Source: a virus
Reading direction: 5' to 3' (one strand)
Virus record (IMG/VR): IMGVR_UViG_3300045988_149975
Length of the DNA stretch: 64,000 bases
Shown here piece after piece: positions 1 to 64,000 of this stretch; within the stretch, counting starts at the first letter, position 1, and each line of letters starts with the position of its first letter. Under the pieces are notes generated by a model. It was given only the letters and a program-made list of their open reading frames with translations. It had not been told where the DNA came from and made no database searches. The position numbers and the translations under genes were made by a program.

Positions 1-78
1 TTTACAGATTGTTTTTTCCTCATGTAATTCCCAATCCTTTAAGTATTCAATACCATTAGTAAGATTTAAGTAAATCAT
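1..78 (-). CDS. 5'-partial CDS running off the window start (N-terminus MIYLNLTNGIEYLKDWELHEEKTICK...), function unknown
   Basis: ATG at 76-78 (minus) preceded by GAGGTGATAAA RBS; frame is open to the window edge. Confidence 0.3.
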   Translation of the reverse strand, partial: MIYLNLTNGIEYLKDWELHEEKTICK

Positions 79-152
79 TTTATCACCTCATTAATAATGC
101 CTTATCTTTGTACTTATTATAGCAAAGATAAGGCATCTTGTCAATAGGTAAA

Positions 153-617
153 TTACATATTTTTTACTACACTTACATAATATCTAAAGGCTTTTCCTGG
201 GGGAACATCTTTATCTGTAAGCCAAAGTTTAGTATAATTTACATAATAATCCGTATTATCACCAAATAAAGGCTTTAAATCACTGTAAGCCATATTAAGA
301 ACATAATACCAATCATAACTATTAAAATGTTCTTTATTAAAATCTATACCTGCTTTTTGTGCAAGTTGAATAGACTGTTCCACAGTCCAATGTCCACCCC
401 TTGTACCGTCAACATTTTCCATTCCCCTTACAGCTTCGTCAGCAAGCATGGGAGTAAAACATTCACCATAAATAGCAGTATAGATGGCTTTGAACAGTTT
501 TAAAGATTCTTCTTTATGCTCTTCAAAATAATTTTTAAAAAAAGTCATCATGAGTTTTAAAGCATCAGGATTACTTTCTGCTGCTGTAATTAAAGATTTA
601 ATATCCATAATTTGCAC
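153..617 (-). CDS. hypothetical protein
   Basis: 154-aa ORF in the minus-strand gene array; no recognisable motifs. Confidence 0.5.
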   Translation of the reverse strand: MQIMDIKSLITAAESNPDALKLMMTFFKNYFEEHKEESLKLFKAIYTAIYGECFTPMLADEAVRGMENVDGTRGGHWTVEQSIQLAQKAGIDFNKEHFNSYDWYYVLNMAYSDLKPLFGDNTDYYVNYTKLWLTDKDVPPGKAFRYYVSVVKNM

Positions 618-783
618 TACCTTTCTTTCCTTCTAAAATATCATCAAAGAAATTCATAAAATTACTACCATAACCCTCAAAACATTCTTTATATATATCA
701 GGGTCTATAATAGCCTTTTTGAACTTATCACACCCATAAGTATAGTTGAAATTTCTAAAGTATTTACACTCCCTGCACCGCAT
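598..783 (-). CDS. small Cys-rich protein (possible zinc ribbon)
   Basis: 61-aa ORF; CxxC...C pattern at the N-terminus; overlaps neighbours by a few nt, as in an operon. Confidence 0.35.
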   Translation of the reverse strand: MRCRECKYFRNFNYTYGCDKFKKAIIDPDIYKECFEGYGSNFMNFFDDILEGKKGSANYGY

Positions 784-967
784 AGAACTTTACCTCTTTT
801 CCTGCATATAATTCAACCCAATCCTTTAACTCTACTATACAATCAAGTATATATGTTTTACCGTTTATTACAATATATACATCTTTTCCTGCCCTTAATC
901 CAAGTAAATCATTGGATTTTAAAGTAATATCAGTATTAGAAGGTTTATAATTCATTTGTTTCTCCAT
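764..967 (-). CDS. hypothetical protein
   Basis: 67-aa ORF, minus strand. Confidence 0.35.
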   Translation of the reverse strand: MEKQMNYKPSNTDITLKSNDLLGLRAGKDVYIVINGKTYILDCIVELKDWVELYAGKEVKFYAVQGV

Positions 968-1103
968 ACAAGATTACCTCACCATTAATAAAATCTAAAT
1001 CATCAATGTATGTACAAAAATTTTCATATTTACTATCAATACTAATAAAACATTCTACATTCCCTTGCTTATCTCTTACTTCAATGAGTGCATCAATAAG
1101 TTC
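945..1103 (-). CDS. hypothetical protein (the tracker ORF runs to 1154; ATG at 1101-1103 with an AAGGAGAGG RBS is the likelier start)
   Basis: MKLNELIDALIEV... start is preceded by a strong RBS and overlaps the stop of the upstream methyltransferase. Confidence 0.4.
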   Translation of the reverse strand, partial: ELIDALIEVRDKQGNVECFISIDSKYENFCTYIDDLDFINGEVILYGETNEL

Positions 1104-1813
1104 ATTTAATTTCATTAGAAATCCTCTCCTTTGCAATGTTGAAATAATTTTCATCTTTTTCTATTCCAATAAACTTACGATTATTCTTTAAAGCTGCTAC
1201 ACCAGTGCTACCACTACCCATACAATTATCCAATACTACATCACCTTCACTTGTATAAGTCTTAATAAAGTATTCAAGCAATGCAACAGGTTTTTGTGTA
1301 GGATGTAATCTACATTTATCTTTATTAAAATCTAATACATCTACTGGATAGCGTTTTCCATCATTTACCGTTACTACTGATACTTGCTCTCCATAATTAC
1401 TACTACCTCTACCACTTTTGCAGGTATAAGGTTTCCCTTCTCTAAATTGTGGATGGTACGGGGGGGGAGGAATAGAATACTAAAATATTTTCATGGTTCT
1501 TTAAAGGCATTTTCTTTGCGTTTAAATGTCCTGTTCCCTGTGGTTTACGCCATATCCACTCATACTTGAGATTTTTGATATTGCTTACACCTAATACCTT
1601 ATCAAAAGGAGTCTGTGCAAAGAGTAGGATAGCACCATTATCTTTTATAATACGATTATATTCTTTCCACATTAAGTCCAAATCTATAACACTATCCCAT
1701 TTATTCCTTGTAGTACCAAAAGGCGGATCACAAAGAATTAAATTAACACACTTATCAGGTATATCTTTCATTACCTCTAAACAATCACCTAAATACAATT
1801 TTAGTTTATCCAT
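1090..1813 (-). pseudogene. DNA methyltransferase (beta-class N4/N6 type, DPPF motif), reading frame broken at a G8 homopolymer
   Basis: N-part ORF 1442..1813 carries CDPPFGTT. The C-part in another frame (about 1090..1459) reads ...KPYTCKSGRGS...HPTQKPVALLEYFIKTYTSEGDVVLDNCMGSGSTGVAALKNNRKFIGIEKDENYF, the classic AdoMet-binding region. The frame switch is at GGGGGGGG, 1460-1467 on the plus strand. Confidence 0.7.
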
Positions 1814-2373
1814 CTAACTACAGTTTCTCCTTTAAATCCCTTTTCCCAAATAAACCAAGCATAAGCAATCGCATTGGATGGGTATTTATCAAAATCACCA
1901 TTCTTTGCGCAAGAAAGCCTACCCCTTGCAACATATACATACTTTGGTGGATTTTCTTTATAAAATTCTCCACGCTCTTTGCCTTCTAAAAATTGAAGGC
2001 GTAAAAAGAACGCTACAGAGTTACCTTTAGGAATAATATCTAATGCGTGTTTCACAAATGGAAGTGCTTGTTTGTAAGGAGGATTAGAAACAATATCTCC
2101 GCCCCATTCAGTCACATCAAAGAAATTTTGTACCTTACCATATCCTCTATCATAAAGGTCAATACTTTCTACAATATAGTTAGCTTTTTCTAACTCTTTA
2201 CTGATATGCCCCTCACCACAACAACACTCTAAAATTTTCGGAGCAAATTTGTACTCTGCAAGTAGTAATTGTACTGCTTTAGGCTGTGTAGCATAGTAAT
2301 CCTCTAATTGCCTTTCTTCCCTTGAATGATTACTTGCACCAAGAGTTACATATACATTATGCTTTCCGTTCAT
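1801..2373 (-). CDS. DNA methyltransferase, probably N6-adenine (SNPPY motif)
   Basis: 190-aa ORF with ...GGDIVSNPPYKQALPFVKHA... catalytic motif IV. Confidence 0.55.
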   Translation of the reverse strand: MNGKHNVYVTLGASNHSREERQLEDYYATQPKAVQLLLAEYKFAPKILECCCGEGHISKELEKANYIVESIDLYDRGYGKVQNFFDVTEWGGDIVSNPPYKQALPFVKHALDIIPKGNSVAFFLRLQFLEGKERGEFYKENPPKYVYVARGRLSCAKNGDFDKYPSNAIAYAWFIWEKGFKGETVVRWIN

Positions 2374-2701
2374 ACTTAACCTCCAATTTTACTTTAGTGC
2401 TAAATTCAGAGTCTTTCAATGCTTCAATTCTTTCTTTCAAATACTTACAGCAATTTTCCTCTGTCATTGTTTTAATAAATTCGCAGTTCTGTAACAAAAC
2501 TTTCATTAAATAATCTTCAGTAGGGCAAAAATCGTACATTTTATCACTATGCGCTTTAAGCACATACCTATCGAATGTTACTGTTAAATCAGTAATATAG
2601 CTACTTCCATAATCACAAGTGGGGCAGCCTTTAAAGGCTTCTTTATCATAATCAATGTTTACAATACCACCGTCTACTAATTTCATTAAATAATCTTTCA
2701 T
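2357..2701 (-). CDS. hypothetical Cys-rich protein
   Basis: 114-aa ORF, CPTC and CC pairs. Confidence 0.4.
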   Translation of the reverse strand: MKDYLMKLVDGGIVNIDYDKEAFKGCPTCDYGSSYITDLTVTFDRYVLKAHSDKMYDFCPTEDYLMKVLLQNCEFIKTMTEENCCKYLKERIEALKDSEFSTKVKLEVKYERKA

Positions 2702-3214
2702 TTTTTAATCTCCTCAAATATAATTTGTTTTGGTAAAATATTATGACATACATATACGCTTGAAAACGGTGGATTAAGAGATGGTTTTTGTTCTCTATAA
2801 TCTTTGAAGTATGCAACTCTCTTATTAAAGTACATAATTTCAAAGTCATTATCTTTGAACATATTAAATCTCTTTTGGCTTTCAAATAATCCTACAACAC
2901 CTACAAGCATTGCAAAGGGTTTACCAATCTCAAACAGCCTTTGTAATACCTCGCCCTTTAAAGAATAGGGAGGATTACTTATAATATAATCACAATCAGG
3001 AATAGGCTCTTTAAAGAAATCTTTACCCTCATTTATATGTGAGTGTATAACCTCATTTCCCCCCCCCTAAAATCTTTACAAAATTCGACTCTTCAGTATC
3101 AAAGGGACACCAAATTGTAGAACCAGGTTTTAGATATTTAATTAAAGGTTCAATAGCATATACAGGAGTGTAAAATTCATCATTACCGCTGCTTGCCACT
3201 TTATCCATTTTCAT
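2698..3214 (-). pseudogene. Dam-like DNA N6-adenine methyltransferase (EFYTP...ISNPPY), frame broken at a C9/G9 homopolymer
   Basis: Upstream frame reads MKMDKVASSGNDEFYTPVYAIEPLIKYLKPGSTIWCPFDTEESNFVKIL. After the run CCCCCCCCC (plus 3059-3067) the frame continues ...DCDYIISNPPYSLKGEVLQRLFEIGKPFAMLVG...SLNPPF... (tracker ORF 2698..2910). Confidence 0.7.
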
Positions 3215-3558
3215 TCCTTATCATACCTTTCTACGTTAGGTTTATCAAAAGTTTCCCACTTATAAGCACGCCAACCAGTTATAATAGAACCGTTACTCGC
3301 TACTACATAACAAAAATCACATTGACGCATTGGTATTCTTACACACACTTTTATAATCTTATCACCACTCATTGCCATTTCAAAAACCATATTTTTTGAA
3401 AGTTTATCCTTTTGTACAAGCGGTAATCTTTTTTGTCTTGCCCTTACCATAAAATGATGAGTAAAATTTACCCTTTCAAAGCCATCCCAAAACTTCTGCA
3501 TATCTACTTTAGGCATAAATATATTTTTGTGATACAGTTTCATAATAACAACCTCCAA
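3211..3558 (-). CDS. hypothetical protein
   Basis: 115-aa ORF. Confidence 0.45.
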   Translation of the reverse strand: MEVVIMKLYHKNIFMPKVDMQKFWDGFERVNFTHHFMVRARQKRLPLVQKDKLSKNMVFEMAMSGDKIIKVCVRIPMRQCDFCYVVASNGSIITGWRAYKWETFDKPNVERYDKE

Positions 3559-3611
3559 TCTTTTCTATGGTTTTATTATACACTACTATTATCACTATGT
3601 CAATACCTTTT

Positions 3612-3643
3612 AATAAAAAAGCCGCCCAAAATCGAGCGGCTAT
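3612..3643 (-). terminator. rho-independent terminator (AGCCGC-loop-GCGGCT followed by U6 on the minus strand)
   Basis: Inverted repeat 3620-3641 with a plus-strand A-run 3614-3620, directly downstream of the minus-strand gene 3640..3951. Confidence 0.5.
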
Positions 3644-3951
3644 TTAGTTAAAGTTTCTTTTACATAAATCTTATATTTAGAATTGCCATAAGTAGAACTT
3701 TCAAATGTATTTGTTGGAATTTTAAAAACACTTTGAAAATTCTCACCAACTGATGATGTGTCTATACAAATAAAATAATCCTTGCTTATATAGACAATAA
3801 AAGCACAAGTGAGAAAATCCTTTCCCTCATCTATTAATATTCTAACAGGGAAATTGTTACTAACATATATACAACTCATTAAAAATAATAAGTTGCCATT
3901 ATTAGGAACATATTTATCCCCATTCTCACTAATAATATATTCGGGAAACAA
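3640..3951 (-). CDS. hypothetical protein
   Basis: 103-aa ORF. Confidence 0.45.
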   Translation of the reverse strand: MFPEYIISENGDKYVPNNGNLLFLMSCIYVSNNFPVRILIDEGKDFLTCAFIVYISKDYFICIDTSSVGENFQSVFKIPTNTFESSTYGNSKYKIYVKETLTK

Positions 3952-3964
3952 CTCTACTCACCTC

Positions 3965-4231
3965 TTAATCTTCATCTTCCAAATCACTAACATTTATAAA
4001 ATCAATAGTTTTAACTGTAGCAAGATTTACATATTTTAAAATATAATTATCTTCAAATACTGTTAAATCCTTGTCATTAATCGTAAAATCTTCACGATCA
4101 GCATAAAGTTCCTCCATGTCATTATTAGCATAAGTAATTAAAATCTGTACCATTATATATTCCTCCTTAATTAAAACCCATAATAATGGTGCATAACACC
4201 AAGCGCAAAACCTACAACACCACCAAACCAA
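3965..4231 (-). CDS. hypothetical acidic protein (the true start is probably the internal MVQILITY...)
   Basis: 88-aa ORF downstream of a consensus promoter. Confidence 0.4.
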   Translation of the reverse strand: MVWWCCRFCAWCYAPLLWVLIKEEYIMVQILITYANNDMEELYADREDFTINDKDLTVFEDNYILKYVNLATVKTIDFINVSDLEDED

Positions 4232-4302
4232 AAGTAACCATTCGTAAATACTTCTTTAACTTTATTATATAATTCCACTCTTTTCACCTCCATTATGTGC
4301 TT

Positions 4303-4331
4303 ATTATAACATATTTTTACTGAAATGTCAA
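4303..4331 (-). promoter_or_regulatory. sigma-70-type promoter: TTGACA, 17 nt, TATAAT, minus strand
   Basis: Minus-strand TTGACAtttcagtaaaaatatgtTATAAT; member of the conserved promoter family in this window. Confidence 0.5.
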
Positions 4332-4337
4332 GTAAAA

Positions 4338-4376
4338 TTTATTCCACACTTTGACGCATTTTTATTCCACACTTTG
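4338..4376 (-). promoter_or_regulatory. two 16-bp direct repeats (TTTATTCCACACTTTG), 23 bp apart, immediately upstream of the -35 box
   Basis: Exact repeats at 4338-4353 and 4361-4376; candidate regulator binding sites. Confidence 0.4.
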
Positions 4377-4377
4377 G

Positions 4378-5451
4378 CTATTCATTGTTTTTAAGTAAGA
4401 AATCAGGATTAATGACTTTAAAGGATATATCCTCTCTATAATTTCTTACAACAATACCTTCCCTATCTATATCATATAAAAGAGATTTACCTCTTGCTTT
4501 TTCTACAATATCATGAATAGTTGGGGGAAGTATAAAATCATTTGTAAGTACAGGAACATTGTTAAGCCCTAATTTTTTGCAGATAAAACTTGCCTTATCT
4601 TGTTCAATGCGTAAATCATCTATAATTACATTGTAAACAAAGAAGTCATATCCTGAAACATGATATTTATTTCCTTGTATAGATTTACCTATAATCTCAC
4701 CTTGTATTACTACTTTATTAGCATTATATGTTTTAGCTATATCTTTTAAACAATCTTTTAAACCAAAACGCCTTGCCACTTCCCAATATGGGGAATCATC
4801 TTCTTTTCTTAACCATACATTTCTACTGCATACACCAAATTTTCCTTCATTTAAAAAATATGTAGCACTACATCCGTCTAATTTTTCAGTCATATAGAAC
4901 TTAACATTGTCCTTATGCCATTTTTCATATTGATTAGGTAAATTTTGTACCCTTTCTTCATCTGTCTTATTACATATATTTACAGGAAATGAAGCATTTG
5001 TAGTTTTAAATTTCGCTAAAAGTTTTCTAAACCACCTGTATTTCATTAAAAACCGTAAAAATCTTGGGTAACTTACACTTTGTTTAATAAGTTTTGTTTC
5101 AGCTTCAGCCTGCGGGTCATATTTAGTTATACCAAGTTCTTTTGTAACATCATCACCGATTTCATGATAACTGCCCCTTAAATAACTAATAGGTAATACC
5201 AAACCTTGTGAAATTTGCTTCCTTAATTTAATAGTTCTTACCCTGTACTTTCTATCCTTCATAAAAGCAAATTCAGGACGAGGAGGCAAAATGGAATCTA
5301 CTTCTACAAAAATAACTTTATCCCCTACATTAAAATTATCAGATTTAGATACAACACATTCCCATCCCCTTACAGTAGCCTTGAGTATTCTATCCGCATT
5401 GGGAATAGGTTCTAAACTTTCAATTCTTGCTATAGTTGCTAATTTACGCAT
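4378..5451 (-). CDS. ATP-dependent RNA ligase (Rnl-type nucleotidyltransferase, KxDG motif)
   Basis: 357 aa; MRKLATIARIESLEPIPNADRI... OB-like N-terminus typical of DRB0094-type RNA ligases; lysine motif EKLDGCSATYF. Confidence 0.6.
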   Translation of the reverse strand: MRKLATIARIESLEPIPNADRILKATVRGWECVVSKSDNFNVGDKVIFVEVDSILPPRPEFAFMKDRKYRVRTIKLRKQISQGLVLPISYLRGSYHEIGDDVTKELGITKYDPQAEAETKLIKQSVSYPRFLRFLMKYRWFRKLLAKFKTTNASFPVNICNKTDEERVQNLPNQYEKWHKDNVKFYMTEKLDGCSATYFLNEGKFGVCSRNVWLRKEDDSPYWEVARRFGLKDCLKDIAKTYNANKVVIQGEIIGKSIQGNKYHVSGYDFFVYNVIIDDLRIEQDKASFICKKLGLNNVPVLTNDFILPPTIHDIVEKARGKSLLYDIDREGIVVRNYREDISFKVINPDFLLKNNE

Positions 5452-5461
5452 TTATTATACC

Positions 5462-7327
5462 TCACTTTACTACCTCTGCTTCAATAGGTTTTTCTTCTGT
5501 TAAAAGTGCTTCAAGTATTCCTCCGCTGCGTGGATTACTACCCTTTACAACGGTACTTTCTATAGTTCCACCTTTTACTACCGTTTTACTTACTGTTACA
5601 GGATTACCATTTACCTCATTCTGTAATTTATGTAGTTTTTCTAAATAACCCCATGCATCTTTCATTAAATCAGAAGTTCTTTCTGTAGCTATACCACCTT
5701 GTTGAGTTTCTTGTAAATATGATTTCTGTACTCTTTCCAAAGCTAAATCGGCTAAAGAAGTCATACCATCTATTACATCATCTTGATTACGAGTATTAAA
5801 CTTACGGAAAAGATTATCGTAAGCACAGATATATCCTGCTTGATATTCAGGACAATTAGTTGCTAATACGCACCTGTCACATGATAATCTTGCTATTGCT
5901 TTAGTAGAAATTTTCTTTTGTTTTCTTAATTTTTTAATACCTGCCTTAATATTACCGTCTTTATCATATATAGGTGTAATATCATTTCTAATAAGTTCTT
6001 TTTCTACCTCATCCTTATCATAACCTGCTGTAAGCAGCGCAGGAAGAAGTTTTCCACATTCCTCTCTTGATAACTCCACCTCTGTATACTCTTTATCTGT
6101 AATATACTGCTGACGCTCTAATGCTTTACGTTCATTATCTAAAGGCTCATGTAAATTCTGTAAAGCCCTCTCCTGTCCATTTAAAGCGTTTTTAAAAGCC
6201 TCTTTTAAGAAGGCTATACATTTATCCTTTGTATTATATTTAACACCCTCTGCGCCAAAATATGCGCAAATTTCAACTAAATCTTCAAGCTGATAAGCAT
6301 TTAAGTCTTTATTATTAATAAAGTTATAAAAATCTAATAATAAAGTAGTGCCAAAATCTTTAGGTACTTGTGTATCTATACCTGCTTCATCTAACTTATC
6401 TTCCCAATCGTTCATATCAGTTGAAAACCACTCATAAGAAGGTAACTTATACATCTTTCTATCACTCCAATACTTTTTAGGGAACATAACCTGTTTTACA
6501 TACTCTTCCATTTTCTTAAAAGCAATAGCTGATGCTTTCATAAGTTCAGTTGACGCTTCTATATCCAATAATTTAGGATTAAGTTTAAGTGCTTCTAACT
6601 TTCCACGATATTCCCCATCTTTCCATTGCTCTTTTTTCAACCTTTTAAGTTTACCACCTTCAAAATAGTTTACTTCCCCGAACTGTGAACCCGTAAGCCA
6701 ACTTGTCATATCAGCAGAGAAAAAAGGATGTTTGAGTAATAATTTATTACTTCCTACACCAAAACCATGTATTTTAGCTTTATTTTTGACTGCTATCTCA
6801 AAAAGTTTATCAATATACTCAATAGGATTATCTAAACTTGCGTTCATTTCAACAGCAGAAAAACCAACATAAGGATGTTTTCTACAAAGTTTATCAAAAT
6901 CCTCAAAGCTATCATCTAAATGATATACATATATTACAGGTATACCCTCTTCTTCTAAAGGCATAAAATATTCTTTACGCCATCTTTCTACAACATCTTT
7001 GCCAACAAGACTTGATAAGTCAAGTTCTACACAAGCAAAGATTAAATCTCTATGCTTTTTAACAAAGCCTATGTATTTCTTTAGATAATCTTCCCACCAC
7101 TCTACGCTTTTATCACGATATTGAGCGTCATTTATGAAAGTATGTGCGCCACTGTCAATAAGAAATTTCATTCCTTTTTTCTTGTATAACCGTTCTTCTA
7201 TCTCCTCTTTACCTCTACGCCTTATATAGTAATAAGACAATAATAAATTTTTAGTGACTGCACTTGCTATATCATAAATTTGTTTAGGCTCAACACCTGA
7301 TAAAAATAATGTAAATTCGCTTTTCAT
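5462..7327 (-). CDS. dpdA: DpdA-like protein: TGT-family (tRNA-guanine transglycosylase fold) N-terminal domain plus a roughly 350-aa C-terminal extension; candidate 7-deazaguanine DNA transglycosylase
   Basis: FLIDSGAHTF resembles the TGT LMTDSGGFQ motif and HGFGVGSNKLL resembles the TGT nucleophile region; queC and queE homologues lie nearby. Confidence 0.5.
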   Translation of the reverse strand: MKSEFTLFLSGVEPKQIYDIASAVTKNLLLSYYYIRRRGKEEIEERLYKKKGMKFLIDSGAHTFINDAQYRDKSVEWWEDYLKKYIGFVKKHRDLIFACVELDLSSLVGKDVVERWRKEYFMPLEEEGIPVIYVYHLDDSFEDFDKLCRKHPYVGFSAVEMNASLDNPIEYIDKLFEIAVKNKAKIHGFGVGSNKLLLKHPFFSADMTSWLTGSQFGEVNYFEGGKLKRLKKEQWKDGEYRGKLEALKLNPKLLDIEASTELMKASAIAFKKMEEYVKQVMFPKKYWSDRKMYKLPSYEWFSTDMNDWEDKLDEAGIDTQVPKDFGTTLLLDFYNFINNKDLNAYQLEDLVEICAYFGAEGVKYNTKDKCIAFLKEAFKNALNGQERALQNLHEPLDNERKALERQQYITDKEYTEVELSREECGKLLPALLTAGYDKDEVEKELIRNDITPIYDKDGNIKAGIKKLRKQKKISTKAIARLSCDRCVLATNCPEYQAGYICAYDNLFRKFNTRNQDDVIDGMTSLADLALERVQKSYLQETQQGGIATERTSDLMKDAWGYLEKLHKLQNEVNGNPVTVSKTVVKGGTIESTVVKGSNPRSGGILEALLTEEKPIEAEVVK

Positions 7328-7512
7328 CTATCAAAGGAACGGTATAAAGGATTACGGCGAAGCCTATCTACTCTCGAACTTAACCTATTCCATGTTCGCT
7401 GATTCCATGTCGGTCGATTTCGGCGTAAACGCCCTGTATCATTACGTTTAATGTCAATAGACACATCATTATTACTATTGCCTAATGTATTATAATCTTT
7501 TCTACTACCCAT
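7324..7512 (-). CDS. small Arg-rich ORF (62 aa) or a non-coding GC-rich spacer between dpdA and queC
   Basis: Locally GC-rich; repeated ACATGGAAT and GGCG...CGCC hairpins; the coding assignment is doubtful. Confidence 0.2.
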   Translation of the reverse strand: MGSRKDYNTLGNSNNDVSIDIKRNDTGRLRRNRPTWNQRTWNRLSSRVDRLRRNPLYRSFDR

Positions 7513-8090
7513 TATAATTCCCCCATTTCATTTTTAGTTAAATAGAATTTATATTTCTGTGCTTCTCGCCATTTACAGTCAGTACATTGTCCACAAGGCT
7601 CTCCTACATTATTTGCAAAATTACAGGAAAAAGTATCTTCTAAATTAACATTTAAAGAGCAGCCTATACGATACACTTCATCTTTATCCTTGTCTATAAA
7701 TGGTGCAATTACTTTATATTTGTCCTCAAATTCCACTCTTAAATAAGCATTTATAGCATCCACCCACTTTTGAGTAGTATCTATAAATTCTGTATTAGCA
7801 ATTAATCCTATATAAATATTAGCGTCCTTTGGATATACCCTATTAATTAATTCTAATACAAATCTTGCATTACGGCAAGGATTAAAACCATCTTTTTCAA
7901 TTTTGGAGCGCATTTTATCAAAATAATCAAACTCTTTATTCTCCAAAATTTCACCTACATTAATAAGTTTACTATCTGTATCTTCCATAATAAAGAAAAA
8001 TGTTTTAGGATTTAAACCTTTATGTTCCATCCATGCCTTCAACACTGTACTGTCATAACCATGACTCCATAATAAAAAATTATCTCTCAA
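7512..8090 (-). CDS. queC: QueC-like PP-loop ATPase (7-cyano-7-deazaguanine synthase family) with SGG changed to SHG
   Basis: FLLWSHGYDSTV aligns with the SGGxDS PP-loop; C-terminal CGQCTDCKWRE matches the QueC Zn site CGxCxxCxxR. Confidence 0.65.
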   Translation of the reverse strand: MRDNFLLWSHGYDSTVLKAWMEHKGLNPKTFFFIMEDTDSKLINVGEILENKEFDYFDKMRSKIEKDGFNPCRNARFVLELINRVYPKDANIYIGLIANTEFIDTTQKWVDAINAYLRVEFEDKYKVIAPFIDKDKDEVYRIGCSLNVNLEDTFSCNFANNVGEPCGQCTDCKWREAQKYKFYLTKNEMGEL

Positions 8091-8295
8091 TCCAAACTAC
8101 GCCCCTTTTCTTTCTATATTTTGTAACAAGAGTATATAAACTCTTTGTACCAAATATAAATACCTTATTAAAGTTGAAAGCATTAAGAATATCTATATCG
8201 CCACCATAAAAAATTTCAAAAGGTACATTAAACTTTTTACAGAAATTATAAACTGCCACAATATTTATGTCCCCTATACTGCAAAAGATATTCAT
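8080..8295 (-). CDS. hypothetical protein
   Basis: 71-aa ORF; start sits in an A9 run that separates it from a 30-codon upstream ORF. Confidence 0.3.
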   Translation of the reverse strand: MNIFCSIGDINIVAVYNFCKKFNVPFEIFYGGDIDILNAFNFNKVFIFGTKSLYTLVTKYRKKRGVVWIER

Positions 8296-8355
8296 TTTTT
8301 TTTGCCATTTAAGTGAAATTCAAGCACATCTGATATATCCTCTTCTGTCAAAATC

Positions 8356-8748
8356 TTATTTGACAGGACAAGTGCTTGCTGCATTTAATTTTACCTCCAA
8401 GTCTGTTAAGTTATCAACAGAACTATCATCTAAATAAACGTGGGCAAATACTTTTCTTGCTCTTAAATTTTCTATCCACCATTTCATACCGTCAGGGAAC
8501 ATTTCTTTTATACGCTCCAAATCATCATTAACAGCGTCAAACTCTAATCCCAACTTTTTACAATAAGAAACTGCCTCATCTAAACTCTTACCACACCTGC
8601 AAGTCCAAAGGATTAATTCGTTCCCTGCTTCTTTTAATTCTATGAGTTTTTCTATTACACATCTACCGCTTTTATCTTCTTTAAGATAGCCAATATTCGG
8701 AAAAGCATTTTCTACGATAGTTCCATCAAAATCTACTGCTATAATCAT
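8356..8748 (-). CDS. HAD-superfamily phosphatase, T4 Pnk-phosphatase-like (DxDGT)
   Basis: MIIAVDFDGTIVEN... motif I and a C-terminal ...VYLDDSSV motif. The tracker ORF extends to 8862 through an N-terminal region that overlaps the RNR 3' end; start at internal M39. Confidence 0.5.
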   Translation of the reverse strand: MIIAVDFDGTIVENAFPNIGYLKEDKSGRCVIEKLIELKEAGNELILWTCRCGKSLDEAVSYCKKLGLEFDAVNDDLERIKEMFPDGMKWWIENLRARKVFAHVYLDDSSVDNLTDLEVKLNAASTCPVK

Positions 8749-8791
8749 TTTATACTCCTTATAAAATAGTGCGCCAAAAGGCGCACCATAA

Positions 8792-11671
8792 TTAACATTT
8801 ACTATAGCCACAATTATTACAATAAGCACACTTACCATCAGGAATAAGAGTATACTCACCACATTCAGGGCATTTCATTTTGCCATTATGAATATCATCC
8901 TTTACCTCATGAATAGCTTTCTGCGTTTCCTCTGTAAGTGCTTTTTCAAAAGTATTTTTAGCATCCTCTATAGCTGTCTTATTTTCTTGCAAGTCTTTAT
9001 AAATATCTCTAATTGCACTTGCAATACAAGAAGCGCAAGATTTAGAAATATCTTTTCTACCGCTACGCATTAAATAACTACAAGCAGGACAGTTAGCGTT
9101 GCTTAACTCATCAGCAATATCTAATGCTTTACCACCAAGCCTTAAAGCATAGCTTGTAAGTCTTGCAATAGTAGAAATATTAGCTTGACAGCCTGTTTCT
9201 GCACCTACAAAAACCTCAAAAATGTGATTATCTTTTACATTTACTGTTACATAAAAATTTCTTACACAAGCTGTATGGTAAACAAAAGTGCGCCCCCAAA
9301 GGGATTTCACTCCATTACGTTTAACAGGCTCAAGATTATCTAACTGTCTTGCTTGCATATCATCTACTGTAACAGGTTCTTTAATAATCTCAACTTTTGG
9401 CACATGATTTTTAACTTCTTTATTCTCTACATCAGCACGTTTTACACCATGGTCAGTACCAAGGATATTAATGCGTTTGCAGTTATCACGAAAAATAGTA
9501 ATACCCTTACAACCATTTGACCATGCCTGCAAATAAAGGTTAAAAATATCATCTACAGTTGCACTCTCTTTAAGATTAATAGTAGAAGAAATTGCATTAT
9601 CTACATAAGACTGCATAGTAGATTGTAAATCAACCCTATCCTTGGGGTCAATATCATAAGTATCTACAATATAAGGAAACTTTTCTTTAATCTGTTCAGC
9701 AGTAAGTTCATTGGGATTATAACCTCTAAATTTTAAAAGATTTTCCACTGCAAGCATATTAATATGGAAAGATTTACCTTCTTTTTCAAGAACATGAGTA
9801 GTTCTATCATAAGACACTTGATAGTATGGTTCTACACCACCACTTTCTCTAAAGAGCATTGAAATTGAACCGGTAGGTGCAATACTCAATAAAGTGCCAT
9901 TACGCATATTTTGAGATAAATCCTTTGCCACTCTTGAAGTAAATCTGTACTGAATATCATGTACCATACCACTTTTATCAAATTTTTCTTTGTCAAATTT
10001 ACCAAAACTACCCTTTTCTGCCCCTAATTTTGCAGAAGTGGCATAGGCAGTAGTCTGCATATTGCGCATAATAGATGCTATAAGTTCAATACTTTTTTGA
10101 CTGCCATATTTAATACCCATTGCTACAAACATATCTGCCATACCAAATATGCCTAAACCAATGCTACGCCAATCATCAATACATTTCCTATTCTTATCTA
10201 AAGGTTGAAGTTCATAACCATAATCAAGAATTTCATCTAATGCGGTTACAGCATTTTTAACTGTATCACAGAATCGCTCCATATTGAAATGCGCCGTATC
10301 AGTATAAGGATTATCTACGAAGTTATAAAGATTAATACTACCTAAATTACAAGCATTATACTCTGAACCTGCAAATTCACCACAATTCCCTGTCAAAACA
10401 CCATTGGCAATGAAGGTATGATTTTTAGGCTCATTCATACAATAAACAGTATCAACTACTTCTGCTTCTTCGATAGCTACAACGCTAATTTTAGGGCAGG
10501 CATAAGCTGTTACAATAAAATCAAGGTCATTATTAAAAACAGGATGTTTATACCAATCTAAAGTGTCACCAACTTTTAAATCTTTAGCTTCAACTCTGCC
10601 GACATCCCTCAATACCCATTTATGGTAAGGGGTACACTGAACAGTAGCACCATTAGAGAATTTAATCTTTAAAGTCTTTTGGTCATGCCCTGTTACTTTA
10701 GGAGTAACTTTGCTCCACTCATAACCATTCCAAACTTCTACCTCTTTACCTGCTAATTCCCCAATAGGTTTATACCCCTTTTTAGTAAGAATAAGGGTAT
10801 CACCAGTTACACAAGGGTTTGTAGTATCAATCCTATATTCATTAATAGGATAGCCACTCAATAAGTTACATTCTCTTACATTATCAATAAATAATGCCCC
10901 AGGCTCTCCCCAATCATACTGCGCTTCACAAAATTTCCTAAAGAAATCTCTTGCATTAATTTCTTTTTTAACCTCTTCACCATTTTCTTCATTTTTAAAG
11001 TGCAACTCAAAATTCTCATTACTAATTACACTTGTCATAAAATCATCAGTGAAACATATAGAAATGTTCGCACCCTGAATTTTATCATTATTCTGTTTAA
11101 TAGTTAAAAATTCTTCAATATCAGGATGGTCACAATTCAAGGAAATCAGAATTGCTGCCCTTCTTCCGTTATTTCCAATAACTTCACCAATTACATTATA
11201 GACATCCATGAAGGAAACTGCACCGCTTGAAGTCTTTGCAGAATTATTAACTTTAGCACCCTTTGGGCGAAGGTTACTCAAATTAATACCTGCTCCACCG
11301 CCAAAGCTAAAAATTCTTGCCATTTCCTTACCTACATCAAAAATAGATTCAATGTTATCTTTAGGTGAGGGAAGAATATAACAATTACTTGTTGTGGCTC
11401 TAAATTTTCCTTTACAACCTGCTGCATAAAGTGTTCTGCCCGCAGGTAAGAAAGTACCATCTATAATACTCTCTACCATAAAATCTTGTAATTCTTTTGT
11501 AGAAAAAATACTTGATACTCTTTTAATGAAAGCATTAAATCCTGCATCAAAACCTTCCTGTTCTACAATTTTTAACTCGTCATCGTGCATATATTTTTTC
11601 TTTATAATATTTTGCGGAATTTCATCATCCCACCATACTTTATACATATTTACATTACTAATTCTACCCAA
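8792..11671 (-). CDS. nrdJ: ribonucleotide reductase (probably class II, adenosylcobalamin-dependent, monomeric type) containing a mini-intein
   Basis: Active-site NPC-GE split as ...TTNP / CVTGDTLILT...FIANGVLTGN / CGEFAGSEYNACNLGSINL; no ATP cone; Cys-rich C-terminal zinc-ribbon tail. Confidence 0.75.
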   Translation of the reverse strand: MGRISNVNMYKVWWDDEIPQNIIKKKYMHDDELKIVEQEGFDAGFNAFIKRVSSIFSTKELQDFMVESIIDGTFLPAGRTLYAAGCKGKFRATTSNCYILPSPKDNIESIFDVGKEMARIFSFGGGAGINLSNLRPKGAKVNNSAKTSSGAVSFMDVYNVIGEVIGNNGRRAAILISLNCDHPDIEEFLTIKQNNDKIQGANISICFTDDFMTSVISNENFELHFKNEENGEEVKKEINARDFFRKFCEAQYDWGEPGALFIDNVRECNLLSGYPINEYRIDTTNPCVTGDTLILTKKGYKPIGELAGKEVEVWNGYEWSKVTPKVTGHDQKTLKIKFSNGATVQCTPYHKWVLRDVGRVEAKDLKVGDTLDWYKHPVFNNDLDFIVTAYACPKISVVAIEEAEVVDTVYCMNEPKNHTFIANGVLTGNCGEFAGSEYNACNLGSINLYNFVDNPYTDTAHFNMERFCDTVKNAVTALDEILDYGYELQPLDKNRKCIDDWRSIGLGIFGMADMFVAMGIKYGSQKSIELIASIMRNMQTTAYATSAKLGAEKGSFGKFDKEKFDKSGMVHDIQYRFTSRVAKDLSQNMRNGTLLSIAPTGSISMLFRESGGVEPYYQVSYDRTTHVLEKEGKSFHINMLAVENLLKFRGYNPNELTAEQIKEKFPYIVDTYDIDPKDRVDLQSTMQSYVDNAISSTINLKESATVDDIFNLYLQAWSNGCKGITIFRDNCKRINILGTDHGVKRADVENKEVKNHVPKVEIIKEPVTVDDMQARQLDNLEPVKRNGVKSLWGRTFVYHTACVRNFYVTVNVKDNHIFEVFVGAETGCQANISTIARLTSYALRLGGKALDIADELSNANCPACSYLMRSGRKDISKSCASCIASAIRDIYKDLQENKTAIEDAKNTFEKALTEETQKAIHEVKDDIHNGKMKCPECGEYTLIPDGKCAYCNNCGYSKC
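10385..10813 (-). mobile_element. mini-intein (about 143 aa, no endonuclease domain) inserted at the RNR catalytic Cys
   Basis: Begins CVTGDTLIL and ends ...GVLTGN, followed by +1 Cys of the C-extein CGEF; residues 287-429 of the ORF. Confidence 0.7.
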
Positions 11672-11684
11672 TTCATTCCCTCCA

Positions 11685-12281
11685 TTATAATAAAAATTCT
11701 TCTGCCATTGGCAACTTCTCTACAAAATCCATGAATACTTTATTCCACGCTTTAAGTCTATGGTTTTTACGCTGCGATACCATAGTTTTAATTTGCTGAT
11801 AATTTGTAGAAATACGAGCAGTAAGCTGATAACCCATTGGTACATTAGCAAGTACAGTATCAAAATCACATTCACCTTTATTGTATCTATCTACATATTC
11901 TTCAGCAATAGCGATAACTCTTTCATCTGTACCTTCTACACACATCTTTGCAATATCTGCTTTAAGTAACTTGTGCATTTTACTTGTGCTACTTACAATC
12001 TGCTGAAAATGATACCTTTGCCATTCTGCCCAAAAATATTGTGGCATTTCTAAATCAAACTGAACTATAATACCAGTTAAAAAATTATTATGACCGCTTC
12101 CGATAGGTGCTTTGGCTAATGCTTCTGCTCTAATAATATGTTTATTTTCATCATCCAATAATGCAATTTTCATTGTCTGTTTATCAAATTCTTTAGCATT
12201 AGGAGTTTTCAATAACATAGGATAACCCGAAGCCAAAATACTTTCCTCTAAACCATACACATTTACATTACTTATCTCCAT
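11685..12281 (-). CDS. thyX: ThyX-family flavin-dependent thymidylate-synthase-like protein (divergent: RHR replaced by RYHF)
   Basis: [30 protein letters not shown] parallels the ThyX [39 protein letters not shown] parallels LRADSHAQWEI. Confidence 0.5.
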   Translation of the reverse strand: [198 protein letters not shown]

Positions 12282-12495
12282 TTTTTACCTCCAAATACTG
12301 TCCTGTCTTAATAATATAACCTTTTAACCCACATTTTGAACATACTATATCTTTCAACCATAATTTTGTAGGTGCTACAATAATGCCACGATATAAACAT
12401 TTTAAACAGATGCCCTCAAATACTTGATGAGGAATCTTCTGTTCCCTTAATTCATCCATATCAATTACCATCTTGTTCTTCCTCAAATAATTCAT
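12268..12495 (-). CDS. zinc-ribbon protein (CLKC...CSKCG)
   Basis: 75-aa ORF with two CxxC pairs. Confidence 0.35.
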   Translation of the reverse strand: MNYLRKNKMVIDMDELREQKIPHQVFEGICLKCLYRGIIVAPTKLWLKDIVCSKCGLKGYIIKTGQYLEVKNGDK

Positions 12496-12856
12496 TTAAA
12501 ACCCTGGGAGCATAAGCACGTCCTTCAGTTTTAGCTAATGCTTTTTTAGTTTCATTGACAATCTTACCCATCCTATTAATAGAATTATTATCATATCCAT
12601 TTGCAAGCGGCGTAAGAATATCAATTAAATCTTTAGCTACCCTACGTTCTTTAGAGTATTCATTAATTAACCTACATATTTTAGTCCGCATTTTTCTATC
12701 AGTAGGATAATTAAATTCACAAAAGTGGCGAATATCACCAAAGGCTTTATCTGCTTCATTAACAGTAGTACTACAAATTGAAATATCGGATTTTGCATCC
12801 TTTAAAACTTCATAAAAATCAGAAATAATTTGACAAATCTCTTCTTTTGTTTTCAT
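12461..12856 (-). CDS. hypothetical protein
   Basis: 131-aa ORF with GAGGTGAT RBS, directly downstream of a consensus promoter. Confidence 0.45.
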   Translation of the reverse strand: MKTKEEICQIISDFYEVLKDAKSDISICSTTVNEADKAFGDIRHFCEFNYPTDRKMRTKICRLINEYSKERRVAKDLIDILTPLANGYDNNSINRMGKIVNETKKALAKTEGRAYAPRVLNELFEEEQDGN

Positions 12857-12874
12857 ATAATCACCTCAATAATG

Positions 12875-12903
12875 ATTATACCACAAAATATCTAAAATGT
12901 CAA
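12875..12903 (-). promoter_or_regulatory. sigma-70-type promoter (TTGACA, 17 nt, TATAAT with TGG extended -10)
   Basis: Minus strand TTGACAttttagatattttgtggTATAAT, then GAGGTGAT and the start codon at 12856. Confidence 0.5.
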
Positions 12904-13545
12904 TTACTTTACATTTAAAATTTTATGTAATTGTATACCTATCCTGCCCTTTATACTTCCGTCCAGTAAAGTTTTATTTATAAGTTTTACAGATTCCTCA
13001 TTGTTATTAACTGGTGAAAGAATTATTTCTGCTTTTGTAGGATATTTCTTCAAAATCTTTTTAGCAAATTCAATATCCCTCTCATTATCAATCACAAACT
13101 TAACTTCATCATAGGATTTTAATACAGCTAAATTATTATACTTATTAAGCCCTTCTACACCACTACATGGACATTTTATATCCATTACATAATTATAGCT
13201 TCTTTTATAGTCATCACTATCTATATCTATAAGTCCGCTTGTTTCAATACTTACAATATATGAAAAAGATAAAAGTTCATAAATAAGCGGGTAAATATCA
13301 TTCTGTAATAAAGGCTCTCCACCTGTTAAACAAACATATTTATTACCTAATTTACTTACCTCTAACATAATTTTATCCAAACTCATTAAACTATAATTCT
13401 TACCCTCACAAGCATATATTGAATCACAATATCTACAAAATGGCTTTGCAACACATCCATAAAACCTAATAAAAGTAGTAGGATAGCCCGTATACTTCCC
13501 CTCACCTTGTATTGATGAAAAAATTTCAACTACTTTCATTTTCAT
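12904..13545 (-). CDS. queE: 7-carboxy-7-deazaguanine synthase QueE (radical SAM)
   Basis: VEIFSSIQGEGKYTGYPTTFIRFYGC...C..C motif, and LTGGEPLL. Confidence 0.75.
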   Translation of the reverse strand: MKMKVVEIFSSIQGEGKYTGYPTTFIRFYGCVAKPFCRYCDSIYACEGKNYSLMSLDKIMLEVSKLGNKYVCLTGGEPLLQNDIYPLIYELLSFSYIVSIETSGLIDIDSDDYKRSYNYVMDIKCPCSGVEGLNKYNNLAVLKSYDEVKFVIDNERDIEFAKKILKKYPTKAEIILSPVNNNEESVKLINKTLLDGSIKGRIGIQLHKILNVK

Positions 13546-13909
13546 ACCCCCAATCTAATTTGACAACATCACCATTCTTTCTTCTTCCAAAATTTCTTGA
13601 AAAACTATCGACTAATAAAAAACGTAACTCTTCTTCAGATTTAACTTTAACTTTAAAATATTCCTTTAAATCTAACTTACTATAGTCATATTTATTTAAT
13701 GGTGTAACACGTTCTGCAATATTGCATAAACCAAACGGTAAGGAAACATACAACTTGGTAAGATACTTACTTCTATTCCTGTTTTGCCATTCATATTTAT
13801 TCTGTTTTATGCCTTCACCAACTGTACGATAGTATGGAAATTTTAAAACAAAGTTACCTATAATCAATATAAACCTACTACCACCTCTTGTAGTATAAAA
13901 CCATTTCAT
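13526..13909 (-). CDS. hypothetical protein
   Basis: 127-aa ORF; no QueD-like HGH motifs. Confidence 0.45.
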   Translation of the reverse strand: MKWFYTTRGGSRFILIIGNFVLKFPYYRTVGEGIKQNKYEWQNRNRSKYLTKLYVSLPFGLCNIAERVTPLNKYDYSKLDLKEYFKVKVKSEEELRFLLVDSFSRNFGRRKNGDVVKLDWGYENESS

Positions 13910-13933
13910 TACCCCAACTCCAAATTGGAAGCC

Positions 13934-13964
13934 TTAAAAAAGAAGCCCCCATAAGAGGGCTTTT
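13934..13964 (-). terminator. rho-independent terminator downstream of spoVS
   Basis: AAGCCCCC-loop-GGGGCTT hairpin followed by a U-run on the minus strand. Confidence 0.4.
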
Positions 13965-14244
13965 AATTTAAACTTGTAAATAATTTAATCAAAGTGCGTT
14001 CTTCACCTTCAACTACAGTAACATCAAATCCTGGGCGCACAACTATATCCCTACCATTTGAAGCAAGAAAACCTCTTGCAACAGCAACTGCTTTTACAGC
14101 TTGTGATAAACTTGCAGCACCTATACAATGTAATACTACATTTGAAGCTACTGTATTGCCCTCACCTTTAAGAGTTTTAGCAATACAGCCTGCAAGAGAT
14201 TTAACATTACTGCTACCACTTACTTTTAATACTACCTCTTTCAT
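13963..14244 (-). CDS. spoVS: SpoVS (stage V sporulation protein S) homologue
   Basis: 93 aa. Strong full-length similarity to SpoVS (VLKVS..SN..SLAGCIA...QAVKAVAVARGFLA...EGEERT.IKL). Locally higher GC than its surroundings. Confidence 0.8.
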   Translation of the reverse strand: MKEVVLKVSGSSNVKSLAGCIAKTLKGEGNTVASNVVLHCIGAASLSQAVKAVAVARGFLASNGRDIVVRPGFDVTVVEGEERTLIKLFTSLN

Positions 14245-14334
14245 TGCCTTACCTTCCTATATTTTCTGCTTATTTATTATACTTTTAATCTACATTTAAA
14301 GCCTCAATTATACATATTTATTTCTATACTTTAT

Positions 14335-14362
14335 ATTATAACATATTTTGATAAAAATTCAA
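14335..14362 (-). promoter_or_regulatory. candidate promoter for spoVS (TTGAAT, 16 nt, TATAAT)
   Basis: Minus strand TTGAATttttatcaaaatatgtTATAAT, about 90 nt upstream of the start codon. Confidence 0.3.
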
Positions 14363-14892
14363 CATTGATTTATAATTTTTTTCTCATCAATAATAGAGAA
14401 AAAATCATTAAATTTCAACATTACAAAATCTTGTGACTTAAACTTTCCTTTTACCTGACTTTGGTGCATTATAAGTACAGGTATTTTTCCATTAATGCAA
14501 TCATTTTCTGCCTGTTTAAACCATTCCTGAACGGAAGTCCATCCATTCTTATGATTTTTAAGTTCTAAATGTAAGAGAAAATTTACATTATCAGTATAAC
14601 ATACTACATCTCCTCGCAAAGCATTATTCTCAATTCCCTTTAAATAACCACCACTTGATGCTGTTCTACCGAATTTAAGTAAAGGAAAAATTTTATTCAA
14701 CTCATTGACTATTTTCCTTTCAAAATTTGCACCTTTAGTTTTAGAGGATTTACCTAAATTGCTTTTTTTAATTTGTTTTTCTAATTTCTCTATTTCAGGA
14801 CTGTCAGGAGCATTTTCTTTCAAGAAAACTAATTTATCTTTTAATAAATCAACCCTACGCATTAAACTTTCCGCTCCTATTACTATCTTCAA
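14359..14892 (-). CDS. putative PD-(D/E)xK nuclease (Holliday-junction-resolvase-like)
   Basis: GDVVCYTDNVNFLLHLELKNHK gives a D...ExK pattern; lies in the recombination/replication module. Confidence 0.3.
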   Translation of the reverse strand: MKIVIGAESLMRRVDLLKDKLVFLKENAPDSPEIEKLEKQIKKSNLGKSSKTKGANFERKIVNELNKIFPLLKFGRTASSGGYLKGIENNALRGDVVCYTDNVNFLLHLELKNHKNGWTSVQEWFKQAENDCINGKIPVLIMHQSQVKGKFKSQDFVMLKFNDFFSIIDEKKIINQC

Positions 14893-15331
14893 AATCTTTC
14901 AAGCGGCGGGAAAGTTCACGGCTCACAAGGAAAGTACCATCTTCATAAGATTTAAGAATATCACTTAAATAATCATACTTTTCAAGTGCATATTCCATTG
15001 CTTTCCTACTCCCCTCTGCAAAAGAGTCATTGAATACCCTTAACTCTTTTTCTGTTACACTCATTCGTGGAGGACATTCTGAAAATACCCTGCATTTCTC
15101 TTTATCAAAAATTGATTTAGCTTCCCTATATACCGCCCTTGCATCACTCATAAGTGTTCTTACATACATTCTCTGCTGCACAATAGCATTAAGATATTTA
15201 CTAATATCTGATGTGGATAAAATAGTTAAATCCTTGGGCAATGTAAGATAATCAATTTCTACATTTTTATTATTAAACAATACTACCCCATCTTCCTGTA
15301 ATTCTTTCTTAATTCTTTCTATATTTGTCAT
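14855..15331 (-). CDS. hypothetical protein
   Basis: 158-aa ORF. Confidence 0.45.
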   Translation of the reverse strand: MTNIERIKKELQEDGVVLFNNKNVEIDYLTLPKDLTILSTSDISKYLNAIVQQRMYVRTLMSDARAVYREAKSIFDKEKCRVFSECPPRMSVTEKELRVFNDSFAEGSRKAMEYALEKYDYLSDILKSYEDGTFLVSRELSRRLKDFEDSNRSGKFNA

Positions 15332-15339
15332 AACTTACC

Positions 15340-15855
15340 TCACTTATAATTTGTGGAAAACATTATTCCTACTGCTGATGTTTCACCATCTGTCATTCCC
15401 CAAGCATGGATAGGAGAATGTCCTAACCTCAAAGTTGCTATTCCTGCAACCTTTTTATTAGTAGATATGCCTACACCCACACCCCATGTTGGCTCTAAAG
15501 GTTTATTATCAATACTTAAATTATACTTACTTTCCTGCTTTAAACTTACATAATCCCTGCCATACTCAAATGTATCTTTATTTTCAGGCTTTAAGTTAAA
15601 CCTTTCACCGTTTAATTCTACATCAAAAGTTTGTTTACTATTATAAACTAAATCAGGGTCAGAAGTGTTCTTTTTAGTTTGAACACTCACTGACGCTGTA
15701 TTTTCCGTTCTGACAACTTCAGTTACTACAGGGGTACTAACTACCCTTTCTATAACTTTCTCACTTGTAGGTGGATTTATGTGGATATAAACGGCATATA
15801 TAATGCAAACTATTGCTATTATATAAGGTAACGTGTCTTTAATTTTTTCCCACAT
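15340..15855 (-). CDS. membrane-anchored protein (N-terminal TM helix)
   Basis: 171 aa; IIAIVCIIYAVYIHI hydrophobic segment. Confidence 0.4.
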   Translation of the reverse strand: MWEKIKDTLPYIIAIVCIIYAVYIHINPPTSEKVIERVVSTPVVTEVVRTENTASVSVQTKKNTSDPDLVYNSKQTFDVELNGERFNLKPENKDTFEYGRDYVSLKQESKYNLSIDNKPLEPTWGVGVGISTNKKVAGIATLRLGHSPIHAWGMTDGETSAVGIMFSTNYK

Positions 15856-16054
15856 TTACTTTATCCTTAAAATTAAAGAATAAACTAACAAGCAGGGTAT
15901 AGAACACTAAATAAAAGAAGTATAAATTAAGCCCTGTAAAATGTGAAGCACCATAAGCTGCTACTACAGTCCACAAACAAGCTGCCACATATACAGTTCC
16001 TACTACAATAGCCATTAAAAGTACAATAACTAAACCCATAAGTAAATATTTCAT
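15839..16054 (-). CDS. small integral membrane protein (2 TM)
   Basis: 71 aa, almost entirely hydrophobic. Confidence 0.4.
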   Translation of the reverse strand: MKYLLMGLVIVLLMAIVVGTVYVAACLWTVVAAYGASHFTGLNLYFFYLVFYTLLVSLFFNFKDKVNVGKN

Positions 16055-16921
16055 CTAATTTCCCCTTTCACACAAATCTTTAAATGCACACCATTTACAA
16101 TAACGTGTATTATCCTTTTTAGGAATGATTCCTTCTGCTACATACTTATTAATCTCCTTACAACGATTAAGCAAATCACTAATTAAATCTCTATCCCATT
16201 CAAAGGGAAATTCCTTCAATTCTTGTGTATCTTTACATTCATAAAGAAAAATAATCTTTCTAATAGGTTTAGGATATTCCTCTAAAAGTTCAAGAGTTTT
16301 ATCAAAGATTGCCATTTTCTTTTCCAACTTCTGCTCTTTTGTATATTTTCTACCATCCTCTAAAAAACTCTCTAATTTAGTTTTATAAAGATTTCTTAAC
16401 CATTCCCCATCACCTAAAAGAACTTTTTTACGCATTTCATCTAAACAATACATATATAAACTTGCTTGAAGTTTATGTTCAGGTTTTGCATCAGTTAAAG
16501 CATTAAAACCGTTACTATTAATACTCTTAATTTCAAGTATTGATAACCTGTCACTATCTTTAAGTAAACCATCTGTATTACCCATTACTTCATATTCCAC
16601 ATTAAATACAGGTGCCTCATCAAGTAAAAGTACGCCTGCTTCTTTTAAATAACCTTGTAATCTCTCATGTACAAAAGTGCCATTATTTAAAATGCGGAGG
16701 GAACGTGGGTCATCATTAGCATTAGTCTTTTTAGCAAAACAACGGTTATAATAAGAAGCCCTCATGCAACCTCCTATACCACTTGGACTATTCCATCCAT
16801 GCCCCCTATCCTCTGTTCCGCTATCCTTCATTAAAAGCATATCAATAGCAGGAATTAACAGGCTGTTCTTTGTAAGTGTATTTAAAGAGGGAACACTTCC
16901 TACTACTTTAAACTTCTTCAA
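16055..16921 (-). CDS. PD-(D/E)xK exonuclease, Cas4/RecB-nuclease-like, with a 4-Cys cluster
   Basis: N-terminal Cys plus C-terminal CKWCAFKDLC; DGLL...LEIKS (D..ExK). Confidence 0.55.
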   Translation of the reverse strand: MKKFKVVGSVPSLNTLTKNSLLIPAIDMLLMKDSGTEDRGHGWNSPSGIGGCMRASYYNRCFAKKTNANDDPRSLRILNNGTFVHERLQGYLKEAGVLLLDEAPVFNVEYEVMGNTDGLLKDSDRLSILEIKSINSNGFNALTDAKPEHKLQASLYMYCLDEMRKKVLLGDGEWLRNLYKTKLESFLEDGRKYTKEQKLEKKMAIFDKTLELLEEYPKPIRKIIFLYECKDTQELKEFPFEWDRDLISDLLNRCKEINKYVAEGIIPKKDNTRYCKWCAFKDLCERGN

Positions 16922-17367
16922 ATTACTGCTACCTCCTTAAAATCCTCTAATCTTGTTATCTGCCAAACTGCACCACCGTTGAATCTATACAAATATAAAT
17001 ACCCCACATCAATATAATTTAAAATATCAGCAGAAAGTTTAGAACTCTCCTTGCAATCTAATACATCACTCTCATTATAGTAATTATAAAAATCATAAGC
17101 CCTATAAGCAATATAATCTTTATCTTTAACTCTTATTGCAAGTAAGGGTATTCTATTACATTTAAGTGCCTCATTCTCAATCTTGCTTAAAATCTTCCCC
17201 TTTAAAATGTAATAATCTTTTTCAGTTGCTTTACACTCAATTAAATAATCATCTGTTACTACATCACCTTTTGCAAAATATAATGCGCCTGAAGCTATTA
17301 CTGTTTTTCCACCTAAACTTTCTGCTATAAATGTTTCATGCTTATTACTTAACTTCTTCGGTTTCAT
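16918..17367 (-). CDS. hypothetical protein (possible nuclease fold, D...ECK)
   Basis: 149-aa ORF. Confidence 0.4.
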   Translation of the reverse strand: MKPKKLSNKHETFIAESLGGKTVIASGALYFAKGDVVTDDYLIECKATEKDYYILKGKILSKIENEALKCNRIPLLAIRVKDKDYIAYRAYDFYNYYNESDVLDCKESSKLSADILNYIDVGYLYLYRFNGGAVWQITRLEDFKEVAVI

Positions 17368-17677
17368 CTTTCACATCCTCTGGTTTCCAAAAACAACAAA
17401 ATGTTCTACCTTCCTCTGTTACCATATCAAAAGGGGTAACAAAAGAATTTTGGCAGATGTCATTTTCGTCATAATATTTACAACTCTCACACCTTGAAAT
17501 GAAATGGGCAGCTTTCATTAAGGCTACATAAAGCCTTGTATCATAGCCTACATGAAAATCCAATACCTCACCTCCTTTATTGTAACTCTTGATAAGCAAA
17601 TTCACCAAAATATTTGAGTTCACCTGCTCTCCTTGCTTGTTTAGCCTCTTCCTCTGTTGTATAACACCATAGTTCAC
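17345..17677 (-). CDS. hypothetical protein
   Basis: 110-aa ORF. Confidence 0.4.
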   Translation of the reverse strand: MNYGVIQQRKRLNKQGEQVNSNILVNLLIKSYNKGGEVLDFHVGYDTRLYVALMKAAHFISRCESCKYYDENDICQNSFVTPFDMVTEEGRTFCCFWKPEDVKDETEEVK

Positions 17678-18753
17678 ATTCTTTTCACAATTTCAGCAAA
17701 CAATGATTCATTTTCCCTTAAAAGACGGACTAAATTATCTTGACCTTGTGCAAGCATTTGGGAATCCATGTAATACCACGCTCCCTTACGCTCTATAATA
17801 CCTTTAAGAACAGCTAATACAACTAACTCTTTAGCGGTATCAATAGAACCTTTAGGAAGTAATCCATCATCAGTATATAAATCGTATTCACCTGTTGTAA
17901 AAGCAGCACCTAATTTATTTTTCTGAATTTTCCATTTAATTACACGCCCTACAATTTTAGCATTAGTACCAGTGCCTTCTTTAATGTAATCGCCTGCCCT
18001 TAAACGGATTTCGATACTATTAGTAAACTTTTGGCTATTTCCTCCAGGAACAGTAGTAGGATCACCATAACCACCAATTTTATCCCTAAATTGATTTATG
18101 GATAAGACAGTAGTAGGCAGTTTACCATTCCTCTCCAAAGTATTATTAAAACTTTGAAATTTACCGTGATAAGTCTGTAATTTCAATGGTTTAATACCCA
18201 TTTGAGCAGTATCAGAAATATCTGTTTCAATATACTTTGTGGGTAACATGGCAGCAATAGAATCTATCACAATAAATTCCACACCCGCTTTTTGCAATTC
18301 TACTGCAATATCTAATGCTTGTTCCATACCTTCAGGTTGACAAAATAGTAATTTATCATTATCAATACCATTCTGCGCTCCCCATTCCTCACTATAACTA
18401 CCACTTTCAATTTGAATTAAAGCAGCTTGTAGGGGTATATCACCATCATCAGCTACTACCTCATATTCAAAATTGCCTTTAGTTATTTTCTTCTTATACA
18501 TATTCTGTACGGCAGCAATGGCTTTATAAGCAAGTAAAGATTTACCACTACTCTCTTGCCCTGCAAGTGTAATATATCGCCCCGAAGGTAAGCCACCACC
18601 TAATGCGTCATTAAGTGATACACTACCTAAAGGAATTTTGAAATTCATTTCATCATTTATATCTGCGCCCTTACGGATGGCATTTACGCCAAAGCGTTTG
18701 TTTATATCTTTTATTAGTGTATTTATATCTGCCATAATTTCCTCCTTTATCAT
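17674..18753 (-). CDS. RecA/UvsX-family recombinase
   Basis: ALGGGLPSGRYITLAGQESSGKS Walker A within a RecA-like N-terminal architecture. Confidence 0.7.
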   Translation of the reverse strand: MIKEEIMADINTLIKDINKRFGVNAIRKGADINDEMNFKIPLGSVSLNDALGGGLPSGRYITLAGQESSGKSLLAYKAIAAVQNMYKKKITKGNFEYEVVADDGDIPLQAALIQIESGSYSEEWGAQNGIDNDKLLFCQPEGMEQALDIAVELQKAGVEFIVIDSIAAMLPTKYIETDISDTAQMGIKPLKLQTYHGKFQSFNNTLERNGKLPTTVLSINQFRDKIGGYGDPTTVPGGNSQKFTNSIEIRLRAGDYIKEGTGTNAKIVGRVIKWKIQKNKLGAAFTTGEYDLYTDDGLLPKGSIDTAKELVVLAVLKGIIERKGAWYYMDSQMLAQGQDNLVRLLRENESLFAEIVKRM

Positions 18754-21008
18754 TTTGCGGTGTAATAATCCCTACCGTACCCGGTCTCTGCCTCCAAAGG
18801 AATAGTAAGGTGTATTCCTCTGCGTGGCATACAATGGCTCATAATATATTGCATACGCTCCATACACAAGTGTACAAACTCTGTGGGGCACATCATTACA
18901 ACCTCATCGTGTACAGAACTTACTTGATATGCGCCAATAGAATTAAGAATTGTATCATTGTCTAAATCTATCTGTGCAAATGCTACTGCATCAGCAGCAC
19001 TACCCTGCGAAAGCACATTCACTGCTACTCTTTCAAGATAAGAACGTACCCTCATATCTTCACTATTTATATCCCAAAGATGTCTTTTATGTCCACCCAA
19101 AGTTTTTACATAGCCATTTTCCCTTGCAAACTTTACTGCTGCTTTATCATAAGCGTGTAAACCGCTGAAACCCTCAAAATATTTATCAATATATCCTTGT
19201 GCTTCTTCTTTACTAATCTCAAGGTTTTTAGATACTGCTATACTCGTGCCCCCATAATCCACAGCGAAGCCTATCTTTTTAGCTATCTGCCTCTTTTCAG
19301 GGGCAATCTTTTTAACATCATTAGGGTTTACATCTTTAAGTTCAGGAAAAACCAAAGTAGCTACTGTTCCGTGGGGGTCAAGATTTTCTACCATCATTTT
19401 AATAAGCATTTTATCTTGAGATAAATGTGCTGTTAAAAATTTTTCCAAGGCATGATAATCGGCTGCCACTACTGAATAACCTTCATCTGCTATAAAAAGT
19501 TTTCTTATTTCAAATCTATCCCAAAAATCAAAATAAGTTCTATCTTCACCCTCTTTAGGCTCTTCTAAAGGATGAGGAAGCTGCTGAAGATTAGGCTGTT
19601 GACAAGATAAACGGAAACTATCTGTACCACACAACCCAAAACTACAATGCACTTTACCATCTTCATAAATTAAATCCCAAAGTCCATCCATAAAAGCACT
19701 TTTTAATTTTACTAACTTCTTATAATCAGTAAGACAATCTATAAATTTATGTGCTTCTTCTGATACTTTTTGGCGTTTTAATTTCTTTAACTCATCTTTA
19801 CCTACCTTCGGCGTTTTTAATTCCTCATAGGCATATTGCCCTCCTGCTGTCCATTCTACCACTTTAAAACCAAAATTTCTACTTACAAAATCTTTATTAT
19901 AACTTTCCTTAAAGATTACATTTGCCCTTTCAGACATTAACTGTTTCTTATAGCTTAATTTATCTTTTGTCGCCAAATTCTTTGCTACTTCATCATACGC
20001 TTTTTGCGCACTCTCATTAAGCTGTACAGCTTTCTTTTTAAAACCGAATAATAACTCATAAAGATTTTGTGAACTTGAAGGATTAAATTCTACCCCCGCT
20101 AAACTATATAGCTTATATTCAAGATTTTTAATCTCTATCTCTGCTTCTTTAGACATTTTCTCTAAAAGCTGTGTATCAATTCTAAAACCTTTTCGCTCCA
20201 TTTTCCACAACACTTTGAGATAAGGAATACGCACTTTATAATAGTAATCTGTCATTCCCTCATTCTTTAAGCCCTCAATAAGCTGCGGAAACATCTGTTT
20301 CATAAACCATACGTCCTCGGCAGAGTATTGTCCACCAATGGGAATCTGTACTTGCATAAAAGCGGCATTAGCATTGGCTTTTATACCTACTGATAATTTC
20401 TCATCATTTGTAACAGTCTTAATAACATCACTATAATGTGACTTTTCTACGCCATAAATCATTTTAGTTACTGCTTCCAAATTCTTTTCCACAGTTTCAT
20501 CTATAGTATGAACCATTACCATTGTATCTTCAATAATATTTTTATTAAAAACTTTTACTATATCTATATCCTCATTAGCAATGGCGTGTAAGTCAAAATC
20601 TATATTATGGGCAATATATGTCTTGCCCTCATTTTCCATTATTAATCTCAATCTCTGTGCAAAATTATAGGCATCTACATTGTAATATTCCCCTTCAAAC
20701 TTTGATTTATCAAAATCAGGAAAATATTTAGGATTAAAAAATTTCGGAGGAACAAGTCTAAAACGATTATTCTCTTTATATAATCCTTCAAAATCATGCC
20801 TCACAGGAACATAAAATACATCTTTAGATACTTCATCTTCAAAAGCAAATGTATAACCTACTACATAATCTTTCCCTGTCCATCTTACACTTGTCCCTGA
20901 AGTTTCAGTATCAAAATATACCATCTTTGCCTTTTCAAATAAAGCAAAAAAGGAGTCTAAAGAATGTTCCTGCACAATACTTAAATTAAAATATTTTTGG
21001 TGAAACAT
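18750..21008 (-). CDS. DNA polymerase, family A (Pol I-like) with a 3'-5' exonuclease domain
   Basis: Motif B RQIAKKIGFAVDYGG, motif C VHDEVVMM, and exo motifs upstream. Confidence 0.8.
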   Translation of the reverse strand: MFHQKYFNLSIVQEHSLDSFFALFEKAKMVYFDTETSGTSVRWTGKDYVVGYTFAFEDEVSKDVFYVPVRHDFEGLYKENNRFRLVPPKFFNPKYFPDFDKSKFEGEYYNVDAYNFAQRLRLIMENEGKTYIAHNIDFDLHAIANEDIDIVKVFNKNIIEDTMVMVHTIDETVEKNLEAVTKMIYGVEKSHYSDVIKTVTNDEKLSVGIKANANAAFMQVQIPIGGQYSAEDVWFMKQMFPQLIEGLKNEGMTDYYYKVRIPYLKVLWKMERKGFRIDTQLLEKMSKEAEIEIKNLEYKLYSLAGVEFNPSSSQNLYELLFGFKKKAVQLNESAQKAYDEVAKNLATKDKLSYKKQLMSERANVIFKESYNKDFVSRNFGFKVVEWTAGGQYAYEELKTPKVGKDELKKLKRQKVSEEAHKFIDCLTDYKKLVKLKSAFMDGLWDLIYEDGKVHCSFGLCGTDSFRLSCQQPNLQQLPHPLEEPKEGEDRTYFDFWDRFEIRKLFIADEGYSVVAADYHALEKFLTAHLSQDKMLIKMMVENLDPHGTVATLVFPELKDVNPNDVKKIAPEKRQIAKKIGFAVDYGGTSIAVSKNLEISKEEAQGYIDKYFEGFSGLHAYDKAAVKFARENGYVKTLGGHKRHLWDINSEDMRVRSYLERVAVNVLSQGSAADAVAFAQIDLDNDTILNSIGAYQVSSVHDEVVMMCPTEFVHLCMERMQYIMSHCMPRRGIHLTIPLEAETGYGRDYYTAK

Positions 21009-21294
21009 CTTTACTCTCCTTTACTACTTTCCTATACCTCTCTGTCATACTTGGCACAATGCGAGTTACTTTAGCATATTCTATCTGTCCTGTAAGCACG
21101 TTATGATATTTTTTGGGCTTTGATTCTGCAATATGGTAATCCATAATAGGGTATAACCTAAAACGCTTATATCCGTCTTTAGTTAAATCTTCAATAGCGA
21201 GTAATACATTATCTACCATCTTTCTTGCCTCATTAAGTGATACATTCTGCATTGTCCCGATTTTCCTTGCAATAATCTCTCTATTTGCTAACAT
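20986..21294 (-). CDS. HU/IHF-like DNA-binding protein
   Basis: 102 aa; layout resembles bacterial HU (N-terminal helices, beta-arm with conserved R/K/P spacing). Confidence 0.45.
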   Translation of the reverse strand: MLANREIIARKIGTMQNVSLNEARKMVDNVLLAIEDLTKDGYKRFRLYPIMDYHIAESKPKKYHNVLTGQIEYAKVTRIVPSMTERYRKVVKESKDVSPKIF

Positions 21295-21348
21295 AACATA
21301 CTCCTTAATAAACTAAAGCCCCATTCACAGGGGCTTTAGTATTATACC

Positions 21349-22074
21349 TTAAAGTCTTTTAAGTCCAGTAGCTTGCTGTACTTCTTTAGGCTCTTCTACT
21401 TCAGTTTCACCATAAGGTACAAACAAATTCTGTAATACACCCATAAAACCTTCAGTCTTTGCAATCTCCTTATATTTTTCAGGCAGTGATTCAATAATCT
21501 TTTCTTTAGCTTCCTCTGTTAAAGGTGCTTTAGACCAGTACAGAGGGTCTTTACCTGCGGGGCAATCATCTACCCTATCAAAGTTATAAGGATTTTTCTT
21601 ACCATTCTTACTTACATAATATGCTCTATCAAGTAAACCATACTTTTCTTTATTACGCTGAATAGCTGCAACATCAGAAGTACCTCTCACCATTACTCTT
21701 ACTTGGTCAGTATACTCAATAACTTTACCAGTAGGTACGCCATTTACTACCTCATCTTTTGTAGTTACAGTACCATCAAGTACAAGGAAGGCAGATTTAA
21801 TGGAGCGTTTATTAAGTTTACTTGCGTCAAAACTATCAGGCTGCTGACAACCTTTGCAATCAGGTTCACCAGTGCATACAAATACACGAGGTACAGTACC
21901 TACCTTAATAGTATGGGCGTAAAAAGAAAGCGGCTCATCAGTTAAGAAACGCATAAGTTTCTCTTCCCCATCTTTTACATAAAAATCATAAATACCAGTT
22001 CTACCTGAATTTGCTTTTGCTTCTTCACTCATTTTATTAACTGCGTCAAAACCTTTTTGAAAAAAACTTTTCAC
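21349..22074 (-). CDS. putative ssDNA-binding protein (gp32-like, Cys/His cluster)
   Basis: Sits between the polymerase and primase; VCTGEPDCKGCQ cluster; assigned by position and weak similarity only. Confidence 0.3.
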   Translation of the reverse strand: MKSFFQKGFDAVNKMSEEAKANSGRTGIYDFYVKDGEEKLMRFLTDEPLSFYAHTIKVGTVPRVFVCTGEPDCKGCQQPDSFDASKLNKRSIKSAFLVLDGTVTTKDEVVNGVPTGKVIEYTDQVRVMVRGTSDVAAIQRNKEKYGLLDRAYYVSKNGKKNPYNFDRVDDCPAGKDPLYWSKAPLTEEAKEKIIESLPEKYKEIAKTEGFMGVLQNLFVPYGETEVEEPKEVQQATGLKRL

Positions 22075-22085
22075 TTTACATTCTC

Positions 22086-23040
22086 CTATTCATATAAACT
22101 ATAATTTCTCTTTGGATAAATTTCCAAATTACTAAACATTACTTTTAATTCATTTTCATTACAATCTTGTATATCTTTTTTACCATCAGGAAATCTACAA
22201 CGCATAAAAGTAAAATCATTCTTTAAATACTTATAAATTCTTTTACAACCATCTTCTCCTGCCTTATCATTATCTAAAGCTAAAATAATTTTATCCGCTT
22301 TAAACATTTTAAGTTTTTCAATTTGTGTCTTACTAATTTGAGCAGATATAATGGAAAGAGTATTAGTATAACCAAATCTATATAACCAAATTGCATCTAA
22401 TAAACCCTCCACTAAAATAATCTCATCTTTAGGTTCAAATAAGTTCATGGGGTAGAAATAATCTTTAGCATTAAAATGATTATAAATCTTATATTTAGGC
22501 TCATTACCATAAATAGAATTATAACCTCTATCCTTTTCGGATAATACTGCCCTACTACTAAACCCTAAAAGATTACCACTATAATCAAAAAAGGGAATTG
22601 TAATACGTTTTAATTCACCATCCCAACCTAATTTAAACTTAACAAAATCTTCCTCACTAAAACCTCTCTTTAATAAATAAGGATGTACAATTTCTCCACT
22701 TTTAAAAGGCGCAAGCGCACTCATAGACAATACATCTTCTTTAATCTCATCGGATTCTTCGTATAGATTTCTATGTCTACTTACAGCCATTCTAAAATCT
22801 TTATTAAAGTAACTGTTAAGAAATTCATAAGCGTCCATAATTGAAATATCTTTTACAAACGCTACTAAAGACACTAAATTGAATTTTGCACCACAAGCAA
22901 AACAACCACCTACCTCTTTCTCTGCATGAATACCACAAGAGGGATTACGTTCACCATGATAGATAAGGACAGCAAAACATAATATTTTCGCCCCTAACTG
23001 TTACTTTTTCAAGCCCCAGTTCATTGCAAAAATTCTTCAT
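22086..23040 (-). CDS. DnaG-type DNA primase (Zn-finger plus TOPRIM); the frame is interrupted between the Zn-finger halves
   Basis: TOPRIM EGLLDAIW and ALDNDKAGEDG lie in ORF 22086..22874. The upstream frame reads MKNFCNELGLEKVTVRGENIMFCCPY then stops; the Zn motif continues in another frame as YHGERNPSCGIHAEKEVGGCFACGAKF. The shift occurs at TATCTATC. Confidence 0.65.
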
Positions 23041-23051
23041 TTCATCTACTG

Positions 23052-23642
23052 TCACATAACCACCTCCTGTTTTATTCTAAAAAATACTTTTACGCCATCA
23101 ATTACAGAACATCCTCTGTTACTACTAATAGTATGCCCTCTTATCATAGCGTGTACTATTGACTTATCTTTATTAGGAAATAAGGTACGAGAAGCAGCCT
23201 TACTGCTCTTAAAAGTAGCTAATACCTCATTACTTTCCACAGAAACCATCTCAACTGGTTTTTCAAATAACCTATGTAACTTTTTAGCGGATATTCTTGC
23301 TTTCTCACGAACATTCTCTCTTAAACCGATATTCCACGAATGTAATAAATTATCTTTGTTTTCTATCCACTCTAAATTTTCAACATGGTTATTTAATTTA
23401 TTACCGTCTTTATGATTTACTTGTGGTAAATTTTCGGGGTTAGGTATAAATGCTTCTGCTACTAAACGATGTACCCTTTTAGGATAACACTTACCATCTT
23501 TAGCTAATGCTACCTGTAAATAACCCTTTGTAGTTGTGTTTGCCATCAAACACCTCTCTTTATTATACTTATGAGATATTACTACCCCTTCATCTGTAAC
23601 AGTATAATCAGGAAAATCTTTTACAATAGCTTCTATAAGCAT
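23052..23642 (-). CDS. HNH homing endonuclease (NUMOD4-HNH type)
   Basis: NHKDGNKLNNHVENLEW motif; own promoter; close paralogue of ORF 57615..58145. Confidence 0.75.
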   Translation of the reverse strand: MLIEAIVKDFPDYTVTDEGVVISHKYNKERCLMANTTTKGYLQVALAKDGKCYPKRVHRLVAEAFIPNPENLPQVNHKDGNKLNNHVENLEWIENKDNLLHSWNIGLRENVREKARISAKKLHRLFEKPVEMVSVESNEVLATFKSSKAASRTLFPNKDKSIVHAMIRGHTISSNRGCSVIDGVKVFFRIKQEVVM

Positions 23643-23663
23643 TTCACCTCCATTACTTCATAT

Positions 23664-23692
23664 ATTATATCATAAAATTACCAATTTGTCAA
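23664..23692 (-). promoter_or_regulatory. sigma-70-type promoter driving the HNH endonuclease gene
   Basis: Minus strand TTGACAaattggtaattttatgaTATAAT, then GGAGGTGAAAT and the ATG at 23642. Confidence 0.5.
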
Positions 23693-24936
23693 GATAATTT
23701 TTTCAAAGTTTGTGGTTTATCTACCTTAAATGTTCGCTCTTTCTTATCATCAAAATTTGCATAGACTACATCATAATTCATTTCCCTAAAATCAAATTGC
23801 ATTGTAAATTTTGGTGTCCATTCACCATCACGAATTTTAAGAGTTTGAATTTCAACCTCTTTAGCTGCCCTCTGTACTTCATCCTGTAACATTGCCCACA
23901 TTCCATCACAATACTGTTTAAGACTTGTAGCATAAGCAATATTACCCTTATCAGTAAGCTGTGTAGTAGTAATAATGGGTATTTTCCTGTTTAAAGCAAT
24001 AATTTTAAATGCCTTAAATACTGCTAATACTGCTTTCCAATCTTCAGGGTCTTTACCCTCACTCATAAGATAACCACCATCTATTAAAACTATATCAGGT
24101 TTATAGGCATCTATTTTAGCTGCGCACTCTGCTACACCGTTTATAATAAGTTCAATGCTTAATTTAGAAGCATACTTTGGCGCAATATTTTCAAGATAAT
24201 CTTTATAAATACTTTCTTCATCATTAGTTAAAGCACCATCTTTTAAACGGCTATAACTTACACCACTCATTATAGCATCCACCCTTTTTAATATTTGATG
24301 TGGACTCATTTCCTTTGTAAGAAAAAGTGTCTTATAACCTGCTTTAATTAAATTAGAAGCTATAATACATAACAAAAAAGTTTTACCTACACCTGACTTT
24401 GCAAGGAATGATATTAAATCTACCTCTTTTATGCCACCAGTTTGTTTATCAAGAGGGTAAATCCCAAGGGGTATACCTGTCATACCTCCTGTAGCTTTAT
24501 TTACTAAATAATCTTGAAAACGCTTCTCTGTATTTGCCCCTAAATCAACTTTTTCAGTAAAGGTAAAATCACTATTTACTTCTGAAATTAAACTCTCCAA
24601 AAGGGTATAACATTTATCTACATCCCTATCATTTATAAGATTATCTATCTTTTCTAAAGTAGTTACTAACTTATTATGCCTAATCTTACGGCGCAGTTCA
24701 TCACAATAATAACCTACTGTTTCAGGACTTTCAATGTTAAGATTGACTTCAGGAAAATGCTTTTTAAAAGTTTCCTTATCAGGCAATTCACCATACTTAA
24801 CTTTAAAATCAGATAACCACTTAAAAGCCCTTTTATTTGCACCTGAAAAATAGTCAGCAGTTATATCTTTGTTAAGTACAGTTTCCCATTCTTTTGTTTC
24901 AATAAGTTTTCTTAAAAAAGAATTTTCTACTGACAT
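23689..24936 (-). CDS. DnaB-like replicative helicase
   Basis: 415 aa; Walker A LAKSGVGKT; RecA-fold C-terminal domain with an N-terminal helical domain. Confidence 0.75.
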   Translation of the reverse strand: MSVENSFLRKLIETKEWETVLNKDITADYFSGANKRAFKWLSDFKVKYGELPDKETFKKHFPEVNLNIESPETVGYYCDELRRKIRHNKLVTTLEKIDNLINDRDVDKCYTLLESLISEVNSDFTFTEKVDLGANTEKRFQDYLVNKATGGMTGIPLGIYPLDKQTGGIKEVDLISFLAKSGVGKTFLLCIIASNLIKAGYKTLFLTKEMSPHQILKRVDAIMSGVSYSRLKDGALTNDEESIYKDYLENIAPKYASKLSIELIINGVAECAAKIDAYKPDIVLIDGGYLMSEGKDPEDWKAVLAVFKAFKIIALNRKIPIITTTQLTDKGNIAYATSLKQYCDGMWAMLQDEVQRAAKEVEIQTLKIRDGEWTPKFTMQFDFREMNYDVVYANFDDKKERTFKVDKPQTLKKLS

Positions 24937-25325
24937 TAATACATCTCCTTAAATTTCTCTAAACTGATAGCATTTTCCACAAATTCCGTGGTATGTGTTT
25001 CATCTATATAATACTTGTACAAATATATGCAATTACTGTATAATTCATTAAGAGAAATCTTTTCAATTTGATTAAAAAATAAATATTTACCAAACAACTC
25101 ATCCTCATATACACTTATATCCTCTTTTGTTGATATAATATGTATGTTAAATTTATCAAAAAGTTTTAAAGTTAAATCTCTATATTCAGGATTAAACTTA
25201 TATTTAAAACTATCACCAAATATACCTTTCAATCTTTGCATTGTAGTAGGTTTTCTGTTAAAAATTGTTTCAAAATTTATAGCAATTATTGGAGCAGTTT
25301 TATTGCTAATATCACCGTTTTTCAT
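24936..25325 (-). CDS. hypothetical protein
   Basis: 129-aa ORF. Confidence 0.45.
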   Translation of the reverse strand: MKNGDISNKTAPIIAINFETIFNRKPTTMQRLKGIFGDSFKYKFNPEYRDLTLKLFDKFNIHIISTKEDISVYEDELFGKYLFFNQIEKISLNELYSNCIYLYKYYIDETHTTEFVENAISLEKFKEMY

Positions 25326-25492
25326 GATACTTCTTATCCAATTCCGCTACTGATAAATCACCATTTAAAACAGCCAGTGTATGATAATCACATAACGGTA
25401 CTGCATTTTCTCCTGCTTTACTACGAATTGTATAATTATCCTTACCTTCTAACAAACAAGCAAAACATTTTTCTTTTACCATTTTAACCCTC

Positions 25493-26107
25493 CTATTTCA
25501 AATACTGTAATGCGGATTTACTTCTTAAAGTTGTTTTCCGCACATCTTCACCTGTAATATCAATCTTGATATACTCACTTAACATAGAAAATACTGTATT
25601 TCCATACCTTGTCTTAATAGTATTCAAATCTAAATTTGTACAAATTATTGTAGGTAAACCTTTTGAAAATCTTTGTTTTAAAAGTTCCTCTAATAATGAT
25701 TTTTCAGAGGAACTTTTAAGATTGACCTCTGCTCCTAATTCATCTAATACTAAAAAATCGACATTATAATAAATATCTACATCCTCATTATTAAAAGTCT
25801 TTGAAATTAAATCCTTAAAGGTCAAAAGTCTTGCAGTATAATAACAGGAATAAACATATTGTAAGATAATAGAAGAAGCATAAGTTTTTCCAACACCATT
25901 ACTACCACTTAAAAGAATACAAATGTTATCTCTATACATTTCATCACAATGACTTGTATAACCAGTCAATACCTTTTTGAGTCCCTCATTTGTAAACCTA
26001 AAATCTTTCCATGTCAAACCTTGATAAGTAACAGGAATACCCATTAAAGTAAGTGCTTCACTACTAATAACATCTCTTGTTCCTCGTTTAAAATTCAATA
26101 GTAACAC
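25493..26107 (-). CDS. DnaC/IstB-like AAA+ helicase loader
   Basis: LLSGSNGVGKTYAS Walker A and LVLDELG Walker B. Confidence 0.55.
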   Translation of the reverse strand: MLLLNFKRGTRDVISSEALTLMGIPVTYQGLTWKDFRFTNEGLKKVLTGYTSHCDEMYRDNICILLSGSNGVGKTYASSIILQYVYSCYYTARLLTFKDLISKTFNNEDVDIYYNVDFLVLDELGAEVNLKSSSEKSLLEELLKQRFSKGLPTIICTNLDLNTIKTRYGNTVFSMLSEYIKIDITGEDVRKTTLRSKSALQYLK

Positions 26108-26528
26108 CTTCCTTAACTGCTTCCCTACCCCTTACAGGGGTTTCTTTATAGTTATTATACCACCTAATTGCCTTATTGTAAATACCATTTAACCATTTAT
26201 TGGATAAAAGAAAAAGCCCATAAGATGTATAATTTAATACACCATCTTTAGTATAAATTCTCTCATCACTATCCCAAAGATAATCCATCATTATTTTAAT
26301 CTCACTACTCTTAAAATTCTTCATAAGACTCTTAATAATTGCTCGGTCACTGTATTTAACAGGAACATAAATAATATCTTTTTCCTTTGCTTTAGTTTTC
26401 CAGTATTTCATAAAATCATCAGCAGTATAGTTTTCTACATCTAAAGCAGATTTTAAAACACCCTCTGCTTTAGATGTAACTACTGCTTTACCAAATAAAA
26501 CTTTGCTCATTGCTTTATTATAAAACAT
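26088..26528 (-). CDS. hypothetical protein
   Basis: 146-aa ORF. Confidence 0.45.
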   Translation of the reverse strand: MFYNKAMSKVLFGKAVVTSKAEGVLKSALDVENYTADDFMKYWKTKAKEKDIIYVPVKYSDRAIIKSLMKNFKSSEIKIMMDYLWDSDERIYTKDGVLNYTSYGLFLLSNKWLNGIYNKAIRWYNNYKETPVRGREAVKEGVTIEF

Positions 26529-26719
26529 TAGCCTTGCAGCCCCTTAAATTCTTCCTCTAATACATTATCAATTTGAATAGAAAGTCTTTGAATTTCTTTT
26601 TCCCAATCCTTCTCATCTACAATAGTTTCAAAACCACATTCAACTCTTGCACTTTCATAATTACCCATATTTACTGTTTGACTTTTTACTAATCTAATTA
26701 ATCTTTCACCTTTATTCAT
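26528..26719 (-). CDS. hypothetical protein
   Basis: 63-aa ORF. Confidence 0.3.
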   Translation of the reverse strand: MNKGERLIRLVKSQTVNMGNYESARVECGFETIVDEKDWEKEIQRLSIQIDNVLEEEFKGLQG

Positions 26720-27116
26720 CTAATAACTCCCTTTCTAATGCTTCTTTAATTGCTAATTGTAATCTGCTCTTTAATACATCATTCCAAGAACTTTTCTTAT
26801 CTGCTCCACACTCAATAAATGTGAGTACAATAGCTTCAATCATTGCCCTTGTATAATAAGATTTTCTATTAATAATAATAGGACTTTCAGGTAAAATACC
26901 ATTTTTACGCCATAAATTAATAGTTTGATAAGTTCGTGGAATACCATAAGCAGAAAAGGCTTCTACTAATTTAGCTGTAGTATAAACCCTTAATTCTTTT
27001 CCATTAACCTTAATAATTCTGCCAATAGTTGCCCAATCTTTAAAATGCTGTGCGCAAAACTCCTTATTCGATTTCTTCTTCCTGCGTTTCCGCTTTTTCG
27101 ACTGCATAAAGTGCAT
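26712..27116 (-). CDS. hypothetical protein with a strongly basic N-terminus (KKRKRRKKK)
   Basis: 134-aa ORF. Confidence 0.4.
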   Translation of the reverse strand: MHFMQSKKRKRRKKKSNKEFCAQHFKDWATIGRIIKVNGKELRVYTTAKLVEAFSAYGIPRTYQTINLWRKNGILPESPIIINRKSYYTRAMIEAIVLTFIECGADKKSSWNDVLKSRLQLAIKEALERELLDE

Positions 27117-27507
27117 AACTCTCCTTTTGCTTAAACATTTTACTCAAATCTTCTTTATTTATTGTACCATCTTTTATATAATTTGTCAAGACATTTAAGT
27201 CATACTGTGGTACAAAAGTTACTACCTTATCATAAATGTGCAAGCGTTTAAGAATAGGGTCAGCCATAATTGGGTCAATTTCTTTAGTAATTCTTAAAGC
27301 ATTTTTAAAGTTACCATTAGAAGTTTCAATCCAATAGTTGCCACTACCATCCCTATTTACAAACTTGTCCTTTAATAACTCTTTAATCTCCTTGCGTCTT
27401 TTCTCTGCCATTGAAATAGTTTTTGTATACATTACATATTCATCGTACAAAGTATCTAAATCAATTTTCTTTTCTTCCTCCACTACAACCACATCTATTT
27501 TTTTCAC
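27064..27507 (-). CDS. hypothetical protein
   Basis: 147-aa ORF, acidic C-terminus. Confidence 0.4.
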   Translation of the reverse strand: MKKIDVVVVEEEKKIDLDTLYDEYVMYTKTISMAEKRRKEIKELLKDKFVNRDGSGNYWIETSNGNFKNALRITKEIDPIMADPILKRLHIYDKVVTFVPQYDLNVLTNYIKDGTINKEDLSKMFKQKESYALYAVEKAETQEEEIE

Positions 27508-29015
27508 TATTCTACCTCCATATTAAATATACCCATGTTTTTATAAAAAATATCTCTCTTATAACCATGATAACAAATACCTGATACAAAAGGATGACGA
27601 TAATCATAAAAGATTATTTTTTCTTTTCCTTCCTTTGTACGTCTTAATCTGCCTATTATTTGAATTAAATCTTTTTCGTTAGCTACACTTGATACTAAAA
27701 ATCCTACTTCCCATGACTTAACATTAGTACCTTCAGTAGCTATTGCAACAGTAGCTAATGTTACTAATACTTCTTTACTCTCTGCCTTTCTCAAAACCTC
27801 TTCTTTAGAGTCGCCCATATTACCATAAAATTTTTGAATTTTGGGGCAGGAAGGTAAGAGCATTTCATATAGATTATCTAACTGCTCAATAGTCTTACAG
27901 AATACTACACAGGATTTTCCCTCATTATAGTTCTTTTTAATATCAGCACATATCATCCTATTAAAGTTATCATCATTAGCAATTTTAGCGTATGCTTCAT
28001 GTAATCTTAAAGGATAGGCTTTTATCTTACCTAACGCTTCAAGTTCTATACACATATCACGCCATTCAGGAGTCCCTTCTACAAATTGATTACCTTTATA
28101 CACAAAACTATGTACGTCCTTCAAAGTTTTAACATCATAATAATATTTCTTATAATACCATTTCACATTACTCTTTCTTACCTTTATGAGTATGTTTTCA
28201 GGGGCTATTATAGCGTCAGATTTTAGTTTTGAGCCGTCAAAAACGGTTGCCCCACAGATTATATCTACCACATCAACAAGCCCGTCATTTCGCATTTTTG
28301 TAGCTGTAAGCCCTAACCTGAACATTGCAGGAAAATTAAATAATACTTTATAACTTGCTGCGCCAACATGATGTACCTCATCACAAATAATAAAACCAAT
28401 ATGCTCATAAAGCTGTTTAAGTTTAACTTCACCTAAACGAGAGAGAGTTTGTATTGTAGTAAGTGTAAAATGCTTACCAAGTTTAAATACTTTTCCTTTT
28501 ACAAGTCCTACATCAGCTTCTCCATTATATGCAAGTTCAATATCCTTTTTCCACCCTTCAATTAAATCATCTTTATTAACAACTATAAGAGTGCTTTCAG
28601 ACATTCGCCCTGCAAGATAAATGCCACAAAGACTTTTTCCGCTACCAGTTGGTAATACAAGAGTTCCGTATGGATAATTACTATTTAACCACGCTTCAGT
28701 AGCTTGCTTTTGTATATCCCTTAACTCTAAAACAAATTTAGGAAATCCCACAGTATTTACTACCCTTGAATCATTTACTACCTCAAAATCATCTACTTTA
28801 AGAACATAACCCATAGGCACTTCAATAAATGCTTTATTATCCTTATAGTAATGCAAATATGGAGGTACTTTTGTTTTAGCATATTTACTATATTTTAGTA
28901 CACTTTCATAGGCAGGATTTTTAAAAGTTAAATCTTTTCTTATCTGCATTTTTTGTTCTTCTGTTAAACAAAATATTCTTTTACAATTACTGTATGCTAC
29001 TTTTATCAATACCAA
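27507..29015 (-). CDS. superfamily-2 DEAD/DEAH-box helicase
   Basis: Walker A LPTGSGKS; DEVHH box FIICDEVHHVG. Confidence 0.7.
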   Translation of the reverse strand: MVLIKVAYSNCKRIFCLTEEQKMQIRKDLTFKNPAYESVLKYSKYAKTKVPPYLHYYKDNKAFIEVPMGYVLKVDDFEVVNDSRVVNTVGFPKFVLELRDIQKQATEAWLNSNYPYGTLVLPTGSGKSLCGIYLAGRMSESTLIVVNKDDLIEGWKKDIELAYNGEADVGLVKGKVFKLGKHFTLTTIQTLSRLGEVKLKQLYEHIGFIICDEVHHVGAASYKVLFNFPAMFRLGLTATKMRNDGLVDVVDIICGATVFDGSKLKSDAIIAPENILIKVRKSNVKWYYKKYYYDVKTLKDVHSFVYKGNQFVEGTPEWRDMCIELEALGKIKAYPLRLHEAYAKIANDDNFNRMICADIKKNYNEGKSCVVFCKTIEQLDNLYEMLLPSCPKIQKFYGNMGDSKEEVLRKAESKEVLVTLATVAIATEGTNVKSWEVGFLVSSVANEKDLIQIIGRLRRTKEGKEKIIFYDYRHPFVSGICYHGYKRDIFYKNMGIFNMEVE

Positions 29016-29235
29016 AAAACTCCTTCCTTACTTTAAAAATCAAATCCCAAAGTTTATCACTATCTTTATGTGGTAACATAATTGCCCTTAAAGAAAAATA
29101 AACATCACCCTTATCAGAAAAACTTACAAGTAATCCATCACTATCTTTAATACAAAGCCTTAAATTGTTATTTTCCTCTATAACCAACTTTATCACCTCT
29201 GTACATATATTACCATACTTTCTACATTTTGTCAA
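28987..29235 (-). CDS. hypothetical small protein (true start probably TTG/GTG after the GAGG RBS)
   Basis: The tracker ORF begins inside the promoter -35 box; the coding part is about 70 aa. Confidence 0.3.
   Translation of the reverse strand: MTKCRKYGNICTEVIKLVIEENNNLRLCIKDSDGLLVSFSDKGDVYFSLRAIMLPHKDSDKLWDLIFKVRKEFFGIDKSSIQ
29207..29235 (-). promoter_or_regulatory. sigma-70-type promoter (TTGACA, 17 nt, TAATAT)
   Basis: Minus strand TTGACAaaatgtagaaagtatggTAATAT, immediately after a terminator hairpin. Confidence 0.45.
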
Positions 29236-29243
29236 GTCTTATA

Positions 29244-29278
29244 AATAAAAAAAGTAACAAGAGATAACTCTTGTTACT
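29244..29278 (-). terminator. rho-independent terminator after the endolysin gene
   Basis: GTAACAAGAG-loop-CTCTTGTTAC stem followed by U7 on the minus strand. Confidence 0.55.
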
Positions 29279-29807
29279 GTAAATAATCTGTTACACCTCT
29301 TGCAATGGCTCTTGCAATATCATCTTTTTTATTTACTAAAATATTTGCATCGTCCATATTATCAATAAAGGCAATTTCTACTAAAACGGCAGGCATTGAA
29401 GTAGAATTTAATACCACTAAACCTGTTCGTTCTTTTAAACCTCTATCTACTGTGCCAATAGTGCTTACAAGCTGATTTTGTATACATTGCCCTAATTTTG
29501 CACCTGCACCATATAAACTATAAACACAAGTTTCAGTGCCTTTAGCTTCTGTATTAAAAGCATTACAATGTAAACTAATAAATAAATCAGCATAACTATT
29601 GGCAGATTCTACAACACATTCCCCTATACCATCATAATTAAGATTATCAGACTGCAAAAGTTTTACCTCAAAACCTGCATTTTCAAGATAACCTTTTAAC
29701 AAATTACCTATTTCAAGAACTGTATCAGCTTCAGTAATACCTAAAATATGATTTACTGCACCTGAATCGATACCAGGGCAATGCCCAGGATTTATAAAAA
29801 TCCTCAT
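29274..29807 (-). CDS. N-acetylmuramoyl-L-alanine amidase (Amidase_3, CwlD/CwlC-like), the endolysin
   Basis: INPGHCPGIDSGA, SLHCNAF and LVEIAFIDN motifs; no cell-wall-binding domain. Confidence 0.7.
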   Translation of the reverse strand: MRIFINPGHCPGIDSGAVNHILGITEADTVLEIGNLLKGYLENAGFEVKLLQSDNLNYDGIGECVVESANSYADLFISLHCNAFNTEAKGTETCVYSLYGAGAKLGQCIQNQLVSTIGTVDRGLKERTGLVVLNSTSMPAVLVEIAFIDNMDDANILVNKKDDIARAIARGVTDYLQ

Positions 29808-30130
29808 TTCTTATCCTCACCTTCCTCTAAAGCGTCAGGAGTACCATTGTTATTAGTATCTACAAGCATACCTAAAATAAAAGTTACGAAACCTACCATA
29901 GAACCGTCAATTAATATTCTCAAGTATGCTAAAAGTTCTGATAACATCACTTTGTCTAATACAAATAGATATATCCAACAACCTAAATATAATAATAAAA
30001 CAACGGCAACTATTAATATATACCCTATAAGTACATACTTCACAGGTTTAGGCATATTCTCTAAACCTACCCTTAACTTATTAAGAAGTTCAGGTATTTT
30101 AGATTTAATAGTATTTAATAAATTATTCAC
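29804..30130 (-). CDS. holin (two TM helices, charged C-terminus)
   Basis: 108 aa; TM segments; sits between the XhlA-like gene and the amidase. Confidence 0.5.
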   Translation of the reverse strand: MNNLLNTIKSKIPELLNKLRVGLENMPKPVKYVLIGYILIVAVVLLLYLGCWIYLFVLDKVMLSELLAYLRILIDGSMVGFVTFILGMLVDTNNNGTPDALEEGEDKK

Positions 30131-30138
30131 TTTCTCAC

Positions 30139-30459
30139 CTACTTTAAAATACCTAATAAAATTGAACTTATTAAAGATATAATAAAAGCAATTATAGAAG
30201 CCATTCTATATATATTTTCCATTTTATCGTCTAATAATTTAGAAAAATCTACTTGCCTATCCCTATTTAACTTCTTTTCCGTTTCAAGCCCTCTATCAAC
30301 ACTTTTTAAAGAAACTTCAAGCACGGCAATATCTTTGCCGTGCTTTTCAAGTTCTTTTGCTTTCTCTTTTAAATCTTCAGCAAGTGCTTTCTGTGCTTGA
30401 TTTACCTCTGCCAATTTAGAAGTGGCATCTAAAAGAAGTTCTAAAATTTCTTTCTCCAT
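30139..30459 (-). CDS. XhlA-like protein (coiled coil plus C-terminal TM anchor)
   Basis: 106 aa; the architecture matches PBSX XhlA at the head of the lysis cassette. Confidence 0.45.
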   Translation of the reverse strand: MEKEILELLLDATSKLAEVNQAQKALAEDLKEKAKELEKHGKDIAVLEVSLKSVDRGLETEKKLNRDRQVDFSKLLDDKMENIYRMASIIAFIISLISSILLGILK

Positions 30460-30489
30460 AAAATCACCACTTTAAATATGGTAAGAAAA

Positions 30490-30981
30490 TTATGCTACTT
30501 TAACAACAGTCATGGAAGCATTAGTAAGTGTTACCGCAGTATCTACCTGTACTTGTAAACTTGCGCCCACATTAGGATTACAAGCACATGGTTTAGCAAC
30601 CCTAATTAAAGTTGTAAAACTTAAATTATCAGTATCACCTGCTACACCTGTTACAGACGCTTCTGCACCATTTACATCTACACCATTATTTACTAATCTA
30701 ATAGAATATAAACCTGCAACAGTAGGTACTGCATCTACATTTACCTCTACTAAATATATACCTTCTCCACACAAATTAATAGTTGTATCAATACCTCTTT
30801 GTTGGCACAAATTTTGTACCATTCCTTGTAACTGCTGCTCATTCATTCCCTTATACTGATTCATAATTCCTTGTACTTCGGGATTATTACCAAACATCCT
30901 CATAAACATTTGTTCAGGATTAGGATTGTTTCTTATTTGAGCCGCCATTTGCAGAACCTGCATTAGTGATTGGTCTAACAT
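30490..30981 (-). CDS. hypothetical protein (Q/N-rich N-terminus)
   Basis: 163-aa ORF. Confidence 0.4.
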   Translation of the reverse strand: MLDQSLMQVLQMAAQIRNNPNPEQMFMRMFGNNPEVQGIMNQYKGMNEQQLQGMVQNLCQQRGIDTTINLCGEGIYLVEVNVDAVPTVAGLYSIRLVNNGVDVNGAEASVTGVAGDTDNLSFTTLIRVAKPCACNPNVGASLQVQVDTAVTLTNASMTVVKVA

Positions 30982-31396
30982 TGCCCATCTCTCCTTTCAG
31001 CTTTTCAACATCATTTACAAGTTTTCTCAAAGTATCATCATACTTCTTAAAATACTCTTCAGGTTGAACATTTGTAGGCTGATACAATTTATAGGTTAAG
31101 AAATCTGATGTACCATTTGCTAAATTATACTGTTTAGTATAAATCTCTCCTTGAGATACATTAACAAATACATACATACTACCATCTAAATCTACTATTG
31201 CCGCCTTTGCCTCTTCAAGAGATGTTACAGGCAATGCCTTTAAGTACACTCTTGCAGATTGATTATTAGGAACATAATTAGACAAACTGTTTAGACCAGG
31301 ACTTGTTTGTCTATTCATATCCCAATTATTATAATTAACGCCATTATTAGGCGCAGGGTAACTAAAACCATTTCCATAATTATTATTATATAGCAT
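30920..31396 (-). CDS. hypothetical protein with an Asn-rich low-complexity N-terminus
   Basis: 158-aa ORF. Confidence 0.4.
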   Translation of the reverse strand: MLYNNNYGNGFSYPAPNNGVNYNNWDMNRQTSPGLNSLSNYVPNNQSARVYLKALPVTSLEEAKAAIVDLDGSMYVFVNVSQGEIYTKQYNLANGTSDFLTYKLYQPTNVQPEEYFKKYDDTLRKLVNDVEKLKGEMGNVRPITNAGSANGGSNKKQS

Positions 31397-31461
31397 AATT
31401 TCTTACCTCCATAATACTATTATACCACACTTTGGCAAAATTGCCACACTCATTTTCAATA

Positions 31462-31746
31462 CTATTTTAACATCTTATCAATAAGAATTTGTATCTCTTT
31501 AGGATATAACTCATAGTCATCATTCATAAGGCGTTTCATTTCAAGCCTTGAAGTGCTTAATAAATTACTTGCGGATTCATAGGTAAGAACCATCTTTTCT
31601 GATATATCCCAAAGACTATCTTGATTTACATATTTTAACATTAATATTTCTTCATTTCTTCTATGTAAACCAAGAGCAGGTATTAATGTTTTTAAGGTAT
31701 TTACATTAGCCAACTTTAACTTTCTACTAAACTCCTTCTTATCCAA
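31462..31746 (-). CDS. ArpU/sigma-70 region-4-like HTH protein (possible late-gene regulator)
   Basis: EILMLKYVNQDSLWDISEKMVLTYESASNLLSTSRLEMKRL resembles sigma region 4. Confidence 0.35.
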   Translation of the reverse strand: MDKKEFSRKLKLANVNTLKTLIPALGLHRRNEEILMLKYVNQDSLWDISEKMVLTYESASNLLSTSRLEMKRLMNDDYELYPKEIQILIDKMLK

Positions 31747-31748
31747 TC

Positions 31749-33148
31749 TTATGCCCCTAATTTTTCCACAATCTCATCTTTTGTAAAACCAAGGTTTTTA
31801 TAAAGACTCCGTGGATTTTCTACATATTCGTATTTTAAAATGGTAGTCTTACCATTTTCTTCCATTGTTTCATATTTAACTGTATCTGTATTCTTGCCTG
31901 CTTTTTCTACCTCACCTGCATAAATCCAAATATAATCATCAAATAATAGATTACCCCATAAAGGCTTCCAAACTTCCTCGTTGAAATTTTCTGCCATATA
32001 ATAGTAATCCTCTTTAGAACTTAATACTTTTGGTATACCTCTCATTAATAACTCAATCCTTTCTTTAACAGAATCTAATTTTATACTTTTACGAAAATTA
32101 TAGGTATTTGCCCACTTCATCCAACCTTCTATACTGGCTACCATACCTCTTGCATAGTCCAAATCTAAATCAGCAGTCTTTAATAGACTATCCAATTTTC
32201 TAAACCTGCGTTTTATCCTTTTTGCTGTACTCTTTCTTAATAAAACACAGTTGTTAGGAAATGTCCTATAACCAAGAAAGTCTACACCTTGCGTTATAGG
32301 AAATACATTACTTTTACTTAATAACAGGTTTAACTTATCATAAGCAAATACCTTCGCTTTTTCAGCTACCTCATGTAACTCCTTCTTATCATTACCGAAA
32401 ATTATAAAATCATCACAATACCTTATATATGCACTACATTTTAAATCATACTTTATATAAGTGTCTAATTCATTCATGTATAGATTACCAAACCACTGTG
32501 AAAGATAATTTCCAATAGGTACGCCCGCCTTTCTATGACCAAATTCCTCTACATATCTTTCAAGTTTTCCACGCATTATATCAGCATCTTTACGCCCTTC
32601 AAAATTCTTCAAATAACCTATATTAGCTTCTCTTGTTGCAAGGCTATCTATTATTATATCAAGAATACTTAATAAATCTTTATCTTTAATCTTTTTACGC
32701 AATATTATTTTCAATATTTCATGGTCAATATTTACATAAAATTGTGAAATATCAAGTTTAGCACAATACTTATACTTTCTTACATATTCAGAGCATTTTA
32801 TCATTCCCTTATGCTGCCCCTTACCTTTACGACAAGCATAACTATCATATATAAATAAACTATCCCAAATAGGCTCTAACACATTCATTATAGCATGATG
32901 TACTATTCTATCAGGATAATATGGAAGTACATAAATTAAACGCAATTTAGGCTCATACATTGAATAAATCCTATAAACGGAGTTCTTATAATTTCCATCC
33001 ATTAAATCTTTTTGTAATGATAATAGGTTAGCTTCCAAATTTTCTCTTACTTTAATAACCTCTGATAAATTTCCTTTACCTTTTCCTGCTTTTAATTCAG
33101 CAATTTTAAGATTTTCAATATCAATAATTCTATTCCAAAGATTTCCAT
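31749..33148 (-). CDS. diversity-generating retroelement (DGR) reverse transcriptase
   Basis: YIRYCDDFIIFG (YxDD); PIGNYLSQWFGNLYMNELD, the DGR-specific IGxxxSQ signature; N-terminal NLWNRIIDIENLKIAELKAGKGKGN. The conserved N-terminus extends upstream of the tracker start at 33038; see findings. Confidence 0.8.
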
Positions 33149-33397
33149 ATCTTCGTATTTGAAAAACACCCTCTCTATTAAAAAGTTTAACAAATTGGCA
33201 CTCTTTATAAAGAGTGCCAAAATGCTATTTAGGTATTTAGGTAAATTGATTTTCGCCTTAACTACTAACCCCTTTACCATCCTGTAATGTGTTTCTGCTT
33301 TCGCAGAGGATAGAGATTCAGCCGAAGGATTAGCTTTATACCTATTGTATGATACCTTCGTATCACTACAGCTACGCTCGCCGTTGTTAGAGTTCAC
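33092..33397 (-). CDS. doubtful ORF overlapping the TR and the RT 5' end (no convincing Avd features)
   Basis: 101-aa ORF; its C-terminal third overlaps the conserved RT N-terminus in another frame. Confidence 0.15.
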   Translation of the reverse strand: MNSNNGERSCSDTKVSYNRYKANPSAESLSSAKAETHYRMVKGLVVKAKINLPKYLNSILALFIKSANLLNFLIERVFFKYEDMEIFGIELLILKILKLLN

Positions 33398-33481
33398 ATT
33401 CGCTGAAGCATTATTGACATTAACTGAACGAGAACTGCAACTCGAACTGTTATTCCAGTTACTGCCGAGTTTCGCCTTTAT
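33362..33481 (-). repeat. DGR template repeat (TR)
   Basis: About 120 bp, near-identical to the VR except at roughly 25 positions. At every one of those positions the TR carries A on the minus (transcribed) strand. Confidence 0.75.
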
Positions 33482-33611
33482 AACCTCTACCCTTTTAGTT
33501 GCAACTATTTATATATATAAATTGGGGGTACGAGATGGTTGTCTACATTACCTCTCCAAGTTTATATCAACTTAAACACCACATTAACTTGAATTAATGG
33601 GCTACGCCAAC

Positions 33612-34673
33612 TCAATTCCCAAGTTTATGGAGCGGCTCACCACAGCCACGCCCGCCGCTGAAAGAGTCCACAAGCGCCGAAGCACCATTGACATCAACCG
33701 AACGAGAACCGCAACCCGAACCGCCACCCCAGAGACCGCCGAGCCTCGCCCTGTACAAAGTACCATAGCTTCTACCATAAGACTGGTCATCTACACCACT
33801 ATTATATACAGAATCATTCCAACCACTTGAACCGTTTACACCAACATCACTTGCCCATTGCCATAAGAAACCACAAGCATCTTCAAGCCCATAATTACTT
33901 ATCATTCTTCTGCCCGCTGTATCAACGTGTCCACCAGTTGTATTGGCATCTGTACTACCTTGTATATTAGTACCTTCATTACTTCCTTTTGCCGCCACCT
34001 GAAACTCATATCTCCACGGCAATCTTTTCTTTATATCAGCAAGTCTTTCTACAAACTGTTCACCATGAAATTTCTTTGTAGAAGCACCATCTGCTGTTGT
34101 TCCACCATTTACACTCACAAGTTTACTTCCATTCCACGAGTTTAAGTAAATGTCCATCCATATATCTACTTCAGGAATATAAACCATTCCTTCAGGTGAA
34201 CATTTTGGGCGATGAATTAAATCCCATACTGATTGTGGTAATATATCACCTGCTACATAACCACTTAATGTATGCCCGCTTATCGTACCCACATTTGTAC
34301 ATAAACAATGGAAACCACCTATTTTTCTACTATTATCTGCATTATAACCATTAGGTACAGTAGAATTTAAAGATAATACAAAATCTAATCCATTATTTTC
34401 TACTGCATACACATAAACATCTTTACCGTTTCTATTTGCCAAACTTAAAGACAATGTTTTATCCATATCAGTAGAGTATACATTATCATTTATTCTTAAA
34501 ACCATCCCCGCAGGTATTGTTACAGTAGTCTTATTTGTAGTCATTAAACTTTTTCTATTAAAATAAGTATCAATATACTTTGCCAAAATTTCTTCACTAA
34601 AATTTTCACCATCTATTAAAGAGTTTAAATATGCTCTAATTGTTTCTACCCTTAAATTATTTAATTTATCCAT
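33612..34673 (-). CDS. DGR target protein: tail fibre / receptor-binding protein with a C-type-lectin (FGE-like) fold VR at the C-terminus
   Basis: 353 aa; C-terminal ...YRARLGGLWGGGSGCGSRSVDVNGAS... is encoded by the VR; lies in the tail-fibre gene block. Confidence 0.7.
   Translation of the reverse strand: MDKLNNLRVETIRAYLNSLIDGENFSEEILAKYIDTYFNRKSLMTTNKTTVTIPAGMVLRINDNVYSTDMDKTLSLSLANRNGKDVYVYAVENNGLDFVLSLNSTVPNGYNADNSRKIGGFHCLCTNVGTISGHTLSGYVAGDILPQSVWDLIHRPKCSPEGMVYIPEVDIWMDIYLNSWNGSKLVSVNGGTTADGASTKKFHGEQFVERLADIKKRLPWRYEFQVAAKGSNEGTNIQGSTDANTTGGHVDTAGRRMISNYGLEDACGFLWQWASDVGVNGSSGWNDSVYNSGVDDQSYGRSYGTLYRARLGGLWGGGSGCGSRSVDVNGASALVDSFSGGRGCGEPLHKLGN
33636..33755 (-). repeat. DGR variable repeat (VR) at the 3' end of the target gene
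   Basis: Matches the TR 33362-33481. All mismatches are TR-A to VR-G/C/T on the coding strand; locally GC-rich. Confidence 0.75.
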
Positions 34674-34684
34674 TATCTCACTCC

Positions 34685-34957
34685 TTAAACTTTCAATTTA
34701 TAGTAATACTTACCACTTATAGGCTCTTCCAAAACAATATTATTGCTGCTTGTATCATATAAAACAGAATTATTATTACTATCTACTACTGCAAGCGGTA
34801 ATCTTTCTGCCGTTACTGCTAAAGTATATACATCCCCACTTTGTGTAAAATCATCGGCAGAAAAAGACTGTGACTCTGCTGTACTTCCACTACTGCCGCT
34901 ATTTGCTACATTTATAAGTTCCCAAGTTACAGAACCATCTACAATTAAACTACTCAT
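34685..34957 (-). CDS. hypothetical protein
   Basis: 90-aa ORF. Confidence 0.4.
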   Translation of the reverse strand: MSSLIVDGSVTWELINVANSGSSGSTAESQSFSADDFTQSGDVYTLAVTAERLPLAVVDSNNNSVLYDTSSNNIVLEEPISGKYYYKLKV

Positions 34958-34969
34958 TTTATTTCCTCC

Positions 34970-35197
34970 TTATATAATTAAGAATAAATACCATACCCCT
35001 AAAACCGCACCTAATATTATAAAATACTTTATGTATATTAAAATATAAAGCGCAATTAAATCATACATGGTCATTACATGGGCAGAGGTACGATTACTAA
35101 TACAATAACTAAATACTATACAAACTATTACTGCTAATACAAACCATACTGCTAATGCTATCTCTAAAACCCCAATCATTCTTCTACCTCTTTCCAT
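34970..35197 (-). CDS. small membrane protein
   Basis: 75 aa, two hydrophobic helices. Confidence 0.35.
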   Translation of the reverse strand: MERGRRMIGVLEIALAVWFVLAVIVCIVFSYCISNRTSAHVMTMYDLIALYILIYIKYFIILGAVLGVWYLFLII

Positions 35198-35886
35198 CCT
35201 TGCGGATATGCTTCAGGACTCCATACATTATTATCTATTACACTTTCATAAATTTTTCCATTGAATTTTACTTTGTCACCTTTCATATAAGGATTAGTTG
35301 AAGATGGTTGCTCCCAATCTAATATTTCTCCCTCACTTGTCAGCACTTTTGCAAATAAAGAGGGCGCAGAAGTTGGTGTCCATCCTTCTTGAGATGTATG
35401 ATTTTGTAATACTTTGTATAATACATTATTATATAATACTTTATCACCTACTACATATTCTTTACTATTACCATTCCAGTGAGGGAATACTTCGGTCATT
35501 TTTAACGCCGCTCCATCACTAATAGAACGCAGTTTAGTTTGATAAGTATTCTTTGTTTCTACTAAATCATCATCTGCTAATGACATCATCATAGCATTTA
35601 TGGCTAAAGTTTGTAATTCATTTTTTGCTGCCGCTGCTTCTTGTTCATCTAACTCATCTTGTGTTGGCACATAAGGTGGCTCTTCTTCATAAACTACTTC
35701 ACCATCTACTTCCTTGCGTATATACACTTTACCATCCGTATTACCTATAAGTAATTGATAATCTTCCTCATTAATCTCTATATAACCTTCATCTAAAAGT
35801 TCTTGTATTCTTTCTTCTGTCATTTCTTCTTTTACATAAGTTTCTTGACGATTTCCATTTTCATCGAACTTAATAATATATGTCAT
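35176..35886 (-). CDS. protein with two CBM5/12-like carbohydrate-binding repeats (tail-associated)
   Basis: GDKVLYNNVLYKV...GWTP and YMKGDKVKFNGKIYESVIDNNVWSP repeats; acidic N-terminal half. Confidence 0.4.
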   Translation of the reverse strand: MTYIIKFDENGNRQETYVKEEMTEERIQELLDEGYIEINEEDYQLLIGNTDGKVYIRKEVDGEVVYEEEPPYVPTQDELDEQEAAAAKNELQTLAINAMMMSLADDDLVETKNTYQTKLRSISDGAALKMTEVFPHWNGNSKEYVVGDKVLYNNVLYKVLQNHTSQEGWTPTSAPSLFAKVLTSEGEILDWEQPSSTNPYMKGDKVKFNGKIYESVIDNNVWSPEAYPQGWKEVEE

Positions 35887-35946
35887 ATTATCATTCCTTT
35901 CTTTCAGTTTTCATAATTTATATGCCCATCATCAGAAAGTATATCT

Positions 35947-36237
35947 TTGGACAATCTCCAAAGGTACTAATGGTTGGGCGAGGGAGAGTAGCACAGGATT
36001 CACAATTCAATGGGGGAGAGGCACAACATCTTCAAATTGGAATACAAAAATTTTTTTAATAGAAGTTTTAGTAGTATTTATACTATAAATTTAGATATTT
36101 ATAATCCTAATGGTAGTCCTGCAAGTGGGGTTTATCAGGACAGCGGCGGTATTACGTATTTTGATAATGATGGTTTTTACGGCGGTTTTTCACGAGTTGG
36201 TTACACGTTTTTTTGGATAGCAGTAGGTATATCTTAA
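35947..36237 (+). other. silent tail-fibre C-terminal cassette 1 (plus orientation, internally frameshifted)
   Basis: Begins with a 33-nt stretch identical to the inverse of the main gene at 37058-37090, then encodes ARESSTGFTIQWG. After an A5T7 run it continues in another frame ...NFFNRSFSSIYTI...GYTFFWIAVGIS*. Confidence 0.5.
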
Positions 36238-36240
36238 TGT

Positions 36241-36286
36241 TTGCTGAAATGCAATTTTTAAAAATTTAAAAATTGCATTTCAGCAA
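36241..36286. repeat. 46-bp perfect palindrome between convergent cassettes
   Basis: TTGCTGAAATGCAATTTTTAAAAATTTAAAAATTGCATTTCAGCAA; hairpin that could act as a bidirectional terminator or a recombination element. Confidence 0.6.
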
Positions 36287-36308
36287 ACAAATTAGCTTAT
36301 TCCAATGG

Positions 36309-36556
36309 CTATCCAATTACATCTATTAAACCACGGGCTACCCCCATATCTTGTTGATATAAGTAAAATCCACTTTTATCTACAGTTCTTACTTGAAATT
36401 CTCCATCATATCTTGAGGGATTATTAGTATCAGTATTTACTAAACTTACCATCATAGTATAATAAGTAGTAAAAGTTCGAGGAAAATTGAATTTACCAAT
36501 TTGTTGTTCAGATGCACTATTAGTGCCTACTACTTGCCCCCATTGAATTGTGAATC
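36309..36556 (-). other. silent tail-fibre C-terminal cassette (minus orientation)
   Basis: Starts with GGATTCACAATTCAATGGGGG (GFTIQWG), a 21-nt perfect inverted copy of 35996-36016; encodes ...FNFPRTFTTYY...GLIDVIG*. Confidence 0.45.
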
Positions 36557-36561
36557 CTTAA

Positions 36562-36816
36562 AAATTCACTTTATAAACCCCATTTTATACTGGTTTTACT
36601 ATACAATGGGGTTCAACTGGTACTTTAAGCGGCACTGCAACAATTTCTTTTCCTCGCACATTTTCTACTGTTTATCAAGTTATACCTGTCGGAAATGTAG
36701 AAGAAACAAATGAAAACTGGGGTTTCCCATTAAATGAACGTCCTACAACAAAGAATTTTAAAGCTGCACATTGGTATAGTGGTCAGTGGAGATACATTGC
36801 AGTAGGAATTAGCTAA
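36562..36816 (+). other. silent tail-fibre C-terminal cassette 2 (plus orientation)
   Basis: Contains TACTGGTTTTACTATACAATGGGG, a 24-nt perfect inverted copy of the expressed gene at 37022-37045. Encodes GFTIQWGSTGTLSG...ISFPRTFSTVYQ...WRYIAVGIS*; its stop overlaps the main gene stop inside the palindrome GGAATTAGCTAATTCC. Confidence 0.5.
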
Positions 36817-38242
36817 TTCCAATAGCATACCATAATAAATATCCTCCTGTAGTATACATTTGACCCCAAAGCCAATTAAAATTTGTTGTAGAAAAAGATT
36901 TTATACGGGAAGTATATTTTTCGTCATTAGTATTTAAACCTGTTTGTGTTAAATATACTCCATATAAAGTTGTAAACTTTCTGGGAAAAGTTGTAGTACC
37001 GGCTACTGCTTTGCCTGTAGTTCCCCATTGTATAGTAAAACCAGTAGATGATTCACGTGCCCAACCATTAGTACCTTTGGAGATTGTCCATCCATTATTA
37101 GTAATACTACCACTTCCGCCGCCGATTCCTGCACCATCAGCAGGGTCAGGTGAAGGCTGTGTACTTCCTGTTGTACCTGCTACTTTACATACCAAAAAAC
37201 AACCTGCATATTGCTTACCTACAAGTTTACGCACTGTATCTCTTGTAACAGTTTCATTAGGCTGCCAATATCCAGTATCTACATCTGTTAAAACTCTTTT
37301 CCATACATAATTAGTATCTTCACTTGCTGTATCAATAGAAAATTGCAATACATAATTTACTGCATACCCATTTCCACTCTCTGTTGTAATCTCATAAAAA
37401 ACATGATTAGTATGCGCTCTTACTACTGTCAAATTACCAGTTTGAGAAGGATAATTATATGTATTACCTTCCCCACCAATTCCCACTATGAGCATTGAAT
37501 TTGCAGGTAAAGCATTACCTATTGCATAAGGTGAATTATCTAATACTCCCCCGCTTAACCCTATTTGACTTAATTGACTATAAGTCTTAATATTTGTTAA
37601 ATCATTAAGCGATTTTTTATTTACCACATCATAATCATTTACAGGGCTTTTATCTGTCTGTAAACTTTTAAATAATGTAGGGATTACATTCATATCACTA
37701 CCTAAAGTTACTAAATTCGTAACAGATGTATTTACCACAGGGGCAATCCACTCTTCTGTTGTATAACCACTTACCCATAAAGTATCTGCATTACCAGTTG
37801 TTAGTTTTAAGCCCGCATATTTTATATTATTATATGTAAAAGTACAAGGCTCTGCTTTGGCATCATCACTATTTGTAGTATTAAAATTTACATTACATTC
37901 ATTAGAATTGTGTACTTTTTGTAAATTAATGTCACAATTTACCGCTGCTGTACTACCATTTTTAGTAGACATTACTACCTTCAATGAGCAAGCAGAGAAT
38001 TTTGCAATATCTATATTATCTAATACTGCTAAAGGCAATACCTGTGTAGTACCTGTTCCTAAAGTTGTTTCATGAATTAAGAATTTAGCATTAGTTCCTT
38101 TAAACTGTACAGGCATTACCTGCCAACGAGAAGCATCATCTACATATTCTTTTAAAGAATTAAAATTCTCATTTAATAAAGGGGCAAGTTCTGTATCTAC
38201 ATATTCTTCCCCTGTAAAAATGTGTAAATCTCCTAAAGCCAT
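36809..38242 (-). CDS. tail fibre protein whose C-terminal roughly 85-aa module is exchangeable with the silent cassettes
   Basis: 477 aa; C-terminus ...STGFTIQWGTTGKAVAGTTTFPRKFTTLYG...GGYLLWYAIGIS*, homologous to the three cassettes. Confidence 0.6.
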   Translation of the reverse strand: MALGDLHIFTGEEYVDTELAPLLNENFNSLKEYVDDASRWQVMPVQFKGTNAKFLIHETTLGTGTTQVLPLAVLDNIDIAKFSACSLKVVMSTKNGSTAAVNCDINLQKVHNSNECNVNFNTTNSDDAKAEPCTFTYNNIKYAGLKLTTGNADTLWVSGYTTEEWIAPVVNTSVTNLVTLGSDMNVIPTLFKSLQTDKSPVNDYDVVNKKSLNDLTNIKTYSQLSQIGLSGGVLDNSPYAIGNALPANSMLIVGIGGEGNTYNYPSQTGNLTVVRAHTNHVFYEITTESGNGYAVNYVLQFSIDTASEDTNYVWKRVLTDVDTGYWQPNETVTRDTVRKLVGKQYAGCFLVCKVAGTTGSTQPSPDPADGAGIGGGSGSITNNGWTISKGTNGWARESSTGFTIQWGTTGKAVAGTTTFPRKFTTLYGVYLTQTGLNTNDEKYTSRIKSFSTTNFNWLWGQMYTTGGYLLWYAIGIS

Positions 38243-38254
38243 TCATTTACCTCC

Positions 38255-39448
38255 TTAATCATTATATCTCAATATAATCCATCCGTCTTGTCCTGGACTT
38301 GCACCACCTGCATAAGAAATGCCATTTGCACCATCATGTCCTTTAACCCAAGTCCAACCATCATCACTTTTTCGTGAAACATAACCACCACTACCTGCAC
38401 CACCGCCTCTTGCAGTAGCACCAAAAGCAGTAGTATTTCCACCTGCTGTACCACTTCCTGCACTTACAGGAGTTTCACCTTTTCTTGTAGCATCACTACC
38501 ATTAGTGCCACCTTTACCTACTACAAGACTATACTTTTGACCCGCTGTAACATTTACAGTACCACTTACTAATTCGCCAGTACCGCCATCACCACCATAA
38601 CCTACTCCATGGTAGACATCATCTTGGTCATCATAATCGGCTCTTGCAGTACCACCTGCACCACCACCTGCACCATAAAGTGAATAGTTTACAGTTTTTA
38701 CATTTGCAGGGCAAGTCCATTGCTGACTACTTGTAATTTTTAAATAATTTTTATAACCACTATATGTAACCTCTACTTGAAAAGGGTCAATATACAATGC
38801 TGCGTGTTTATTATTATTCTCATACATTCTAATCCACAAATCAAAAGTATTAACGCCGCCTTTTAAGCCAACTTCAATATTCTCACCTAAAGTCATCCAT
38901 TTAATAACGCCTGGCATATTACTCTCATCTGCTCTACCTGTACTATAAGGATAGAAAATACTTTCAGCTAATGTATGCTGTCCTGTATCTGTTAAAATAT
39001 CGTTACCAAAACGTGTTTGAAACTGATAAGCAGAGTTTCTTCTATAATTATGATAATCATTGTAACTACCTGCCCATTTAACTTTAGAAGTTATAGTATA
39101 TAAACCATCTTCAGGAACATTAACAGTACAACTTAAAACCTTGGCTAAACCATAACTTGCACTCCCGCCTGATATATACTTGTAAAAATGTCCTGTAGAA
39201 ACAAACGGTTCACCTTGTTCAAATGCAGATGTTAAAAAATAGTACCTTATACCGTCTACTATTACACCTGCATTTACACTCATATCAGAACGTGTTGTAG
39301 TAAGAGGAGCATAAAGATCTTTATTAAATGTTTTTATCCGTACATATTTTCCATTATAAAAATCTCTATAATCATCATATAAAGGGAGGCTATGTTTTGC
39401 TGAACCTATTGTTAAATTTAATCTTGTTTTTGTATCTATATTAGCCAT
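38255..39448 (-). CDS. glycine-rich tail fibre protein
   Basis: 397 aa with long GxGG-rich tracts, typical of phage receptor-binding fibres. Confidence 0.5.
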   Translation of the reverse strand: MANIDTKTRLNLTIGSAKHSLPLYDDYRDFYNGKYVRIKTFNKDLYAPLTTTRSDMSVNAGVIVDGIRYYFLTSAFEQGEPFVSTGHFYKYISGGSASYGLAKVLSCTVNVPEDGLYTITSKVKWAGSYNDYHNYRRNSAYQFQTRFGNDILTDTGQHTLAESIFYPYSTGRADESNMPGVIKWMTLGENIEVGLKGGVNTFDLWIRMYENNNKHAALYIDPFQVEVTYSGYKNYLKITSSQQWTCPANVKTVNYSLYGAGGGAGGTARADYDDQDDVYHGVGYGGDGGTGELVSGTVNVTAGQKYSLVVGKGGTNGSDATRKGETPVSAGSGTAGGNTTAFGATARGGGAGSGGYVSRKSDDGWTWVKGHDGANGISYAGGASPGQDGWIILRYND

Positions 39449-39452
39449 AACC

Positions 39453-40061
39453 TTAACTCCCTATAAAAATAGTATTACCATTAGTAGAGGTAAGTGAACC
39501 ATCATCATTAAATACAGCCACATTATCAGGAATTACAGAATCATTGAGTTTCCCTTTTGATACCAAAACAGGAATCTGCCCTTCCTTTACGCCTAAATTT
39601 AATACACCTGTAGGAATTTTTCCATCTGCCCCTACCTGTACTATTTGATTAGCCTTTGTACCAGTATCAATTAAAGATGTAGCTATATGGTTATTATCAC
39701 CTACAGCTACTAATTGCCCATTTTCAACACCAGTATACATTAATGACATTTTAACTTTTTTAGTAAGAGGGTCTATCAAATTATCTACCCTACTAATATC
39801 AATGTGCATACTATCAACATATTCTTTATCTACATAAGTTAAAGTAAGCTGCGCTATCTTAACCCATAATCTATCATGTACATTCGCTAAAACATATAAT
39901 GCTAACTCATCTGTCCTAAAACACGCTTGCCCTAATTCCAAATTAGAAACTGGAAAGCTAATACCACTATTCTGTGATAAAAGACTTTGCCAGTTTTCAT
40001 TCATTGGTGCAAGAGAATTAGCTATTGTCCATTCCTCTTGTATTGTCTGAACATTTTGCAA
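39453..40061 (-). CDS. tail fibre / baseplate-associated protein
   Basis: 202-aa ORF in the fibre block. Confidence 0.45.
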   Translation of the reverse strand: MQNVQTIQEEWTIANSLAPMNENWQSLLSQNSGISFPVSNLELGQACFRTDELALYVLANVHDRLWVKIAQLTLTYVDKEYVDSMHIDISRVDNLIDPLTKKVKMSLMYTGVENGQLVAVGDNNHIATSLIDTGTKANQIVQVGADGKIPTGVLNLGVKEGQIPVLVSKGKLNDSVIPDNVAVFNDDGSLTSTNGNTIFIGS

Positions 40062-40064
40062 TTC

Positions 40065-40736
40065 TTACTCCCCCTTATACGCAAATTCACCAAACAACTC
40101 TTCTCTTAACTCTTTAGCGACTTTTGCTGCTTCCTCTTCAGTGTCATAACTGCCACCATAAAAACGCTTACCATCTTTGCTACAATACGCTTTCCATTTA
40201 CCCGTTTCCTTATTATAAGAATAACCCTTACGCCTATGATTCATATTGTTTTGCCTTACTGTACAAATTCTTAAATTGCACTTCCTATTATCTGCTTTAT
40301 CGTGGCTAATATGGTCAACTATCATTCCTTCAGGGCAATCCATAATAAACCTGTTTAAACGAATATGTGTATGTGTAGTTTGCCAATAACCTTTAGAACC
40401 TAATGTAAAATAATGCGGTTTTACTTTCTCAATATCCTCCGTATCTATTAAAGTATAATTTCCCTTATTATCATACATTTTTGTAACTTCACCATCTATA
40501 TAATATGTGTTATAAGCCCTGTTCTTTAAAGAAATTGCCTTTCTCATATTACAACCACAAGAAGTTGTACTACCTTGTCTTAAAGAACGATATATAACAG
40601 GTTTTACATTTCCACAATCACATTGACATAAAACCTGCGCTTCAGTATTGCCTGACTTTGTAATCTTGTCAGGCAATAATCCAATAATTTCCATTCTACC
40701 ATATCTTTCCCCAATTTGAGGAATAATCTTTCTCAT
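40065..40736 (-). CDS. HNH homing endonuclease with a C-terminal AP2 DNA-binding domain
   Basis: Cys-rich N-terminus; HNH region MIVDHISHDKADNRKCNLRICTVRQNNMNH; AP2-like KWKAYCSKDGKRFYGGSYDTEEEAA. Confidence 0.7.
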   Translation of the reverse strand: MRKIIPQIGERYGRMEIIGLLPDKITKSGNTEAQVLCQCDCGNVKPVIYRSLRQGSTTSCGCNMRKAISLKNRAYNTYYIDGEVTKMYDNKGNYTLIDTEDIEKVKPHYFTLGSKGYWQTTHTHIRLNRFIMDCPEGMIVDHISHDKADNRKCNLRICTVRQNNMNHRRKGYSYNKETGKWKAYCSKDGKRFYGGSYDTEEEAAKVAKELREELFGEFAYKGE

Positions 40737-40749
40737 ACCTACACCTCCA

Positions 40750-41478
40750 TTAGTAACCTCTACTTGCCCAAGAAATCGTGCCCGCTACATATTCACTACC
40801 CATTTTCATTGTCACATCAAATGATTTAGTAGTAATATTATAAACAATTATTGTAGGCGTTCCATCAATTCCACTATAAGATTTAATAGTAGTATTTACA
40901 TCAGGCACAATATGTAAAGGTCTTGTAAATTCTACTGTATATGGCTGATTATCTTCCGTAAGTTCTGCAATGCCTGTTTCATAAGTATCTGGGCAGTCTA
41001 TTTTATGAATATAAGTTCTTGCATTAGGTCTATCAGCATTTAAACTTGCTTGCATTACAAACTTACAAAGACATTTTTGATAAATATAATCACCTGTAAT
41101 TAATTCTTTCCATTTACCATAACCAAATGGAGTAATTGTTTCATCCCAATTAGTTTCATTTAATACCTTGTTATAAAATCTAATGTCACCAATTACTTGC
41201 CCCGCATTTGATACCTTCAAGAAACCTACATCTAAATTAATAGGCACATTTTTAGTAAAATTATTTACTACTGTGGTATCCATATTAACATTAATATTAA
41301 AATTTCTTATAAAAGCGTTAGTTGTAGTAAATGGTAATTCTACATCTAAAGTATCTAACCATGTATTTAAATATTCTATACCATTTACATCTTTAATCTT
41401 ATAGTGTAATTCATTCATTTTAAAAGGCAATTCAATCATTTTATAACTTCTCGCCTTTTGACTGATTACAACACTCAT
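40750..41478 (-). CDS. tail/baseplate structural protein (hypothetical)
   Basis: 242-aa ORF. Confidence 0.4.
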   Translation of the reverse strand: MSVVISQKARSYKMIELPFKMNELHYKIKDVNGIEYLNTWLDTLDVELPFTTTNAFIRNFNINVNMDTTVVNNFTKNVPINLDVGFLKVSNAGQVIGDIRFYNKVLNETNWDETITPFGYGKWKELITGDYIYQKCLCKFVMQASLNADRPNARTYIHKIDCPDTYETGIAELTEDNQPYTVEFTRPLHIVPDVNTTIKSYSGIDGTPTIIVYNITTKSFDVTMKMGSEYVAGTISWASRGY

Positions 41479-41933
41479 ACCGTTTCTACCTCATTAAATA
41501 ATAATGTAAAACTAATTATATAAGTATCTAATTCCTCTTTATTTATAACAGGATAAGTTACCCTGTCAAACATTGTTCCTTCTGTCGCCGCATTAAATAT
41601 ACCTGCCTCTGTTAAAGCCCCTGTTGCTACGCCTGCGCCAAAAGTTGCACTCAATGTTAAAAACTTATCGGCAGAAGTATGACTATAACCCGCTTTAAGC
41701 CTTTCTATTTCTGCAACAAGTGTAGTATCAGTTAAAGCAGGTGCTGTAGTACCTGTTCCTACTGCTATATATTCCATAGGGTCAGGGCGTGTTGCATTTG
41801 CAAAACAATTACATAAAAAATCATAACCCACATTAGTTATAAGATTATGTTTTATAAATTTTTGTTTTAAATTTCCTTCCCCATCTAATAACTCACCTGT
41901 TACAATAACTTTTATTGCACTTTTTGTATTCAT
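41475..41933 (-). CDS. tail structural protein (hypothetical)
   Basis: 152-aa ORF. Confidence 0.4.
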   Translation of the reverse strand: MNTKSAIKVIVTGELLDGEGNLKQKFIKHNLITNVGYDFLCNCFANATRPDPMEYIAVGTGTTAPALTDTTLVAEIERLKAGYSHTSADKFLTLSATFGAGVATGALTEAGIFNAATEGTMFDRVTYPVINKEELDTYIISFTLLFNEVETV

Positions 41934-41944
41934 TTTATACCTCC

Positions 41945-44900
41945 TTATAAATCACCGTATAAAGCAAACTGATTATATACTTTCGGCGTTTCATAACGCT
42001 CCCTGCTTATTTCAAAAGAATCGTAAGTAAGACTATACATTACAAAAGTAAAATAACCATCGCCCTGTGATATTACAAAACTCAAAAAGTCTGCTTTACC
42101 TGAAAAATCTTTCAATGTATATTCTTTTCCATCTGATAATGTTACTACAAATCTATCATCTGTTTCCCTATAATGTAGCCATATATAATCGCCCTCATCA
42201 TTTTTCATTGTAAAAACAGTATAATTATTTGTACTATCAAACGGTACATACATTGTAAAACTGATTGAAAACTTCTCTGTTAAATCAATATCTGTCCACT
42301 TTGGTCGACATTTTCCATCTATTAGTAAACCTTTTTCATACCTATTTTCTGCATAAGATGGTACACCATAACCACTTAAAGGATTATTCCCTTCATCTGA
42401 TACAAGTGTTTCATTTAAAGATAACCTATCCTGCACAGATTCCTTATTAGCCTCACTATAAGTAGTTATCTCTGTCCAAGAATTATACATATCGTCTACA
42501 CCTAATGGAAACCATAACCTACGGCGTGCATCTTCACTATTCCATACAAAATGTGCATCTTTCCATTTTAATTCCAACGCTTCATTTGCAGGTTTAATTA
42601 CCTTTTCAATCCAGTTCCTCGCACAATATTCTTGGTCAAGTTCTATCTCATAAGTGTAATCACCATATACCTTTGCAGTATCAAGCTGTAAACCTTCAGC
42701 ATTAACATGGGTATTATAGAATCTGCCATTCCAATCTTCTGCAACAGCGTCATACTCCTTAATCATATTTCTATTAGGTATAGAAGCTACTGTTAAAGTA
42801 CAATATGCAGGATTTTCACAGGAAACACCTTTATCTGTATAAGCCTTTAACCAAAACATTGTACTTTGCGCCCACGCATAAGGATAACTGAAGAATTGAC
42901 CTGCACTTGTAGCAAGTATATTACCATATTCCCAATTATCGCCCTCTTTTAATACATAATAGGCTGCACCTTCTACTTTATCCCAATGGAACTCAATATT
43001 ACGTTCATTCTGAACACAGTCAAAACCACCAACATCTCTTGGTCTTGCAATTTCCATTTCCAATACAGCAGGAGTAGAACGATTACCCACAGTATCTACT
43101 GCAATAAGTAAAAATCTATACTCACCAACATCTGCACTATAATAAAAATTATCAGCGTGTATATCTCTTGCAATAGCTGTTTCATCTGATACAACACCTA
43201 AATATAATTCATAATGGTCTACATCTAACTCACCTTTATCCCAATATAACTGGAAACCACCAACTACTTCTTCCCCTCTAAAATTCAAGGGCATTGCAGG
43301 TGCTACATTATTTCCTGTTATATAAATTTCAGGTGAATAAGTATAGGCTGATACTTTACCATATTTACTTGTATTTTGAAATCTAAAAATATAAGTTTCA
43401 AAAATCTCCATATCACCTACAATAGCAGTATATTGTCCATCATCAACAAAGCCGCCGTCTACCCACTCGTCACTACCAACTTTTCTGTAACTTACGTTAA
43501 ATCCTTTATTGTAAGTAAATTCAGCATAAGAAACATTTAACTTAACATTACTTACCACCACCTTATCAGGTAAGATATAATATTCTTGCTCATTAGATAT
43601 ATAAACAATTTCAGGCGGCGCTTCTTGTGGGTCTGCCAAATTTGACACATTAATGATTGGATTACTTGCACCACGTTGTTCAGAATATATATCTTCATTA
43701 TATTCTCTACAAGTAAGTTTAATGCTGCCATCTTGAGTATCTTCTATTTTTTGAATACGGAATTTCTTATCAATGAACTCTGTAACATAATCTGTTACAG
43801 ATATTACATCACCTACTGTTCTATTTAAAGCACGCCTATCTGTTTCAAATTCTATATAAGTCTGACAAGTAAGTGCTTGGTTCAAATAAAACCATGCTAA
43901 TCTACTTGCCTGGTCAAAATTAGTTACACCATACAACTCCATTGTTTCTACTAAAGGCTGTTTTCTAATATAACTTTCAGGACTTAACGATGCTTCAGCA
44001 TTTACTTTTACCCATTCATTATTAGGGTCAACATAGACTACCCTATAAATATCGGGAACATCCTGTAATGGCGCAAAACTAATAGATAAACCACTCTTTA
44101 TTTCAGCAGGAGTATAACTCTGTACTACCTCGTCTGCCTTTTCTACAAATAGACTATATTTACCCGCTCTATATACAAGCATTGAACGGCAGCAATTAAG
44201 CATATACTGTACCCACTCTAACCTACTACGCTGTTCATCCAAACATAAGTTCAAAGTATAATCCTTTTCATCAAAAAACTTTGCACCGTCTATAAAACTT
44301 TGTACATCAATTTCGTCTAAATCCATACCGCACCCGTTATAACGTGTCATGAAATCAAGTACACACCATGCAGGATTATCTGACCATTCTTCCGTATAAT
44401 CTGTTAAATCTTCAGCATTATTATATTTTTTAACAATAGAACCATCTACTATACAAGTAAAATTAAAACTACCATTCAAATTTTCATTGGCATTTGCTTG
44501 CAAAGCTGCATAGGCTAAATGCCTTAAACCACCTACTGTTTCAGCTTTAGTTTCTTGGTCACCACCAGTAACACGCCCATCAATTTGTTGAGTACCGTCA
44601 CCTACATAAGTATTCCACGATACACCTTCAAATTTATCTGAATTAATAGGTAAATCATCTAATTCCAACTCTCTGATTTCTTTAATTTTACCATCACACA
44701 AAGCGATAATCTTATAAATTGTTTTTTTATCACTACTTAAACGAGAATAAATTAAATTACCTGCTACTTTTACAGTACCATAAATAATTGGTATAGGACT
44801 TGTATTGCTTACACTTGTTTGTAGTGCGCCGTCACTATATGTATAAGACTGCCTTTTTTTAGATAACTCTTTTTGCTTTCTTAAACCTACAAACGTACTT

Positions 44901-44956
44901 ACAAGAGTAAGTGCTATACCAATCCAACCAAAAACTGAACCTAATACTTTGGACAT
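41945..44956 (-). CDS. large tail-tip / host-specificity protein (gpJ-like) with an N-terminal TM segment
   Basis: 1003 aa; follows gpM/L/K-like genes. Confidence 0.55.
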   Translation of the reverse strand: MSKVLGSVFGWIGIALTLVSTFVGLRKQKELSKKRQSYTYSDGALQTSVSNTSPIPIIYGTVKVAGNLIYSRLSSDKKTIYKIIALCDGKIKEIRELELDDLPINSDKFEGVSWNTYVGDGTQQIDGRVTGGDQETKAETVGGLRHLAYAALQANANENLNGSFNFTCIVDGSIVKKYNNAEDLTDYTEEWSDNPAWCVLDFMTRYNGCGMDLDEIDVQSFIDGAKFFDEKDYTLNLCLDEQRSRLEWVQYMLNCCRSMLVYRAGKYSLFVEKADEVVQSYTPAEIKSGLSISFAPLQDVPDIYRVVYVDPNNEWVKVNAEASLSPESYIRKQPLVETMELYGVTNFDQASRLAWFYLNQALTCQTYIEFETDRRALNRTVGDVISVTDYVTEFIDKKFRIQKIEDTQDGSIKLTCREYNEDIYSEQRGASNPIINVSNLADPQEAPPEIVYISNEQEYYILPDKVVVSNVKLNVSYAEFTYNKGFNVSYRKVGSDEWVDGGFVDDGQYTAIVGDMEIFETYIFRFQNTSKYGKVSAYTYSPEIYITGNNVAPAMPLNFRGEEVVGGFQLYWDKGELDVDHYELYLGVVSDETAIARDIHADNFYYSADVGEYRFLLIAVDTVGNRSTPAVLEMEIARPRDVGGFDCVQNERNIEFHWDKVEGAAYYVLKEGDNWEYGNILATSAGQFFSYPYAWAQSTMFWLKAYTDKGVSCENPAYCTLTVASIPNRNMIKEYDAVAEDWNGRFYNTHVNAEGLQLDTAKVYGDYTYEIELDQEYCARNWIEKVIKPANEALELKWKDAHFVWNSEDARRRLWFPLGVDDMYNSWTEITTYSEANKESVQDRLSLNETLVSDEGNNPLSGYGVPSYAENRYEKGLLIDGKCRPKWTDIDLTEKFSISFTMYVPFDSTNNYTVFTMKNDEGDYIWLHYRETDDRFVVTLSDGKEYTLKDFSGKADFLSFVISQGDGYFTFVMYSLTYDSFEISRERYETPKVYNQFALYGDL

Positions 44957-45336
44957 TATTTATCACCTACATATCTAAAAATACCTTTTACACGGTCTTT
45001 ATACCTTGCATAAGAGATTATCTCGGTTTTAATATGCCCTGTACAGTGAATCGCCTTTCCATCACCTAAACAAACCATTAAATGCCATTTATTTAACGGT
45101 AATTTTACAACCAAAATATCACCATACTGAATATCTTTAAATTCTTTTATTTCTTCACAATGCTCTTTAAAATATTGTAACATATTAACTTCTTCACTTA
45201 CTGGATATTTGAACTTCCATGTTTCAGGAATTATTTCATACATAGGTGCAAGCTAAAGACAACCCCAAGCAAAGCCGTCCTTTTCGTCAATAAATGGCTG
45301 TCCTACCAGTTTTACAGCTTCATTTCGAGTCAACAT
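44956..45336 (-). CDS. NlpC/P60-like tail protein (gpK-like) interrupted by an in-frame TAG
   Basis: ATG at 45336 with a GGAGGTGG RBS. MLTRNEAVKLVGQPFIDEKDGFAWGCL, then TAG at 45253-45255, then the same frame continues LAPMYEIIPETW...HLMVCLGDGKAIHCTGH (tracker ORF 44956..45243). Confidence 0.4.
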
Positions 45337-45347
45337 TAAACCACCTC

Positions 45348-45965
45348 CTATTTATTAATCAAATATTCTCTCGGCACACTTGGATAACCACCAAAATTTA
45401 ACTGATTATGCCTTTGAATACAATCATTTAAAGTTTTACCGCAAGAATAATACTCTAATCCATTATAGCCACATCTATCACTCTTAAATACAAGTTGACA
45501 ATTTACATCATAAGTCATTAAGGGGGCTTCTTGTTCATAATCCCCTAAAACCCTTACTACCGAAAGTGAAAATGTTTCGGCAGTCATTTTAATATCATCA
45601 AGTATTCCTGAATACATTGCAACTGGTTCATCTTCAGGATAGTCAGGAAACCATTCATATAAAGTGCATTTTTTACCTAAAAACTCATTACCATGATTAG
45701 CTACTATTGCTGCCCATTCTTGCCATTTATTGCTTAATTCAAGTGAAATACTTTCGATAGAGTTATCAGAATTTTCCTCTCTTGTACCCCTTACAATCGG
45801 CGCAGATTGATATACATTGCCATCTATTTCTACACTCTCTACACTATCGTCAGCTATAAATCTATAAATATTATTTTCATCATACCATATTACTACTAAT
45901 AATCTTGTCTGTACCTCATCAGTTTCTAAATACTCTGCTATCTCATTTTTAATACCAACAGTCAT
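45348..45965 (-). CDS. minor tail protein L-like (four-Cys C-terminus)
   Basis: 205 aa; C-terminal CQLVFKSDRCGYNG...YYSCGKTLNDC; lies after the TMP. Confidence 0.4.
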   Translation of the reverse strand: MTVGIKNEIAEYLETDEVQTRLLVVIWYDENNIYRFIADDSVESVEIDGNVYQSAPIVRGTREENSDNSIESISLELSNKWQEWAAIVANHGNEFLGKKCTLYEWFPDYPEDEPVAMYSGILDDIKMTAETFSLSVVRVLGDYEQEAPLMTYDVNCQLVFKSDRCGYNGLEYYSCGKTLNDCIQRHNQLNFGGYPSVPREYLINK

Positions 45966-45997
45966 TTAGTCACCTCCAATAATTTAAGGGGCATATT

Positions 45998-46426
45998 TTA
46001 TGCCCCATTTCTGACCTCCAATAAGTCGATTGTTACAACTCGATAGCCCATTTCATTAATTTGAAACTGCAAATCATCTGAAGCGAACCTTACATAATAC
46101 CATTGGTCATCTCCGCCCATATCAGTACCATCCTCATAAGTCTTTGACCACTTGAACTTAAAGGCTTTGAACTGACCTCTAACCTCTTTAAAGAAGTTTT
46201 CAAGTTTTCTACCACCATCAGGTGTCTTTCTAAACTCTAAAGTCCATTTTCTGCGTGGATAAGTCCACTGCTGTCTACGCTGTTCATTCCCTGTCCACTT
46301 CTCATCAACAAGTGTATTATAACTTAAAGTATAGGAATAAACCTGTAATGCCATAATCCCCCACGCTTCTACGCCATTAGCTACATCTTTATAGTCGCTA
46401 TTACTTGTTACATCAAGTCCTATCAA
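45998..46426 (-). CDS. minor tail protein M-like
   Basis: 142-aa ORF immediately downstream of the TMP. Confidence 0.35.
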   Translation of the reverse strand: MIGLDVTSNSDYKDVANGVEAWGIMALQVYSYTLSYNTLVDEKWTGNEQRRQQWTYPRRKWTLEFRKTPDGGRKLENFFKEVRGQFKAFKFKWSKTYEDGTDMGGDDQWYYVRFASDDLQFQINEMGYRVVTIDLLEVRNGA

Positions 46427-46438
46427 GTTGTCACCTCC

Positions 46439-49400
46439 TTACTTTGTTGCACCTTTTGCAGCGTTCCTCATACTTGAATTAGTCTGCAAATCCTTTATAA
46501 TCTGTGAACGAATCATAGGATATTGCTGTTTCCACATATCCATATTAGCTTTAGGGTCTACAGATTGGAAGTTATTATTTATCGCTAATTGAATAGGCTG
46601 TCCACCCACTGCCCCACTATTACTTGCAAGGTCAGCACTTGTGTCTGCCGTTACATAACCACCTTCAGCATAACGGAATTTAGGTAACTTACCTTTACCA
46701 CTTAATCCACTACCTGCTGTATTTAACCTATCTAAAAAGTCTGTTCCTAAAGCCCTTACTGCTTTTGCCCTTACTACATATTCACCATCTGACAATCTTG
46801 CAGGTATACTATCACTTGTAGATGTTCCTGCACCACTTACATAACCGCCTCCTGCAAAACCAAATCCCAATAAACTTGAAGATTGTGCTTTGGCTGCCTG
46901 CATTTGCATCCACATTTGCCAAATCTGCATTACTGCCATTAAAATCATCATTGCATTAGATAATTTTTCCGAATTAGCAGAAGCACCTATTAAGGCTGCC
47001 CCCATACTAATTGCATTTGCTGCGGCGATTTCATTAGCATAGTTATAACCAGTCTGTGCTGTATCACCAAATTTAACAGCAGAACCTAAACTTGTCATTT
47101 TCTCGCCTGTAGCTGTTACAACATCACCTAACTCAAGGAAATCATTATCTAACTGCATACTGCCATTTACACCGTTTACAGTAGTTGAACTACCCCTGCC
47201 CATATTATAACCTGTATTTGTAAAGCCACCTGTTACAGTAGTTGTAGTACCACCACCTAAAGATGTTGTAGTTCCACCAGTAGTATCAGATACCTGAATA
47301 CCTACTGCACCGCCTATCTTCTGTGCCGCCTGTGTTACCACATCACCTAACTGCCTAATTGGAGGAATAGCAGTATTTACAATGGCATTTTGGAAATCCA
47401 AAGAAGCCTGTTTAAACTTATCTTGAAATTCTTTAGAATCTACATCTATTATCTTTAACTTACTCTGTACAGTAGAATCAATTTCCACCTCTCTATTACC
47501 GACCTGTTCATTAGAGGGTAGTATTGCACTGAATAAGCTGTCTGTAATATTTGTAGCCATCCTATCAAATATCTTCTTACTCCACGTTTGCAGTACAGAT
47601 TTTGCAAAATCTTGTAATGCTTCTTTAGCTGTTTTTTCACCCCAAAGCATACTTTGGAAAGCATCTGATAAACTACCAATAAACTCTTCCTTAATAACTC
47701 TTTGGAATGGAGGTACAGCGTCAGTAAGTTCAAGCAATGCTTGTTTAGCATCTAATGCCTGTTGCCTAAAATTATTTGCCTGTGTTAAACTACCTCTTTG
47801 GGCAGCAACCTGTGACATTTTAGTATATAAAGCAATCATATCTGTATATGCGTCTATATACTCATCCATGTGTTCTTTACGGAAATCGAATAAATCACCT
47901 TCAGCGTCTGCTTCTGTATAAGCTAATCTATTAGCTTGATTTTTCTTACTAATATATTGCTCTTGTACATCAAGATTTATTCTCTCTATCTGTGCATTAG
48001 CTTGCTGTGCTTGCTTCTCAAGGTTTCTTAATCTAATAATATCTTCTAAATTATTTATTGTCCCCTCTAAAGCAGTTTTACGGATTCCCCATGCATCTAT
48101 CTCTGCTTGCTTACCACTCTCTACTGCCTGTGCATAACGTTCTTGAGCAGTAGTCATTTCAGCAAGTAATCTTGAATAATCACCTGCAAATTCTCTAATT
48201 AAATTCTGTTCAAATGCTTGCCTTGACTCGCCTGCTATATCTTGATATTTCTTATTTATCTCATCTAATCTATCGTCTAACTTTTTATATTCTTCAATCA
48301 GCTTTCTTGTATATTCAGCTTCTAAATTCATTGCCTTCTGTCTTGCTTCAGCAATTTTATTATCAAACTGCTCTACATCAGAAGTTTGTCCCAAGGACTG
48401 TGCAATTTCTTTACGCTTTTCATAATTTGCAATTTCCTCATCAAGCTGTTGCTTTGATAATTCCATTGATGCTTCTATATAATTTTGAGTAGATACTAAA
48501 TCATTTTTATATGCAGAATCTAACGCCTTTTGCTGTTCCTTTAAAGATGTTAAAGCAAGTTTTAACTCTGCCTCTAATGCTTTATAAGCACTTTTAGCTA
48601 ATTTACCTGCCCCTTTTCCTGCACTTCCTGCATCAGCACTATCACCTGCTGTAAACAAAGCCTTAATATTATCAGGTAACAAACTGCTATCTGCAAAATC
48701 CTTCATAAGATTATCAGGATTTAAAGTATCTTTAACTTTATTTGCCGCCGCTTTAGCATCTGCTACAAACTCATCCATTATGTCACCCATAGTGGTTGAG
48801 TCATAAGCGTTCCACGCATTATTTACGGCATTGGTTAAAGTATCAATTTCACCCTGCATTGCATTAGCAGCGTCTTTATCTGTTAAGGAATACCAAAATT
48901 GCTCTATTTTCTTTTTAGCTAAATCTACTTCGAGTCCGATAGCGTTCCACAATTTATTCCATTTCTGTCCTAATGCACTTGAAGCGTCAGACACTTTGTA
49001 AACTGCATATACAACAGTTCCTATTGCCGCAACTATTGCCGCTATGGAAGCCACTGTTGCCGCTGACGCAACTAAAAATGCCGCTATTCTTGCAACTAAT
49101 AATGCAACTTGTTTTGCCGCATTTTTTAAACCAATGGATAAGGTATTAGTAATAACTGACCATATAGCTGTCGCACCTGAAGCCGCTGTCTGTGCTACTG
49201 TAGAAAGTGTAACTTGTCCTGTAAATAAACCTATAATAGTTCTTCCAGTTGCCAATACACCATTAAAAATAGCTTGTGCTGCTGACCATGCTGTTGTAGC
49301 TATCCTACCTGCTATTGTTGAATCTGCAAATGCTTTAGTTGCATTTGCCATAGCTGTTATAGCACCTGTAAATGTTGTACTTTGTGAGATAGCGACACCC

Positions 49401-51232
49401 AACAATCTCCATTGATTAACTAAATTAGCTAATGTTGTAGAAATTCCTGCTAATTTAGTTAAGCCACTTGCAGAACTAAACATATTTGCAAATTCACTTA
49501 CTAAACCTATAATACTATTTTTAGCTGTTACTACTATTGCACTTGTTGTAGCTATTACAGCTAACAAAGCACCATATTCACTTACAAATCTGCCAATAGA
49601 AGTATCAGAGAATGAGGCTATAAAATTATACATCTCTGCTGCCGCATTACTTATAATACTTATTAACGGCTGTAACATAGTCAATGCACCATTTAAAGTT
49701 ACAACTAATATATTTATAACATTTAATGCACCATTAAAAGCCGCATTAAAAGCAGGCATCGCAGTTTTACCAATAGTCCAAATCAAATCAAGTAGATTAG
49801 ATAATGTATTATAAAACTTTGTCATTGTACTCAAAGTTTGCTGATTCAAATTTATATCCGTTACTACTTCTCTTGTCTGCTGTTGACCATTACTATCAGT
49901 ATAAGTAAAATCCTCTTTCTGCAAAGTAAACAACATATCTGTTATTTCTTTTAATTTACTTTTAGTATTCTGATAAAGATTTTCTACTGCTACACTTGCA
50001 ATCTTATTTACACCATCAGCAAAGTTGTTTAACATACCTTCCCAAGTGGTACTTAAATCATAAGAGGCTGCTTCAAAACCCGCCATACGTTTCCTAATAT
50101 CTTCATACAGCGTTCCCTCTTCACGCAGTTTATTTACAGTTGCAGTAGTATAGCCCAAAACTGTAGCCATCATATCTACACCTGGGCGGATTGCATCACC
50201 GCTAATTAAACCACGAATTTCCTGTATTACCTGCTGTTTCGGTAAACCGAATGATTTAACTGCATTTGCAGAAGCTACTACTAAATCCATTATTTGATTT
50301 AAGTCCATACCTGCATTTAAACCACCTGCTAATGCAGATTGATACGCTTCTGATAATTCAGAAACGGTTAAAGTAGTGCGCATTGCTTCTATCTGCATAC
50401 GTTTAAGTATTTGTTCAGATATTTGTAAACCTTGTGCATAACTTGTCTGCTGCCCATTTATTTCAGTAGTAGATGCTAAAATACCTGCCATGCCTATCCT
50501 CATAGTTTCCATTGAGGAAGCAAATTGGAAACCTGGGGCTACAAGACTTTGTACTGTCCCTGCAATCATTTGAAAAGACTGTTCCAAAATAAATGCCTGG
50601 AAAGAAATCTTACTAATCATCTGCCAACTACTACTTAAACTACCAAAGAATGAATTTGCGCTCTTTGCTGCCCCATCCATACTACCCGCTAAATTGGTAT
50701 TCCTTGTAGGGGTAGTAGACTGTTTACTTGTTGGCGTTTTTACATTTGCTCCGCTTGCTAAAGCCTTATTTGTAGCTTCTGCTTGCTTTTGTATAGCTTG
50801 TAAATTAGATACTACTGTTTTAGTATTCTTTGTACTTGCAGTAGCTAATTTATTCAAACCTGTTGTAAAATCCTTATTTGTCGCCTTTTGTAGATTAGCA
50901 AACTCTTTAGACAACTTTTGTAATTCTTTTACAACATCTGCTCTCATTTTATTAATTGCTTTTGTAGTTGTTACTGTATTTGAAGCCATAGAATCATTTA
51001 ATACTTTAAAACTATTCTGTAACTTCTTTGTTTGTGAAATTACAGAGTTTGTATTTTCATTAACTGATTTATTTATAGCTACTAAATGCGTATTAATATT
51101 CTTACTTGCTTGCTGAAATGATTTAGAAAGCTGGTTTAAATCTTTTTCGGCAGTTTTTACACCTTTTTCAAGGTCAGTAGTATCTAATGTAATATCAGCA
51201 GATACACTACCTACTTTAAAATCGTCTGCCAT
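46439..51232 (-). CDS. tail tape measure protein
   Basis: 1597 aa; long coiled-coil/Ala-rich repeats, hydrophobic segments, Gly-rich C-terminal part. Confidence 0.85.
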   Translation of the reverse strand: MADDFKVGSVSADITLDTTDLEKGVKTAEKDLNQLSKSFQQASKNINTHLVAINKSVNENTNSVISQTKKLQNSFKVLNDSMASNTVTTTKAINKMRADVVKELQKLSKEFANLQKATNKDFTTGLNKLATASTKNTKTVVSNLQAIQKQAEATNKALASGANVKTPTSKQSTTPTRNTNLAGSMDGAAKSANSFFGSLSSSWQMISKISFQAFILEQSFQMIAGTVQSLVAPGFQFASSMETMRIGMAGILASTTEINGQQTSYAQGLQISEQILKRMQIEAMRTTLTVSELSEAYQSALAGGLNAGMDLNQIMDLVVASANAVKSFGLPKQQVIQEIRGLISGDAIRPGVDMMATVLGYTTATVNKLREEGTLYEDIRKRMAGFEAASYDLSTTWEGMLNNFADGVNKIASVAVENLYQNTKSKLKEITDMLFTLQKEDFTYTDSNGQQQTREVVTDINLNQQTLSTMTKFYNTLSNLLDLIWTIGKTAMPAFNAAFNGALNVINILVVTLNGALTMLQPLISIISNAAAEMYNFIASFSDTSIGRFVSEYGALLAVIATTSAIVVTAKNSIIGLVSEFANMFSSASGLTKLAGISTTLANLVNQWRLLGVAISQSTTFTGAITAMANATKAFADSTIAGRIATTAWSAAQAIFNGVLATGRTIIGLFTGQVTLSTVAQTAASGATAIWSVITNTLSIGLKNAAKQVALLVARIAAFLVASAATVASIAAIVAAIGTVVYAVYKVSDASSALGQKWNKLWNAIGLEVDLAKKKIEQFWYSLTDKDAANAMQGEIDTLTNAVNNAWNAYDSTTMGDIMDEFVADAKAAANKVKDTLNPDNLMKDFADSSLLPDNIKALFTAGDSADAGSAGKGAGKLAKSAYKALEAELKLALTSLKEQQKALDSAYKNDLVSTQNYIEASMELSKQQLDEEIANYEKRKEIAQSLGQTSDVEQFDNKIAEARQKAMNLEAEYTRKLIEEYKKLDDRLDEINKKYQDIAGESRQAFEQNLIREFAGDYSRLLAEMTTAQERYAQAVESGKQAEIDAWGIRKTALEGTINNLEDIIRLRNLEKQAQQANAQIERINLDVQEQYISKKNQANRLAYTEADAEGDLFDFRKEHMDEYIDAYTDMIALYTKMSQVAAQRGSLTQANNFRQQALDAKQALLELTDAVPPFQRVIKEEFIGSLSDAFQSMLWGEKTAKEALQDFAKSVLQTWSKKIFDRMATNITDSLFSAILPSNEQVGNREVEIDSTVQSKLKIIDVDSKEFQDKFKQASLDFQNAIVNTAIPPIRQLGDVVTQAAQKIGGAVGIQVSDTTGGTTTSLGGGTTTTVTGGFTNTGYNMGRGSSTTVNGVNGSMQLDNDFLELGDVVTATGEKMTSLGSAVKFGDTAQTGYNYANEIAAANAISMGAALIGASANSEKLSNAMMILMAVMQIWQMWMQMQAAKAQSSSLLGFGFAGGGYVSGAGTSTSDSIPARLSDGEYVVRAKAVRALGTDFLDRLNTAGSGLSGKGKLPKFRYAEGGYVTADTSADLASNSGAVGGQPIQLAINNNFQSVDPKANMDMWKQQYPMIRSQIIKDLQTNSSMRNAAKGATK

Positions 51233-51289
51233 TTAAACTCCCCTTTCTTTTATAAAAAAAGTCGAGATAGTAACACTACCTCGACTGTC

Positions 51290-51930
51290 TTATTTTCCTT
51301 TTATCATCTTACCTGACCATAATTTAAAAAGTTCAGGTGTCATCTTTGGTAAATCGGAAACATCCTTATTAGGTTTTTTAGATGGATTTTCTACACTCAA
51401 ATGGTAGTCCAATAATGCGAAAATCTTTGCAGGAGAACTACTCCAAAATTCAATATCTGACATTTTAAGCACCCTCTTTGCAAAATAATAAAATGCTACC
51501 CAATCCCACTCACCATCATCATTGGAAAGAGTTTTCTTTAGTTTTTTCCGCTTTTAGGTGCTTTTTCTGTATTTTCAGGTAATGAAGAAGTAAGAGCATC
51601 TGTGATTACCTCTACAAGTTGTGTAATGTTTCGTGGTGTAAGATAAGAACCCAACTCTTTAGTTGAAATATCAACATCACTTGAAGCCATACCTGCCTTA
51701 ATAATATTAAGAATATCTATCATTCTTGCATTAACTGACATTGCTTCAAATGCTTTTTGAACAGACCCAAACTTCTCCTCTAACTCTGCAAAAGCGTTAA
51801 AATCATAAACTAATTCAATATCTTTACCACCCAAGCTAATAGTAACACCTTTAGCCTTAACAAGATTTAATTTACTCATATATTTATTACTCCATTCTTT
51901 TCTAACTTTTATACATATATTATACCACAA
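51290..51930 (-). CDS. tail assembly chaperone G-T fusion product via a -1 programmed frameshift
   Basis: The G frame ends ...APKSGKN* at 51538. The -1 frame is open from the slippery heptamer A_AAA_AAC (plus 51541-51547) through ORF 51290..51472. Confidence 0.5.
51538..51879 (-). CDS. tail assembly chaperone (gpG-like); start taken at the internal MSKLNLVKAKG...
   Basis: ISLGGKDIELVYDFNAFAELEEKFG matches the TAC signature; promoter just upstream. Confidence 0.6.
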   Translation of the reverse strand: MSKLNLVKAKGVTISLGGKDIELVYDFNAFAELEEKFGSVQKAFEAMSVNARMIDILNIIKAGMASSDVDISTKELGSYLTPRNITQLVEVITDALTSSLPENTEKAPKSGKN

Positions 51931-51947
51931 AAATTACATTTTGTCAA
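51919..51947 (-). promoter_or_regulatory. sigma-70-type promoter (TTGACA, 17 nt, TATAAT, TGG extended -10)
   Basis: Minus strand TTGACAaaatgtaatttttgtggTATAAT. Confidence 0.5.
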
Positions 51948-51954
51948 GTAAAAT

Positions 51955-51990
51955 TTTAAAAAAATAAGGGGTAAATTAATTTACCCCTCT
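51955..51990 (-). terminator. rho-independent terminator after the major tail protein region
   Basis: AGGGGTAAATT/AATTTACCCCT perfect stem followed by U8 on the minus strand. Confidence 0.6.
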
Positions 51991-52440
51991 GGCTCATAAG
52001 ACAGTTCAAAAGCATAATTCTTTGTTACTTCCCTTGAACCTGTGGCATTTACTTTAATCTGTAAGGATTTTTTCTTTGCTTCTGTATCAGTATTACCCAG
52101 GAAAACAATTCCAATGAAATCTTCATCAAAATTTACTGCACCTTTCTTACCATTAACAACTTGGAAAGAAGCTACACCTCTTGACTCATCCCAATCTTCG
52201 GGTTTTTCAAGTTTAAAAGGTAAGAAATAACCTTCTTGTTCAGTAGGCTCTGATGCATTAAAACCTGTATAACCTGTTACATATTTCAAACTACCACTAA
52301 TTACGCCATTAACACCGTCATTACCTATGTTAAAGGCTATATTGGAAGCTAAATCAGAAGTTTGTTTCCCTAACAAATCCTGTTCAGCAACAGCGGTTAA
52401 GGTAATCTCACCGCTATCTACTTCCCCGCACCAATTTCCT
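51981..52440 (-). CDS. Ig-like-domain C-terminal extension of the major tail protein, reachable by a -1 shift at the end of ORF 52418..53011
   Basis: Open in the -1 frame from before the upstream stop: ...CGEVDSGEITLTAVAEQDLLGKQTSD.... The domain resembles the C-terminus of 55258..55875. Confidence 0.4.
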
Positions 52441-53011
52441 CCGCAGTAGCATTAAGTACCATATCCCACCATTTACCGCTAAAGTTAGTAGGTACGGCAG
52501 AACCAGTGAAGGAACATTCACCGAAGTCACCGCTTGCATCATTAATATCAAAGTCAGGTGCTTCAGTCATACGGCACTTATAAAGTGTAACATGGGCATC
52601 GGCTACCGTACCGTCTGTTGACGGATAATTCCACTTACCTTCAATTTTAAAGTAAGGAGGTGTAGCTGCATCTGCTGTCATACTATAAGTAACTTTTTCA
52701 GTTAAATCAGTACCACCTCTTGAAACTTTACCGCCCATAATAACTTCCAAACCACTAAAACTCAATACACTGTTAGTAACTGTAAAATTAATACCAGTAA
52801 TACGAGAATAAGTGTCCATAATAATGGAATCGCCCTGTAAATTCTTTGTTTCCATTTCAGGGGAAATCTGTAAAGTTAAAATACCTGCTAAATCTACCCA
52901 TTCACTATAAGTAGGCTCGGCAGTTGATGGGTCAGTTAAAAGTTTAGCAACTTTAACATCCTGCAACTCCATAAGTACAACTTTTGTATCGTCAATACTT
53001 GCTGCCATCAA
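52418..53011 (-). CDS. major tail protein
   Basis: 197 aa; position upstream of the chaperone/TMP; composition typical of siphovirus tube proteins. Confidence 0.55.
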   Translation of the reverse strand: MMAASIDDTKVVLMELQDVKVAKLLTDPSTAEPTYSEWVDLAGILTLQISPEMETKNLQGDSIIMDTYSRITGINFTVTNSVLSFSGLEVIMGGKVSRGGTDLTEKVTYSMTADAATPPYFKIEGKWNYPSTDGTVADAHVTLYKCRMTEAPDFDINDASGDFGECSFTGSAVPTNFSGKWWDMVLNATAEEIGAGK

Positions 53012-53409
53012 TAATCAATCCTTTCATAATTTAAAGCTAATCCAGTTACATTTAATATCCAGTTAGCCCTGTTTGAATCATCATACATAAGAAATGTAGG
53101 AGGATTTAAAGGTCTTATACAAAACCTTTTATCATTCCCATCCCTAATTTCTCCTTTATTTAACAATAAATAAATATCATGTGCAATCTTTACTGCCATA
53201 TCATTTTGTTGATTTCTAACTCTAATCTGACAAGTAAAATCTACACTATTTCTTTCTCGCCCTCTTATTGCATAAGAAGCGGTATCGTATACACATATTG
53301 AATTATCTGCTTCCCCACGCCTTGAAGGAAACCTATTAATAAAAATATCTTTATCAATAGTACCAAAATTTGATTTTTCTAAAAAAGTCGCCATACTCTT
53401 TGCAAACAT
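53008..53409 (-). CDS. tail completion / neck protein (hypothetical)
   Basis: 133-aa ORF in the connector block. Confidence 0.35.
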   Translation of the reverse strand: MFAKSMATFLEKSNFGTIDKDIFINRFPSRRGEADNSICVYDTASYAIRGRERNSVDFTCQIRVRNQQNDMAVKIAHDIYLLLNKGEIRDGNDKRFCIRPLNPPTFLMYDDSNRANWILNVTGLALNYERIDY

Positions 53410-53822
53410 TATTTTCTCATTTCCTCTCTCACTATACTAATTAATTTATCAGCATTACGCCTTAAAGGCTCTTCCAAATACTTCGCTTGCCCTACTTCAT
53501 GATGGTATTCAAGATTTTCATGCTGTATCATAGCATAGTTATAACCAGTTTCAGGATTTTCAGTAGAATATACCACACTATAACCTTTTGGAATCTCTAC
53601 TACTTTCCCCGATTCTTTCAATCTACCAGTATCAACAGGAACTAAAGGCTGTGATTCTTCTAACAAATATTCAGCAGCTTTTTTGCAACCTCTCATAGCT
53701 TTTTGCTTTGTAGTATTTGCAAATTCCTGTATAAATTTAGGGTTTAAATCAAGATACAGTTTGACACTGCCACCATATTTAAACTTACCTAATGTTGCTA
53801 ATGCCATTATCTGCCCATTCAA
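53409..53822 (-). CDS. HK97 gp10-like head-tail joining protein
   Basis: 137 aa; ...LVPVDTGRLKESG... pattern. Confidence 0.45.
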   Translation of the reverse strand: MNGQIMALATLGKFKYGGSVKLYLDLNPKFIQEFANTTKQKAMRGCKKAAEYLLEESQPLVPVDTGRLKESGKVVEIPKGYSVVYSTENPETGYNYAMIQHENLEYHHEVGQAKYLEEPLRRNADKLISIVREEMRK

Positions 53823-54291
53823 AATCAGTAAAAGTAGAAGTCATTTCAAAGGCTCTCACACTTACATAAACACCTTGTAACAGAACGCCATTATCTATGC
53901 CTACAATTAAATAATTAGCTGTTCTTCCATCAACAAACTCTATGTAAATTCTATCTAAAACCTGTACTTTATGAGGGGCAATACTATCTAATGTAAATTG
54001 TATAGTGACAATCTTTTTATTTGTTGTAAGCTGCGCAGTAGTGGTTTCTAAATCAACATCACTTGTTTGAGTAGAGTTTATAGTAGCATTAATAGGGATT
54101 TTATTCTCAAAATCATAATCTATATAATCAAGACTATTTTTAAAACCCCTTGACAATATAGGCACATAATAGTATTTCATGCCTATACCACCTAACCAAC
54201 TATAAACTTCATCAAAAGATTTACTCAAATATTCTAAATCATTCATAAGGCAATGTCTTTCCTGTAATTTCAGATGCTGTAAAAGAACCAT
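53785..54291 (-). CDS. head-tail connector protein (hypothetical)
   Basis: 168-aa ORF. Confidence 0.35.
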   Translation of the reverse strand: MVLLQHLKLQERHCLMNDLEYLSKSFDEVYSWLGGIGMKYYYVPILSRGFKNSLDYIDYDFENKIPINATINSTQTSDVDLETTTAQLTTNKKIVTIQFTLDSIAPHKVQVLDRIYIEFVDGRTANYLIVGIDNGVLLQGVYVSVRAFEMTSTFTDFEWADNGISNIR

Positions 54292-54991
54292 CTCTACTGT
54301 AAAAAACTATTACAATATAATAGCTTGTATCAGCTTCTAAATCTGTTAAACGGTATTTCAAACGCTTAATATCATAAAAATCAAATTTTGTTATATCTAA
54401 ACCATCCCGCAACTTTGTTTCGGCGTATTCATCATAAATAGGTTCTTTACTATACATTAAAGTGTACTTATAAAAGTTACCCTTCGACATATCATATCTA
54501 TTCCATTCTAACTCGAAAGAATAAACATTTGTACTATTTATTTTGAATTTAATTGTTTGTTCTTGGGATAATTTATAGTTCCGTAAAGAACCATCTCTTG
54601 CCCTCAATATAATATCTTTTACTTCAACAGGTGAATTGGAGATTGCCTCATCTAATTCCTCTTTAATTTTATCGGCTAAAGAGGTATAATGATAAACCCT
54701 ATCACCTTTTTTAAATGTCACCTGTTCAGTGCTTGCATCATATTCAGGTGCTACAGCAAGTGCTAATCTTAAATAAATTGTATGTAAACACTTTAAAATT
54801 ACAATGTTTATTTCCTCTGATGTCAACTCTTCCGCATTATCTTTACCTATGCTTACCATTGACATTTTAATTATGGTAGGAATACTCTTTTCAACACTTG
54901 CAAAAGCGGGGTCATTTTCAATAGAAGGTGTAGATAACATTAAGCTATCTATCAAATATTGAGTAATTAACTCTAAATTTGAATCCGCCAT
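54239..54991 (-). CDS. head-tail adaptor-like protein with a C-terminal FN3-like segment
   Basis: 250 aa, acidic N-terminal part. Confidence 0.35.
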   Translation of the reverse strand: MADSNLELITQYLIDSLMLSTPSIENDPAFASVEKSIPTIIKMSMVSIGKDNAEELTSEEINIVILKCLHTIYLRLALAVAPEYDASTEQVTFKKGDRVYHYTSLADKIKEELDEAISNSPVEVKDIILRARDGSLRNYKLSQEQTIKFKINSTNVYSFELEWNRYDMSKGNFYKYTLMYSKEPIYDEYAETKLRDGLDITKFDFYDIKRLKYRLTDLEADTSYYIVIVFYSRDGSFTASEITGKTLPYE

Positions 54992-55009
54992 TTTACACCT
55001 CCAAATCTA

Positions 55010-55258
55010 TTAAAGAACTGCTAATGCTCCCTGTAAACGAAGATACTCTTTAATTTCAGGAATAACAGATACTTTCTCACCTTTATTGAAGAAATACCAT
55101 CTATCCCCATAATAAATTTTTAAATCCTCATTAGTAGCTACTTCTACTTTCTTTTCCACAGGGGCTTTTTTAGTTTCAACCTTGGTTTCAACTTCTACTG
55201 TTGGCATTGTTACTTCAATTGCTTTATCTTCTTTCTTAATTGCCATAATTTCCTCCAT
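55010..55258 (-). CDS. hypothetical protein
   Basis: 82-aa ORF. Confidence 0.35.
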   Translation of the reverse strand: MEEIMAIKKEDKAIEVTMPTVEVETKVETKKAPVEKKVEVATNEDLKIYYGDRWYFFNKGEKVSVIPEIKEYLRLQGALAVL

Positions 55259-55875
55259 TATTCATTAAATGTAGCTGTCGCAACTGATAATGTTAAAGTT
55301 ACATTATCATTCGTTTTAAGCTGTACAGTTACAGCCCTTGCAGTTGTAGAATCTGCACCTAAAAATACAACAGCAGTTTTATCAGAATCATCTATAGTAC
55401 GCCATTCTTGTAAACGTGAGGAGTACATTTGAATCGAAGTAGAACCTTTAGGTAATTCTACTGTAAATGGTAAATAATAACCATTCTGTTCATCTTCTTT
55501 ACTACTAAAATCTGTCCAACCTGTTATTTTTTTAAATGTACCAGTTACTACACCTGTTTCACCATATACAGGACTCTCTACTAAATCAGAAGTATTCTTT
55601 CCTAATAATGTAATAGTAGGTGCTTTAACTACAATTTTCCTTTCTACTGGCGGCTCACTACCACCATCAACTGCTTTTACAAAAGCACTACTACCTGCTT
55701 CAGCATAAAATACTTGTGAGGGTTTAACGCCTAATTTTGTGGCTACTTTATAAGGGTCTTGCTCCATATAAAACACCTCATTTGCTGTTACATTTTTACC
55801 TAATGCTTTTGCTAACTTTTGTGGAGATTGTTTTGCGTACAGTACATCATTTGCTGTTATACTCATGTTCAACAC
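55258..55875 (-). CDS. head-associated protein with a C-terminal Ig-like domain (decoration-like)
   Basis: 205 aa; C-terminal GTFKKITGWTDFSSKEDEQNGYYLPF...AVVFLGAD.. is paralogous to the major-tail extension domain. Confidence 0.45.
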   Translation of the reverse strand: MLNMSITANDVLYAKQSPQKLAKALGKNVTANEVFYMEQDPYKVATKLGVKPSQVFYAEAGSSAFVKAVDGGSEPPVERKIVVKAPTITLLGKNTSDLVESPVYGETGVVTGTFKKITGWTDFSSKEDEQNGYYLPFTVELPKGSTSIQMYSSRLQEWRTIDDSDKTAVVFLGADSTTARAVTVQLKTNDNVTLTLSVATATFNE

Positions 55876-55922
55876 TCCTAAATATAAATGGAAGGGAAAC
55901 CTAACGGTTTCCCTAAAATTAA

Positions 55923-56258
55923 TTACGCAGTTTCAATTATTACGCCATGTGTAGGATTAAGAACTGCTGTACCCCAAATGCCATACCAAGCAATCTTAAC
56001 TTCACGCCCAAAATCTTCAGTATCATCTGTACGAATTTCAGGGGCTAAAGATTCTGCAAGTGCATAATAATCTTCGCCAAAGATTACTGCCTGATATACG
56101 TTAGCACTGGAAGCACCTGCGGCTTTAAGTTCTGCTACATAGCCTAAATCGCTTTCAGCAGCAGCACCATTAGGCATAATGGTTGTTTCAATAAAACGAA
56201 CATCGTCAATTCTACCGATTTCCAATCTGTTACTATGGGCGGTAAATACCCATTTCAC
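55923..56258 (-). CDS. major capsid protein (HK97 fold), 3' exon
   Basis: ...AVIFGEDYYALAESLAPEIRT...KIAWYGIWGTAVLNPTHGVIIETA matches the HK97-family C-terminus. The tracker M is GTG; the exon probably begins 1-2 nt inside. Confidence 0.65.
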   Translation of the reverse strand: MKWVFTAHSNRLEIGRIDDVRFIETTIMPNGAAAESDLGYVAELKAAGASSANVYQAVIFGEDYYALAESLAPEIRTDDTEDFGREVKIAWYGIWGTAVLNPTHGVIIETA

Positions 56259-56358
56259 TTACTTTATGTAAGCGGGGGCGTACTTCTATGAGTGTCTTTA
56301 CACTCGACTGCCCCTCTTATGTTCACACATAAGGTCTGACTATCTCTTTACCCCTTTC

Positions 56359-57246
56359 TTATGTTCGAGGTATCTCGTGTATAGTCGATAGACTTTTTTC
56401 AGATAATTTATAACTCATTGATTTTGGTATAAATTCTTTTATGTAGTCGCAAAACTTTGTAAAACTTTTTGAAGGTATTCTTATCATCGGATAACCACAT
56501 TCAAGCTGAACATAGGTTTCAATTTTAATAATTTCATTTAAAGAATTGCTCAATAACTGACACTCCTCAATAGTAAAACAACAAGTTGCTATCTTACCCC
56601 AATTTCCTTTACCTTTACTACCATCATCTGCATACCATATAGCGATTGATAAAGGATTGAGCATTTCCTTAATGTTATTAGGAATAATCTTTGTTTTACC
56701 TTTATAGAACATTTCCCTTAACTGTTTTATATCTCCAAAGGCTTTTGTCCTTTTCCTAACCGATTGATAACCTTCTTTAGTTTTTCTATAATAACTACTG
56801 CTTATATCATTGCCAAAGAAACTTGCCTTATAGTTTAAGTAATCTTCTTGTTTAAGCGAATGACTTAAATAAAGTACCCTTCCATCAAGATAACCGTCAC
56901 CTAAAATGCTACCAATTACAACACTTCTTTGATTATCTGTTAAGTGCTTATAATCACTTTGTACAGCAGATATGCCATAATGTGTTAGCCATTTTGTAAC
57001 TGTACTATTCTTTACATTAAACTTTTCGCCGACATCTTTCTTCCTACCACCATTTTGAAAAACCTCTAATATCTCCTCTTTCGGTGGTATATAAGCAAAA
57101 TGTTCAAAAGTTCCTAACTTATACTCTTTAACAAGTCTTTTTATAACTTTTAAACTTACACTAAAATGTTTTGCAACTAATTTCTGACTTTTTAAGTCAT
57201 TATATACTTTTTGTAAATCTTCTTTTGCAATATAAATCTTTTTCAT
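56359..57246 (-). CDS. LAGLIDADG homing endonuclease (two-motif, intron-encoded), N-terminal HTH
   Basis: VIGSILGDGYL and SIAIWYADDGSKG motifs; its stop lies between P8 and P7' of the downstream intron core. Confidence 0.8.
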   Translation of the reverse strand: MKKIYIAKEDLQKVYNDLKSQKLVAKHFSVSLKVIKRLVKEYKLGTFEHFAYIPPKEEILEVFQNGGRKKDVGEKFNVKNSTVTKWLTHYGISAVQSDYKHLTDNQRSVVIGSILGDGYLDGRVLYLSHSLKQEDYLNYKASFFGNDISSSYYRKTKEGYQSVRKRTKAFGDIKQLREMFYKGKTKIIPNNIKEMLNPLSIAIWYADDGSKGKGNWGKIATCCFTIEECQLLSNSLNEIIKIETYVQLECGYPMIRIPSKSFTKFCDYIKEFIPKSMSYKLSEKSLSTIHEIPRT

Positions 57247-57614
57247 TATAAATTACCTTCCTTTAGTACGGTATTACCCCTCTGGGGTTCACTTTCTATA
57301 TACATAGTATTATAGGCTTTTTAAAGCCAACCGTTTAGCGAGATGCTTTGTACTTGTTTTTATTCAAGCACAACGGCAAAATCTACCGTTAAATAACTGT
57401 TCAGGCGCACCATAGTTGCTCGCATTACAGCACTATTACTTTCACCCACTATGGTAAGGGTTACTGACTAATATCTCTATTAGCGGGGCAACTGCTTCTC
57501 TAAAGTGTCTTTACACTTGAGTCACCCTCTTATGGTTTCCCATAAGGTTAGACTATCTCATCCCCCGATTTTTTACATCGGGGGCTTCGTCCATAGTCGT
57601 TGCAAGGGTATCAA

Positions 57615-58145
57615 TTAAACATATTCAAACCTATACGTTCCTAATAATACATTATTTCTTAACAATGCAGAAGTTATTGATGGGTATTTAAGATTGAGTT
57701 TCTCTGACGCTTCTCTCGTACTATTAAACTCAAACTTTTCTCCTGTTTTTATATTCTCACATTTAATTTTGCGACTTCTATGTTTTATACCATTTTCTCT
57801 CGCCGCTTTGCTATGTGCTTCTGTCATAACATTTATCAGACCATGTGCATAAGCGTGTCTAATATTATAACTTGAATCACACCATTCTAAATTCTCAACG
57901 TGGTTATTTAACTTGTTACCATCTATATGATTTACTTGCGGTAAATTATCAGGGTTAGGTATAAAATTCATTGCTACAAGCCTATGAATTTTCTTTGAAT
58001 GTTTACCATCCTTATCATATAAGTTTACATATAAATAACCGCCTTTGTTGACAGTTTGAACTAAAAACTTTTGTGTAAATGTGGAATATACCCTTCCATC
58101 ATCATAAATATAATAATTTTCAAAACCTTTAATTTTTCGTTTCAC
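57615..58145 (-). CDS. HNH homing endonuclease (NUMOD4-HNH), intron-encoded
   Basis: IPNPDNLPQVNHIDGNKLNNHVENLEW, near-identical motif block to ORF 23052..23642; followed at once by the intron P7-P8-P7'-P9. Confidence 0.8.
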   Translation of the reverse strand: MKRKIKGFENYYIYDDGRVYSTFTQKFLVQTVNKGGYLYVNLYDKDGKHSKKIHRLVAMNFIPNPDNLPQVNHIDGNKLNNHVENLEWCDSSYNIRHAYAHGLINVMTEAHSKAARENGIKHRSRKIKCENIKTGEKFEFNSTREASEKLNLKYPSITSALLRNNVLLGTYRFEYV

Positions 58146-58279
58146 TTACGTTACTCCTCTCTTTATGTTTAATCTTAACCTTCTCACAGGATTGGCATGA
58201 CTTTTCAGTTTTAGCTTTCCCTGTTTTCACGAAGTTTAATCGAGTACATTACTGTACAAGTGGACTAATGCTAATGGCT

Positions 58280-58972
58280 TTATGCCACTCTTTCAATCCA
58301 TTCAGGGCAATCTCTCAAATCACGGCTCTGATGAGGATGAACAAATGCGATATAATAACTACCATCAATTTTCGGTGCATTATTAGTAGAAAGAATTTCT
58401 ACTGCATCTTTAATAGTAGCTACTGTAAGGGTATTTACACCTGCTGCTAATTGATTACGCTGTGTAACTTTAGCACCGTCTTTCTGTCTACCAAATACTT
58501 TAGAAGTACCACTGCCACCTTTAACAGCTACATCACGCAGTTCCAGTTCAAGAGTAGTTACATAGTTTCTTGCTAACTGACGCATTGCAATTTCAAGTTC
58601 GTTTACAAAGGAGAAACGAATTGCAGCTTCAGTAATCATTACAGCAGTACCATGTTCTACTACTTTAATGGATTTAGTGCTGGAACTTAAAGTCTGTGTT
58701 TTAATGTGCTTACCTTCTTCAAGAGGTGAAGATACTTTTAAATTATTATAAGTAAGCATTTTAATTTCATTACCAGGATTTACAGTTAAATCCGTTTTTC
58801 TTGCCGCAAAATCATAAAAGCGATACACAGGCTCTGACAGGAAAAGAATTTCTCTGCTCAAAACAGGTGCTAAAGAATTTACTAACTGTACGGCAGTACC
58901 ACTATCCAGTTCAGTATCAGTAGTCTGAATAATAGTATTGATTTCATTGCCAAGCGGCCATTTTGTTGCCAT
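58280..58972 (-). CDS. major capsid protein (HK97 fold), 5' exon
   Basis: ...AAIRFSFVNELEIAMRQLARNYVTT...SYYIAFVHPHQSRDLRD... matches the central part of HK97-family capsid proteins; ends in a stop at the intron boundary. Confidence 0.65.
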   Translation of the reverse strand: MATKWPLGNEINTIIQTTDTELDSGTAVQLVNSLAPVLSREILFLSEPVYRFYDFAARKTDLTVNPGNEIKMLTYNNLKVSSPLEEGKHIKTQTLSSSTKSIKVVEHGTAVMITEAAIRFSFVNELEIAMRQLARNYVTTLELELRDVAVKGGSGTSKVFGRQKDGAKVTQRNQLAAGVNTLTVATIKDAVEILSTNNAPKIDGSYYIAFVHPHQSRDLRDCPEWIERVA

Positions 58973-58989
58973 TATTTAATCACTCCTAA

Positions 58990-59640
58990 TTATCTTTTAA
59001 ATCTTCTTGCCTCACGATATTCCTCATCAGACATTGAATTTAACTTACTAACAAGGTCATTGATTGATGTAGGCATTTGTCTTCTTCCTTGTTTCGGTGG
59101 TTTCGGTAAAGGCTCTCTATTTTTACCATACTTTTCTTTAACAGAATCTTGTAGGGCTTTTATCTCTGTATAAGAAGCATCAATTTCCTCTTTTGTACTA
59201 CCTTTTACCAAATTCTTAAAGTCATCATCAATATCTGACAGCTTACTTTCCCTGTAAGCCTTTAACTCTTCGGCATTTTTATAATCAGCAAAATCTTTTT
59301 CTGATTTCGCTAATTTAGCTTTATAATCTTCTAATTCCTTTTTGAGATTTTCAATCTCTGCTGTTGCTTCCATTTTCCCCTCATCCTTTGCCTTTGTAAT
59401 TTTTTCATTCAAATCGGAAAGTTCTTTCTCTTTTGCTTTAATGGTTTTTTCTAATTCATTGATTTTAAGAAAATTACCATTTGCATCTTTTACCTTGTTT
59501 GCTACCTCATCTTTCCATTTCTGAACCTCATCTTTCAGCTTTTGAATTTCAGGGTACAATTTATCCCTTTCCTGTTTTCTTGCTTTTTCTATTTCTGCTT
59601 GAATATCCACATTTGAATTAGTATCAATGTTATCTGCCAT
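58990..59640 (-). CDS. scaffolding protein
   Basis: 216 aa; highly charged, predicted coiled coil; between portal and capsid. Confidence 0.6.
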   Translation of the reverse strand: MADNIDTNSNVDIQAEIEKARKQERDKLYPEIQKLKDEVQKWKDEVANKVKDANGNFLKINELEKTIKAKEKELSDLNEKITKAKDEGKMEATAEIENLKKELEDYKAKLAKSEKDFADYKNAEELKAYRESKLSDIDDDFKNLVKGSTKEEIDASYTEIKALQDSVKEKYGKNREPLPKPPKQGRRQMPTSINDLVSKLNSMSDEEYREARRFKR

Positions 59641-59657
59641 TACTTTTTCCTCCTAAA

Positions 59658-59783
59658 TTATTTAGTTACTGTAAATTTAAGTTTCTGTTTATTTTGCGGT
59701 AATACAGGAGAATGTTTTGCAAACTTCTGTACTTTGGGAGCAGAAACTTTTTCAGAACTACCTTTCACTTTGTCATAACTCAT
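59658..59783 (-). CDS. small basic protein (41 aa)
   Basis: MSYDKVKGSSEKVSAPKVQKFAKH... between portal and scaffold; below the tracker cutoff. Confidence 0.2.
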   Translation of the reverse strand: MSYDKVKGSSEKVSAPKVQKFAKHSPVLPQNKQKLKFTVTK

Positions 59784-59786
59784 TAC

Positions 59787-61385
59787 TTATTCCTCCTTTG
59801 GGGGATTAGTATTACCTTCCCCTGTATTTAACTTATTATCCTCACCATTTCTATTACGCCCTACTGTATTCTTTAAATCAATTTGAGGATTAGCATTGCT
59901 ATCAGAATTTTGCTCTTTTTCCTTCACAATTACATTACCATCATAAGAATTTACGAGCCTACTTGATGTAGGCAAACTAATAGGTTGAATACCATAGAAC
60001 TGCGGATTATCTTTTACATCTTTTTCAATCTCACTTAAAAGGTCTTTTACCCTATCCTTATGCAATCTTGTCATTGCATCTTCTCTTGTAGTTAAACCTG
60101 CTTTAAGTTCAGATAAAATCATATCAAGAGTTGTTACTTCATCTTTAGGTAACATTTCACCCCACCAAATTCTATGATTATAAAAATCATAAGGACTTAC
60201 ATTATCAGGCATTGTTACTAAACCTTCTGTTAAACCTACTTTTAAAATTATCTTATTCAGATAAACTAAAGATTTTTCAGTCTGCACCCTTTTCTGATTA
60301 ATTAAATCAGTTAAAGGCATAAAGGCTATTTTAAGTGCTAAACCACTTAAATTACTTGGAGCAGTTTCACCACCAATAGCAAGTTTTGGCATACTACCTA
60401 TATTAAAGATTGAGTTTTCAATTCTATCTATATGAGTATTTGAAGCACTTAAATCACCATTTAATTCAAGATTATATGCTTTAGCTTTCTCACTCGGTAA
60501 GCACCATACTTTATTTGCACCTTTTTCGAGATTATGAAGTTTACATCCTTGTACAATAGTAGTAGGGGAAGCATTATAATCAAGAATCTGTGACACATCA
60601 CTTGCTTTTAAATTATATTCAATGTTAAGAGGAATTAAGTCTTTTAAATCTGACTGCCCAAACATCGAACCAACTAAAGGTAAATTTCTAAAAGGAACAA
60701 TAGGTATTACACCATATCTATTTTCTACTGTATAATCTTCTTCACCTTCAATATATCTTGTGATTCTTTCCCTTGTATACTCATATCTAACTACTTTTGT
60801 ATGTGAATTTAAAACACCATCTGTTTCTATCGGATATATAATATCAACTGCTTCTAATGCTTCAAAACTATCATCATACCCATCTTGATATTTAGGGAAT
60901 ACTAAACCTGACGGAATTGCAAATAATCTAATCCGTCCATTAGGATATATACCAAAGGGGTCTATTAAATCTTCTGCATCTTCAAAATATACTTGCACAT
61001 AAGCATCACCAGTTACATCTTTTGACTGTCCTACTTTACTCATTAAAGACGAACCATCATTATCATCCCAAACATTATTCAAAAAAGGTAATACTTTTTC
61101 CTCTATATCCTTATTTTCAAACTTAAATAAGAAACCACTATTAAACTCTGTTGCAACGTATTTATTAATAAACCTTGCTACCCAATTTGTTGTTATTTCA
61201 GGACTATCCTCATCATTTAAAACCTCTTCAAAATGATAGCCATTGTAGTAGTTCCAGTAGCGAGCATATTCCTTTACCCTTTGCCTGTCATCCTCATTTA
61301 AAAATTTAGTAATATCTGTTCCAGTCAAATATGGAGTTAAAAGTTTTTGCATTACTAATTTAGATAACTTATCTATGAACAACAT
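59787..61385 (-). CDS. portal protein
   Basis: 532 aa; immediately downstream of the large terminase. Confidence 0.65.
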   Translation of the reverse strand: MLFIDKLSKLVMQKLLTPYLTGTDITKFLNEDDRQRVKEYARYWNYYNGYHFEEVLNDEDSPEITTNWVARFINKYVATEFNSGFLFKFENKDIEEKVLPFLNNVWDDNDGSSLMSKVGQSKDVTGDAYVQVYFEDAEDLIDPFGIYPNGRIRLFAIPSGLVFPKYQDGYDDSFEALEAVDIIYPIETDGVLNSHTKVVRYEYTRERITRYIEGEEDYTVENRYGVIPIVPFRNLPLVGSMFGQSDLKDLIPLNIEYNLKASDVSQILDYNASPTTIVQGCKLHNLEKGANKVWCLPSEKAKAYNLELNGDLSASNTHIDRIENSIFNIGSMPKLAIGGETAPSNLSGLALKIAFMPLTDLINQKRVQTEKSLVYLNKIILKVGLTEGLVTMPDNVSPYDFYNHRIWWGEMLPKDEVTTLDMILSELKAGLTTREDAMTRLHKDRVKDLLSEIEKDVKDNPQFYGIQPISLPTSSRLVNSYDGNVIVKEKEQNSDSNANPQIDLKNTVGRNRNGEDNKLNTGEGNTNPPKEE

Positions 61386-61386
61386 C

Positions 61387-63798
61387 TCACCACCTTATCC
61401 TATGATTTCTTCTGCCTACAAATATATTCCTCTTTGTAGTCTGTATAAACTCATTGTTATCTACTACTTCAACTTCCCCAACATCATGCTTTAATCCCCA
61501 TACCATTAAGGCAGCACTAAATGGGTAATCATCATGTTTATTTCTTTCTTTAGGGGCAGCCACTACAAGTTTATCGCCCCTATAATCCTTTGTAAGTTCA
61601 AGACATTGCTCTTGAAATTTCCTATACTCAATAGTATCTTGTGCGCTCGAACTTGATGGATAGTGAAAACATTTATTATTAAGGTATGCACTAAAATTTT
61701 TCATTAACATACTCTTACTTGCAGGGGTAAATACAAAAGGTATCACTGGAAAATCTACATTAGCTGCTAATCTATCAGCTACTGGACTTCCTACACCGCT
61801 TCCATCTATAACACATAACTTGATATTAAATCTATTCAAATAATCCTTTACTTTATAAAACTGCTCTTCATAGTTGTCACCAACTATTTCCAACCAATCT
61901 ATTATCTTTATGTCATAAAGTACATAATCCTCTGCATCATACTCTGTTGCCTTTTCTAATACCACAGGACTTTCATAATTCGGAATACCTATTGTTACTA
62001 CTGTACTATCTTGTGATTTACCAACATCAATACCTGCTATGCAAACTTGATCTTTACAATAATCCATCCTATCTAATGTAGAATCTGCAACAGGGTCAGT
62101 AGTAAATAACTCTCCGTCAATGAACATACCAAACTGAAATACCCATTTCAAGCAGTTATGACTTGCAAGCCCCTCTGCTATAAAGGTATGTGTTGATGTT
62201 CTAATAGGAATTACTTTTCTATTACCGACAAATTTAACGCTTGTAACGTGAGGGTGTATATCCCTACCTAATTCACCATTTGAACATCTTAAAGTGCCCA
62301 AAGTATTAACATCAAGATTTTCAAGTAACCTTTTAGGTCTTACCATTCCTAAAAATTTGAGGGTTTCCCTCTTACCACCTGTTATTATGAGTCTATAAAC
62401 ATCATCTTGGTTTCTTTCAGCATATATAGGACTTGTATAATAACTATACTCAAATCCATATTTATCTAAACACTCTTTAACGTGCTTGAGCATTGCATTA
62501 TCTCTTTGTGCAAAACAAAGTTGTTGCAATCGCCCATCTGCGTGTCCTACATTACCTTCACCGTCAAAAGCAGCAGCTAAATAACCTAAATCATAATCAC
62601 TTTTTGGCATTTCCCATTTATTCAAAATTTTATATGCCCTATCAGTAAGTTTGAGGTCTTTAGTTTTTCTCCAACGTGTCAGTCTACCAGGTGTCATTAC
62701 AAGCCACTGATGCTCCTCCGAACAAGTAACTTTAGTACCATCCTCAAAAGTTACCTCATAACAAGGTCTTTCAATCTCACCTACATCTTCTACAATAGCT
62801 TCTCTGTATTTACGCTGTCCATATTTACCAGGTTTTTCCTCATCAAAACCTAATAATTTGTCGCCAACTTTAATAGAATCTGCTCTTACCCATCTTAAAT
62901 CTGCTGTAAGAATTTCCGTTTCAGGTGCAACACAGTAGTTCATTTCAAATTCCACACTGTTTTCACCCATTATCTTTTTAGCAGCTTCTACTGTTTTAGC
63001 GTATTTAGGATTATATTTAATAATCGTTTCATAGTTATACTCAAAATGATTTCTCTTTTTCTTGCCATTTTCATATTCTTTTTTATTTAATTCAATAGCA
63101 TCATAAAAAAAGTTTTTCTTAATTGACGGCGTACCAATAAGAATTTTAGTACCATTATAGAATGATACAGTAGGAAATATGGATTTCCTGTATTTATAAT
63201 TACTAATATCCTGTGCTTCATCACAAACATATAAATGGTATGAACCACCTTCAATGTTTGAACCGTCACTTGCTGAAAAACAAGTTATGGAAGATTTAAC
63301 ACCTAAATTATTAAATACAATAGTTACTCTCTCACCATTAAAAGTATCTTTAGTAATATTAAATTCATCACTTTCTAATATCTCTATTGCTCTTTTTGAT
63401 GATAAAAAATCTTTAATATTATTAAAGATAATCCTCGCCTGCGCCAGTGTTGGCGCAAATACGCCCATCATAATACCATTTTTAAACGGCTGTAAACGTG
63501 TATCATCTGCAAATAATGGCATATTAGCAAATACAGGTAGTATTACCATTAAACCTGATAATGTGGCTGATACTGTAAAACTTTTACCACTCTGTCGGGA
63601 CATAAGAGAAGTTATAGTGTCAGGGTCATTTGAAAGTACACCTTCGATAATTCTCCTACTAAATTGTGCTTGATGTGGAAAGAACTTTCTACCAGTCAAC
63701 ATTTCACAAAAAATCTGTATCTTACGAGTTAGTTCAGAAGTTTTAAGTGTTCTTCCTGTATAAGTAATAATATCACCACCTACATAACAAAAAACCAC
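61387..63798 (-). CDS. terminase large subunit containing a full-length intein
   Basis: Walker A SRQSGKS, Walker B HLYVCDEAQD, C-terminal nuclease domain. An intein lies between EFEMNY and CLKWVFQF. The true start is probably downstream of the tracker GTG, which sits inside a hairpin. Confidence 0.85.
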   Translation of the reverse strand: MVFCYVGGDIITYTGRTLKTSELTRKIQIFCEMLTGRKFFPHQAQFSRRIIEGVLSNDPDTITSLMSRQSGKSFTVSATLSGLMVILPVFANMPLFADDTRLQPFKNGIMMGVFAPTLAQARIIFNNIKDFLSSKRAIEILESDEFNITKDTFNGERVTIVFNNLGVKSSITCFSASDGSNIEGGSYHLYVCDEAQDISNYKYRKSIFPTVSFYNGTKILIGTPSIKKNFFYDAIELNKKEYENGKKKRNHFEYNYETIIKYNPKYAKTVEAAKKIMGENSVEFEMNYCVAPETEILTADLRWVRADSIKVGDKLLGFDEEKPGKYGQRKYREAIVEDVGEIERPCYEVTFEDGTKVTCSEEHQWLVMTPGRLTRWRKTKDLKLTDRAYKILNKWEMPKSDYDLGYLAAAFDGEGNVGHADGRLQQLCFAQRDNAMLKHVKECLDKYGFEYSYYTSPIYAERNQDDVYRLIITGGKRETLKFLGMVRPKRLLENLDVNTLGTLRCSNGELGRDIHPHVTSVKFVGNRKVIPIRTSTHTFIAEGLASHNCLKWVFQFGMFIDGELFTTDPVADSTLDRMDYCKDQVCIAGIDVGKSQDSTVVTIGIPNYESPVVLEKATEYDAEDYVLYDIKIIDWLEIVGDNYEEQFYKVKDYLNRFNIKLCVIDGSGVGSPVADRLAANVDFPVIPFVFTPASKSMLMKNFSAYLNNKCFHYPSSSSAQDTIEYRKFQEQCLELTKDYRGDKLVVAAPKERNKHDDYPFSAALMVWGLKHDVGEVEVVDNNEFIQTTKRNIFVGRRNHRIRW
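62155..62934 (-). mobile_element. intein (260 aa) with a LAGLIDADG homing-endonuclease domain, in the terminase ATPase domain
   Basis: CVAPETEILT N-terminal splicing block; YLAAAFDGEGNV LAGLIDADG motif; C-terminal THTFIAEGLASHN, then Cys+1. Confidence 0.8.
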
Positions 63799-63820
63799 AA
63801 TGGACTTTCATTGTGGTTTA
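63786..63820 (-). terminator. hairpin plus U6 just 5' of the terminase coding region (terminator or attenuator)
   Basis: AACCACAATG-loop-CATTGTGGTT followed by UUUUUUG on the minus strand. Confidence 0.4.
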
Positions 63821-63827
63821 CTACATT

Positions 63828-63929
63828 TTATTCTACAAAATAATAACCATATTTAACTCTTACTACTCGATTTTTATATCTTCTATCTTGCTTACAGGCA
63901 AGATATTCTCTTTTAGTAATTCTTCTCAT
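63828..63929 (-). CDS. 33-codon basic leader ORF with a strong RBS
   Basis: AAGGAG, 8 nt, ATG; MRRITKREYLACKQDRRYKNRVVRVKYGYYFVE. Confidence 0.25.
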   Translation of the reverse strand: MRRITKREYLACKQDRRYKNRVVRVKYGYYFVE

Positions 63930-63955
63930 TTAATACTCCTTTATTTTATACCTAT

Positions 63956-63984
63956 ATTATACCACAAAATTATTATTTTGTCAA
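63956..63984 (-). promoter_or_regulatory. sigma-70-type promoter (TTGACA, 17 nt, TATAAT, TGG extended -10) upstream of the structural gene block
   Basis: Minus strand TTGACAaaataataattttgtggTATAAT. Confidence 0.5.
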
Positions 63985-64000
63985 GTAATTTTTGAAAAAA

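Follow-up and report, generated by a model that had tools for sequence, protein, structure and literature searches.

The window, the whole 64,000-nt stretch of viral DNA analysed here (IMG/VR record IMGVR_UViG_3300045988_149975), carries on its minus strand a major capsid gene in three pieces, with an endonuclease ORF in each of the two insertions that separate them. The features at the locus are as follows.

58972..58296, minus strand: capsid exon 1, 677 nt, codons 1-225 and the first 2 nt of codon 226, 3' end ...UGGAU; placed by the tblastn exon map, the junctions against intronless alleles and the protein alignment
58295..57428, minus strand: intron 1, 868 nt, group I, at site A (in codon 226), UGAAAG...GCUG; boundaries from comparison with loci L004, L001 and L003, with partial matches to Rfam RF00028
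58145..57615, minus strand: predicted HNH homing endonuclease ORF, I-HmuI-like, 176 aa, GTG start, AGGAG Shine-Dalgarno sequence 8 nt upstream; in the P6 loop of intron 1
57427..57385, minus strand: capsid exon 2, 43 nt, last nt of codon 226 and codons 227-240, encoding NASNYGAPEQLFNG, 3' end ...AACGGU; placed by comparison with intronless alleles and the protein alignment
57384..56223, minus strand: intron 2, 1162 nt, group I, at site B (after codon 240), AGAUUUU...GAUUG; boundaries from comparison with L004, L009 and L003, with a partial match to Rfam RF00028
57246..56359, minus strand: predicted LAGLIDADG homing endonuclease ORF, 295 aa, ATG start, AAGGAAGG Shine-Dalgarno sequence; in intron 2
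56222..55923, minus strand: capsid exon 3, 300 nt, codons 241-339 and the stop, beginning GAAAUCGG (EIGRIDDVRFIETT...); placed by the exon map, the alignment and intronless alleles

Joining the three exons in silico gives an intact 1020-nt reading frame of 339 aa. The predicted junctions are ...GAATGGAT / TAATGCGAGC... between exons 1 and 2 (UGGAU/UAAUGC in the RNA) and ...TTTAACGGT / GAAATCGGT... between exons 2 and 3 (AACGGU/GAAAUC). The alignment of the spliced protein with intronless homologues (338-339 aa, ~80% identity; 95% for L004) is gapless and colinear, with the gapless stretch running over both junctions (...PEWI / NASNYGAPEQLFNG / EIGRIDD...), indicating that the upstream ORF, the 43-nt middle exon and the downstream ORF make up one capsid gene. 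A junction at ...EWI/CCNASN... was ruled out by the same alignment; the true one follows the G at 57428, 5 nt to the 3' side. The spliced protein matches the family model TIGR04387 (capsid_maj_N4) with 142 bits (cut-off 60) over residues 32-339 and profile positions 8-323 of 324, a full-length match that places it in the N4-gp56 family (HK97 fold). The score of Pfam Phage_capsid_4 rises from 27.2 bits with exon 1 alone to 44.2 bits, in a single stretch, with the spliced protein. Gene callers give the capsid of this phage group as a truncated protein of 229-252 aa and an orphan ORF, and knowledge of the splice junctions restores the real 339-aa protein in annotation.

An earlier sequence-only reading of the locus had placed HK97-type capsid similarity in ORF 58280..58972 (minus strand), which agrees with the Phage_capsid_4 match of this ORF, and had taken ORF 55923..56258 as the C-terminal part of the capsid. 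Alone, the latter ORF has no Pfam match. As proposed, it aligns with full-length homologues over their C-terminal 99 residues, but its first 12 codons (56258..56223), beginning with a GTG start, belong to the RNA of intron 2. The alignment to intronless homologues covers both ORFs, so the match to one ORF only that the reading had named as refuting its proposal did not arise. The spacing of the introns, estimated there as about 100 nt, is the 43 nt of exon 2. Comparison of the 3.1-kb region with phage genomes by megablast gave no match, and the window has no close sequenced isolate; at the protein level the best isolate match is that of Bacillus phage BCD7 (51%).

The RNA elements assigned within the two introns are listed below; the helix names of the peripheral 3' domain of intron 1 (P9.1, P9.2 and P9.3) are our own labels.

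58271..58261, minus strand: guide sequence of intron 1; P10, GCAUUA (58271..58266) with the first 6 nt of exon 2, UAAUGC; P1, GUCCA (58265..58261) with the last 5 nt of exon 1, UGGAU, the U-G wobble included
57598..57529, minus strand: catalytic core of intron 1; P7 5' GACUAU, P3' ACGAAG, P8 CCCCCGAU/AUCGGGGG, J8/7, P7 3' AUAGUC, P9 CUUAUGG-GAAA-CCAUAAG
57527..57444, minus strand: peripheral 3' domain of intron 1; P9.1 GGGUGAC/GUUGCCC around the hairpin AAGUGU-AAAG-ACACUU, followed by P9.2 and P9.3
57383..57372, minus strand: guide sequence of intron 2; P10, GAUUUU (57383..57378) with GAAAUC of exon 3; P1, GCCGUU (57377..57372) with AACGGU of exon 2
56386..56316, minus strand: catalytic core of intron 2; P7 5' GACUAU, P3' CGAGAU, P8 ACCUC/GGGGU, P7 3' AUAGUC, P9 CUUAUGU-GUGA-ACAUAAG

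In both introns the 5' exon ends with a U that is wobble-paired to a G of the guide in P1, the intron ends with a G, and a P10 of 6 bp is contiguous with P1. The same boundaries, a T before the intron and a G as its last base, are found in all introns at all four insertion sites known from the window and its relatives. The guide of intron 1 is the same in all four site-A introns checked (A_W, A_L002, A_L009 and A_L019). In the close relative L018, the site-B exon reads AAUGGU and the guide GCCAUU, so that the C-to-U change of the exon with respect to the window is offset by a G-to-A change of the guide.

Both introns have a P3/P7 pseudoknot core with covariation and with its strands in the order P3-P4-P5-P6-P7-P3'-P8-P7'-P9, with the exception of P6 of intron 2, for which no convincing helix was found and the sole candidate is the 3-bp ACU/AGU. 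The P7 strands pair at 57598..57593 with 57556..57551 in intron 1 and at 56386..56381 with 56343..56338 in intron 2. The P4 strands are ACAGG/CCUGU in intron 1, ACGGU/ACCGU in intron 2 and UCGGU/ACCGA in L010; some site-A and site-D relatives require a bulge or mismatch in P4. Unconstrained folding yields P1, P2, P4/P5, P7, P8 and P9-P9.3, and the unconstrained minimum free energy fold of the intron 1 core gives P7, P8 and P9. The spacing in the present introns is tight: P7 and P3' are 2-3 nt apart, P8 follows P3' directly, and 5-6 nt separate P8 from P7'. The introns of Staphylococcus phage Twort belong to subgroup IA2, which has P7.1/P7.2 insertions; the tight spacing leaves no room for P7.1/P7.2 in either intron of the window.

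The P7 pairing GACUAU/AUAGUC, the P8 hairpin and the P9 helix closed by a GNRA loop (GAAA in intron 1, GUGA in intron 2) are present in both introns as the sequence-only reading had described, and a motif scan of both strands located the P7'/P9-GNRA arrangement in just these two places of the window. The core was expected within 20 nt after each endonuclease ORF. This holds for intron 1, in which the core begins 16 nt past the stop of the HNH ORF, but not for intron 2, in which the last 9 codons and the stop of the LAGLIDADG ORF overlap P7 5', P3' and the 5' side of P8, and the P7 3' strand alone lies past the stop, by 16 nt. The 3' domains of the two introns are 64% identical overall (112/176) and 82% identical in the stretch from J8/7 to P9.1a (45/55), for which the earlier value of ~75% is a fair middle figure. 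Compensatory changes in P9, claimed in the plural, amount within the window to one pair (G-C vs. U-A), with many more in the relatives. In a blastn search, the core of intron 1 has 35-39-nt matches in Streptococcus and Staphylococcus phages, which were taken as a conserved J8/7-P7'-P9 element.

Searches with the Rfam model Intron_gpI (RF00028) gave no match in the whole window at the gathering score and none in 55700..59200 at E<=10. Pieces of ~200 nt gave partial matches, of 20.0 bits (E = 2.7e-3) for the 5' half and 24.8 bits (E = 1.2e-4) for the 3' half of intron 1 and of 24.7 bits (E = 1.2e-4) for a piece of intron 2, aligning the P/Q (P4) and R/S (P7) elements. The Rfam check proposed by the sequence-only reading gave matches of 20-25 bits with intron halves only; all scores stay below the gathering score of 50 bits for either intron. 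The lack of a whole-region match is tentatively attributed to the ORF insertions of 0.5-0.9 kb in the P6 loop, which the model would be unable to bridge.

Covariation was analysed in 15 distinct introns. For P3, P7, P8, P9 and P9.1, 97.2% of the 435 cells pair, in an alignment that was built by anchored extraction with family-specific offsets and leans towards structure, and with sequences from four lineages only, so that the counted cells are not independent events. The shuffled control showed 75.4% pairing, with none of the 500 shuffles reaching the observed value, and slid partners pair in 37-44%. Changes on both sides occur in 18 of the 29 pairs, and L9 is a GNRA loop in all 15 introns. 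A MAFFT alignment of the ORF-less site-A and site-D introns misplaced variable hairpins and was left out of the counts. Compensatory changes among relatives are also visible in the peripheral 3' domain of intron 1. Comparison of intron 2 with that of L018 showed 8 differences in 302 ribozyme nt, with all five of those in helices compensated, vs. 67 differences in the 860 nt that are ORF only.

The two ORFs between the capsid ORFs had been read as endonucleases, in accordance with their profile matches. The ORF of intron 1 matches Pfam HNH_3 (30.2 bits, cut-off 24.8) and NUMOD4 (30.4 bits, cut-off 23.4) and aligns over residues 4-175 with I-HmuI (PDB 1U3E, E = 7.1e-16), the features of an HNH homing endonuclease of the I-HmuI type, whose activity is predicted from this homology. 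The ORF of intron 2 combines a helix-turn-helix region at the N-terminus with an I-SceI-like nuclease domain that contains two motifs. Its match to Pfam LAGLIDADG_2 (110 bits, E = 1.5e-31) covers profile positions 1-168 of 168, both motifs are present in the translation (...SILGDGYL... and ...IWYADDGSK...), and the comparison with I-SceI (PDB 1R7M) gives E = 2.6e-14. It has the features of a monomeric I-SceI-like LAGLIDADG enzyme, likewise of predicted activity.

Within 109 nt of the capsid gene, related introns occupy four sites, two of them following codons 213 and 240 and two lying inside codons 226 and 250. Among capsid genes 93-96% identical to that of the window, L004 has no intron, L003 an intron at site C only, L017 at site D only and L018 at sites D and B. 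The presence of no intron or of related introns at four sites in near-identical capsid genes indicates recent mobility. The site combinations seen are A+B, D+B and D+C; D+A, B+C and A+C were found in none of the 22 fetched loci with a split or partial capsid match, some contigs being counted twice.

Taken together, the N4-gp56/HK97-fold major capsid gene very probably carries two mobile group I introns 43 nt apart that excise themselves and each contain a homing endonuclease gene. The gapless intronless homologues, the P1 and P10 pairings, the covarying core, the partial Rfam matches and the endonucleases all support the original proposal that two related group I introns split the gene. Decayed, splicing-dead introns, with the capsid a pseudogene in a defective phage or the contig mis-assembled, would be compatible with the uncultivated origin of the sequence and with Rfam scores below the gathering score. 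However, the core helices, terminal G and guide sequences are all intact, the substitutions with respect to the nearest relative are compensatory, both endonuclease ORFs and the three exons are open and conserved, and the adjoining portal, scaffold and terminase genes are intact. The A+B architecture also recurs in L002, an independent assembly from a different sample, and we regard decay or mis-assembly as very unlikely.

It is highly improbable that free-standing endonuclease genes split the capsid into separately translated pieces that assemble without RNA splicing, an arrangement known from some phage genes interrupted by homing endonuclease genes. Phages commonly carry free-standing HNH genes (PMC3706429), the ORF of exon 1 is complete with a start and a stop codon, and ORF 55923..56258 has a GTG start. 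In contrast, neither a start codon nor a ribosome-binding site is present in the middle piece (57427..57385), whose 14 codons encode the strongly conserved NASNYGAPEQLFNG. The insertion boundaries fit the U/G rules, P1 and P10 pair with both flanking exons, and 300 nt of non-coding sequence per insertion are conserved and covary as a group I core. The probability that the insertions are inteins or group II introns is negligible. The window does contain two inteins at other places, one in the terminase and one in the ribonucleotide reductase, but here stops lie 4 and 6 codons past the exon ends and each endonuclease ORF begins with a start codon of its own in a separate frame, making protein splicing impossible. 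The insertions lack both a reverse transcriptase/maturase ORF and the boundary motifs of group II, and group I is the sole Rfam intron family matched.

With two self-excising group I introns, the late pre-mRNA would fold into two ribozymes. Through its guide, each would base-pair to the last nucleotides of the upstream exon (P1, with the U-G wobble at the splice site) and to the first nucleotides of the downstream one (P10), and each intron would excise itself through two guanosine-dependent transesterifications, leaving the 1020-nt frame for the 339-aa capsid protein. The endonuclease genes, each in the P6 loop of its intron, may be translated separately from their own ribosome-binding sites, giving an I-HmuI-like HNH nickase from intron 1 and an I-SceI-like LAGLIDADG enzyme from intron 2. 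In a mixed infection, intronless capsid alleles would be cut by these enzymes at their empty insertion site or close to it, and the intron would then be copied over during repair from the intron-bearing genome (homing). Probably no other late protein is made in such quantity as the capsid protein, and the two serial ribozymes would therefore have to splice efficiently. The 43-nt internal exon provides a natural test of splicing order and exon skipping.

A close parallel in the target gene is mycobacteriophage LittleE, whose major capsid gene has a self-splicing group I-type intron, with splicing proved by RT-PCR and protein sequencing (Pope et al. 2013, PMC3706429). In both cases the 5' exon ends with U and the intron with G, a LAGLIDADG gene is present, and the interruption is absent from close relatives. 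However, LittleE has a single intron with the endonuclease ORF on the opposite strand, and its capsid family and host are unrelated, whereas the window has two introns 43 nt apart with both ORFs on the sense strand and splicing deduced from the sequence. Several introns in one phage gene, with short internal exons between them, are known from orf142 of Twort, which has three group I introns as far as the citing account goes (Landthaler & Shub 1999 PNAS, cited in PMC6669764); the host gene and the ribozymes are different, and the introns of the window are without room for P7.1/P7.2. The DNA polymerase introns of Bacillus phages SPO1 and SP82 encode I-HmuI and I-HmuII according to the citing paper (Landthaler, Lau & Shub 2004, cited in PMC3706429; structure 1U3E). 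The ORF of intron 1 is a full-length I-HmuI homologue with NUMOD4 and HNH_3, likewise intron-borne and in a phage of Gram-positive-like lineage, but the capsid gene takes the place of the DNA polymerase gene as its target, and its nicking activity is predicted from homology. In nrdE of the Bacillus cereus group, three intron insertion sites are described among related strains (PMC2248736); within that description, a conserved stretch of an essential gene is likewise a hot spot with alternative group I sites whose occupancy varies between close relatives. The phage group of the window differs in that the gene is a structural one, with four sites in a span of 109 nt, all of which hold one related ribozyme scaffold with an HNH gene or one of three diverged LAGLIDADG genes.

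The ribozymes are 53-59% identical between sites A and D and 51-57% between sites A and B, a difference too small to single out those of site D as the closest to those of site A, as a cargo swap would imply. The endonuclease cargo is of the HNH type at one site and LAGLIDADG at the other three, the latter being 27-32% identical to each other. A tentative reading, which we hold with somewhat less than even confidence, is that one ribozyme scaffold colonised the four sites by changing its guide and endonuclease cargo, with occupancy turning over between phages with 93-96% identical capsid proteins. If so, the capsid gene would be a natural system for the retargeting of group I introns to neighbouring sites, and could show cooperation or competition of neighbouring mobile introns, e.g. 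marker exclusion between co-infecting gut phages. The current understanding of group I introns is unchanged by these findings; the four sites, the varied cargo, the rapid gain and loss and the two inteins form a compact example of selfish-element traffic in uncultivated phages. A pattern scan of IMG/VR for the shared J8/7-P9-P9.1a core returned two loci only, both capsid genes of the same phage group, and no other gene with the exact core. MAG bins give a weak hint that the host is possibly among gut Clostridia.

The capsid gene very probably carries two group I introns with endonuclease genes, whose splicing, cleavage and homing are predicted from sequence. The four ORFs named in the sequence-only reading, and their identities, are real according to the ORF list and the Pfam searches, and the region is flanked by one further ORF on either side:

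59640..58990, minus strand: scaffold-like ORF, flanking
58972..58280, minus strand: ORF of 230 aa, Pfam Phage_capsid_4
58145..57615, minus strand: ORF of 176 aa, Pfam HNH_3, NUMOD4 and I-HmuI NUMOD-like domain
57246..56359, minus strand: ORF of 295 aa, Pfam LAGLIDADG_2 (E = 1.5e-31)
56258..55923, minus strand: ORF of 111 aa, no Pfam match
55875..55258, minus strand: ORF of 205 aa, flanking on the other side

A trial spliced protein retrieved ~1600 homologues, many of them 338-339 aa long and 77-82% identical, with the major head protein of Bacillus phage BCD7 as the top isolate match (51%). The intronless homologues run across exons 1-3 rather than aligning to one ORF only, and read without gaps through ...D(D/C)P.WI-NASNYGAPEQLFNG-EIGRIDDVRF..., which means that exons 1 and 2 join within codon 226, and exons 2 and 3 after codon 240. 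The boundaries were set by DNA comparison with intronless alleles from the relatives' loci L004 (95% identical protein), L001, L003 and L009:

58972..58296, minus strand: exon 1
58295..57428, minus strand: intron 1, 868 nt
57427..57385, minus strand: exon 2, 43 nt
57384..56223, minus strand: intron 2, 1162 nt
56222..55923, minus strand: exon 3

The joined exons total 1020 nt with the frame kept and encode 339 aa. Against TIGR04387 (N4-gp56 family major capsid protein), this product scores 142 bits across profile positions 8-323 of 324, and Pfam Phage_capsid_4 aligns to it in a single stretch at 44.2 bits, compared with 27.2 bits for exon 1 alone. The introns are thus 43 nt apart (exon 2) and not ~100 nt as first estimated. 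The ORF at 56258..55923, taken for the C-terminal part of the capsid protein, does hold exon 3, but its first 36 nt are intron 2.

In all relatives examined, as in the window, a T precedes the intron and a G is its final base. The intron 1 guide, GCAUUA-GUCCA (58271..58261), pairs contiguously with both flanking exons, GCAUUA forming P10 with the exon 2 start UAAUGC and GUCCA forming P1 with the exon 1 end UGGAU, with a U-G pair at the splice site. Similarly, the intron 2 guide, GAUUUU-GCCGUU (57383..57372), pairs contiguously with GAAAUC at the start of exon 3 and AACGGU at the end of exon 2. Exon frames entering the introns reach a stop codon after 4 and 6 codons. A capsid translated in separate pieces, with the endonuclease genes free-standing, is contradicted by the P1/P10 pairing to both flanking exons and by the lack of a start codon in the 14-codon middle exon. 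The P1 loop of introns at the intron 1 insertion point (site A) contains an extra hairpin (58289..58273, minus strand, in the window; equivalents in relatives L002 and L009). Its stem covaries among relatives (UGGC/GCCA, UGUGCAUA/UAUGCACA, GUAGC/GCUAC), and the read-through stop UAA after exon 1 lies in its loop in the window and L009 and at the top of the stem in L002.

The strands of both introns follow the order P3, P4-P5(-P6), P7 5', P3', P8, P7 3', P9, with P6 putative in intron 2, and thus form a P3/P7 pseudoknot. P7 is GACUAU/AUAGUC in both, and P9 is capped by GAAA in intron 1 and GUGA in intron 2. The J8/7-P7' stretch, (A/U)GAGAUAGUC, is similar to the classical S element, and ..CGACUAU.. 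to the R element. The P7.1/P7.2 helices typical of IA2 phage introns would not fit. The two cores, first put at ~75% identity, are 82% identical over the central 55 nt but only 64% over the whole 3' domain. Unconstrained MFE folding of the non-coding parts recovered P7, P8, P9, P9.1, P9.2 and P9.3 in both introns, together with P1, its extension hairpin, P2 and P4/P5 in intron 1 and P2, P5, P5a and P5b in intron 2. A whole-window motif scan found the P7'/P9-GNRA arrangement only in these two places.

The proposed check with Rfam Intron_gpI gave partial matches: the model had no match to the whole region, but searches given ~200 nt at a time matched the 5' half of intron 1 (P1-P6; 20.0 bits, E = 2.7e-3), its 3' half (P7-P9; 24.8 bits, E = 1.2e-4) and the 3' part of intron 2 (24.7 bits, E = 1.2e-4), all below the gathering score of 50. 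The low scores are tentatively attributed to the 0.5-0.9-kb ORFs that separate P6 from P7. Rfam 'throat-1' (RF03110) aligned weakly and partially over P7-P9.2 of intron 1 (57478..57640, minus strand; 14.5 bits, E = 0.077), probably by chance; otherwise, the motif may share group I-like 3' domain features. The J8/7-P7'-P9 element of intron 1 (35-39 nt) has matches of 89-91% identity in phage records of Streptococcus (such as KY705258.1 1455-1489 and MH892362.1 1936-1973) and Staphylococcus (PV037055.1 114730-114764). They carry no annotated feature in many Streptococcus phage genomes and adjoin an HNH gene in Staphylococcus phages, and are probably unannotated group I introns.

Both endonuclease ORFs have Shine-Dalgarno sequences and begin 3' of P6 5'. 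The LAGLIDADG ORF, described earlier as preceding the core, overlaps P7 5', P3' and half of P8. Over its full length, the intron 1 enzyme is homologous to the nicking endonuclease I-HmuI (1U3E, E = 7e-16). The intron 2 enzyme matches I-SceI in its nuclease domain (E = 2.6e-14), and activity is predicted for both.

Covariation was analyzed in P3, P7, P8, P9 and P9.1 of 15 distinct introns, cut at fixed offsets from conserved anchors. Standard pairs fill 97.2% of 435 cells vs. 75.4% in shuffles (0/500 reach the observed value), fall to 37-44% with partners slid by 1-3 columns, and have both sides changed in 18 of 29 pairs. The alignment is fitted to the structure, and the counts overstate independent events since the sequences form four lineages. 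P3 alone occurs as CUUCGU/ACGAAG, CAACGU/ACGUUG, UAACGU/ACGUUA, AUCUCG/CGAGAU, GCUACU/AGUAGC and (G)UUGCC/GGCAA(A). The comparison of intron 2 with its nearest relative (L018) is a cleaner test: 8 of 302 ribozyme nt differ, and all five helix differences are compensated (P9 U-A to C-G; P9.1 C-G to U-A; guide G to A with exon C to U), compared with 67 differences in 860 nt of the ORF-only part. This comparison indicates that the intron RNA structure is under purifying selection, tighter than that on the endonuclease gene.

Interrupted capsid genes were found on contigs reached via truncated homologue matches and by an IMG/VR scan. Exon maps and junction sequences showed four insertion sites in 109 nt of capsid coding sequence (equal signs join two handles of one locus):

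Site D, after codon 213: L017, L018 = L012, L087; LAGLIDADG, 202-210 aa
Site A, in codon 226: window, L002, L009, L011 = L019; HNH
Site B, after codon 240: window, L001, L002, L005-L008, L010, L018; LAGLIDADG, 287-295 aa
Site C, in codon 250: L003, L026-L028, L087; LAGLIDADG, 264-268 aa

The introns at sites C and D (L003 5749-6810; L017 4640-5550; L018 4640-5549; L087 4631-5522 and 5632-6689; L026 4740-5797) and the second L018 intron (5631-6793) each have their own LAGLIDADG gene. Sites are paired as A+B (window, L002), D+B (L018) and D+C (L087). Ribozymes of one site share 73-87% identity and those of different sites 44-59%, on one common scaffold, and the LAGLIDADG lineages of sites D, B and C are 27-32% identical to one another. 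Among capsid proteins 93-96% identical to that of the window, which is occupied at A+B, occupancy is none (L004), C (L003), D (L017) or D+B (L018). Of 80 IMG/VR loci, 7 have an interrupted gene, all among the 12 with identities of 58% or more to the window; the capsid genes below 58% are all uninterrupted. This pattern is that expected of actively homing elements, and homing is predicted.

Dead introns or a capsid pseudogene are contradicted by the intact cores, the compensatory substitutions, the open ORFs and an independent sample (L002) in which the same architecture recurs. Inteins and group II introns are excluded by the early stop codons, the separate reading frames and the lack of a reverse transcriptase/maturase gene in the insertions.

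The two predicted group I introns are of a known kind, as capsid-gene introns, multi-intron phage genes and multi-site genes have been described. A capsid-gene group I intron was shown by experiment in mycobacteriophage LittleE (PMC3706429), whereas splicing in the window is predicted, and another is cited in that paper for lactococcal phage Tuc2009. Twort orf142, cited in PMC6669764, likewise has several introns in one phage gene, and Bacillus cereus nrdE (PMC2248736) has multiple alternative sites in one gene. The present case adds a four-site hot spot with one ribozyme scaffold and exchangeable endonuclease cargo.

The minus strand of the window carries nearly all ORFs of at least 90 aa, every long one among them, and the window has no tRNA genes. 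Downstream of the structural module are replication genes (family A DNA polymerase, DnaB-like and SF2 helicases). Capsid-gene relatives occur in MAG bins assigned to Clostridia, Eubacteriales and Mogibacterium, a weak hint at the host. The terminase large subunit ORF (61387..63798, minus strand) is 803 aa long vs. 526-543 aa in relatives. Between Terminase_6N and Terminase_6C it has the Pfam domains Intein_splicing (aa 343-548) and LAGLIDADG_3 (aa 401-476), which indicates an intein that bears a homing endonuclease. The ribonucleotide reductase large-subunit ORF (8792..11671, minus strand; 959 aa) has Intein_splicing at aa 294-427 within the barrel domain, probably a mini-intein. A diversity-generating retroelement appears to lie at 31749..34673 (minus strand), where a reverse transcriptase ORF (31749..33038) adjoins an Mtd-like ORF (33612..34673); a 114-nt intergenic repeat shares 77% identity with the C-terminal end of the latter (33363-33476 and 33637-33750), consistent with a template and variable repeat.

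Follow-up and report, generated by a model that had tools for sequence, protein, structure and literature searches.

A single-unit LAGLIDADG intein in the terminase gene and a mini-intein in the ribonucleotide reductase gene of an uncultured phage

Introduction

The gene for the large terminase subunit (TerL) of an uncultured phage is 260 codons longer than near-identical alleles from metagenomes, which raises the question of whether the surplus is an intein and, if so, one that can still move. The gene lies in a 64,000-nucleotide stretch of IMG/VR virus record IMGVR_UViG_3300045988_149975 (the window; AT-rich, with a G+C content of 33%). The source is very probably an uncultured phage of ~95-100 kb with many homing elements, two of which are inteins, the second being in the gene for a ribonucleotide reductase (RNR). 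By megablast against a phage collection both genes had 0 matches, and so that collection holds no close cultured relative. Terminases and RNRs of phages are well-documented, textbook hosts of inteins, and the two inteins considered here, which belong to familiar families and are ordinary within them, leave the concept unchanged. What makes them instructive is that occupied and empty alleles of both genes are present in public metagenomes at 95-99% identity, with RNR represented in each of the three states that make up the homing cycle. Such paired alleles allow homing sites, co-conversion tracts and the loss of an endonuclease to be read straight from sequence.

A first-pass annotation, made from the letters alone, had counted six homing-type elements in the window, namely two inteins and four further endonuclease ORFs. 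The count holds: the intein coordinates it gave are exact, with the junction residues confirmed, and Pfam identifies the four ORFs as three HNH and one LAGLIDADG_2 endonucleases (Table 1).

Table 1. Features of the two intein-bearing genes and other homing elements of the window
Feature	Position	Strand	Details
TerL precursor ORF	61387..63798	-	803 aa, GTG start; ORF list, Pfam Terminase_6N and Terminase_6C
TerL N-extein (aa 1-288), ATPase domain	62935..63798	-	alignments and AF2 model of intein-free allele
TerL ATPase motifs			Walker A SRQSGKS aa 67-73; Walker B LYVCDE aa 189-194; C-motif GTPS aa 222-225
TerL intein, 260 aa (aa 289-548)	62155..62934	-	Cys1, S258-H259-N260, Cys+1
Single LAGLIDADG unit in TerL intein (intein aa ~106-215)	62290..62619	-	motif G117-YLAAAFDGEG-127
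TerL C-extein (aa 549-803 and stop), linker and RNase-H-like nuclease domain	61387..62154	-	alignments, Pfam Terminase_6C, model
Class II (B12-dependent) NrdJ precursor ORF	8792..11671	-	959 aa, TTG start
RNR mini-intein, 143 aa (aa 287-429), no endonuclease	10385..10813	-	Cys1, T141-G142-N143, Cys+1
Free-standing HNH endonuclease gene	23052..23642	-	Pfam HNH_3 E 2.6e-8; between primase and replicative helicase genes
Free-standing HNH-AP2 endonuclease gene	40065..40736	-	Pfam HNH_3 E 1.1e-8, AP2 E 7.8e-8; among tail genes
Capsid intervening sequence 1, ~868 nt	57427..58294	-	carries HNH ORF 57615-58145 (Pfam HNH_3 and NUMOD4)
Capsid intervening sequence 2, ~1162 nt	56223..57384	-	carries LAGLIDADG_2 ORF 56359-57246 (Pfam E 1.5e-31)

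Two in-frame insertions and their empty alleles

The TerL product is 49% identical to TerL of Bacillus phage BCD7, the portal gene lies directly downstream, and by structure comparison the model of the intein-free protein resembles T4 gp17 and other large terminases. The junctions read EFEMNY/CVAPETEIL and EGLASHN/CLKWVF (a solidus marking the splice points), exactly the canonical Cys1, and SHN followed by Cys+1, that had been claimed. Metagenomic alleles of 543 aa (P0002-P0004), 98-99% identical, are without precisely amino acids 289-548, and in the alignment with BCD7 TerL the gap falls exactly at the intein. A nearly identical intein-bearing TerL is present in an independent run (L005, ERR14040145) with 3 amino acid and 22 nucleotide differences. 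Of the 120 homologues listed, about 85 have an intein at this site, a count that is biased upward since these were fetched with intein-containing queries, and the inteins there are 260 or 261, 254, 216 or 158-176 aa long.

Pfam matches the TerL insert to Intein_splicing and, in one stretch, to LAGLIDADG_3 (E 1.5e-8), and its AlphaFold model (pLDDT 92) has a HINT fold together with one LAGLIDADG unit. Block B is S72-E-E-H75 with W77, Ser replacing Thr at position 7, and position 4 of block F is Pro, or Ala in relatives, without the usual Asp, two departures that count against splicing. Across 28 homologues there is no variation at C1, H75, W77, G125, E126, G127, H259 or N260. The 803-aa translated product is, on these residues, presumably a precursor with an intein of class 1 type. 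Splicing would start with an N-S acyl shift at Cys1 and proceed by movement of the N-extein onto Cys+1, cyclisation of Asn260 and an S-N shift, to yield a 543-aa terminase, with Cys where empty alleles have Lys, and the free intein.

The insertion was originally described as interrupting the ATPase domain. That is right in so far as it lies at the C-terminal edge of the domain, but the catalytic core is intact: in the AF2 model of the intein-free allele the domain ends with a helix at 282-287, which the insert follows, and the ATPase domain of P74-26 aligns with TerL over ~284 columns. The modelled site is after Tyr288, immediately ahead of the linker that leads into the nuclease domain, and hits no catalytic motif. 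The first residue of the C-extein is Cys, its counterpart in intein-free alleles being Lys, Leu, Arg or Asn.

In the reductase, Pfam finds Ribonuc_red_lgC (E 1.9e-102) and TSCPD, NCBIfam finds NrdJ_Z at 447 bits, above its cut-off, and the match to the Thermotoga maritima enzyme (PDB 1xje) has an E value of 2e-71. The T. maritima alignment runs up to C322 and restarts at N320-P-C-G-E, and the junctions are IDTTNP/CVTGDTLIL and NGVLTGN/CGEFAG. The first-pass annotation had correctly recognised a 143-aa endonuclease-less intein at the NPCGE site, though the split it gave, NPC/GE, needs to be moved by one residue to NP/CGE, and the +1 nucleophile is therefore the finger-loop Cys itself. As the intein separates this Cys from the Pro before it, the reductase would be inactive until spliced. 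Block B is T61-P-Y-H64 with W66, Cys125 occupies position 4 of block F, and Cys1, the TxxH motif, Asn143 and Cys+1 are conserved across the family. The Pfam Intein_splicing match is 40.6 bits in RNR, and a scan of the intein by itself exceeds the gathering score. The NCBIfam models intein_Nterm and intein_Cterm also match above their cut-offs. These splicing-domain matches are the only ones to the RNR intein, Pfam and NCBIfam finding no endonuclease domain in it. The penultimate residue is Gly142, a detail missing from the first-pass annotation, with TGN or TGQ ending all relatives seen. The lack of a penultimate His counts against splicing, but this residue is common in inteins, not obligatory. 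According to a review that cites Chen et al., inteins without it are still able to splice.

The first-pass annotation had proposed a domain search and an alignment to intein-less homologues, and had named alignment of the inserts as native domains in such homologues as the outcome that would speak against it. The domain search found intein signatures in both genes, the alignment found alleles of spliced length at 95-99% identity for both, and nothing was found in favour of a native-domain reading, which the alignments contradict. The tests applied all support the view that both inserts are inteins: each is in frame, is missing from near-identical alleles and keeps its splicing-block residues, and the modelled HINT fold of the TerL insert counts among these tests. 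It is extremely improbable that they are instead native domains, non-splicing HINT domains of the bacterial intein-like kind or assembly artefacts. Exactly spliced alleles at such identity argue against native domains and artefacts alike, and the inserts are missing from BCD7 TerL and T. maritima NrdJ. Bacterial intein-like domains in the literature are without a +1 nucleophile, whereas both inserts have a terminal Asn and a downstream +1 Cys. Assembly error is further opposed by the many independent samples in which intein-bearing TerL and RNR proteins were found.

The reductase intein: splicing class and origin

The last 21 residues of the RNR intein align without gaps to the F and G blocks of Ssp DnaB. 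W66, C125 and T141, at B:12, F:4 and G:5 in the numbering of PMC5222942, make up the Trp-Cys-Thr signature of class 3 inteins, in which the block F Cys, here Cys125, would attack first rather than splicing following class 1. The family as a whole retains the triplet, although in two members W has become F and, together with it, T has become V, and among the triplet-bearing inteins surveyed by Tori et al. 3 of 37 have Ser1 or Cys1 (PMC2807308). Class 3 is, though, defined by a missing N-terminal nucleophile, and here Cys1 is present and invariant, with Cys also at +1, for which reason the intein is not filed as class 3. Besides, Cys is the second commonest F:4 residue overall (PMC4031507), and the normal class 3 ending is THN, as against TGN or TGQ in this family. 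A class 3 route thus seems quite unlikely, and class 1 is preferred; with its Cys1, class-3-like triplet and lack of a penultimate His, the intein is a test case for the relations between splicing classes.

Three RNR alleles occur among close relatives, 816 aa and empty, 959 aa with the mini-intein, and 1132 aa with a 316-aa two-motif LAGLIDADG intein (P0173 and P0174), and the DNA flanking the insertion site is identical in all three states. The empty alleles are 95-98% identical and are without exactly amino acids 287-429. By exact length, 46 clusters among the 120 RNR homologues listed have the mini-intein (959 aa) and 39 are empty (816 aa); retrieval with intein-containing queries biases the occupied share upward. 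Aligned with the 316-aa intein, the 143-aa intein matches its two ends and has no counterpart of its two-motif LAGLIDADG middle, and judged by that alignment is the endonuclease-less counterpart, at the same site, of the larger intein in sister phages. By filling the site it would destroy the presumed target of the 316-aa intein's endonuclease. Simple deletion from the 316-aa intein that circulates alongside it explains the mini-intein only in part: the two are 97-99% identical over the first ~250 nt and the final ~70 nt, but have diverged next to the missing middle. Lineages with ~68-70% protein identity also have the mini form, which implies that it is old.

Other homing elements and the capsid gene

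The HNH ORF between the primase and replicative helicase genes is a paralogue of the one in capsid intervening sequence 1. In L005 the major capsid gene (7693-8712, 339 aa) is uninterrupted, with both intervening sequences missing, and in-silico joining of the three capsid exons of the window gives a 339-aa protein 96% identical to it. This comparison supports the earlier term intron-borne, but Rfam gave no group I intron match, either in the whole window at the gathering score or in the capsid region at E<=1. The capsid intervening sequences are consequently unclassified as RNA. The one group I feature that fits is the boundary rule, by which U precedes the 5′ splice site and the final intron base is G; at intervening sequence 2, the last base of the 5′ exon is T and that of the insert is G. 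Six-frame jackhmmer searches of the window seeded with the four endonucleases, both inteins and I-TevI yielded no additional copies of homing elements. From an annotation perspective, automatic gene callers will mis-size or split the terminase, RNR and capsid genes of this phage group unless such elements are recognised.

Is the terminase intein still mobile?

The first-pass annotation had called the TerL intein a full LAGLIDADG intein. The LAGLIDADG motif is indeed there, but Pfam and the model agree on a single unit of ~100 aa in place of a full two-motif module. The unit has the LAGLIDADG helix, closed by a conserved acidic residue, and the alpha-beta-beta-alpha-beta-beta-alpha core of the family, with Glu126 as putative catalytic residue. 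Relative to the empty allele (L003:10001-11632) there are 55 substitutions in the exteins, and 23 of these are within 100 nt of the junction (binomial p 4e-8). Such clustering, together with presence and absence of the intein at 98-99% extein identity, points to mobility. Among TerL homologues the inteins are 60-68% identical and the C-exteins 39-43%, a difference that could also stem from slower evolution of the intein instead of transfer. A 22-bp pseudo-palindrome, AGTTTGAAATG/AATTATAAACT, has its centre 6 nt from the insertion point. A palindrome score of at least 8/11 is reached at 3 of the 1610 centres in the gene, two of the three being within 12 nt of the site, a statistic that was framed post hoc and comes from an AT-rich sequence. 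As a target for a paired enzyme, the pseudo-palindrome is suggestive only.

If the endonuclease is active, excised inteins would most likely pair, two copies together, as in enzymes of the I-CreI type. The pair would cut the intein-free TerL gene of co-infecting relatives at the pseudo-palindrome spanning the insertion point, with the predicted cut within AGTTTGAAATGAATTATAAACT, and repair would then copy the intein and ~100-150 nt of flanking terminase sequence.

An alternative is that the intein splices but that its half-size LAGLIDADG unit is a decayed and inactive remnant, kept by vertical descent and general recombination without homing. Intein endonucleases usually have two units, as do the 316-aa RNR intein and the BAKA and Bethlehem inteins (PMC5050341), and derivatives of 158-216 aa at the TerL site testify to endonuclease decay in the family. 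Yet a length of 250-261 aa is kept across lineages that are only ~47-68% identical, with G125-E126-G127 invariant. Matches at E<=1e-30 extend to 533 representative clusters, and nearly all of the best 150 of the 533 are full 260-aa inteins of the same size. The hosts sampled include terminase, polymerase, primase and helicase proteins, and inteins of one size in such varied hosts fit a mobile element. The allele distribution, the tract of substitutions at the junctions and the pseudo-palindrome at the site likewise weigh against decay, which is best regarded as unlikely, if somewhat less so than a class 3 route for the RNR intein.

Extending the preferred reading, an intein that homes as a dimer, we tentatively suggest, with more doubt than confidence, that compact inteins of 250-270 aa form a large undescribed class, with a single LAGLIDADG unit, obligate dimers of excised inteins and pseudo-palindromic sites. 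The literature searched yielded no description of single-motif LAGLIDADG inteins, which is no proof of novelty. A 260-aa single-unit intein, if active as a dimer, would represent a useful architecture on which documentation is poor. If there is such a dimer-only class, the phage population would offer a natural snapshot of the stages of the homing cycle, empty, endonuclease-bearing and endonuclease-less, in two essential genes.

Comparison with known systems

Foldseek ranks PI-SceI, PI-PfuI and the TliVMA intein as closest to the modelled TerL intein, with which they have the HINT plus LAGLIDADG arrangement in common. In contrast they are 360-450 aa long with two LAGLIDADG units, and PI-SceI has an extra DNA-recognition region; the low TM-scores (0.4-0.5) are due to the missing second LAGLIDADG half. 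The homodimeric LAGLIDADG enzymes I-CreI, I-MsoI and I-CeuI are free-standing or intron-encoded, whereas the TerL unit is inside a HINT domain and its dimer is a prediction.

The RNR intein is 37-46% identical to class Ia NrdA inteins of the Caulobacter phage CcrColossus (gp143, annotated as an intein), of the Ralstonia and Burkholderia jumbo phages RSL2, RSF1 and FLC6, and of Nitrincola phage 1M3-16. Like it, those of the cultured phages are directly before the radical Cys (SNL/C.../C-x-E), and they share its unusual ends, with VYC or TYC in block F and terminal TGN or TGQ. The host enzymes differ, class Ia NrdA in the relatives and class II NrdJ here. The CcrColossus intein, at 299 aa, includes an endonuclease, and Gln is the final residue of the Ralstonia form; the RNR intein of the window has neither feature.

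The TerL intein is ~35-36% identical over its whole length to the Pham3880-g intein of cluster C1 mycobacteriophages (ScottMcG gp245, Cali gp243, LinStu and LRRHood), which spliced in a MIG reporter (Kelley et al. 2016, PMC5050341). The latter, of 269 aa, has the same order of parts, with the motif YLAGFMDGEG, and Cys1, terminal HN, Tyr at -1 and the absence of Asp at block F position 4 are common to both. The Cali intein, of the same phamily as the one spliced in the reporter, has Ala at that position. The +1 residue is Ser in Pham3880-g and Cys in TerL, and the former comes from actinobacteriophages, the latter from an uncultured, AT-rich phage for which BCD7 has the nearest TerL among cultured phages. 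The two insertion sites cannot be equated, as the Pham3880-g host protein and TerL have no detectable similarity (BLASTP E>2). By eye, the Cali intein is right after a C-motif-like SSPY, a motif reading and not a test, which is at odds with the description in PMC5050341. Inteins in the portal proteins of Gordonia phages (Newt, Luker, Guillaume and others) are 34.6% identical to the TerL intein at full length, and with portal protein rather than terminase as host, they indicate that this intein lineage has moved between genes.

The terminase intein and its context

Two essential genes of this uncultured phage, for the large terminase (TerL) and the class II ribonucleotide reductase NrdJ (RNR), each carry an intein, that of TerL being of class-1 type and bearing a small LAGLIDADG endonuclease, that of RNR a mini-intein with no endonuclease. 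The first-pass annotation had reported both; this observation is confirmed, with the coordinates of both ORFs and both inteins reproduced to the base by translation and junction location, and its interpretation is supported with the refinements described here. Splicing and cleavage by these inteins are predicted from conserved residues, fold, relatives and population patterns. Nearly all genes in the window are on the minus strand.

Features of the window (a slash in a sequence marks a splice junction)
Feature	Position	Strand	Details
TerL precursor ORF	61387..63798	minus	803 aa
TerL intein	62155-62934	minus	aa 289-548; EFEMNY/CVAPETEIL...EGLASHN/CLKWVF
RNR precursor ORF	8792..11671	minus	959 aa
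RNR intein	10385-10813	minus	aa 287-429; IDTTNP/CVTGDTLIL...NGVLTGN/CGEFAG
Homing endonuclease	23052-23642		HNH_3 (Pfam)
Homing endonuclease	40065-40736		HNH_3+AP2 (DNA-binding domain) (Pfam); free-standing, among tail genes
Homing endonuclease	56359-57246		LAGLIDADG_2 (Pfam); inside major capsid gene
Homing endonuclease	57615-58145		HNH_3+NUMOD4 (Pfam); inside major capsid gene
Major capsid gene	55923-58972	minus	exons 58972-58295, 57426-57385 (42-nt micro-exon), 56222-55923 (alignment to L005)
Diversity-generating retroelement	31749-34673	minus
Its reverse transcriptase	31749-33038	minus	RVT_1
Its target gene	33612-34673	minus	Mtd second domain
Its repeats	variable ~33637-33750; template ~33363-33476	minus

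In TerL, Pfam identifies Terminase_6N (aa 65-274), Terminase_6C (aa 640-758), Intein_splicing and a single stretch of LAGLIDADG_3 (aa 401-476, E 1.5e-8), and in NCBIfam the insert aligns along its full length with a radical SAM model that contains an intein, in the intein portion of that model. In the AlphaFold model of the intein, built on an alignment of 28 homologous inteins (pLDDT 91.8, pTM 0.87), residues 1-~105 and ~216-260 make up a beta-rich splicing domain, and between these halves lies one alpha-beta-beta-alpha-beta-beta-alpha unit (residues 114-205). The model's top Foldseek matches are the endonuclease-bearing TliVMA, PI-PfuI and PI-SceI, followed by many mini-inteins. The insert had been called a full LAGLIDADG intein; the motif is there, but the endonuclease part is a single unit, in contrast to the usual two-motif intein module. 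C1, H75, W77, G125, E126, G127, H259 and N260 are invariant among the 28 sequences, so that conservation covers the splicing residues as well as the Glu presumed to be catalytic. Two positions of the splicing blocks are atypical: block B has Ser in place of Thr, and position 4 of block F has Pro in place of Asp.

The intein was also said to interrupt the ATPase domain, and this needs adjustment as to place. A model of an intein-free TerL allele (pLDDT 80) resembles the terminases of T4 (gp17), HK97, D6E and Sf6 and the P74-26 ATPase domain. In it Tyr288 comes after the last ATPase-domain helix (282-287) and is followed by a loop, the nuclease domain beginning at about residue 321, while Walker A (aa 67-73), Walker B (aa 189-194) and the C-motif (aa 222-225) are well upstream. 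The intein is therefore placed at the edge between ATPase domain and linker, outside the catalytic motifs.

Empty alleles and signs of mobility in the terminase intein

Megablast of the TerL and RNR genes against the phage collection gave no match for either. At the protein level the nearest cultured TerL, that of Bacillus phage BCD7 (49% identical in alignment), is without exactly aa 289-548 and has Asn at the position of the window's +1 Cys. The large protein search returned the same 803-aa protein (P0001) and three alleles 98-99% identical to it (P0002-P0004) that are 543 aa, the exact spliced length, with Lys replacing the +1 Cys. Had the inserts been native domains they should have aligned in intein-free homologues; for both genes the comparison instead yields alleles of exactly spliced length (543 aa and 816 aa), and as the inserts are recovered from many independent samples, assembly artefact is ruled out along with native domain.

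At the first C-extein codon (62152-62154), which specifies Cys in the window, alleles free of the intein encode Lys, Leu, Arg or Asn. The +1 Cys is not native to the terminase; splicing would leave a Lys-to-Cys 'scar' that must have come with the intein. Extein DNA of the window differs from that of a sister-phage contig with an empty allele (L003) at 55 of 1632 positions, and 23 of the 55 substitutions are within 100 nt of the junction where 6.8 are expected (binomial p 4e-8), a clustering that matches what would result if flanking terminase sequence was co-converted on arrival of the intein. The site is filled in about 85 of the 120 listed homologues, by inserts of 260/261, 254, 216 and 158-176 aa, sizes from which endonuclease-less derivatives at the same site follow. 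Inteins at this site share 60-68% identity whereas the adjoining C-exteins share only 39-43%. A 22-bp pseudo-palindrome, AGTTTGAAATG/AATTATAAACT, spans the insertion point of the empty site and is a candidate target; a score of 8 of 11 symmetric pairs is reached at only 3 of 1610 centers in the TerL gene, two of the three within 12 nt of the site. The pseudo-palindrome would suit a homodimeric enzyme, though it was noticed post hoc.

This terminase family is a hotspot for inteins, with at least five insertion sites, at reference residues 69 (in Walker A, SRQ/C...HN/SGKS), 74 (a few residues past the Walker A site), 194 (in Walker B, EE/C...HN/CQD), 205 and 288, and up to three inteins per protein (homologues include P0041, P0058, P0086 and P0095).

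The ribonucleotide reductase intein

RNR matches Ribonuc_red_lgC (E 1.9e-102), TSCPD and Intein_splicing in Pfam, the intein alone scoring 40.6 bits against Intein_splicing (gathering score 35.8 bits), and NrdJ_Z in NCBIfam (447 bits, above cut-off), where intein_Nterm and intein_Cterm also match the insert above their cut-offs. Alignment with the sequence of the Thermotoga maritima NrdJ structure (1xje) holds up to C322 and picks up again at N320-P-C-G-E, and this break puts the intein between Pro and Cys of NPCGE. In class II RNRs this Cys is the thiyl-radical residue at the finger-loop tip; since it also serves as the +1 nucleophile, the reductase can become active only after splicing.

The 120 listed RNR homologues include 46 clusters of 959 aa, which have the 143-aa insert, and 39 of 816 aa, the exact spliced length, with 95-98% identity. 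Three allelic states are represented by the empty form on the sister-phage contig L007, the mini-intein of the window, and a 1132-aa form (cluster P0173; contig L006) with a 316-aa intein bearing the motifs YTAGFYCGDGT and YLAGLIDSDGC; the DNA flanking the site, ACAAACCCT/TGTGGTGAATTT, is identical in all three. Mini and long forms are 97% identical over the first ~250 nt and 99% over the last ~70 nt, which could bring to mind a fresh deletion. Against that, the mini-intein has diverged from the long form beside the missing middle and is also present in lineages with 68-70% protein identity, and it is therefore an established endonuclease-less form.

The last two residues of the RNR intein are Gly-Asn in place of His-Asn. 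Throughout its family (here and in L008 and L009) the ends are TGN or TGQ with no penultimate His, whose absence some inteins tolerate (published intein literature). The family also retains the triplet by which class 3 inteins are defined, Trp B:12, Cys F:4 and Thr G:5 (block:position), and its retention across the family speaks for the minor alternative that this intein uses class 3 chemistry. Here the triplet coexists with invariant Cys1 and Cys+1; Tori et al. (PMC2807308) list Ser1 or Cys1 in 3 of 37 triplet-bearing inteins, and at F:4 only one residue is commoner than Cys (PMC4031507). Since the N-terminal nucleophile whose absence defines class 3 is present, the RNR intein is best filed, on sequence grounds, as class-1-type. 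In two of its relatives (P0237 and P0240) the Trp and Thr are changed together, to Phe and Val.

Other homing elements and neighboring genes

The four further homing endonucleases of the first-pass annotation are all borne out by Pfam, and a six-frame jackhmmer scan of the window found no further copies of homing elements. Two intervening sequences, each with a homing endonuclease gene, split the major capsid gene, which on L005, a sister-phage contig with the same TerL intein, is uninterrupted (339 aa); joining the three window exons yields a product with 96% identity to the intact protein. That these endonucleases are intron-borne is favored by the uninterrupted gene and by the boundaries, which at both inserts show the group I pattern of a preceding U and a final G once the first insert is shifted by one base, but Rfam found no group I core in the inserts. 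On L003 the capsid gene is also split (L003:14047-17409), with LAGLIDADG_2 before HNH_3, the reverse of the window. Given TerL intein with intact capsid gene in L005 and empty TerL with split capsid gene in L003, the six homing elements appear to assort independently among relatives.

Variable and template repeats of the retroelement differ at template adenines in 35 of 47 cases (wider 141-nt comparison). Genes on L006 and L007 syntenic to window 7512-8090, 12904-13545 and 13963-14244 are labeled QueC, Radical_SAM and SpoVS by Pfam; QueC and Radical_SAM are a hint of 7-deazaguanine metabolism, SpoVS of a Firmicute host that forms spores.

Relation to known inteins

Phage terminase and RNR inteins are well documented (PMC5050341; PMC3653736; bioRxiv 10.1101/2025.01.02.630785), and the specialist interest here is in the single-unit endonuclease architecture of the TerL intein and the three-state RNR polymorphism. 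Searched exhaustively against 1.84 billion representative proteins, the TerL intein gave 2336 matches at E<=1e-10 and 533 at E<=1e-30. Nearly all of the best 150 span the whole intein (residues 1-260) within about 245-275 residues of target proteins 379-2494 aa long, and the recognizable hosts in a sample of ten comprise a family A DNA polymerase, a DnaG-type primase and three DEAD/Helicase_C_2 helicases. With such counts and such varied hosts, the compact TerL-type intein is a common one that has colonized many genes.

Cultured phages already have members of both intein families. Searched alone against the phage collection, the TerL intein matches Bixzunavirus mycobacteriophages (Cali, LinStu and others) in their terminase-like proteins at 35-36% identity and Gordonia phages in their portal proteins at 34.6%. 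The mycobacteriophage element was named Pham3880-g by Kelley et al. (PMC5050341); its host proteins have no detectable similarity to the window TerL and the insertion sites are not equated. The Cali intein, of the same phamily as one experimentally spliced, has Ala at block F position 4 where the TerL intein has Pro. Class Ia NrdA inteins of cultured phages are 37-46% identical to the RNR intein and lie directly before the homologous Cys, as in Ralstonia and Burkholderia jumbo phages (SSNL/C...TGQ/CLEV) and Caulobacter phage CcrColossus gp143 (QSNL/C...TGN/CTEI), whose insert is already annotated as an intein in GenBank.
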